This document shows, one piece after another, positions 1 to 64,000 of a stretch of 64,000 bases of DNA; within the stretch, counting starts at the first letter, position 1, and each line of letters starts with the position of its first letter. The stretch is from Felis catus. Taxonomy: Eukaryota. Made by a program: the position numbers and the translations under genes. The stretch is taken from positions 14,570,001 to 14,634,000 of the forward strand of contig NC_058382.1 in the NCBI RefSeq assembly GCF_018350175.1. The letters are read 5' to 3'. A model generated the notes under the pieces. The model made no database searches and was not told where the DNA came from. It saw nothing but the letters and a program-made list of their open reading frames with translations.

Positions 1-180
1 GTAGCCCCCCAACTTATCTGCGAGGAAATACGTTCCAAGACCCACTCCCCCCCCCCCACCGTGGATGCCTGAAACAGTGAATACCAAACCCAACACGTAC
101 GCTGTATTTTTTCCTATGTATGCATACCTTCGAGAAAAATCTGTAAATTAGGCACAGAGACAACAGCATATAATGAAAAA
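1..180 (+). mobile_element. MER44/Tigger7-like DNA transposon fragment (TcMar-Tigger)
   Basis: Starts with a GTAGCCCCCCAACTTATCTGCGAGG...TACGTTCCAAGACCC...GTGGATGCCTGAAAC pattern resembling the MER44 terminal sequence. Family recognised from memory. Confidence 0.55.
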
Positions 181-184
181 GGAC

Positions 185-395
185 AGGGGTGCCTGGGTGG
201 CTCAGTTAAGCATCCGACTTCGGCTGGGGTCACGATCTCGCGGTCCGTGAGTTCGAGCCCCGCGTCGGGCTCTGTGTTGACAGCTCAGAGCCTGGAGCCT
301 GCTTCGGATTCTGGGTCTCCCTCTCTCTCTCCGCCCCTCCCCCCCTCGCGCGCTGTCTCCCTCTGTCTCAAAAATCAACATTAAAAAAAATTACA
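185..395 (+). mobile_element. tRNA-derived carnivore SINE (SINEC_Fc type)
   Basis: GGGGTGCCTGGGTGGCTCAG head, (CT)n tract and A-rich tail. Dozens of similar copies occur throughout the window. Confidence 0.9.
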
Positions 396-3300
396 GTACA
401 AAAAAAACTTTTTTTAATATTTGAAAACTAAATAATTAAAAACGAATTACCCTCCTGCAATTTTAATGCGACACAAAATTTCACAGCCCGGTATCGTGCC
501 CTTGGGTATTTTCTACATGATTTGTAATCGCTGCAAACAAGCACCCGTCATTTAGATGAACTGTGACCAATTTATCCAAGCCCCTGTGTGAGGCATTTTT
601 GTTGAACGGCCCCCAAAAGGGGATGATACAGACCCAGGCCATGCCCAGGAGAAGCTGGAGATTAAGACGACCTTCATGTTTCTGGCTAACAGGACAAGCG
701 TCCTGTATAGACAACTGTCTTGGGCCATCCAGCCGCATTCCAGAAAGCTGTAGCTTCGGGTCATTTGGAGCCATGCGGGTATTCTTAGACTAAGGATGAA
801 GAAAACGAAGCGTTTGTGTCACACCCTGGCACCGGAAGGAGGCTCCCGAGAAAGTCTTCGGTTACAGAGGGGAAAGGCTCCGAAAACAGAGCAAGTGTCT
901 GGGGCGGTCGCATGAAAACCCCCCACCAGATACCCCCTTGAAAAAGTGTCTCCCCATGGGGTGCCTGCGGGGCTCAGTCGGTTAGGCATCTGACTCTTGG
1001 TTTGGGCTCAGGTCGTGACCTCATGGTTTGTGAAATCGAGCCCTGCATCGGGCTCTGTGCCGACAGCACGGAGCCTCCTTGGGATCCGCTGTCTCCCTCT
1101 CTCTTTGCCCCTCCCCTGCCCCCGTTCCCTCTCCCTCAACATAAATAAACATTTTTACATTTGTTTCTGTAGGGGCGCCTGGGTGGCTCAGTCAGTTAAG
1201 CACCTGACTTCTGGTTTCGGCTCATGTCATGACCTCAGCGTTTGTGAGTTCGAGCCCCACATTGGGCTCCACACCACTGACAGTACAAAGCTCTCTCTCT
1301 GCCCCTTCCCTGCTCGTGCGTGTCCTCTCTCACTCTCTCTCAGTATAAATAAACTTAAAAATGTGTTTTTAATTTTTAAATCTCCTTTAAAAAACATTCT
1401 CTTTATTTTTGTCCTGTAAAAAAACAAAAAAACAAAAAATTGTGAATCCCCTAATATGAGTTCCTTTAATTGTTTAGTCTGTGGCATGATTGACACTGTC
1501 CTCAAATGATCCAGAAATAGTGGCAGCAAGTCAGAGACAAAGATGCTTCAGCCACTGGAAGTACAGTCTTGGGAGCACTAGCCAACCCGGAATCTATCTC
1601 TAAGTTTTACTTTTATCTCCCCACGTGAGCACTTCTATTCAAGACACTATAATTTTGTTTATAGCCATTCCTATGCCCAGATAATAGGAAGGATTTTCAA
1701 CTTCTGCTGTAAGGTCATTTGGGGCCTCAGAGAGCAGGATTATATGTGCCTCCATAGGATTATAGCAAAATTACTACAATTTCTAGTTCCTCCCCTAATA
1801 ATATATGTTGTTACCTACGTCTGGGAACTCTTTTGTTAAGTATTTGTGATTTTCTGGGCAGCCTGAGAGTGGGAGCACGGACCTGTGGGTCTCCAGCCCA
1901 GCCTGGGAGCTGCCTTGAAGGAGCCCCACATGGGGTGTCTGTCTGGCTAGGTCACTGGAGCACACAACTCTTGATCTCGAGGTTGTGGGTTCAAGCCCCA
2001 CACTGGCTGTAGAGATGAGCCACACCTAGAGTGATGGCAGAGAGTCTGGTGAAGAGCTGTGTTTGAAGCAGCGAGGAGGCTGAATGTTGTGTTTTATAAA
2101 TGCGATGCTCGGACCAGGAAAATTAAATGAGAACATATAGCTACTCCTTTAAAAAAATTTTTTTTTAAGTTTCATTTGTTTAAGAAATCTCTACACCCAA
2201 CGTGGGGATCGAACTCATGACCCAGAGATCAAGAGTCACATATTCTCCTGACTGAGCCAGTCAAGCGCCCCCAGAATAGCTACTCCTGATAGGGCAGAGA
2301 GCAGTGAGTCATTAACGTTACTTGCTGATGCCCGGGAATCACAGCCATCATGATGGGAGTCACCACCAGCAAAATCAAAGATAGAATTTCCTGGGGCGCC
2401 CGAGTGGCACAGTAGGTTAAGGGTCCGACTTTGGCTCAGGTCATGATCTCAAGGTTCATGAGTTCAAGTCCTGCACTGGGCTCTGTGCTGACAGCTCAGA
2501 GCCTGGAGCCTGCTTCAGATTCTGTCTCTCCCTCTCTCCTCTGACCCTGTTACCCTCTGTCTCTCTCTCTCAAAAATAAACATTAAAAAAATAAATTGAA
2601 AAAAAGAATTTCCCTCTCTGAAGTCTTTCCATTAATTAGAATAAAGAGAACGTAATTGGAGAACCAATATTTAAGATGTTGTAATATTATGAGACACATA
2701 ACAAAAATAGCAATGACTATGTACCTATCAAGAAAATGAACTACTGGGGTGCCTCACTGGCTCAGTCCACGGAGCATGTGTCTCTTGATCTCCACTTGGT
2801 GAGTTCGAGCCCCACATTGGGCTTATTAGAGTTTACTTAAAATTTTAAAAAATGTTTAAAGAAAATTAACTATTTATAACCACAATGGAAAACATGGGTG
2901 AATCTCATAAAAATAGTGCGTGAAAGAAACCAGACACAAGGGTATACAATTTCAAAAAGTAAGCGACACTGGCAGGTCTGGGTGGCTCAGTCAGTTAATT
3001 CACTGGATTTCTGCTCAGGTCGTGAGTTCTAATTCCTCATCGGGGCTCTGCACTGAGGGGGCGAGCCTGGTTGGGATTCTCTATCTCAAAAATAAACTTA
3101 AAAAAATTTTTTAATAAGCAAAACTAAAATACAGGAATGCACCCCCAGGAATAGAACAAAAAGCAAAGCAAGTAAACAATGACCATAAATACCAGGCTAG
3201 TAGTTACCTCCCGGTAGAAAGGAGATTCTTGTGAAGGGGGAAGGGTTCGGGAGTATGGGGAGTCAATTTCCAGTGGTGGTTACATGGCTGTTCACTTTCT

Positions 3301-3431
3301 GATAAACCATTCCGCTGTATACTTTTGTATACGTTTCTGCATATAGGTTATGTCACACAAATAAGATTTAGAAGAACATAACCGTCCAAGAGTAGCTAAA
3401 GAAGTTTTAAAGATAACAAGGGGGGGGGGGG

Positions 3432-3655
3432 GGGCGCCTGGGTGGCACAGTCGGTTAAGCGTCCGACTTCAGCCGGGTCACGATCTCGCGGTCCGGGAGT
3501 TCGAGCCCCGCGTCGGGCTCTGGGCTGATGGCTCAGAGCCTGGAGCCTGTTTCCGATTCTGTGTCTCCCTCTCTCGCTGCCCCTCCCCCGTTCATGCTCT
3601 GTCTCTCTCTGTCCCAAAAATGAATAAACGTTGAAAAAAAAATTAAAAAAAAAAA
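3432..3655 (+). mobile_element. Young felid Can-SINE with target-site duplication
   Basis: Full-length SINE flanked by AAAGATAACAAGGGG at ~3409-3423 and ~3653-3667. Confidence 0.9.
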
Positions 3656-4234
3656 GATAACAAGGGGGTATTATTATAAAGCTTTAATTGTTAAGAGGAT
3701 TGTTATGGGGGGGGGGGGGCACCTGGGTGGCTCAGTCCCTTAAGTCTCCGACTTCACAGTTCCTGGGCCCCATGTCCGGCTCTGTGCTGACAGCTCAGAG
3801 CCTGGAGCCTGCTTGGGATTTTGTGTCTCCCTGTCTCTCTGCCCCTCCCCCACTCGTGCGCACGTGCGCTCTCTCTCCTTCAAAAATAAACATTAAAAAT
3901 GTAAAAAAAAAAAAAAAAAAAGAGAGAGAGAGAGGATTGCTATGGGGAAGATAGGCAAATGAATAAATGGAAAATAATAAAGAACATCCTCCCCACCCAC
4001 CCACCCACCCCCCAAACAAACAAAAAACCAAGAATCTAGGATATCCTGGTGTATAATACAGGCAGCGTTTCTGTTTTTCATTGCAAAAAGCTTTATTGTT
4101 TCCATCGGGTCGACAGTTTGGGAGAGGGCTCCGTCGTCGTGGTTAAAAAGCTGCTCAGACAAGCCCAGGCTGAAGCCCTGGCACTAAGGGGATGCCAGAG
4201 GGGCCCCTCCAAGGTTGCTGGGCTCCAGAGGCTG

Positions 4235-4762
4235 CTAGTCGAGCTTGAAGGTGAGCCTTTCGAAGAGATACTCGCCCAGCGCGGCCTGAGGGCCGGCCAG
4301 CCTGCGGAGGTTAGTCAGGTGGCTGCCCATCTGCTTGATGAGTTTCACCTCCTCGCCCAGGAAGTGGTTCTCCAGGAAGTCACAGAGATAAGCGTCGGCA
4401 CGGGCAGAACCCAGGGCATGCAGATCCAAAATTGCCTCGTTCAGGTTCTTCTCCAGGACTAGAGCCGTTTCCATGGCGTCCAGGGCTTTACCCCACTCGT
4501 CGTGCGACGGCTTCTGCACGTCCTGGAAGAGCGCGCTGCCGCTCCGCTGGTTTTGCAACTTCAAGAGCCGCTGGGCACCCTCGCGCTTCTTCAGGGCTAA
4601 CTCGCGGAAGAAGTGGCCCAAGCCCTGCAGAGCCACATCGCTGCTGTCGAAATAGAAGCCCAGAGAGAGGTAGGTGTTGGAGGCCCGCAGATGCATGTTG
4701 ACCAGGCAGTTGACGGAGGCCTCCACCTCGGGGGAATAATTCTGACGACACTGAGAGCTCAT
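4235..4762 (-). CDS. FTL: Ferritin light chain retrocopy with intact 175-aa ORF (retrogene or young processed pseudogene)
   Basis: Intronless [21 protein letters not shown]...[14 protein letters not shown], 528 nt, the same length as FTL. An FTL-like 5' UTR extends to ~4970, and AATAAA at 4092-4097 is followed by an A-rich stub. This is a paralogous retrocopy, not the parent locus. Confidence 0.9.
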
Positions 4763-4907
4763 GATTGGCCGGCAACAAGGCGCTAAGCTCAAAAAACGGT
4801 GTTGGTTGGCCCCAGAGGCAGAGGGTGGCTGAGAAGGTGGTTCCGGGGGTTGAGACTGTAAAGGCGGCTGGAGGGTGGTCTGAGGCTGGAATAAGGGGTG
4901 TCCCTGG

Positions 4908-4945
4908 GTCTGGTCAGTCCAAGTTCTGTTGAAGCACGAGGCAGA
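4908..4945 (-). promoter_or_regulatory. Degenerate iron-responsive element in the FTL retrocopy 5' UTR
   Basis: Minus strand reads TGC-TTCAA-CAGAAC-TTGGA. The bulge C and 5-bp upper stem are retained, but the loop is CAGAAC instead of CAGUGN. Confidence 0.75.
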
Positions 4946-5089
4946 TCCAGCGGACCGCCGGGCGCACTGCAGATGTGGCATTATAATCACCAGAGAACAA
5001 GCGTAGAGAGGAGCATGTTGGGTGGAACCTGGGGAAAGCCAACAAGAAGCAACCTTGTAACACTCTCCTGGGGTAAACGTTAAACTGAC

Positions 5090-5830
5090 TCAAACGGAAA
5101 ATAGGGACGCGCCCTTCGACGTGCCGTTGCCCGCTCGGGGCCGTTTCGGCTGTGATGACGCTTCTGGCCGCGAGGTGGCGCCCGGCGGGGCACGGGCGCC
5201 GGGAATGACGCGTGCGCAGCGCTCCTAGGTGTATCCGTAGGATAAACGCACGCGCCGCGTTCACCGGTGCGCACAGCGCTCGCGCACACGCACTTACGCG
5301 CCCGCCCGTAGTCGCGACGTCCCGTTTTTCCAATTTTTCTGGGAGCGGCCCAGCTGACCCCGGGGTCCGAGATGTCCGAGCTGCCCCCCGACAGCGGTGT
5401 CCGGCAGACGGACGCGGCGAATGGCCACCGCGACGCCCCGCGGGCGGAGGTAGGCGGCGGGAGGCGGGAGCCGGCCCCGGCGGGGCCTGCGGAGCCCGGG
5501 GAAGGTCCGGTGGCGGCGCCCGGGGAGGCCCGCGACGCACAGGTAGCCCGAGTGTTGGCGGAGCCAGCGGAGGAAGAGGGCGCGCAGGCCAGACCCCGAT
5601 CCCGGCCCGGGAACGGCCCGGGGCTGGCTGCGTTGCCGTACCTCCGCCTCCGTCACCCACTTAGCGTTTTAGGAATCAATTACCAGCAGTTCCTGCGCCA
5701 CTACCTGGAACACTACCCGATCGCTCCGGGCAGAATTCAGGAGCTGGGAGAACGCCGCAGGAGGTTTGTGGAGGCCTGCAGAGCCCGGGAAGCAGCGTTT
5801 GATGCCGAGTACCAGCGGAATCCCCAGAGG
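5090..5830. promoter_or_regulatory. CpG island / EID2 promoter
   Basis: Very GC- and CpG-rich stretch with TGACG and GCGCA motifs upstream of, and overlapping, the EID2 ORF. Confidence 0.75.
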
Positions 5831-5935
5831 ATGGATTTTGACATTTTGACATTTACGGTAGCCCTCACTGCGTCCGAGGTCATCAATCCTCTGATAGAGG
5901 AACTTGGTTGTGACAAGTACATAAGCAGAGAATAG
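5372..5935 (+). CDS. EID2: EP300-interacting inhibitor of differentiation 2
   Basis: Single-exon 187-aa ORF containing [29 protein letters not shown]...[20 protein letters not shown]...LIEELGCDK, characteristic of EID2. Its syntenic position next to SELENOV agrees. Confidence 0.95.
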
Positions 5936-6977
5936 TCCGGTGGCGAAACCACTGCAGAGGGGAGCCTCTGTTTTCAAGTCTCGCGCCAGTCCTGTCCCTC
6001 GATTTTAGAAGGTCAAAGTGTATGAGATAAGGCGAGGCATAGTTGCGGGGGGGGGGGGGGGAGGGCGTTTATCGCGACAAAGCCTCAGAAAAGAAATTCA
6101 AAGCCTTGTGACTCCTGTAACTGTTGAGTTTGGGGTTGATACAGAGCCTTCTCCCTGTGTTGTGGAAATGACTTTCAAAACTGCTTCACTGAAAAGTGAA
6201 GGATAGTTTTCAGGACGTTGAGACCCGATGAAGAACTGTGGCCGGTATCGGAGCCCGTGATGACGAAAGAAACTCTCAAATCGTGATGGGGAGGAGTAAG
6301 GAGCCACGGCGGAGTTACCCCGTGGAGAGACTGGAAGCCTATGGCGAGAACTTGACATTGTCCGAATATGTGCTCTGTTCACGTCCGGTTCAACAGAAGG
6401 TTTTAGCACGAGATCGACTTTGTGTTCTGTGAAGCATTTCAAACGGCAAGCAGTGTAACTTGTTGTATATATTACCTGATAAACCTTGTATTCGAGAATA
6501 GCTGAAGATTCTGGATTTTTTTTCTTTCATTTTTAATGTGTTTAAGCTTTTTTATTTATTTTTTTTTTTTGGTAAACCTATTCAGAAAACCCCCAAAACG
6601 TGAAATATACACGGAAAGTTCTTCCCATCCCTGTCCCCTCCATCCAGTCCCCGCCACAACCCACATCTGCAAGGTGCCTCTCCTGTCGTTGCCTTGTGTA
6701 CACACAAGCAAATGCAAATTTGGGTGTTTTTTTTTTTTCATTTCTTCACAAAAGTGGGCATACTTACTGATTTACACGTTGCTTATTCAGTAAGTATGTA
6801 CCTTGAAGATCCTTCCAAACCACTGCATTGCCTCGTTCTTTGTTCTTTTTCAGAGCTGCGTTCTGTTTCATTCTGTGGTTGATTATGTTGTAATTTACTT
6901 ATCCAGGAGCATATCGATGGGCATTCACGTTCTCCATCTTTGTCTTTAGATTTTTTTATGTCAGAAATTCATCATTT

Positions 6978-7205
6978 GGGGCGCCTGGGTGGCGCAGTCG
7001 GTTAAGCGTCCGACTTCAGCCAGGTCACGATCTCGGGGTCCGTGAGTTCGAGCCCCGCGTCGGGCTCTGGGCTGATGGCTCGGAGCCTGGAGCCTGTTTC
7101 CGATTCTGTGTCTCCCTCTCTCTCTGCCCCTCCCCCGTTCATGCTCTGTCTCTCTCTGTCCCAGAAATAAATAAACGTTGAAAAAAAAATTTTTAAAAAA
7201 AAGAA
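6978..7205 (+). mobile_element. Young felid Can-SINE with TSD
   Basis: Flanked by AGAAATTCATCATTT at 6963-6977 and 7206-7220. Confidence 0.9.
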
Positions 7206-7320
7206 AGAAATTCATCATTTATTTTAGAAGATAATTCTTAGTAAAATCTAATTTTTGATCCGACAGATTTTCCTTTTTTTTTTTTTTTTAACCTTTTATC
7301 GCTTCACCCATTTTCTGTTG

Positions 7321-7355
<35 letters not shown>

Positions 7356-8123
7356 TGTGAAAGGTAACCTTGTATGCATATCACAGGGCCTGTGCGCAAA
7401 TGCTTTGATGGAAATGACCTTGTCGTGTTTTGCCATCTGTGCAATGGGGCATAGCGTAACCTTTGATGGTGTAATACGGCATTTTTCCTTGGGGCATCTT
7501 CTAATCAGCAGCTTCTTAGATGCTTTGTTATGTGTAACATCCATAGTGTGAATTTCCAGAAGTGAGAATTCTGGGCCAGGGTACTCATTGGAAATTGTAT
7601 GTATACTCCCTTTTCTGTGAACCCTGTGTTCGTATCTTTTATCCATTTCTCTCCTGAAGAATTGTTGTTCTTTGTTGATTCCAGTAGCTGGCGGTGTAAT
7701 ATGTGAGATAGGATAATAGCTTGTAATGTGAGTTATGGATATCTTTCCCCAGTTAGTCACTTGTGTCTGGTTTTCCTGAAAGCCTTTGGGCAGGCAGGTT
7801 TTTGGTTTTGTTTTGTTTTGTTTTGTTTTTTTTTGCTGTTTTCTTTTAAACCAGTAAGGTATCGAATCTCAAGATTTTCTTGGGGGGTGTGTGTGCGTGT
7901 GTGTAGTTTCTTTGTGCATATTTGAGTCTCTGAACACTTGGAATTTATCCTGATGTACAGTAAGAATTCAAAATTTATTTTTCAGGGGCTACTGGTTGCC
8001 CCAGCACCAGTTACCAACTAGTCCTTCTTTTCCCTGCTCACTTTGTTTAAAGATGCCCCTTCGTCATATGCTAAGCTGTGTTTTCGATTTTCTGACTACG
8101 TAGTTTTAAATCTGGTAGTTTTT

Positions 8124-8334
8124 TTTTCAACGTTTATTTATTTTTGGGGGGGACAGAGAGAGACAGAGCATGAACGGCGGAGGGGCAGCGAGAGAGGGAG
8201 ACACAGAATCGGAAACAGGCTCCAGGCTCTGAGCCATCAGCCCAGAGCCCGACGCGGGGCTCGAACTCACGGACCGCGAGATCGTGACCTGGCTGAAGTC
8301 GGACGCTTAACCGACTGCGCCACCCAGGCGCCCC
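8124..8334 (-). mobile_element. Young felid Can-SINE with TSD
   Basis: Flanked by AAATCTGGTAGTTTTT at ~8108 and ~8335. Confidence 0.9.
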
Positions 8335-8902
8335 AAATCTGGTAGTTTTTGATGTTTATTTGTTTTTGAGAGAGCGCGCGAGCAGGGGAGGGGCAGAGAG
8401 AGAGGGAGACACAAAATCTGAAACAGACTCCAGGCTCTGAGCTGTCAGCACAGAGCCCCATGCGAGGCTCGAGCTCACAAACTGTGAAATCATGACCTGA
8501 GCTGAAGTCAGATACTTAACTGACTGAGCCCCCCAGGCGCCTCTCAAGCAAAGCTTTTTTTTTTTTTTTTTTTTTTTAGAATCACATAACAGTTAATTTA
8601 TCATTAAGATACTGAGTCTTCCTATCCCAATGGTCTATTTTCCCTTTAAAATTTTTTTTTTTTTAAGTAATCTCTACACCCAACGTGGGGCTCAAACTCA
8701 CAACCCTGAGATCAAGAGTCACGTGCTCTGCAGACTGAGCCAGCCAGGCACCCCTATTTTCCCATTTTTTAAAAGACTTCCCCCCCCCCCCCAAAAAATG
8801 TGGCACCCAGCTGGCTCAGTTGAGCACCTGACTCTTGATTTAGTTAGGCTCAGGTGGTGATCCCAGGGTCCTGGGATGAAGCCTCATGAGCCTGCTTGAG
8901 GT

Positions 8903-8996
8903 ATTCTCTCTCGCTCTCTCTCGCTCTCTCTCGCTCTCTCTCGCTCTCTCTCGCTCTCTCTCGCTCTCTCTCGCTCTCTCTCGCTCTCTCTCTCTC
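8903..8996. repeat. (CTCTCTCG)n microsatellite expanded from a SINE CT tract
   Basis: About ten near-perfect repeats of tcgctctctc-type units are directly visible. Confidence 0.85.
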
Positions 8997-9244
8997 AATT
9001 AAAAGAACAAACAAACTTCCTTTGTGTCCTTCAGAAGAGTGTTAGGAGCGCCTGGGTGGCTCAGTCGGTTCAGCGTCCCAACTTCAGCTCAGGTTATAAT
9101 CTCGCGGTTCGTGAGTTCAAGCCCACATCGGGCTGGTGGCTGTCAGCACGGAGCCTGCTTCAGATCTGTCCCTTTCTCTCTCTCTGCTCCTTCCCTGCTG
9201 GTTCTCTCTCTCTCAAAACAAATAAGTAAACTTTAAAAAAATAA

Positions 9245-9900
9245 CCCTAGGATCACTGAAGATTCCGCAAAGGCCTTTGACAAAATTCAGTAATCATTCT
9301 TGATCAAACACCCACCGAGCAATAGACACATATGTGAAGAACTTCCACAAAATCAGGAACAAGACAAGGGTGCTTGACTATCATTCACATTGTTTTACAG
9401 GAGACAGAAGGCACCGGCCCAGGAATTAATAAGGAGAAAGAAATTCAAGGTAGAAAAGTTGTAAAGAGGCATTACTTTGACTGTTTGATATGACCTGTTC
9501 TTCAACCTAAGAACCACAGGAAAAACTACTATAAACAAGAGAATTCGGTGTGTTAACAGGCTATCAAATAAATGTGGAGACATTACATTTTTTTGAAATC
9601 AATTATCCTCTTTCTATTTGAGAGAGAGAGAGAGAGAGTGCTAGCAGGGGAGAGGGGCAGCGGGAGAACGAGAATCCCAAGCAGGCTCCACGCTCGGCGC
9701 TGAGCCCGATCCCGCAACCCTGGGATCACCACCTGAGCCGATGTCAAGAGTTGGACGCTCAACCGACTGAGCTCCCCGGGTGCCCGGAAATGCATTATTT
9801 TCAAACACACAGGCAAACTTTTAGAAAAAATGTAACAGAAAGAATCCTCATTTATGCAGAAAAAACAGGAAAGATAAAGTAGCTAGGAATAAATAGATCT
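9245..9900 (+). mobile_element. Old LINE-1 ORF2 fragment interrupted by a SINE
   Basis: TTTGACAAAATTCA, AACAAGACAAGGGTG and AGAAAGAAATTCAAGG match L1 ORF2 motifs. No open frame. Confidence 0.6.
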
Positions 9901-10683
9901 GCCAGAGATCTACTTTCGGAACATTCATTTAGGGGCAAACAATATTCTTTTGGTTTAAATATTTATTTTTTTGAGGGCGAGCACGCGCGAGCCAGCGTGG
10001 GCAGGGGAGGGGCCGAAGAGGGGGGTGGAGGTTTTGAAGTGGGCTCTGTGCTGAAGCCAGATCAGGACCTGAGCGGAAGTTGGACCTTAACCCACTGAGC
10101 CACCCGGACGCCCTCCTACGGTTATTTTTATAGTCCCCACCATGATGAAGTAGTTACTGATAATGCACGATCTTCGTGTGCCTCGAGTGATCCTTATTTA
10201 CAAATGAGGTATAAGCCTTTTGATGTGCTTCTGGATGTCTGTCTTTTTTGTTTTTTCTTTCAGTAGGCTTCCCGCCCAGCACAGAGCCCACCTGAGCTGA
10301 GGAGTGGCCGGGTGGCTCGATCAGTGTCCCAACTCCTGATTTCAGATCAGGTCATGATCCCAGGGTTGTGGGATCGAGCCCCACATCGGGCTCTGAGCTG
10401 AGCAAGGAATCTGCTTGGGATTTTCTCTCTCTCTTCCCGCCTCCACCCCCTCCTCAGCCTCTCACCCTCTTCAAAACAAATAAACAAACTTAAAAAAAAA
10501 AAAAAAAAAAAAAAGGCCTGAGCTGAGACCAAGAGTCTGACACTTAACTGACTGAACCACTCAGGCGCCGCCCCCCCCCCCCCCAGCTTTTATTTAAGGA
10601 TGTTCGTAGAAGTGTTCCCTAAGTGTCATTTTCTTGTGCACTATTTGTTAGTTTTAGAGTTTTTTTGTTGTTGTTGTTTTGTT

Positions 10684-10902
10684 TTTTTTAATTTTTTTTT
10701 CAACGTTTATTTATTTTTGGGACAGAGAGAGACAGAGCATGAATGGGGGAGGGGCAGAGAGAGAGGGAGACACAGAATCAGAAACAGGCTCCAGGCTCCG
10801 GGCCATCAGCCCAGAGCCCGACGCGGGGCTCGAACTCACGGACCGCGAGATCGTGACCTGGCTGAGGTCGGACACTTAACCGACTGCGCCACCCAGGCGC
10901 CC
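10684..10902 (-). mobile_element. Young felid Can-SINE with TSD
   Basis: Flanked by GTTAGTTTTAGAGTTT at ~10647 and ~10905. Confidence 0.88.
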
Positions 10903-12789
10903 CAGTTAGTTTTAGAGTTTAAATTTTTTTTCTTTATGTTTATTTTTGAGAGAGAGACAGAGCGTGAGCAGGGGAGGGGCAGAGAGAGGGAGACACAGAA
11001 TCCAAAGCAGGCTCCAGGCTCTGAGCTGTCAAGAGCCCAACTCGGGACTTGAACTCACGAACTGGGAGATCATGACCTGAGCCAAAGTCGGACGCTTAAC
11101 CGACTGAGCCACCAGGCGGCCCTGTTACTTTTAAATTTTAATGTTATTATAACATCATTTAAATAATTTGGAAGTTTTTCCTTTCCTAAGTTCTGGAACA
11201 CCTTAAAATCCACTGGAATTGTCCTGGTGAGGTTTGATAGCATTTCCTTTGGGACTGTCCAGGCTGGTGATTGGGGACAGTGAGGGTGAGAGTCCTGATG
11301 TCCCTTTCCCTACTTTCCCCGATGGTAAGAGCTGTAGATTTTGAGGTACTTAGAATTACAAAAGTGTCCACACTGAGTCAGAATGTAGCATTTTTCCTGA
11401 CTTTATTTTAATGTAAGTTTTTTTTCTTTTTTTTAATGTTCATTTATTTATTTTGAGAGAGGGCACGTACCAGGGGAGGGGCAGAGAGAATCCCAAGCAG
11501 GCTCCACGCCATCAGCACAGAGCCCAACAAGGGGCTCGATCCCACGAATGGTGAGATCATGACCTGAGCCGAAACCAAGAGTCGGATGCTTAACCGACTA
11601 AGCCACCAGGGGCCCCTTTCCTGACCTTCTTGATTAAATGCCTTTCTTTACACTCAGTGGTAACAGAGGGGAGTTGCTGAACTTGGAGAGTGTTATGCGA
11701 TAAATAGAAGCACGTGACCTGTAAAACTGCAGAATAGTCTTCGAGAAGCATGTGGTGGGATCGCAAGGTCGGAACCGTCTCTCTGGGTTCAGGAAGTCAG
11801 CCTGGAGTTTCTGCTTATCAGGTTACCCACAGAGGCTGCTTATTCTCCCGAGTTCTTCCAGGATCTGGCCTGAGACAGAAATTGCAGGTTTCTGCCCCGC
11901 AGGGAAGCTGAACTGGGGTTTAGAGAAAAACGAGGTTTGTTGCCCAAACAGGAAGCATTGTGATAACTCAGGTTTCCACAGTTCTAAGCTGCTTCGTCAA
12001 ACGTTGTGTCCCTTAGTTTGCCCAGAAAAGGACACTGAGGCTTAGAAGGTCAAATTGTTTTTCCAGATCCATCTGACTCCAAATCGCACCAAGGGGCAGT
12101 GACCTAACCGGGCGTTAGCCTCTCAGGAGGGCAGGGAGTGGGACCGGGGGCAGGAGGGTGAACATGAAGAGCATCACTCGTGGTGCCAGGTGTCTTGGGA
12201 TCGAATTCCGATTTTGACATCCATCTGTGAGGCCCCAGGCTTATTACTCAATGCCCGGTTTCCCATAAGTTTATGCCACCCTGCTGCTTCTACATCTTTC
12301 TGACTGTAATCTTGTAATAGAGGTGAAATATATAAGCTTTTGGAATTTCTGAGGAGGGGAACACAAGAATCTAGAGTCCTACACCAACGCACATCCTTAG
12401 AATACATAAATATTGTCATGGAAACCAAATTAAGATTTTTTTAATGAAAATCAATACATGGGGTGCCTGGCTGGGTCAGTCGGAACAGCATGGGACTCTT
12501 GATCTCAGGGTCATGAGTTCAAGCCCCATGTTGGGTGTAGAGATCACTAAAAAGAAATTAACCTAAAGAGGCGCCTGGGTGGCTCAGTCGGTTGAGCAAC
12601 TGACTTCGGCTCAGGTCATGATCTCGCGGTCCGTGAGTTCAAGCCCCGCGTCGGGCTCTGTGCTGACAGCTCAGAGCCTGGAACCTGCTTCGGATTCTGT
12701 GTCCCCCTCTCTCTCTGCCCCTCCCCAGCACTCTCTCTCTTTCTCAAAGGTAAATAAACATTAAAAATTTTTGAATTAAAAAAAAAAAA

Positions 12790-13350
12790 AAGCTTAGAAC
12801 TTTCAGCCCCACCCCCAACCTCTGGGGAAGAGGGACGGGCTGGAGGGTGTTAATCACCCATGGCCGGCGATTTGATCAGTCATGTCTACATAATGAAACC
12901 TCCATAAAACCCCTAAACAACAGTTTGGGGAGAGTCCAAGTTGGTGAGCACATTGAGTTACTGGGAGCGGTGCACCCAGCGAAACCGGGGACGTGGCGCC
13001 CCCCTTCCCGCAGGCTGGGCCCTATGTCTCTCTCCCATGTGGCTGTTCTTGTGTCTTTAATAATAAACCAGTAATGGTAAAGTGCTTTCCTGAGTTCTGA
13101 GAGTCATTCTAATGAATTCGCAAACTCGAAGAGGGGCTGCGAGAACCCCTGAATTGATAGCTCCTTGGTCAGAAGTGCGGCGACAACCGGGGATTTTGAG
13201 TGGCATCTGAGGTGGAGGCAGGTCTCGCGGGGCTGAGCCCTTAACTTGTGGGAGCTGACGCTAACTCCAGGGCAGAGTGTCAACAGTGAATTGTAGGACA
13301 GCCACCCAGTGTCCAGGGAGTTGGTTACTGGTGTAGATAAAACCCACACA
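12790..13350 (+). mobile_element. MER21-like ERV LTR remnant (5' part probably at ~12160-12430, split by SINEs)
   Basis: Contains CCTCCATAAAACCC, AATAAAC...AAAGTGCTTTCCTGAGTTCTG, GGTCAGAAGT and GGCATCTGAGGTGG, typical of MER21 LTRs (recognised from memory). Confidence 0.6.
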
Positions 13351-14939
13351 TTTGTTGTCAGGCTCATTCAGGATTAACTTCAGTTTGATTCATTCAAAGC
13401 CCGTGTAAAATCCTTTTTTGTCATTTAATGTGACGTAGCCTTGGGAGTGCTACCCCATCATATTCACATGTCCCACCCACACTCAAGGGAAGGGGGATCA
13501 TATGAAGGTGTGGGTCATTGGGGGTCACCTTAGAATTCTACCTACCATAAAAAGTAAATAATTTTAAGTAGTTACTACCTTATTATGATTTATCATATTA
13601 TGACATAGTTAAAAAAAAAAAAACATAGTTAAAGCCTCTGGCTCACTCACTGCTCTCACCTACTCACTCATCACATCCTCCCAATCCTGGGGTATTTGTT
13701 ATGATTTGGGTTTGACGGCACATGACGGAGACCCAAGATAACAGCATCTTAAACAGGGAAGCTTGCTTTTCCCTCCTGTCCATTTCTGGCAGTTCTGCCG
13801 AAGGACCCCAGGCCCCTTCCCTATTGTTGCCCCATCCTCCCTACTCAACCCCCATGGAATCATTCTGTCTCGTACCAAGATGGCGCACCATCAAATCCCA
13901 CTTCCAGACACCAGGATGGACGGCACAACCCCCCAAACTGCAGGCGTCACTTTTGCTCACGTCCTATCGGCCATACCTAGCGGCCAAGGAGGCTGGGAAA
14001 TGTAGTCTTCGGCTGGGGACTGTCAGGAAGTAGTGCCTCTGCCCCAGCGGCCAAGCCTGTGTCTTCATTTTGCAGATGGAGACACCAAGCTCAGAGTGCC
14101 GACGTCACCAGAAGGCGATGGATAAATCAAGGGCGGAAAGAGGCGAGGAGAACCTCCTTGTATCACAGCCCAAGACCAGGGCTTTTACCAGCTCCGAAGA
14201 GCCGATATCTCATCACTGATGCGGTAAGAGGCATTTAATGAAGGTGGGGAAATGCATACATTTGACGGACAAGTGCTGGGGGATCTAGCGTCCGGGTGTG
14301 AGATTGTGGACGGCGTGAGAAAATACCGAAGCACCAATCCTGAACCCTGCCTTCCCCCCGTGCTCCTGCCCGGGCCACCCAGTGTGGTGGGGAAACTCGG
14401 GCTCTGCAGACAGACGCGCCTGGATTCTCTGGTTCAAAGTAGAAATAGCCTCGGCGACGTAATAAGATATTGGGTCCTTGCACGGCTTCCATTCCGGCGA
14501 GCAGATGTGCCCTAAGAGGTTTAACGTTCACGCAGCTCCTGGGCTATGAAAGCCCTCTCCCGAGACTCTCACAGATTTAACTTGTTTACTCTTTTCAGCA
14601 GCCCCGAGTGAAGTGCTATTACGTTCCCCACGTTACAGAGGGAGCAACTGAGGCACAGAGCTGGGAAGTGGCAAAACCGGGAGTGGAATCCCGGCAGGGA
14701 TTTGGCTCCAGGCTCTGTGCTCTCAGTCGGTAGGTTCTAGGGTCTGCCCCGTTATCTGCACCTGCTCCTCGTCGTCAGGAACAGAAAGAGTCCAGGCTCT
14801 TGGCAAACGTGCAGAGCTTGGCTTTGGAAGCCCGGGCAGCGTGTCTGATCTCGCTCTCCAACGATCACGTAGCACCCACTGTGCCACCTGCACGATACCC
14901 ATCACCTCTTCTTCCGCTGAGCCCAACACGAGCCGTCGT

Positions 14940-15200
14940 CCTCCCCACCTCGACCCCCGACATCCCCTCCCAGGAGGAAGACAGATCCACCAGGCTGCAG
15001 GGGAGTTTGAAGTGTTTGTGAACGGACATCTGGTCCGTTTGAAGAAGGTGCTGGGACCCTGGGGGTGGGGTGGGGAGACCGACAGACAGACTGTGCCGAA
15101 AGGTGATGGCTTTGTGGGTGAGGCCAGGCTGCAGAAAACTGTGAGCATCATCGGCGAGGAGAGCAGGTAACAGGCAGTGGGCCGGCGAGCTGGAGGCGAG
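14940..15200 (+). pseudogene. Inverted partial duplicate of SELENOV (end of intron 3, exon 4, shortened intron 4, exon 5)
   Basis: Exon-4 copy at 14974-15047 is 74 nt (vs 75), has a 1-bp deletion and encodes EEDRS/QAAGEFEVFVNGHLVRLKK. A 51-nt intron remnant has lost its AG acceptor. Exon-5 copy at 15099-15170 encodes KGDGFVGEARLQKTVSIIGEESR*. Confidence 0.9.
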
Positions 15201-16341
15201 GTGAAGGGGGGGGGGGCAGGGGACAGGGGCAGGGTGCAGGCGTGGCATCACAGCAGAAGACAGGGTAGAGGCTGCCAGGAAAATCTTGCCTCCCTAGCAA
15301 AAAGAGAGTGACCCAGCAGGCAGGTCCTTCCTCACGAACCCTCTTCCGCCTGCAATAAGGTCTCCAGGGGTGGAGGTGCAACAATGAAACGACGTGTGTT
15401 AACCATGGCAGGAAAGCAATACGGGAAAACTCTGGGTCGCTGACGGCATCGTCGGACCGCCAGCCGACTCCAGCCCCGTCCCACCAGCACACGAGAAAAA
15501 CGGTGTATTTGTTGGATGGTGGAAGCCACCGGTGGCCCGGTTCGCCGTCACTTGCAGAGAGGAGCACCCCTGACAGAAACCCACTTTTTCTGTGCCCGGC
15601 CCTGGGGACTCCACATTTAAGTAGTGTTACCACGCCCATTTGACAGAGGAGGAAATTGAGGCTCCGAGAGGGGGTGTCCCTTACTGGAGGTCACGGCCAC
15701 TACATGGCAGAGGTCCCACACCTTGCGGTGACCTCCCGGCTCGTGCCCAGGGACCCCACGGCACCAGGTGCAGTGTAGGCGGCCCATCAAGGTCCGATGA
15801 ATCCCCAAATGGCCCTCCCCCAGGTCACTGACACCCGCCTCCCGACACTGCGAGTCTAAATTTTGTTTTTAATGTTTCTTTTTGAGAGAGGGAGAGAGAC
15901 AGCGAGCGAGCAGGGGAGGGGCAGAGAGAGAGGGAGACACAATCCGAAGCAGGCTCCAGGCGCCGAGCTGTCAGCACGGAACCCGTCGTGAGGCTGGAAC
16001 CCACAAACTGTGAGATCACGACCTGAGCTGAGGTCGGACGCTCAACCGACTGAGCCACCCAGGCGCCCCGCCAACACTGGGATTCTAGGACCTGTGGGTT
16101 TAGAAAGTGGGCTCCAGGGTGTAATGAAATTTGGGTTGTCAAGTGTTGGAGACTTGCCACAGTCCATATTTCCATCCCACCCCCTAAAACTGCCAATAAA
16201 ATGAGAAACTGTCAAAACGTATCCTGGGGCACCCGGGTGGCTCAGTTGGTTGAGCAACCAACTCTTGATTTCACCTCAGGTCATGATCTCACTGTTATGA
16301 GATCAAGCCCTGCATTGGGTTCCATGCTGAGCCTGCTTGGG

Positions 16342-16386
<45 letters not shown>

Positions 16387-17150
16387 CTCTCTGCCCCCCT
16401 CCCTCACACTCTCTCTAAAAATTAAAATTTTAAATTGAAAAAAAAAAAGTATCCCAAACCAGGGCATAGGAAATGAAGATGCCACAAAAGAAAGAAAGAA
16501 AGAAAGTGGGGCACCTGAGTGGCTCAGTCTGTCAAGCGTCCAACTTCAGCTCAGGTCATGACCTCGCAGTTTGTGGGTTCGAGCCCTGCCTGGGGCTCTG
16601 TGCTGACAGCTCAGAGTCTGCAGCCTGCTTCGGATTCTGTGTCTCCTTCTCTCTCTGCCCCTCCCCCACTCCTGCTCTGTCTCTCTCAGTCTCTCAAAAA
16701 TAAATAAACATTAAAAAGAAAGTGACTCAACAGCACCAGGAGTTGAGGCTAGCCAACCAGGAGCAAACCTGGGGAGCAACAGGAAAACAGGGCTAGGCTT
16801 CTCTTCAGGAGTGTTCTTCTTCTTTTTTTAATGTTTATTTTTGAGAGAGGGAGCGAGACAGTGGGTGAGCAGGGGAGGGACAGAGAGAGAGGGAGACACA
16901 GGATCCGAAGCAGGCTCCAGGCTCCGAGCCGTCAGCACAGAGCCCCATGCGGGGCTCGAACCCACGGACCGTGAGATCGGGACCTGAGCCGAAGCCGGAC
17001 ACTTGAACTGACTGAGCCACCCTGATGCCCAGGATTAGGCTTCTCTCCAAACCTGCCCTTCCTTCCCCTCCCCACCGCCTCCCTTCTCACCTCAGGAGAC
17101 AGTGTGGCAACATTAGACGAGGTCAGGCCAGAACAGAGAGGCAGATTGTA

Positions 17151-17257
17151 TTTATTTCCGTTTTCACCCCTCCCCGACTCACCCCAGCCCCAGCTCCCAT
17201 CAGAAAAGGACCTGACTTGGCAACATTTCAGCCCTTCCCGGCATCCTGCTGAGGCTC
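17151..17257 (-). promoter_or_regulatory. SELENOV: SELENOV terminal 3'-UTR exon with SECIS-like hairpin (non-canonical core) and poly(A) signal
   Basis: Acceptor ...tttcag at 17258-17259. Then ATGC-C-GGGAAGGGC-TG-AAA-TGTTGCCAAGTCAG-GTCCTTTTC-TGAT, where GGGAAGGGC pairs with GTCCTTTTC. AATAAA at 17151-17156. Confidence 0.85.
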
Positions 17258-17329
17258 CTGAAACGGAGAGGAGAGAGAAAATACTTTAAAACATCAAGAG
17301 CGATGACAGCAACACTATAAAAATAATAG

Positions 17330-17820
17330 CATTTATACAGTGTTTGCTCTGTGTCAGGCACCATCCCAACGCTCCCCACTCTAGTCTCCTTGCCATTTCT
17401 CAAACACGCCAGACACATTCCTACCCCAGGGCCTGTGCACTTGCTGCTCCCTCTGCCGGCTATATTTTCCATAGATAACCCCAGATATCCGCACGACTCA
17501 ACCCCTTCCTTCTTTCAACTGTTTACTTACCATCTTCCCAATAAGGTCTTCCCCGACCACTCAAGTTAGGATTGCAAAAAACTCCCAGCAGTACCCACCC
17601 CCGCTCCTTTCCTGCTTTATTTTCTTCTCAGCACTTATCTCCACCTTCTATTTGCCTATGTGTCTTGTTCTTGTCTGTCCCCACCACTAGAATGTCAGCT
17701 TCACTAGGGCAGGAGTTCGCATCTGTTTTGTTCATGGCCGTATCATCCCCAGGACCTAGCACAGTATCCAACACAGAGTAAGCACTCAGCAAATATTTGT
17801 TGGATAAAGTGAAATCCAAG
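17330..17820 (+). mobile_element. L2 3'-end fragment
   Basis: Ends in the L2-type GTAAGCACTCAGCAAATATTTGTTGGATAA. Similar L2 remnants lie at ~22130-22720, ~32760-33240 and ~54170-54600. Confidence 0.6.
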
Positions 17821-20075
17821 GAGGTAACGGCTACCATGGTTTCTGCTTGCCAGAGGAGAAGACCAAGGCAGAGAGAGGTGAAGGCATCTGCCTGAAGTCA
17901 CACAGCCAGTAAAATAGGGATTTGAAGCCAGACAATACTGGCGTAACCATTGTCTATCCTTCCGTTTTTTAATACAGTTGATTGTCGTTCTTGTCCACCC
18001 AAAGCTCTCTCCCCATCATCCCTCCCCATGGGCTTAGGGAGACCAACTCCATTCCCAGTTGGAATAGCCACATGACTCAAGACTGGCCAATGAGAGCTCC
18101 GTGTTCCCTTGGGCCTCGGTGATTGGTTCAGGGATGAACATGTGACCTAATCCAGGCCAATAGGGATTTACGCCACCAAGATAGGGAGCCTCTCTGAAAA
18201 TAAAGTTAGCCCAGGGAAAAAGCAGAACACAGAGTAAGGGAGGGTCAGATTCTCAATGCCAACATTTTGCTGCCTGGATCAAGCCATTCCTGAAGCTAAT
18301 TAGCCCCTAGACTTTTATTCTCATGAGCCAACTTTTTTGTTGTTGTTAAGCCAATTTGAACTGGGTTCTCTGCTGCAATAAGAACATTCATGACTTATTC
18401 CAATAACAACTGCTGTTCACTTACTGAAGAAGGGTTTTGACAAGCTCTTAATTCACATCTAACATCACCAGCTTCAGCCTTGTGTGGCTGGCTGGTGGAT
18501 CCAGGATTTGAACCGAAGTTCCTGTGACCCTGGAAGCTGCATGCATAACTACTCTGGTATTCTGCGTATTGGCAGCTGTGAGAAACAGACGTCTCCTCTG
18601 CCTCCCCTGCCCCCATCCCCAGCATGGCTGCTTGAAAACAGACCTACTAAGTGCCTGGCACATAGTAGGCATTCCAAAATACTGTCTGTAAATTTTTAAA
18701 AAACAACTAATATAATGTGGACATTGTCTGGATCCTAATTCCCAACCCACCACCTCTAAAAAGATATTTTTGAGACACTTGAGTAGATCTTAGATGCCAT
18801 TAAGACATTTTAAAATTTTTGTCGAGGGTGGGGGCGCCTGATGGCTCAGGTGATGCAGCATGCAACTCTTGATCTCAGGATTGTGAATTCAAGCCCCACA
18901 TTGGGTGTGAGCCTACTTAAAAAAAATCAATAAAATAAAATTTTTGTTGGGGGTGAAAATGGTCTTGTACTTCTTTTAAAAACTTAATTTGTTGGGGCAC
19001 CTGGGTGGCTCAGTCAGTTAGTTAAGCATCCAACTCTTGATTTCAGCTCAGGTCATGATCCCACCATTTGTGAGTTCAAGCCCCATGTCAGGCTCTAGGC
19101 TGACAGTGTGGAGCCTGCTTGGGATTCTCTCTCTCCCCCTCTCTCTCTGCCCCTCCCATGCTGTCTCTCTCAAAATAAACTTTAAAAATAAAATAAGAGA
19201 TGCCTGTGTGGCTCAGGTCATGATCCCACAGTTTGTGAGTTTGAGTCCTGCATCGGGCTCTGTGCTGACACTCGGAGCCTAGAGCCTGTTTCAGATTCTG
19301 TGTCTCCCTCTCTCTGCCCCTCCCCCGCTTGCACGTTCTCCCTCTTTCTCTCAAAACTAAACATTAAAAAAATTTTTTTAATAAAATAAAAACTTATTTA
19401 TTAGAGATGCATACTGAAGTATTTACAGGTGCAATGACGTGAGGTCTGGAATGTACCTTCAAACGCTAACATGCCAAAAAAAAAAAAAAGTGGAGAGGAA
19501 AATAGATGGAGAAAGTCGGTAATAATAGTTGACCTGGTTGACGAGCACACGGGGCTCCCTGTACGGGGCTCGCAACTAGGGTACGTGTCTAAAATTTTCC
19601 ACCAAAAAGGCGGGAAAAAAATCATAGCTTCCATTTATGTAAACGTCTAGAAAGTGCAAACTAATCTAGGAGGACAGAAAGCAGATCAGGGGTGGCCGGG
19701 GACAGGGCAGAGGGCAGGAGAAATTGCTGAAGGTGCCCTCTCAGTGGTCTTAAAAATCCAACATCTGGGGCACCTGGCGGGCTCAATCAGAAGAGCACGT
19801 GACTCTTGAGCTCGGGGTTGTAAGTTCGAGCCCCACGCTGGGTGTGGGGATGACAGAAATACATTAACGAAATGAAAATGCAAACTAAGGGGCGCCTGGG
19901 TGGCTCAGTCTGTTAAACGGCCGATTCTTGGTTTCGGCTCAGGTTGTGATCTCAAGGTTCTCATGGGATCGGTCCCCGAGTCACGCTCTGTGCCCCAAGC
20001 ACAGTTCTCCCTGATCTTAACAAGGAGGACTCACTGAGCTAGGTAGGACTGGGAGTAGGATGTTTCTGACTCCAA

Positions 20076-20203
20076 NNNNNNNNNNNNNNNNNNNNNNNNN
20101 NNNNNNNNNNNNNNNNNNNNNNNNNNNNNNNNNNNNNNNNNNNNNNNNNNNNNNNNNNNNNNNNNNNNNNNNNNNNNNNNNNNNNNNNNNNNNNNNNNNN
20201 NNN
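20076..20203. other. Assembly gap (128 N) in SELENOV intron 5
   Basis: Run of N. Confidence 1.
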
Positions 20204-20720
20204 AAAATTGAAAATCCAGGGGCTCCTGGGCAGCTCAGTTAGTTGAGTGGTTGACTCTTGACTTCAGCTCAGGTCATGATCCCGTGGGACCGAGCACCCA
20301 GGCGGGCTCTGTGCTGAGCACGGAGTCTGCTTGAGATTCATTCTCTCTCTCCCTCTGCCCCTCTTGCCCACTCACCCTCTCTCTTCTCTCTAAAAAAATA
20401 AATAAATAAATAAAAAGAAATAAAAAATAAGAATCCAGTATCGGTGGCCAATAAATGGTTGTGCATATGCTTTAATACCTTAAGACAACGTTAGCAATGG
20501 AACTTTCTGCAGTAATGGGTTCTATGTCCTACATCTGCACTGCTCAACATGTGGCTATAGAGCTCTTGAAATGTGGCTAGTGTAGCTAACAAGTGAGTTT
20601 TTATTGTATTTAATTTTAATGAACTTACCGTAAGTTGAAAAGCCGTAGGCTGTTATTGGGTGGCACAGCTTTACAACTGAAAGTGAAAGGGAGGGAGGGA
20701 GGGAGGGAGGAAGAAATGCA

Positions 20721-22058
20721 AAGCTCTTTTGAAAAAAATGTCATTGACATACACTGAGCCCTTCTTTGAGCCATGTACATTTACTACCTTAGATGAGGCA
20801 TCTCCTGGAATCATCTCAACAACCCCATTTTCCAGATGAGAAAACTGAGGTTCAGAAAAGGGTGTGGGTGACCTGCCCCGATCTTAACAGGGAGGACTGG
20901 CTGAGCTACGTTGTGAGTAGGTTGTTTCTGACTCCAAGACAGCGCCCGCCCTGTGTGCTGCGCACCCTCAGCCCCGCCTCCGCCCCGCCCACCTCGCCTC
21001 CCTCACCTCCTAACCCTCACCTTCGGCCGGTTGCCTGCTACCTTTTCCTAATTTCCTCATCGATAGTGCTCACAATCTTCTGCAGCCTGGCCTCATCCAC
21101 AAAGCCATCGCCTTTCTGGGCACAGAGGGGAAAGAGCAGGGACATGTATGTCTCCCACCCCCCTCCACCGCCGCCCCCCCAACCCAGCACCGCCCTCCCT
21201 CCCGGCCCCGGGACACACAATCATAATCACCTTCTTTGAATGGACCAGTTTTCCATCCACAAACACTTCAAACTCCCCTGTAGCCTGGGCAGATCTTTCC
21301 TCCTCCTGGGGAGGGAATGTTGGGGGTGGAGGGGAAGGTGAGAGCTCCTCTCCAAGCCCCTGGGGTCTGGGGACCCTAACTACCCTCCCCCTCACTCCCC
21401 CAGGCCACCGGCACACTCACAAAGCGTAGACAATTTGGAAATTGCAGCTCCAGACTCTTTCTCAGTAGAATGTACTGCAGGGAGGAGATGGGATCATGGG
21501 TTCACAGGATCAGAGGGTCATGGGGTCAGGGGAGGGGAAACAGGACCTCCTTCCAGACTTCCTGTCCAGCACTCCCCCCACCTCCAAAGTCAAAACTACT
21601 CACCCGAAGGCTGTAGCTTCAGAGGCCGCTGGACGCCGAGGGAAAGAGAAGGGAGACAGAGAGATGGAGAGAAGATACTCAATCAGTATCTCCCCAGGCC
21701 CAGAGGGAGCCTGTGAACACCGGACTCCGATCCCATCCCATACTGCTAGCTCACCCAAGGCAAAAAAAAACCACAACAGTCCTCTGTATGGTCCACAAGC
21801 CCCCACGGTATCTGCCCCATTGCCTCCATTCACTCCCTGGCCCGCTGCTCCAGCAAAGGAGGGAGGGAGGAAGCTCTTTTGAAAAAAATTTCATTGACAT
21901 ACACTGAGCCCTTCTTTAAGCCATGTACATTTATTACCTTAGATGAGGCATCTTCTGGAATCATCTCAACAACCCCATTTTCCAGATGAGAAAACTGAGG
22001 TTGAGAAAAGGGTGTGGATGACCTGTCCCAATCTTAACAGGGAGGACTGGCTGAGCTA
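20721..22058 (+). repeat. 188-bp direct repeat pair (20721-20908 and 21871-22058), plus a partial third copy at ~20012-20075
   Basis: Manual alignment gives 8 mismatches in 188 bp, no indels and an exact offset of 1150 bp. Confidence 0.92.
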
Positions 22059-22331
22059 GGACTGGGACTACCCTCAGCCCCGCCTCCACCCCTCCTACCT
22101 CGGAACTCCTCCTCCAACACTGCATGCCTCACCACAGGGCCTTTGCACTGGCTGTTCCCTCTGCAGAATGCTCTTATCTACATGGTTCCCTCTCTCCCCT
22201 CCTTCAGGTCTTTACTCATATATCACCTTCTCAAGGAGGCCTTTCTGACTACCCCATAAAATTGTGAACCCCCCCCATTCCTTCTGCCGTTGGCACTGAT
22301 CGCCTTTTTTTTCTTTAGTTTACTTATTTAT

Positions 22332-22363
<32 letters not shown>

Positions 22364-24523
22364 CACAAGCGGGGGAGAGTCAGAGAGAAGGCGAGACAGA
22401 ATCCCAAGCAGGCTCTGCACCATTAGCGCAGAGCCCAGTGTGGGGCTGGAACCCACAAACTGCAAGATCATGACCCGAGCCAAGATCAAGAGTCGGAAGC
22501 CTAACCGACTGCACCACCCAGGTGCTCCAGCACTGATCGCCTTCTACGATGTGAGATAATGTACTGTGTGCCATATTTATTGTTCATTCCAGCCCCCTCC
22601 ACACCAGAACGTGAGTGCCACACGGGACAGAGATCTCTGTCTTACGCACTCCTGTGTCCCTGGTGCCGAGGACAGGGCCGGGCGCAAGGTAGGTGCTTAA
22701 TAAATAGTGGTTGAATGAATGAATTAATGAATCCATGGAGTCAAAGAAAGCTAGAAAGGAGGAGAAGGGCAGAGAAAGAGGGGAAGATGAGGAAGCGGGG
22801 AGAAGGGGAGAGAGGCATTTACATCGGGAAAGGAAAAGAGACAGTGAGTTGGGGAGACAGAGCAGGAGAGACCACCTGGGCAGAAAAAATGGGGGGGGGG
22901 GTGGGGGGAGTGAGACTGGGAGAGATAAGGGGGAGAGAATGTTCTAAAGCAGGAGAGAGACATGGGGATTGGGGGAGGTCCCTGCTGTTACTGTTGTCGT
23001 GGACCCAGAAGACCCAGCTCTGGGACCACCAAAGAGAACGGAAGCCAGCCTCCTTCCGCCTCTGCACTTGCGGTTCCTCCTCCCCTTGCCACCTCGATTG
23101 CCCTCCCAACACCCAGCTTTTCACGTGGAGCCCCCTTCTCATCACCGCCTGAGAAAGGCCATCCCTGACCACCCAGTCTGGCATTCCCCCACCCCTCCCG
23201 GGCCTGGCTTTGGGTCTGCGTGGCCCAGCCTGGCCTGGCGAGAAAAGCAGGTGGCGCTGTTCAGCACTCCATCCATCCTCAGAGCAGGCCTGGCCCTCGG
23301 GGGGCAGCACACTCCAAAATGAGTAAATGAGACTGAATGAATGAAGCTCAGAGCAGAGATTTGAAGCCAACAGTTCCCCAGCCCCAGAGAAAATGATAGG
23401 TGGAGCCAAGTGTCCAACTGGGAGTGGGGACTCCCTCCCCTCACCCTATCTTCAAATCCCGGAAGCCCCAGCGCCCACCCCCTCTGGGCTTTCCCCAAGG
23501 GGAGGAAGGCAGGTGTGGCCGGGGACGCCCCTCACCAGTAGATCACTCGAATCAGGATCTTGCTGTCCTCCGGTAAGTTCTCGAAGGTGGAGGCGAAAGC
23601 GGTGGCGGAGGAGTCGGTCTCCAGGATGGGCGCGGGAAGAGAATCGGGAGTGGAATCCATCAACTTGGTGGCTGATGAGTCTGCCCTCGAGGTTGACCCA
23701 AGGGTGGGCCCCAGGAAATCAGCGGCCGTTGGAGTGAGGGCAGGAAGGGCCTCTTGGGTGACAGAGCCGAATCCATTGGCGACTGATGGGAAGTGCTTCA
23801 CACTGGGTGTGGGTGAAAGATCCTTGTCCGGCCACACAGGGGGCTCCGGAGCAGATTCTGAGGCTGGATCCAAAGGTGGGGCTGAGTTCCCTAAGGATTC
23901 CGACGCAGGGGCAACGGCTGTGATCGGGACCCGACTGGGAATGAGGTTGGGGCTGGGATCCGGGCCAGAGTCGGGGTCCTGATCGGAGTGGGCGTCCGGA
24001 CCCGGGTCGGGATCTGTACTGGAGTCAGGGTCTGGACCCGGGTCGGAGTCCCGACGGCAGTCGGGGTCTGGACAGGAGTCTCAGTCCAGACTGGGGTTGG
24101 GGTTTGGACCAGAGTCGGGGTCTGGACGAGGGTGGGGGTCCAGGCTGAGGCCGGGGTCTGGACAGGAGTCGGGGTCTGAGCGGGACTCTGGGCCCGGGCC
24201 GGGACCGAGATCCGGACGGGATTTGGGGCCCGGCCCGGGGTCAAGGTCTGGGGGGGATTTGGGGTCCGGGCCGGGATCTGGACGGGACGCGGGGCCCGGG
24301 CGGGATTCGAGGCCCGGGCCGAGATCTGGACGGGATTCGGGATCTGGACGGGATTCGGGGCCCGGACCGGGGTCTGGGTGGGATTCCGGGTGCGGGCTGG
24401 GGTCGAGGCCCGGGCAGGAGTTGGGATGCGGACCGGGATCGAGGACCTGACCGGGGTCGAAGCCCGGACCAAGGCCAAGACCCGGGCCGGTGAGGGATTT
24501 GGGGCCCGCGCCTGGTTGTTCAT
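21038..24523 (-). CDS. SELENOV: Selenoprotein V, apparently disrupted in this sequence (frameshift in exon 1)
   Basis: Exon 1 24523-23536 (MNNQAR... Pro/Thr repeats ...KILIRVIYC). Exon 2 21628-21604 (C-G-L-U-SYSLR; Sec TGA at 21621-21619). Exon 3 21474-21421 (YILLRKSLELQFPNCLRF). Exon 4 21305-21231 (EEERSAQATGEFEVFVDGKLVHSKK). Exon 5 21115-21038 (KGDGFVDEARLQKIVSTIDEEIRKR*). All junctions are GT-AG. Exon 1 is 988 nt, one base short of the phase-2 junction. Confidence 0.9.
23950..24500 (-). repeat. GC-rich degenerate tandem repeats encoding the Pro/Thr-rich SELENOV N-terminus
   Basis: Recurrent 18-nt-like units encoding (V/A)QTPTP, VRTPTP and QIPNP. Confidence 0.8.
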
Positions 24524-25261
24524 GGGCAGCAGGGGGCCGGGGGGGGGGGGGCGGGGTTGGGATCCCGCGGCGTCCTCCTTCCTTGGGGCGGGGAGAGCCT
24601 CACGCACACCAGGGTTCTAAAATGGGAGAAGACCACAAGGGGGCACTGTTACATGGTGTTCCACGCTGTACACAGGTTCTACTGCGCTGGGCCTCCAGAT
24701 CTCACCTAATTCCTGAACCCTACCTTCAAGGCAAGGAACACAGAGATTGCTCCAGCGTTCCTCTCACTATCGCTAACATTCAGGCCTTCAGTATGTTTCT
24801 TGAGTGCCTGCTGTGTGCACGGTCCTGTGCCGAGTGATTCTGGGAACAGAGCCCTGATCAGCAAACCCCTGGTCCAGTGATCAGGTTCCCTGCCCAGTGG
24901 GGGAAACATAGCCATCAGCAACCAACAACAGCCCAGTGTGGCTGGGCTGGAGTAGGGGAGGCACAGGCAGAGGGGTCAGAGACAAGGCGAGAGAGGCACA
25001 GGAGCCTGCAGAATCCCAAAAGGTGCTAGAACCAGCCTGGGGCGGAGGGGGCTCCCTGAAAAAATAACTGGGTGGTCAGGAGAAAACTAAAAATAATAAC
25101 TAGCAAAAATAACAAGAGTTTGCAGTTACACAGTGCTAAGTGCTACACATATAAATAACCACAGCTAGTAAGTGGCACAGCCAGGATTCAAATGGAAACT
25201 GTCAGGCTCCAGAATGCTGGTACTTAACCACTCTGCAAATGGCCCCATCGCCCTGTGAGCT

Positions 25262-25294
<33 letters not shown>

Positions 25295-25592
25295 CGGGAC
25301 TTACTTGCCTCTTTCACTGCTGAGTCCCCTGCTCCCAGAATAAGAGCTGGCATGTTCATGGGAGGTCCACAGTAGGTGTTTCATAAATATTTACCTTTTT
25401 AAAAACAAGTTTTAACACTCACATGAAATTGGAAAAACAGTGTATAGAATCCTGTAGGGGTCTCTGGGTGGCTCAGTCGGTTAAGCATCTGACTCTTCAT
25501 TTCGGCTCAGGTCACAATCTCGAGGTTCGTGAGAGCCTGCATTGGGCTCTCGAGTGGAACCTACTTTGGACTCTCTCTCTGCCCCTGCCCTG

Positions 25593-25624
<32 letters not shown>

Positions 25625-28600
25625 AAATAAGCTATAAAAAAAAATTTTTTTTTAAGAATCCTGTATTAACTTCCATCCAGCTTTCCCCAATAATAGCATC
25701 ATATGTAACTACAGTACCTTGTCAAAACCAGGACTCTGACACTGGTCCAATACTATTAGGTCAGGTACAGACCTTATGTTGAATCATGGAAGAGTTTTAA
25801 AAGGAGAGTCATGGGGCACCTGGGTGGCTCAGTTGGTTGAGCGTCCAACTCTTGATTTTGGCTCCGTTCATAACCCCAGGGTCCTGGGATAAAGCGCCAT
25901 GCTCAGCAGAGCCCCTTGGAATTCTCTCTCCCTCTCCCCTGGCCCTTCTCCCCTGCTCACGCTCTCTCTCCCTCTCTCAAAATTAAAAAATTTTTAAATT
26001 TTAAATAGGAAAATCTTGAGAGACATCGAATTTTTTGTGTGATTCTATCTAAGCAAGTTTCTACCCCTCTCTGGGCTTCAGTTTGCCTCCCTGTGAAAAG
26101 GGCTTTCCTCTTATCACATAATATTGAGAACTAACACTGAGCATCTATTATCTGACAGCCTCTGATACAAAATGCTTTGTACATATTTAAAACGTGTCTC
26201 CAAGTCACCATTCATTTTTCATTTCTTTCCCTCTCTAGTTCAAGACTCTTGAAGCTTGTGAATTCTTTCTTCTGACAATTCAAATCTACTATTGAGCTCT
26301 TCTGGAGGATTTTTAATTTTAGATATCCTCCTTTTCGGCCCCAGAATTTCCATTTCTTTTTTTTTTTTTTAATTTTTTTTAACATTTATTTATTTTTGAG
26401 ACAGAGAGAGAGCATGAACAGGGGAAGGTCAGAGAAAGAGGGAGACACAGAATTTGAAACAGGCTCCAGGCTCTGAGCTGTTAGCACAGAGCCCGACGTG
26501 GGGCTCGAACCCACAGACCGCGAGATCATGACCTGAGCCGAAGTCGGACGCTTAACCGACTGAGCCACCCAGGTGCCCCTCCATCTCTTTTTAAAATAAC
26601 TTCTCTCTCTGTTGATAGTCTCTATTTGGTGCCACATGGTTTATTGCTTTTAGGGTGTTTTGTTTTTTTTTGTTTTTGTTTGTTTTTTTTTTTGAGTGTT
26701 TTTTTTTTTTAAGCTTTATTTATTTTTGAGAGAGAGAGAGAGTGCAAGCAGGGAAGGGGCAGAGAGGTGGGGACAGAACATCCCAAGCGGGCTCTGCGCT
26801 GACAGCAGGGAGCTTGATGCAAGGCTGGAACTCAGGAGCCTTGAGATCATGACCTGAGCCAAAGTCGGATGCTCAACGGACTGAACCACCCAGGCGCCCT
26901 TGCTTTTATTTCTTTAATCACAGTTGCCTTTTGCTCTCCAAACATATTTGTAATGGCTGCTTTGAAGGCTTTGTTCGCTCCCCAGGGTGGGCAGTTTCTC
27001 TTGCCTCCCTCCCCCTCCAGTATGCCGTTCTTACTTCCACACCTATCTCATATTTTTTTGTTGGGAACCGGACATTTCAGATCGCACATTATGGCAACTC
27101 TGGGCACTGGCCCCGACTCCCTGGGGTTTGTTTTCCTGGTTAGTGACTGGCTAGGTGATTTAAGTCTATTCTCCTTTCTCCAGCAAGTGTAGAGCAGGGG
27201 GGAGGGTGGATGGGGACACAGACTCAGGTATGCCCAGTTATCCTGGGCTGGTGGGTTTGGGCAGGTTCTCTGGGTCTTTCTGACTGTGCCGGGCAGGTAA
27301 GCTCCACCAACTGTCAGCTGTTTGCTCTGCAGTCCTCATTGTTTTCAACACCATGGGGGCATCAACTTTTTCAGAGACAGATCCAATCAAATTAGGGATC
27401 CTTTGAATGGTTAGCTCCCGGAGTCAGTTTGAGATTAGTTCTGATCCCAGGAAGGCTCCTCCCAGCTGTCTCTTTCCTCAGCTCTCCAGCAAACTAGCCA
27501 GACCCTACCCATCTCCTTCCATCGCTTTCCAGCACAACTTGCGCTGCTTTTGAGGCACCTTCAGGCTTGAACTCCACACTGTTGTGAACAGTCTGTTCCT
27601 TTGAGAAAAGACTTGGGAGCTCTCGGTTCTGCAGCCTGCCTTCCCAACAGACAAAATCTCTGAGCCACAGCTCTGATACTGGGGAGGGGGACAATGGTAG
27701 GCTTGGCTCAGAGTAAGCCCACTTTAGGAGCGGAGTCCTCAGCGGGGTGAGGCGGCAGCCCCAGGCCTCTTAGCTTGCCCTCTGGATGTGAACCCCCTGC
27801 CCCAGGAGCCAGGGAGGGACAGTCAGGGCTCCGGCATTCTTGGCCACAACACATCAAACACAGAGTCCCCCAAGTACGGGCTGGGCTGGAGAAGGGAGCC
27901 CCCACCTCTTGGTGGTGCTCCCCCAGAACTCAGCCTCAGCAACAAGTAGCTGGTGGCAGGATGAGAGAGACTGACGCTCTGCCCCTCCCCTGAGGACAGC
28001 CTCCAGCTTGGAGCTGGGGGCGGGGAGGGAGCCCAGGCAGGAATGGAGGAGGGGGGTGTTACTGGAGCAGGGTGGGGAGGGGGTGGGGGGGGAGGGTATT
28101 GGTTTACTTGTTACTGATTCTCTCTGTTCTCACCAAATGTTTAGTAGATTTTCTCGAATGAAGAGTTATTAATTCGCTATGTGCCTTCAGGATCATTCCC
28201 AGAGGCTTTAAACAGTTGATCTGTCATTTTGTTTTTATAATTTGCACCAGTTTGCCGGCAAGCGGGTCTGCCGAGCTCCTCCTGAGGTGAATGCCAGGTG
28301 AACTCCATACAGTCCATTTTTAAAACACAAATGGTAGCACCCTATACATTCCTTTGCACCTTGTCCCTTCCCCCCCAGTCTTGCACAAAATGCATAGATG
28401 GTAATTTCATACTAGCACATCGATATCTGCCTCGTCCTGTTAACAATTGTGTAATATCCTGTTTATAAATGGCCCCTAATTAATGTAACCAGTCCCCTCT
28501 CATCAGACACTTAGGATGTTCACAGCCTTTCGCTATTCTAAACAACCACTGCAGGGGTGCCTGGGTGGTTCAGTCGGTTAAGCATCCAACTTCGGCTCAG

Positions 28601-29859
28601 GTCATGATCTCACAGTTTATGGGTTTGATCCCCACATCAGGCTGTGAGCTGTCAGCACAGAGCCTGGAGCCTGCTTCAGATTCTGTGTCTCCCTCTCTCT
28701 CTGCCCCTTCCCCGCTTGTGCTCTCTCTCTCTAAAATAAAAACACTACAAACAACCACTGCAATACAGACACCTTTGTGCACAAGTGAAAGTTCACGTGT
28801 AATTTGTATCCTAGACACGAAACCACCAAATTGAAGGGAATGTGAATTTTTCATTTCATTTTTTTAATGTCACATATTTATTTTAAGGGAGAAAGAGAGA
28901 GGAAGCAAGCAGGGGAGGGGCAGGGGTAGAGGGAGAGAAAGAATCCCAAGCAGGCTCCACACTGTCCGCACAGAGCCTGACACCGGGCTCGAACTCATGA
29001 ACCTAACCATGAGAGCACAACCTGAGCCGAAATCCTGAGTTGGAAGCTTCAGTGACTGAGCCACACACGCGCCCGTGAATTTTTCATTTTAGAAATTGTA
29101 TTAAATTACCCTTCTGATGTTTTGTGTGATACGTCATAAACATCAGGGTTGTTTGAGGCAGCCAACACAGCTGCATTTTTGGGGTTTAGAAACAAAGCAG
29201 CACAACCACGTCCACACAAACCCTATAGCTCTTTAGCACCGAGGCGTCAGGAAGGACAGCTGCGTCCCAAACCCCGCACTCGCCGGCTCTGTCTCCGCAG
29301 TAGTTACTTCCCTCTTTGAGCCTCAACTTTCTCTTCTATAAAATGGATCCCTTCTCCTCTCACTGACTGGTTCTGTTGTGTTAAAAAAGAAAGCGCAGGG
29401 GGGGCGCTGGGTGGCTCAGTCGGTTAAGTGTCCGACTTCGGCTCAGGCCATGATCTCATGGTTTTTGAGTTGGAGTCCTGCGTGGGGCTCTGTGCTGACA
29501 GCTCAGAGCCTGGAGCCTGCTTTGGATTCTGTGTGCCCCCCCCCCCTCTCTGCCCGCCCCTGCTTGCACTCTCTTTCTCAAAAATGCAAAAAATTAAAAT
29601 TAAAAAAAGAAAAAGAAAAGAAAGCACAGGCTGGAGGGGGCGGGTGCTGGCTGGCTCAGTAGATGGAGCGTATGACTTATGATCTCAGGGCTGTGAGTTA
29701 GAGCCCCACGTTGGGTGTAGAGATTAAAAATAAAATCTTAAAAAAAAAAAAAAAGTACAGTCTCTGACGTCACTTGGGCGAAGTCACCAAACTGGGACTT
29801 AATACCCAACCAATTTGCAGTTTCAACTCCGCCGAAAAAAATGTAAGTCTTCACAGGTC

Positions 29860-30150
29860 AGTCAGGAATTTTCTGGTCAGCACCCATAAGGTGATCAGTC
29901 ACATGGACCCCCTCCATCCCCCAAAGCAAGCTGAGGTTAAGTCCCCAAGAAGACCCCCTGCCCTTCCCCTAGAGGAAGGTGACAGTGCCTGGAACAATCC
30001 TTTCTTTGATAACTTCCTTGCCCCCCTCTCCTTCCTATAAAAACCTTCCACTTTGTGCAACTCCTCGGAGCGTCCCTCTACTCACCAGACAGGAGGCTGC
30101 CCAATTCACGAATCCCTTCATAAAGCCAATTAGCTCTTCAAACTTACTCA
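29860..30150 (+). mobile_element. Solo LTR remnant (ERV1-like)
   Basis: CCTATAAAAACC TATA-like box at ~30034, followed by GCTGCCCAATTCACGAATC and ATAAAGCCAATT, typical of ERV1 LTR R regions. Confidence 0.5.
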
Positions 30151-30855
30151 GCTGTTTTGCCTGCCTGATACAATACTCTCAGGTCTAGTAACAAACCCCG
30201 ATTTGAGGCAGAGGGAGGGACACTGCTCTGGCCACATTTTCCACCTGATTTGGACAGCCTGACTCACTTCACTTCCCGCCGCACGCTAGACAAATAACCA
30301 AGACTGACGAATCACAATAAAACATACTTGGGGGGGGGGGGGAGGCCACGTGACACGCCAGAGCCAATGAAAGCCCCGTTTGCAAATGAAGTCGTTCCCA
30401 GACACAACTGGAGAAGCGGGGGGGGGGGGGGGGGGGGACCTCCCGGTCCTGAATCCAGCTCTGCTGAAACTGCACCCACTACAAGATTCATTTTTATGAA
30501 CTAATACATTCTCCTCCTCATTTAAGCCACTTTTGAGTTGTTTCTGATCCCTCCAGCAGTCTTAACTGGTATGCTTCCCAGGAGACACGCTCTCTCCCTC
30601 AGTCCCAACACGAAGTACAAAGCACTTAGCCCAGTGAGTCAAAGCTGATCAAAGTAAGAGCCTTTATAGAGGTCTCTGGAGAGATGGAGAGGAGAAAATA
30701 GGATATAAATAACCATTATGTACAACTCCCAACAGTAAAATTCTCCCAGCCACCCCCTCCAGCTCCAAAGTGTCTAAGGCAGAACACTGGGCACCACCAA
30801 GTAAATACAAAAATATCCGGGTCCTGTCTCCGGGCGCTGATGGAGAGGGGGCAGG

Positions 30856-38771
<7,916 letters not shown>

Positions 38772-38796
38772 GGCCTTTCGGGGGTGCCGGGAGCCG

Positions 38797-38821
38797 CAGC
38801 TGCTGGCTCCCGAGCCTTATA
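38797..38821 (-). promoter_or_regulatory. DLL3 proximal E-box and TATA-like element
   Basis: CAGCTG at 38797-38802 and TATAA (minus strand) at 38817-38821, about 46-50 nt upstream of the ATG. Confidence 0.55.
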
Positions 38822-39165
38822 TCTGAGGGGACGGCTCCGCCCCTTCAGGCAGCAGCCCGGCTCCAGGAGACCCTAGGGGAGGAGATCGCAGGGGAAGGGG
38901 AGCTTGCTGGAGCAACCGTGAGATTGTAATATGGGCAGAAGCAATGTAGTGAGCGTGTGATCTTGTGTGTGGTTGTGGGCACGACTTTGCGTGTGGCTGA
39001 AGATGAGGTGGGGTTAGGGGCAGCCAGTGTGTAAAGTTATGTACGATTTTAAGTTCTGTGCGTGTGTGGTGTGATCAAGAGTTACCGGGTGGAGGCTGCA
39101 CGTGACTGATTGTGTGCCTAAAATTGCATATGGTGAAGACAGGTTGTGAGGTTGTAATTCTAAGA

Positions 39166-39167
<2 letters not shown>

Positions 39168-39198
<31 letters not shown>
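39168..39198. repeat. (TG)n microsatellite
   Basis: Directly visible TG run. Confidence 0.9.
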
Positions 39199-39202
<4 letters not shown>

Positions 39203-39625
39203 CGTGTGCACCAGCGTGGGAAAACAGAGGTGTGCCTGATTTCCTGACTGTGTGACTTCTTGAGATCGGCTGTTGTGGATGTGCGTATCATTGCGTAAAT
39301 GTGAGATCCTGAACACTGTGTGTGTAGCCGTATGAACCTTTAAATCTCTGGTCTGTGCACGCACCTCTGGGTGGCTGCGTGGGGGGGAGGGTCTGCGTAA
39401 GCTGTGAATAACCGAGCGTCCCTGTGTGAACGAGGTTGGGTGTGGGAAGTCCGTGGCTGTAGCCCTGCGTGGACGCGACGAAGATCCAGGGTTCTTTGTG
39501 GACCCCCATGTGCGTGTACACGCGCGGTGTGTGCTCCCCTCCCGGAGACAAAGCCACCCTTCCAACCCCCGCTTCGCGGATGCACCAGACGCCGGGGTGA
39601 GGCGCCCCCGCCTGAGAGGGGGCTC

Positions 39626-39729
39626 CAGCTGTATGTAAATGCCGCCATCTGCCGGACGGCCGCGCCCCTCCCCCTTTGGGCCGCAGCTGGGCCGCCCGTT
39701 TGGCCTCCGGAAGGTGTGAGGAGCAAATG
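39626..39729. promoter_or_regulatory. Proneural bHLH/POU enhancer upstream of DLL3
   Basis: ATTTACAT-A-CAGCTG (minus strand, 39640-39626), plus E-boxes CATCTG at 39646, CAGCTG at 39684 and CAAATG at 39724. Confidence 0.65.
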
Positions 39730-40079
39730 GGCAGGAAATTCCGTCTTCACAAATCAGGGGCCCGCTCCCTCACGGTGGGGGGGAGGGGGCACCCCGGGTC
39801 CTCCAGAAGCCCCTTAGTATTCCCGGACCACGGCAAGGGAAGCCCAGTTAGGAGCAGATGCTCCGGCTTCTCTGGCCGTAATCGTTCTGTGCCAGGTGCC
39901 GAGTGAAGCGCTTAGATGACGTGAACTCCCCGCAAGTAACACGTTTTAATAGTTGGAGGCTAATAATTATGGGGGGGGGGGGGGAATACAGGTTCCATTT
40001 ACAAATTTTTCTTTTGGAGAAGACAGAATGATCAACAAAGCATAGTCCAGCAGAACCGGGCACACACAAGCGCGCAGCA

Positions 40080-40293
40080 ATTTTTTTTTTTTTTAACGTT
40101 TATTTATTTTTGAGACAGAGACAGAGCATGAACAGGGGAGGAGCAGAGAGAGAGGGAGACACAGAATCTGAAGCCGGCTCCAGGCTCCGAGCCGTCAGCA
40201 CAGAGCCCGACGCGGGGCTCGAACTCACGGACCGTGAGTTCATGACCTGAGCTGAAGTCAGACGCTTAACCGACCGAGCCACCCAGGCGCCCC
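40080..40293 (-). mobile_element. Young felid Can-SINE with TSD
   Basis: Flanked by GCGCGCAGCAATTTT at ~40070 and ~40294. Confidence 0.9.
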
Positions 40294-41850
40294 GCGCGCA
40301 GCAATTTTCAATGAAGGAGAGTTCGACGAAGTAGTTTGCTCTTAGGGGCGCCTGGCTGGCTCAGTCGGTGGAGCGATTGGCTCCTGAGCTCAGGGTGGTG
40401 AGCTCGAGCCCCACGTTGGGTGGAGATAGAGATTAAAAATAAAATCTTGGGGGGGGGGGGGCGCCTGGGTGGCGCAGTCGGTTAAGCGTCCGACTTCAGC
40501 TCAGGTCATGATCTCCCAGTTTGTGAGTTCAAGCCCCACATCGGGCTTTGTGCTGTCAGCTCAGAGCCTGGAACCTTCTTCAGATTCTGTGTCTCCCTCT
40601 CTTTCTGCCCCTCCCCTGCTCATGCTCTGTCTCTCTCTGCCTCAATAATAAATAAAAACATGTAAAAAAAAAAAAAAAAAACTTATTTATTTTTTTTTTT
40701 CCTGAGGCCTGGGGTCTGGGAAGGATTGTGAGCAAGGGGAGCCGTGGTCACTGTGCACACTACCCAGATTCCTTTGTACAGGTCTTCCCTCTAGTTGTGC
40801 CTTTTCCACTCCATTTCATTGTCCTCACCAGATCTCCCCTCCTGCAGGCCTTCCCTCACATCCACCAAGGTGGCCAGGCACCTCCTCTGAGCCCCAGAGC
40901 CCCCTGATGACTCTCTCCCAGCTGTGACCACTGTGGCTCAGGGGGCCTAAGCACAAATCTGACCCGTGTCCCTCTCCTGCAGGCTCTTGCATGGCTCTCC
41001 TGTGCCTTCAAAATACAGAGACTCTAAGGTTGACACGTGAGGCCCTCCTTCCACATACCCTCCCCCTACTCAGACTGGCTCCGTAGCCCTAAACACAGAG
41101 CCAGACCTCATGGACTGATTACCAGGAGGCAAATTAGACCCTTTACTGGGGTAGGTGGAGGAGTGAGCTTCCCATCACAGGAGACATTCAAATGGAATTT
41201 GGACAGTCCTTAAAAACTGCTGTGGGAGAAGGCAGATTCCTATCCTGGATAATAACTTGGGAAGATAACAGATTCTAGGTCTGAGATATCTCATTTTGAA
41301 GATCATAAAAATAACCAGACTTTATTGAAGGCTTGTGCCAGACAGGATAGTGTTTCAGGTGAATTCTGTCATGTCTGTGTGTAAAGTATACTTTAAGAGA
41401 TTTCCATGAGTCTCTTTGGCTATTCAGAACTTTTCCTTATTTGCCAACCTTAGGGCCCACAGGTCATGCTGAGGTGACATCCAAGCAAAGACATAAGGTG
41501 GGGGGGGGGGGATAAGTGGGGGGAAGAGAGGGAAGTGATAAGGATCCTAGGGGAATATTCCTGGCAGAGGATACAGCAAGTGCAAAGGTCCTGAGGTGAC
41601 TGCACCTGACACACCCAGATATCCCCATGGCTTTTCTCATTTCATTATGGTCTGTCAAATATACTTTCCCAGGAGGCCTTCCTTGACTGTTCCATTCAAT
41701 CCAAAACAGCACCTCAGGGGTGCCTGGGTCGCTCGATTGGTTAAGTACCCAACTTCAGCTCAGGTCATGATCTCACAGTTCATAAGTTCGAGCCCTGCAT
41801 CAGACTCTGCGCTGACAGCTTGGAGCCTTGAGCACGCTTTGGATTCTGTC

Positions 41851-41884
<34 letters not shown>

Positions 41885-44318
41885 CCTCTCCCACTTGTGC
41901 TCATTCTCTCAAAAATAAACATTAAAAAACAAAAATAGAGGCGCCTGGGTGGTTCAGTCGGTTAAGCATCTGACTTTGGCTCAGGTCATGATCTCACGGT
42001 TTGTGGGTTTGAGCGCCACCCTGGGCTCTGCGCTGACAGTGTGGAGCCTGCTTGGGATTCTGTCTCTCTCCTCTGCTCGTGCACTTGCACACGCTCTCTC
42101 AAAAACAGATAAACATTAAAAAAAATAAAAATAAAACAGCACCTCAAGTCTCCCAACCGCTCTATCTCCTTAGCATACCCACTCCCCTTATTTTTCTTTA
42201 TGCATTTATTACCTTGAGAAATATCTGACCATTATCTCCTCCATAAGAACATGTCTGTGAGAACATCAGAGCTCTAGGTCTAATTTGCTCACTGATGCAC
42301 CCTAGTGTCTAGAACAAGGCTGGGCAGTCAGCACTTAGGAAACACTTGCTGAGTAAGTGAATGAATGAGGGAAGTACTACTATTAACCTCCTATGAATGA
42401 GTAAACCGAGACCCCTGAGACTTTGCTGGGGTTACAGATACTACACCTTGGGGCTGGGGGGGTCATGCAAATTTTAATACTTCTTCGTAGACACCTGTGA
42501 GCCTTTAAAAAAAACCTATAGTTCAGGGGTTCAATCTGGCCCACACAGTTACATTTTAATTACTGTAACACCAGCAGAGGTCTTTTGAAAATATTGAACC
42601 GGTACTAGCACTAAATGCTGGCTGGAGGAAAGGCTGGGACAGCCGGGGCTGGGCGCCATCAAATCGGCCCAGGATACTCTCATCTGTGAAGAGTCAGTAT
42701 GGGCACCTGGTAAGAAGCACCACAGGAATATAGATGCAGCCTGAGCACGGCCTGTCCTGTTTACGCCTCACAACTGCTCTAAGACAGCTCCTACCATCAC
42801 CCCCATCCGAGAGACGAGAAAGTGGAGGCACAAAGATGCCCTGCCCAAGGGACACAGCTACCATCTGAGCGCCTCCAGGGAGCGTCTCGCTCAGCCCTCA
42901 AGCCCAGCCGACAACGAGGTAGGTACCGTTATCTCTACAGATGGAGAAACGGAGGCATGCGAGGTGAAGTAACTTGCCTGAGACCACACAAGGCAGGAAG
43001 TGGTAAAGCTGGGATGTGAGCTTGGGACAGTCTGGGACTTACACTGTGGAATGATACACAACTGCACTGTCCGCTGCAGGAGCCAGGAGCCACATGTGGC
43101 TGCTTGAATTAAAATTAAAATGAAACAAGGAGAAACTCCATTCCTCAGTTACTGTCATCACAATTCAGGGAATCCATAGCTCCATAGGGCCACTGGCTGC
43201 TGTGCTGGCCAGTGCAGATCCGGAACACGGAATAAACGTCACAGAAAGCCCCACTGCAGAGAAGCACTACACAGTCTGCCTATCCTAGTTAGGGGCCCAC
43301 ATTTAAGAACTGGGAGATTTGGGGGCGCCTGGGTGGTTCAGTCCATTAAGCATTGGACTCCTGATTTCGGCTCAGGTCATGATCTCACGGTTCATGAGTT
43401 TGAGCCCCATGTGGGGCTCCACACAGACAGTGTGGGAGCCTGCTTGGGCTTCTCTCTCTCCCCCTCTCTCTCTACCCCTCCCCTGCTCGTGTGCGCTCAC
43501 ACTGTGCTCGCTCTCTCAAACAAACATTAAAAAAAAAAAAAATCCCAATTTCTGGCTCTTTTTTTTTTTTTTTTTTTGGGAGAGAGAGTGCAAGTGTGCG
43601 AGCAGAAGAGAGGCAGAGGGAGAGAATCTTAAGCAGGTTTCATGCCCTGGCAGAACCCGACGCAGGGCTTGATCTCATCACCCTAAGATTATGACTTGAG
43701 CTGACGTCATGACAAGAGTCAGATCCTTAACTGACTGAACCACCCAGGCACCCAACTTCTGGCTTCTATTGAGAAAGCAGTTCAAGCAACTCCAGGCCCA
43801 CCTTCCCCGAGGGCCACAGCTGGCAGAGGGAACAGCAGCTGCCCTCCTGAGACAAGAGGGTCTCCGGGCTCCCAGAGCCCCACTGAGCCCACACTCGGCA
43901 CATACACACAGCAGCCTGGCATCGACCTGTCTCTAAAAGCCCCAGTGCCGCCCTCTCTTCCCTTTTCCACAGATGAGGAATCTGAGGTCAAAGAGGCAGA
44001 TGCTCTTTTTGTGGGTCACACAGCACATAGGAAGACATGGCCAGAGGGACCCAAGTTTTCAGATTCCCAGGCCAGGATTCAAAACCAGTCCTGATCCACC
44101 AGAGAACCTACTCCGTGCTCTGCAGCCGATCAGCCCCCATGGGACGATGACCCAAGAGTCCCGGACCTCACCCTGATGCCCCCATCTGAAGACTCTCCAG
44201 ACACAGGACTGTGGCATCTGGGATGGACTTTATTGGATGTGGCTGCCCGAGCCATGGTCTGGGAGCACTGGGGCCTGGGGCCCAGGACCTAGGCAGTGAG
44301 TCTGCAGAGGCTCAGAAG

Positions 44319-51175
<6,857 letters not shown>

Positions 51176-51961
51176 CTTGCGCTGACGCCACGCGGCCCCG
51201 CCCACTCGCTCCCTCCTCTCCCGTCCCCGGCTGGGGCCGCGGCCAATGGGGGCGCGGGGGACGGACGGGCGGACGGGAGCCCGAGAGAGACAAAGGCCTG
51301 CGGACGGGGAGCCGCGGGCGTGTTACCCTGGGGCCCGCAGGGCACGCCAACCGGGAGGCGGTCCGCGGTCCTCCCTGAGTCTCCCTCGGGCCTTGGGGCG
51401 CTCCCCCGCCTCTGCAGCAGCACGGAGCGGGGCACCCAGTGCCCGGGGGGTAAAGCTGAGGCCACCGTGAAGGAACCTTGAAGCCGCGAGCTAGACGGTC
51501 TCGCCCTGAGGGGGTCCGCCCAGAAGGCGGGCTGCCCGCCAGCCCTCCCAGACTCTCCCTCCCCTCACGTGGAGCCCGGAGGCCGAATCTGCCTTCTCTC
51601 CCGTCCTCAGAGTCCTTTCTTGCTCCTCCTCTGGTGACCTTCTAAGGAAGCGCCTGGAACGCCAGCCATTTCACCGAGGGCTCTGCCAAAGGAATGGCGG
51701 CCGGCTCTCTGGGGTCAGGCTTATTGGGACAGAAATCAATGAATAAGGGGCTACGGGTGAAGTAAAAGAGTCCATGGGGCGTCTGGGTGGCCCAGTCAGT
51801 TGAACGCCCCACTTCAGCTCAGGTCAGAATCTCGGGGTTCAAGCCCTACCTCAGGCTCACTGTGGTCAGCACAGAGCCTGCTTCGTATCCTCTGTCCCCC
51901 TCTCTGTCCTTTCCCTCGCTTTCTTCCCCCCTCCCTAGTGCTTTCTCAAAAATAAAATTTT

Positions 51962-52185
51962 TAGGGCCGCCTAGGTGGCGCAGTCGGTTAAGCGTCCGAC
52001 TTCAGCCAGGTCACGATCTCGCGGTCCGTGAGTTCGAGCCCCGCGTCGGGCTCTGGGCTGATGGCTCAGAGCCTGGAGCCTGCTTCCGATTCTGTGTCTC
52101 CCTCTCTCTCTGCCCCTCCCCCGTTCATGCTCTGTCTCTCTGTCCCAAAAATAAATAAACGTTGAAAAAAAAAATTAAAAAAAAA
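51962..52185 (+). mobile_element. Young felid Can-SINE nested in the tail of an older SINE
   Basis: Follows an older SINE (51776-51960) and is flanked by ATAAAATTTTTA duplications. Confidence 0.8.
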
Positions 52186-53229
52186 TAAAAAGATAAAATT
52201 TTTAAAAATCTCTTTAAAACGAGGGGAAAAAGTCTAATACTGCTTATGTAAGCTTTCAAAATGTGGAGAACGACCTTGTAACGTTTAGGGATAAATACTA
52301 AGGTAGTAAAAGTACAAAGGCAAGAAGACTCGGAATTCAGGATTATGGCCACCTTTGGAGGGGAATGGTCTGGGGCTGCTGCTTAAAGTGGGTCCTATCT
52401 GGTACATACTGTTCCCGAGGCTGGGTGCTGGGGACATGGGCGTTCAGGGTGTCCTAAGACCTTTTTGAACATGGGTAACATTTTAGAATACATTTCATAA
52501 CACATTTATTACAAAAAAGACGTATCAAATGAAGAAGGTGAAGGAAGGTCAAGGTACCAAGCCCCCTTCTCTCTCCCCCTCTCCACCCCCAAGCCACCAG
52601 ACAAGCCACAGCAATTCTGGGGTCATTGCTCTGTGGGCTCAAGAGAAAGGACCATCAACAGCTGTATCCCGCACCACAGGAGGAATTTAGGTTTTCCAGG
52701 CGGTTTACAGATTTTCACTTAACATAACTCGAGCAACAGTACAACGTGGCTAATCACGTGGCAGGCTCTGTTCTAATAATCTCGTGTCTTCTCATACATT
52801 CATCCCGAGAACCCTCCGTCTGGAATAGACAGCATCATTTTCCAGATGGGGAATTGGAGGCTTAGGTATCATCCAGTTACTTGCCCAGGAAGTAGGTGGG
52901 GTCTGCAAATGACCCCAGCTTAGAAAACACAGACACACACTTTTGACCAAACAGCTTTTTATTGAAAGACCTTAACACAAAAGCAAGCTGGGGAAGGGAG
53001 GGTACAAGAAGGTGGGGACCCTCCCCCAGACTCTACTCTGATTCCCATGAACATCAGGGAGGGAAATAGGAACCCAGAAAGGAAAATAAAGGAAATCCTG
53101 AACAATCAGATTAGCCCTGGTCCAGGCCCCAAACCTGGCCCAGACCTGTCAGAGCCAAGGGCCAGAGAAGGAAAGAGGACACTCTCCATCTGCCAGATAA
53201 TCTGCCAAAGTCCACCCGCCCTGCGTTCC

Positions 53230-63155
<9,926 letters not shown>

Positions 63156-64000
63156 TCAGGAGGGCCCTGGCCCTCCCTCTCTAACCCCAGACACAGGAAG
63201 GGCATGGAGATGGCAGGGACAGGGGGTGATGGGAAAGAAATCACACTGATGACAATCCCCCAAGTTCTCTCTGTCCTCTTTCCCCTCAACCCCGAAGCAG
63301 ACTGTCCATCTCTCCTCGGATGTCTAAAAGGCCCCTCAAACCTAGTGCAACCACAACTAACCTTACTCACCCCCCCCACACCTGCTCCCTGCCAGCCTCC
63401 TCCCACTCCATCATTCCTTCTGGTCTGGCACACGAACTGGCAATTGTTCTGGACTCCCTCCCTACTCTTCCGCTCATCTCCGGTGTGTTAGCAACTCCCA
63501 TGGGCTCTGCCTTCTAAACCCCTCGTCCCCCCTCTGACCTCGTCCCCCTCCTCTCTCCTACAACCCTGGGCAACCCAGGACTATGGTGGCACAGTCCCCT
63601 CGCTGGTCTCTGTAGCCCCATCTGGTCCAGTCTGGGGTTTGGCAGCCAGGTCCTTCTTTGTCGTGGGGGGCTGTCCCCTACACTGTAGGGTGCTAGCAGC
63701 ATCCCCGGCCTCTATCCACTAGAGGCTAGAGCAACTCCCCCCTCAGTTGACAGAACCAAGAAAAGGGACCACACTGTCCCTGCTTGAGAACGAGGAGTCT
63801 ATCCTCGATGAAGCTCCCAGAGTAATCCTATTAAAATCCACATCACACCGTGTCCCTCCACCTCACTCCGGAAGAAGCCAAAGCCTTACGACAGGCCACA
63901 GGTGCAGTCCCCTCCCTGAGCCCACTCCCGGCCACTCTCACCCTCACACACTCTGCTTCAGCCAGGGCAGCCCTGTTCACATGCTGTTCCTTCCGCTGCA

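What the first reader, a model, noticed from the sequence alone, without database searches (positions are those of the whole stretch)
17195..17250. SELENOV SECIS has a broken kink-turn core (AUGA to AUGC)
Seen: the minus strand reads ATGC C GGGAAGGGC TG AAA TGTTGCCAAGTCAG GTCCTTTTC TGAT. The upper stem, apical AAA and 3' UGA are in place, but the 5' core is AUGC (17244-17241). Established: the tandem G.A/A.G pairs of the AUGA...GA core are required for SBP2 binding and UGA recoding. Inference: the exon-2 UGA (21621-21619) would be read as stop, truncating the protein at CGL and likely triggering NMD. This is a substitution, so it is less readily explained by homopolymer error than the exon-1 indel. 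It is the strongest independent sign of lineage-specific selenoprotein loss.
Basis: partly seen in the sequence, partly recalled or inferred. Interest (0 to 1): 0.85.

Follow-up and report, generated by a model that had tools for sequence, protein, structure and literature searches.

The report
Cat SELENOV SECIS with mutated core
In this cat-family genome, the RNA signal that lets the testis gene SELENOV read UGA as selenocysteine carries C where other mammals have an essential A, which should disable it, but no sequencing reads could be used to confirm the base.

Summary
The minus strand at 17256-17186 holds the orthologous SELENOV SECIS in exon 6. It starts 13 nt after the splice acceptor and has helix I, helix II, an apical AAA and a 3' UGAU. 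Its 5' core reads AUGC (17244-17241), not AUGA.

- **Ancestral state:** five of six other mammals fetched here have ATGA at this column. Red deer has ATGG. The rest of the element is almost invariant, so the C is derived.
- **No substitute signal:** I found no other SECIS-like element between the stop codon and exon 6. The 128-N gap was not examined.
- **Rest of the gene:** exons 2-5, the in-frame UGA and all splice sites are intact.

By established SECIS biology (core UGAN/KGAW; tandem G.A/A.G pairs needed for SBP2 and L30), the change should abolish selenocysteine insertion.

The base call could not be verified. It is a GGG run where the lynx protein implies GGGG, and all 15 public runs lack about one site's worth of exon-1 words.

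If real, this would be a new case of a known phenomenon, SELENOV loss. The scan has not noted it on other DNA.

The parts
17186..17256 (-). SELENOV SECIS element (type 1): helix I, internal loop, core, helix II, apical loop
   Evidence: Rfam SECIS_1 aligns full length at 17253-17189. The MFE fold gives a 9-bp helix I and a 12-bp helix II. It aligns to orthologous elements in 6 mammals. My own scan gives 10 of 11 helix II pairs, the same geometry as camel.
17241..17244 (-). 5' core reading AUGC; 17241 is C where the ancestral base is A
   Evidence: for the sequence. One search shows ATGA in camel, bat, naked mole rat, Apodemus and macaque, and ATGG in red deer. In the MFE fold C17241 forms a Watson-Crick pair with G17201.
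17199..17202 (-). 3' core UGAU (fits KGAW), intact
   Evidence: The column is the same in 6 of the 7 aligned species; bat reads TGAA.
17226..17228 (-). Apical AAA motif, intact, 12 nt after the core
17130..17257 (-). SELENOV exon 6 (3' UTR only); the 3' end is approximate
   Evidence: AG acceptor at 17259-17258. AATAAA at 17156-17151. Matches orthologous exons in camel, deer, bat and mole rat by local blastn, in macaque over nearly the same span, and in Apodemus over only about 90 nt covering the SECIS.
21021..21115 (-). Exon 5, with stop TAG at 21040-21038 and 17 nt of 3' UTR
   Evidence: AG/GT sites, translation; alignment.
21231..21305 (-). Exon 4
21421..21474 (-). Exon 3
21604..21628 (-). 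Exon 2 with the Sec codon TGA at 21621-21619
23536..24523 (-). Exon 1 (ATG at 24523-24521). The reading frame changes at the G run 23932-23930.
   Evidence: Lynx protein P0001 reads ..FPVG-VPITAV.. across the site.
20076..20203 (.).

Best explanation
The element is the genuine, orthologous type-1 SECIS of SELENOV, lying in the short UTR-only exon 6. In this genome the fourth base of the AUGA core has changed from A to C. In a working SECIS this A forms a sheared A.G pair with the G of the 3' GA. Together with the neighbouring G.A pair it builds the kink-turn that SBP2 and L30 recognise. A C at this position faces that G and can pair with it in Watson-Crick fashion, which closes the internal loop and removes one of the two sheared pairs. 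The predicted result is that SBP2 is not recruited and the exon-2 UGA is read as a stop. That UGA lies four exon junctions upstream of the last exon, so the product would end at ...C-G-L without the thioredoxin-like (Rdx) fold, and the mRNA would be exposed to NMD. If the base call holds for the species, SELENOV is no longer a selenoprotein there. The point change would be a very early, possibly the first, lesion of a gene that otherwise still looks intact.

Shown: the identity of the element, the derived state of the base, and the absence of a substitute SECIS. Inferred: loss of SBP2 binding, termination at UGA, NMD, and fixation in the species.
For: - Sequence and coordinates as described.
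- Rfam SECIS_1 aligns full length with AUGA opposite AUGC.
- The fold pairs C17241 with G17201.
- The core sits 13 nt after the exon start, as published for SelV (PMC3316567).
- Seven-species alignment: ATGA in 5 of 6 outgroups, and the rest of the element nearly invariant across placentals.
- A simple SECIS scan recovers the camel, bat and mole-rat elements. In the window it finds this element only when ATGC is allowed, and finds no canonical-core candidate between the stop (21038) and exon 6.
- Rfam finds no other SECIS match with an E-value up to 10 in 10000-30000.
- The exon-6 flank is single copy in the assembly.
- Literature: core UGAN/KGAW (PMC3753652). [quoted passage not shown] SELEX selects a strictly canonical G.A/A.G tandem (PMC1874613).
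- SELENOV is known to be dispensable in some lineages: it is lost in gorilla and toothed whales.
- The change is a transversion outside any homopolymer, with a second derived change 3 nt away.
Against:
- No other felid or carnivore DNA was obtainable, so fixation and lineage are unknown.
- Everything else in the gene is intact: UGA, exons 2-5, all GT/AG sites, and the rest of the SECIS.
- The assembly differs from all 15 public runs at about one site within 986 nt of exon 1, so it carries private differences or errors.
- Published surveys still count SELENOV among the selenoproteins expected in cat. The expected 24 is explained by GPX6 being Cys in Feliformia.
- Red deer has G at the same column in an otherwise intact gene. 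This could mean the position is less critical in this SECIS than assumed.
- No functional assay exists for AUGC.
Confidence: 0.55

Rival explanations
1. The C at 17241 is a base-call or assembly error, or a rare allele of the sequenced animal. The species carries the normal AUGA, and SELENOV is a working selenoprotein gene.
For: - All 15 public runs of the same organism hold 0.96 of the exon-1 words and none holds 1.00. This equals one private site in 986 nt.
- That site is plausibly the GGG run at 23932-23930, where the lynx protein implies GGGG.
- Other first-stage notes report single-base frameshifts in several genes of this assembly (unchecked).
- The gene is otherwise flawless, and the SECIS is otherwise as conserved as in species where it works.
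- Published surveys expect SELENOV in cat.
Against: - The change is a transversion outside a homopolymer, the rarest kind of long-read or polishing error.
- A 71-contig, 2.43-Gb assembly suggests modern, accurate data.
- There is a second derived substitution 3 nt away.
- A strongly deleterious rare allele is a priori less likely than a fixed change in a gene already known to be lost repeatedly.
Confidence: 0.27
2. The C is real, but the AUGC SECIS still supports some selenocysteine insertion, for example with reduced efficiency or helped by testis-specific factors. SELENOV would then remain a selenoprotein.
For: - The rest of the SECIS, the UGA and the reading frame of exons 2-5 show no decay.
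- Red deer carries another non-A base (G) at the same column with its UGA kept.
- Human SECIS elements span a very wide range of activities (PMC2761289).
Against: - The 5' UGA of the core is conserved in all known eukaryotic SECIS elements (PMC3753652; PMC2761289).
- SELEX with SBP2 selected only canonical G.A/A.G tandems (PMC1874613).
- A C opposite G favours a Watson-Crick pair.
- Intactness of the rest is also expected if the change is only a few million years old.
Confidence: 0.1
3. Another functional SECIS serves the gene, either elsewhere in the 3' region or hidden in the 128-N gap of intron 5.
For: The gap at 20076-20203 lies between the stop codon and exon 6 and was not inspected.
Against: - No other SECIS match with an E-value up to 10 by Rfam in 10000-30000.
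- No canonical-core candidate in that interval by a scan that recovers the orthologous elements.
- My alignments located one SECIS in each of the six other mammals, in exon 6, as published.
- The gap is intronic.
Confidence: 0.03

Closest known systems
Mammalian SELENOV (SelV) SECIS element, type 1, in the UTR-only exon 6
   Same: Same gene, and the same neighbours where seen: DLL3 in the bat, mole-rat and Apodemus loci, an EID gene in the mole-rat and macaque loci, and an EID2-like ORF in the window. Same six-exon layout and the same 13-nt distance from exon start to core. Helix II, apical AAA and 3' UGAU are nearly identical.
   Different: The core reads AUGC instead of AUGA. There is also an A-to-G change 3 nt on that turns an A-U pair into G.U.
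Reported lineage-specific losses of SELENOV (gorilla deletion; toothed whales)
   Same: The same young, testis-specific, least-conserved selenoprotein gene would be inactivated in one lineage.
   Different: Those losses are gene deletions or absence of the coding sequence. Here the coding exons are present and the only well-supported lesion is one base in the recoding signal. The coding- and RNA-based survey methods would not see it.
SELENON (SEPN1) SECIS point mutation causing rigid-spine muscular dystrophy
   Same: A single base change near the SECIS non-Watson-Crick core that abolishes SBP2 binding (as cited in PMC1874613).
   Different: That mutation is U-to-C at the loop position next to the tandem pairs, in a human disease allele. 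Here the A of the A.G pair itself is changed, in a non-essential gene, possibly as a fixed difference.

Membership tests
Eukaryotic SECIS element (Rfam RF00031 SECIS_1) | 5' core UGAN (usually AUGA), supplying the G and A of the tandem sheared pairs | tested here: not met
   The window reads UGCC at 17243-17240; the consensus is UGAN/KGAW (PMC3753652).
Eukaryotic SECIS element (Rfam RF00031 SECIS_1) | 3' core KGAW | tested here: met
   UGAU at 17202-17199.
Eukaryotic SECIS element (Rfam RF00031 SECIS_1) | Helix II of fixed length between the core and an unpaired AAR motif | tested here: met
   10 of 11 ungapped pairs, the same span (43 nt from core to 3' GA) as camel. AAA lies 12 nt after the core. 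The MFE fold agrees.
Eukaryotic SECIS element (Rfam RF00031 SECIS_1) | Helix I closing an internal loop below the core | tested here: met
   A 9-bp helix, 17256-17248 with 17194-17186, in the MFE fold.
Eukaryotic SECIS element (Rfam RF00031 SECIS_1) | Score at or above the Rfam gathering threshold | tested here: inconclusive
   19.5 bits against 35. The camel and bat loci, which have AUGA, also gave no hit at gathering. Only 3 elements pass in the whole assembly. The threshold therefore does not separate working from broken elements.
Eukaryotic SECIS element (Rfam RF00031 SECIS_1) | Binds SBP2 and directs UGA recoding | not testable with these tools
   Needs a gel shift or a reporter assay.
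SELENOV orthologue | Placental gene next to DLL3 and EID2, with six exons, a long Pro/Thr-rich exon 1, a CxxU motif in exon 2 and an Rdx fold in exons 2-5 | tested here: met
   Exon map and CGL-UGA-SYSLR. Best protein hits are Selenoprotein V of lynx, dog and mink, with PF10262. An EID2-like ORF lies at 5372-5935.
Unitary pseudogene / lineage-specific gene loss | A disabling lesion fixed in the species and shared, or datable, on the phylogeny | not testable with these tools

The most novel reading that the evidence does not exclude
The cat lineage (the species, or felids more widely) has lost SELENOV as a selenoprotein through a single substitution in the SECIS kink-turn core, while the mRNA, the UGA and the reading frame are still intact. 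This would be a third independent mammalian SELENOV loss caught at its first step. It would also be of a type that coding-sequence and RNA-presence surveys cannot detect. Red deer, with ATGG at the same column, might be a further case.
Probability: 0.4. Interest if true: 0.5.

Novelty: new member of a known kind. Interest (0 to 1): 0.35.

Why it matters
If the C is fixed, cats would be a natural SELENOV knock-out at the level of the recoding signal. This would bear on the still unknown function of this testis-specific protein. Current selenoproteome surveys score genes by coding sequence and RNA presence, so it would also show that they can overlook losses that begin in the SECIS. If the C is an assembly error or a rare allele, the finding is ordinary. 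It would then only warn against calling gene loss from a single assembly.

Tried and rejected
1. **Reads.** The look-up of sequencing runs on exon 1 gave 24 runs. There is therefore no read evidence for 17241. Later comparisons of the element were local scripts and alignments only. For the same reason I did not score the orthologous elements against Rfam.

2. **Felid or carnivore orthologues.** The lynx, dog and an unnamed carnivore-like SELENOV protein are not on record with DNA. The window's own frameshifted exon-1 product is not on record either.

3. **Metagenome contigs.** The beside-pattern gave two hits, both chance matches in GC-rich, evidently bacterial contigs.

4. **Second copy or haplotig.** None found in the assembly. 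Apart from the locus itself, the hits were only short fragments (40-105 nt, 73-93% identity) matching one segment of the intron query.

5. **Rfam as a functional test.** Rejected: true orthologues also miss the gathering score, and only 5 matches (3 over the cut-off) were scored genome-wide.

6. **Supplements of the 2025/26 vertebrate selenoproteome preprint.** They hold no text on cat, Panthera, lynx or SELENOV.

7. **An alternative kink-turn register.** I considered the GA of the preceding GGAU. I rejected it by inspection, because it would leave four unpaired 5' bases opposite one 3' base.

8. **The N gap at 20076-20203.** Deliberately not examined or laid.

Full report
**What is there.** Restricted to 17100-17320, Rfam's SECIS_1 model aligns over its whole length (positions 1-64) to 17253-17189. 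The model's AUGA lies opposite AUGC. The score is 19.5 bits against a gathering score of 35. The MFE fold gives a 9-bp helix I, an internal loop and a 12-bp helix II with the AAA at the top. It pairs C17241 with G17201, the G of the 3' GA. The fold energy is no better than that of shuffled sequence (z = -0.08), so identity rests on homology and motif geometry, not on stability.

**Gene context.**
- The element sits in the last exon of SELENOV.
- I mapped all six exons: exon 1 at 24523-23536, exon 2 at 21628-21604, exon 3 at 21474-21421, exon 4 at 21305-21231, exon 5 at 21115-21021 (TAG at 21040-21038), and exon 6 from 17257 to about 17130.
- Every intron has GT/AG boundaries.
- Exons 2-5 splice into C-G-L-UGA-S-Y-S-L-R... 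through to the stop.
- AATAAA lies at 17156-17151.
- Exon 6 starts 13 nt before the core. Mariotti et al. 2012 report exactly this average distance for SelV. They also describe the six-exon layout with the SECIS alone in exon 6 (PMC3316567).
- The best protein matches to exon 1 are Selenoprotein V of Lynx canadensis (95% identity), dog and mink.
- The genome is a 2.43-Gb, 71-contig assembly. Holders of the sequence include 'feline metagenome' runs, so it is a cat-family genome.

**Is the C derived?**
- Through SELENOV proteins with DNA on record, I fetched the locus from camel, red deer, a bat, naked mole rat, Apodemus and macaque. I then located exon 6 by local blastn.
- In the alignments the column of 17241 is A in five of the six and G in red deer. 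Only the window has C.
- Helix II, the apical loop and the 3' UGAU are almost invariant across these placentals.
- The window has one further derived change 3 nt downstream, turning an A-U pair into G.U, and two in the 3' internal loop and helix I region.
- The element has therefore been under strong constraint for most of its history. The core change is a recent, derived event or an error.

**Is there a substitute SECIS?**
- Rfam at E up to 10 over 10000-30000 lists no other SECIS match.
- A simple scan of my own looks for a canonical NUGA core, at least 9 of 11 helix II pairs, an apical AA or CC, and a 3' GA.
- It recovers the camel, bat and mole-rat elements.
- It finds no candidate between the stop codon and exon 6.
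- It finds the window's element only when ATGC is allowed.
- The exon-6 flank is single copy in the assembly.
In each of the six other mammals the one SECIS my alignments located is in exon 6.

**Predicted consequence.**
- The SECIS core has the consensus UGAN/KGAW and forms a kink-turn through AG-GA pairing (PMC3753652).
- Deleting AUGA collapses recoding, and human SelV is a type 1 element (PMC2761289).
- SELEX with SBP2 returned only canonical G.A/A.G tandems (PMC1874613).
- Replacing the A of the A.G pair by C removes one sheared pair and offers a C-G Watson-Crick pair instead.
- The inference is loss of SBP2 binding and termination at the exon-2 UGA. Because four exon junctions lie downstream, the mRNA would also be sensitive to NMD.
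- None of this was measured.

**Can the base call be trusted?**
- This is the weak point. The look-up of sequencing runs, queried with exon 1, listed 15 runs of one organism that all hold 0.96 of the 102 sampled words. None holds 1.00.
- One variant site is expected to remove 3.3 sampled words, and about 4 are missing. The assembly therefore differs from every public run at about one site in this 986-nt exon.
- A plausible candidate is the exon-1 frameshift. The window has GGG at 23932-23930. The lynx protein reads ..FPVG-VPITAV.., which is what GGGG would encode.
- The frameshift may therefore be an assembly error or a private allele, although I could not show that it is the missing site. It should not be counted as independent evidence of decay.
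There are thus no reads for 17241.
- From then on I kept those letters out of all search tools.
- Attempts to reach other felid or carnivore DNA failed.

**Weighing the readings.**
- For a real, species-level change: it is a transversion outside any homopolymer, in what looks like a modern assembly, with a second derived change close by. The gene is already known to be lost in gorilla and toothed whales (bioRxiv 10.1101/2025.05.29.656587).
- For an error or a rare allele: everything else in the gene is intact, the assembly demonstrably carries at least one private difference nearby, and published tables still expect SELENOV in cat. The cat's expected 24 is explained by GPX6 being Cys in Feliformia.
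- In that table two expected selenoproteins are 'missing from assembly' in cat, but they are not named.
- I put 0.55 on a real inactivating change, 0.27 on error or rare allele, 0.10 on a real but tolerated variant, and 0.03 on another SECIS.

**Novelty.** The survey papers judge losses from coding predictions and from TBLASTN against RNA databases, not from SECIS integrity. A SECIS-only lesion would escape them. I found no report of SELENOV loss in felids. If confirmed, this is a new case of a known kind of event, and an instructive one because the recoding signal would be the first part to fail.

Noticed in passing
L003:38062-38225 (red deer, SELENOV exon 6): The red deer SECIS core reads ATGG, with the next base C changed to T. 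The substitution is in the same column as the window's. The deer keeps the exon-2 TGA and exons 3-5. An extra G just before the stop lengthens the C-terminus by a few residues. This could be a second decaying SELENOV, a tolerated position, or an assembly error.
   Followed up: partly
window 23930-23932: The exon-1 frameshift is a GGG run where the lynx protein implies GGGG. All 15 public runs hold 0.96, never 1.00, of the exon-1 words, which fits one site private to this assembly.
   Followed up: partly
window 14960-15050 and 15091-15184 (+); L001:28881-28990; L003:40129-40200: An inverted partial copy of SELENOV exons 4-5 lies about 2 kb downstream of exon 6 (84% and 78% identity). Camel and red deer have a matching inverted copy in the same relative place, so the duplication is old and not felid-specific.
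   Followed up: partly
window 17148-17159 and 21021-21037: The felid exon 6 has a canonical AATAAA where camel, deer, bat and mole rat have only AATACA. The felid exon-5 UTR lacks 4 nt that are present in camel, deer and bat (mole rat also differs here).
   Followed up: no
L004:11600-11700 (naked mole rat exon 4): Relative to all the other species there is an extra A inside exon 4. This fits the record's 'LOW QUALITY PROTEIN' label.
   Followed up: no
window 16629-16909: A roughly 280-nt stretch matches Rfam MIR7533 on both strands at 75-77 bits, far below the gathering score of 230. A weaker match lies at 28675-28949 (+ strand only). It looks like a palindromic repeat next to a carnivore SINE, not a microRNA gene.
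   Followed up: no
G000:C39:9526595-9526662 (-): A strong SECIS_1 match (45.6 bits) lies about 5 Mb from the window on the same contig. It may be the SECIS of the paralogue SELENOW. Only 3 SECIS matches pass the Rfam cut-off in the whole assembly.
   Followed up: no

Follow-up and report, generated by a model that had tools for sequence, protein, structure and literature searches.

The window, by which is meant the whole stretch of 64,000 nucleotides of Felis catus DNA that was analysed, carries on its minus strand what is, on the grounds of its sequence, the orthologous six-exon SELENOV gene of this felid. The gene lies directly downstream of DLL3 and on the same strand, with the DLL3 exons at 38771-31100 (-) and SELENOV at 24523-17135 (-). 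Its structure was obtained through tblastn with SELENOV proteins, followed by direct reading of the DNA, and the exons are as follows:

23536-24523, minus strand: coding part of exon 1, with ATG at 24523-24521, Pro/Thr repeats, the SELENOV tail and the TG of a split Cys codon; donor GT at 23535
21604-21628, minus strand: exon 2, which completes the Cys codon and then encodes G L U S Y S L R; Sec codon TGA at 21621-21619
21421-21474, minus strand: exon 3, 18 codons
21231-21305, minus strand: exon 4, 25 codons, alone approximating Pfam Rdx
21021-21115, minus strand: exon 5, 25 codons, stop TAG at 21040-21038, a short part of the 3'UTR and donor GT at 21020
17135-17257, minus strand: exon 6, 3'UTR with the SECIS position; AATAAA at 17156-17151, 3' end approximate

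Gene Structure and Identity

The coding sequence occupies exons 1-5, the SECIS position stands alone in exon 6, and the Cys codon of the CxxU motif is split over exons 1 and 2, giving a SELENOW-like layout of six exons as has been described for SELENOV previously (PMC3316567). Every acceptor is AG and every donor GT, leaving all splice sites of the gene intact. The CxxU motif is formed from the TG of exon 1 and the C that opens exon 2, followed by GGC CTC TGA, in which the TGA (21621-21619) is in frame. Exon 1 encodes a long Pro/Thr-rich N-terminal extension, the 210 repeat codons of which align with the N-termini of the dog and bat proteins and of P0002, a carnivore SELENOV carrying PF10262, and both the N-terminus and the tail of this exon match SELENOV of dog, mink, lynx and others. 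When the exons were searched singly for Rdx (PF10262), exon 4 reached 22.1 bits (E 1.8e-4), just under the cut-off of 22.6, and exons 3 and 5 were too short to score. In tblastn against P0002, exon 3 was 80% and exon 4 96% identical, and exon 5 aligned closely with the C-terminus. The initial annotation had named the gene SELENOV, and the tblastn matches to SELENOV proteins, the splice sites and the CGLU motif with its TGA bear this out.

The gene resembles intact mammalian SELENOV, as represented by dog (P0003), mink (P0004), bat (P0009), camel (P0007) and a lynx fragment (P0001), in its adjacency to DLL3, its Pro/Thr-rich exon 1, the split Cys codon and the CGLU motif, and its exon 6 likewise begins 13 nt before the position of the SECIS core. 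It differs from them by one frame break in exon 1 and by a SECIS core of AUGC instead of AUGA.

Reading Frames in Exon 1

The break in exon 1 is defined by a premature stop and by the first start codon available beyond it in the frame of the SELENOV tail:

23891-23893, minus strand: premature stop TAG, ending the frame of ATG 24523 after 210 codons
23658-23660, minus strand: first ATG of the SELENOV tail frame, with T at -3 and G at +4; the Met is shared with lynx

The frame of Pro/Thr-rich six-residue repeats begins, on the minus strand, at ATG 24523-24521 and is closed after 210 codons by TAG 23893-23891. The SELENOV-like remainder of exon 1 is read in a different frame, which a TGA at 24083-24081 closes upstream and which stays open from there to the donor after 23536, with its first ATG at 23660 and a SELENOV-specific tail ending K-I-L-I-R-V-I-Y, and no one frame spans the distance from the start codon to the end of the exon. 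The uninterrupted reading frame from ATG to stop that is a trait of functional SELENOV is consequently absent, and the coding exons sum to 988 + 25 + 54 + 75 + 75 = 1217 nt, which is 2 mod 3 and exactly 1 nt short of 406 codons, so that a single-base deficit explains the whole break. These readings agree with the initial annotation, in which the ATG-24523 frame was taken to stop at this TAG after 210 aa and to continue in another frame, both of which were re-read here in the DNA, and in which one added base was held to restore a protein of 406 aa. As both frames are open over 24080-23894, the sequence of the window alone places the shift only to within these 187 nt.

Rescue of the frame through a start codon in the tail frame upstream of the break was considered and rejected, given the TGA at 24083-24081 and the lack of any ATG in that frame before 23660. 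Programmed frameshifting was also rejected, as the site is without a slippery heptamer.

Placement of the Missing Base

The sole felid SELENOV protein in the protein collection searched is P0001 from Lynx canadensis, a fragment of 213 residues; a SELENOV of cat or Panthera, or an ORF-type protein from independent cat contigs, was not found in that collection. Residues 16-79 of P0001 track the ATG frame of the window as far as GGG 23932-23930, residue 79 being G, and residues 80-210 track the other frame from GTC 23930-23928, residue 80 being V, so that the window codons for residues 79 and 80 overlap by one base (23930). Since the lynx protein has both the G and the V, and these cannot be obtained from the window by skipping bases, the lynx has one more base at this place, and the difference would most simply be GGGG in lynx against GGG in the window:

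23930-23932, minus strand: frameshift site, a G run (GGG; CCC on the plus strand) one base shorter than in the lynx coding sequence

Lynx canadensis thus reads in frame through the site, and the lesion is not one held in common with this related species. The interval of 23891-23960 given for the break in the initial annotation does contain the site, but the CC at 23946-23945 that it had proposed for the insertion does not hold, as the lynx protein puts the site 14 nt downstream; both placements restore an identical length.

The lynx model starts in frame upstream of the ATG, right after a TAA at 24651-24649 of the window, and enters the repeats near 24121, so that an intron within exon 1 (24602-24121, -), bypassing the ATG, is implied. 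At the matching places the window offers a good donor (TGC/GTGAGG, near 24602) and an acceptor (GTCCAG/ACC), and the intron may be either a real 5' isoform or a modelling artefact. As a means of rescuing the reading frame it was set aside, because the acceptor of the lynx model is upstream of the break.

Sequence Context of the Frameshift Site

The site is flanked by a tandem array and lies within an inverted repeat:

23968-24470, minus strand: tandem array of 18-nt period, encoding the six-residue Pro/Thr units, with a G+C content of 66-78%; its end is 36 nt short of the shift site
23969-23984, minus strand: 5' arm of the inverted repeat, in which CCCC faces the GGG of the other arm
23922-23936, minus strand: 3' arm of the inverted repeat, in which the shortened G run lies

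The shortened run belongs to a 16-nt stretch that copies the adjoining repeat unit in inverted orientation and forms the 3' arm of the hairpin; the 5' arm has a run of four bases, and in the predicted fold one C of the 5' arm is bulged or unpaired, with a modest z of -1.9. The G+C content around the site is ~70% and the sequence is hairpin-forming, and an inverted-repeat setting of this kind is prone to slippage. Twelve consecutive C were also observed at 24540-24551 (-), in what is presumably the 5'UTR, 17 nt ahead of the SELENOV start codon; errors in length would be expected much more readily there than in the three bases of the frameshift site.

Homopolymers in G+C-rich, hairpin-forming stretches are where long-read consensus calling and short-read polishing most frequently go wrong, and false frameshifts in G+C-rich exons of long-read assemblies have reportedly been encountered, for example by Watson and Warr (2019) and Kim et al. 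(2022). It is a real possibility, somewhat less probable than a genuine deletion, that the animal has GGGG and that the reference under-called one G, in which case exon 1 would be open and would encode a protein of 406 residues. The change resembles such false frameshifts in being a one-base difference in homopolymer length in G+C-rich, repeat-adjoining sequence, here beside the 18-nt array and inside the 16-nt inverted repeat, and the retention of a four-base run by the other arm, the open frame of lynx, the intact and conserved state of the remaining gene without an excess of changes in the window lineage, and the absence of a published felid SELENOV loss all favour it. It is unlike them in that the run is of just three to four bases, which is short for a homopolymer error, and in that a second lesion of another type is found in the same gene. 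G+C-rich sequence elsewhere in the window, in the DLL3 core and in SELENOV exons 2-5, is also free of frameshifts, which speaks against an error.

The DLL3 core is intact, as judged against deer and camel proteins and, for the later exons, against the human DLL3 sequence. A one-base shift in DLL3 is confined to a read-through tail after the donor near 31200, which has a stop besides and lacks coding conservation. Frameshifts in the window were found only at weakly constrained places. The initial annotation had cautioned that a similar indel in DLL3 hinted at sequencing error, but this caveat is weak, as the shift is restricted to that non-conserved tail, and for the same reason the DLL3 shift was rejected as a control for assembly errors. 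Should the SELENOV break nonetheless prove to be a consensus error, it would usefully illustrate how a gene can falsely appear lost where an exon is G+C-rich and hairpin-forming.

SECIS Core in Exon 6

A substitution is present at the other end of the gene. Exon 6 starts at 17257, and 13 nt into it, where the AUGA of the SECIS core is expected, the window reads ATGC (17244-17241, -). According to Mariotti et al. (2012, PMC3316567), SELENOV exon 6 begins on average 13 nt before the SECIS core. The 3' side of the element has the expected TGAT and the stem folds, whilst C occupies the position of the A in the tandem G-A pairs, and the gene is therefore without the AUGA / GA kink-turn core that is a trait of functional SELENOV. 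A permissive Rfam scan at E up to 1 did not find a SECIS, although the Rfam SECIS model is weak and this result alone is little proof. The defect had been reported in the initial annotation, and the letters at the core position together with the 13-nt spacing agree with this. Two lesions at critical sites of one gene, differing in kind (an indel and a substitution), are hard to explain through random consensus errors, and the SECIS substitution in particular is left unexplained by errors of the indel type.

The SECIS core also bears on whether the gene could still be productive from a downstream start. A product of ~118 aa had been proposed from the in-frame ATG at 23660, and the codon count from ATG 23660-23658, which is in the SELENOV frame, is indeed 118. 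Under this reading the frameshift would be real, yet a SELENOW-sized selenoprotein of 118 residues would be made through leaky scanning, reinitiation at a TGATG overlap or an internal transcription start, the N-terminal extension being dispensable. The downstream domain is intact, the context of ATG 24523 is weak (C at -3, A at +4), four ATGs lie between 24660 and the end of the exon of which only ATG 23660 is in the SELENOV frame, and this ATG overlaps the stop of the preceding ORF of 38 codons, all of which would accord with such a product. Reinitiation after an ORF of 210 codons is inefficient, however, and ATG 23660 is itself in a weak context with T at -3; its Met is also present in the lynx with its open frame and is thus not a response to the break. 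With an ATGC SECIS core, moreover, the UGA would not be readable as Sec and the product would end after ~44 residues. We regard a functional short selenoprotein as very improbable.

The ORF of 38 codons begins at ATG 23776, and the overlap of its stop with ATG 23660 as TGATG (23658-23662, -) is probably due to chance.

Divergence Downstream of the Break

Exons 2-5, the Sec codon, the splice sites and the stop codon are intact and conserved. In the Rdx part, 9 of 68 positions separate the window from dog, and 11 separate mink from dog. Against lynx, 9 of 195 aligned residues differ, 2 among the 64 that precede the break and 7 among the 131 that follow it, and when the changes after the break are polarised on dog, mink, camel and bat, ~2 fall on the window lineage and ~3 on lynx, with 2 ambiguous. 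No sign of relaxed constraint or of long neutral decay is apparent at this level, as changes on the window side are not in excess, in a comparison of few changes with one lynx fragment. This lack of long neutral decay implies that the lesion, if real, is young, and the open frame in lynx would then suggest that it arose recently, after the split from Lynx.

The same signs of a very young lesion, namely intact downstream exons and no excess divergence, would also be expected of a break that is segregating as a polymorphism or strain-specific allele and is unfixed. This is a special case of a real deletion and, given that the deletion is real, is considered rather unlikely.

Discussion

Taking the above together, we infer as the most likely reading, with a probability of roughly one half, that the base is missing from the animal itself, a genuine deletion of one base having occurred recently, after the split from Lynx, in the sequenced individual or its lineage. 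If this is so, normal translation from ATG 24523 would exit the SELENOV frame at codon 198 and stop at TAG 23893-23891, and the product would be a Pro/Thr-rich peptide of 210 residues without the thioredoxin-like CxxU domain. A stop that lies far upstream of exon junctions leads to nonsense-mediated decay, and as the premature stop is far upstream of five exon junctions, the mRNA should be a target of this pathway; such decay is predicted here from established knowledge. With the frameshift and the replacement by C of the essential A in the SECIS core, SELENOV would be a unitary pseudogene of recent origin, too young for its downstream exons to have decayed.

It may be, and this is put forward tentatively, that the cat lineage has lost SELENOV as a selenoprotein since the Lynx split by way of two independent hits, one being the loss of a base from exon 1 and the other the substitution of C for A in the SECIS core. 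Pseudogenisation, as had been suggested in the initial annotation, is plausible rather than demonstrated: the frame break and the ATGC in the SECIS argue for it, whereas the intact exons 2-5, Sec codon and splice sites and the open frame in lynx argue against it.

Among mammalian selenoproteins SELENOV is the least conserved, and its loss is on record for gorilla, as the initial annotation had also mentioned, and for toothed whales (PMC3316567, PMC13134290), a history that favours a real deletion. No report of a felid SELENOV loss was found in the literature, in which the published losses are those of gorilla and toothed whales. Two selenoproteome surveys that include Felis catus list no felid SELENOV loss, the profile used covering the SELENOW-like part only and so being blind to the site of the break. 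As in those earlier losses (Mariotti et al., 2012, PMC3316567; BMC Genomics 2026, PMC13134290), the gene concerned is the same young, testis-specific and fast-evolving one, and it is disabled in a single lineage in which the paralogue SELENOW remains. The gorilla and toothed whale losses have been corroborated by further assemblies and RNA data, whereas the cat case consists of one assembly, one missing base and one SECIS substitution, in an otherwise intact gene whose frame at this site is open in the sister genus Lynx.

No mammalian selenoprotein is younger or less well understood than SELENOV, which is testis-restricted and has been lost at least twice. If the loss proposed here is true, it would be the third independent mammalian loss of SELENOV, after gorilla and toothed whales, and would be dated after the Lynx split, strengthening the case for SELENOV as a dispensable gene that is repeatedly shed. 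It would also offer a natural knockout in a tractable domestic animal, and with it a handle on the role of SELENOV in spermatogenesis and selenium economy.

Other Elements in the Window

In the DLL3 tail at 31130-31210 (-), past the donor GAG/GTAGCT, the one-base shift is seen relative to the deer and human tails, and a TAG is present in the shifted frame. The tail of the long DLL3 isoform looks unconstrained or decayed in this genome, with the core intact.

Downstream of SELENOV, tblastn revealed an inverted, diverged and partial copy of exons 4-5 at 14991-15167 (+), with an intron-like spacer and a stop. A long palindromic element at 16629-16909 matches Rfam MIR7533 on both strands at 77 bits, against a gathering score of 230, and is probably an inverted-repeat transposon just past the 3' end of SELENOV. 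Masked runs of N occupy 20076-20203 and 62821-62952. The tRNA-like matches at 12465-12657 and 19772-19844 (+), one of which is in SELENOV intron 5, score 27.7 to 29.7 bits against a gathering score of 29 and are most likely tRNA-derived SINEs.
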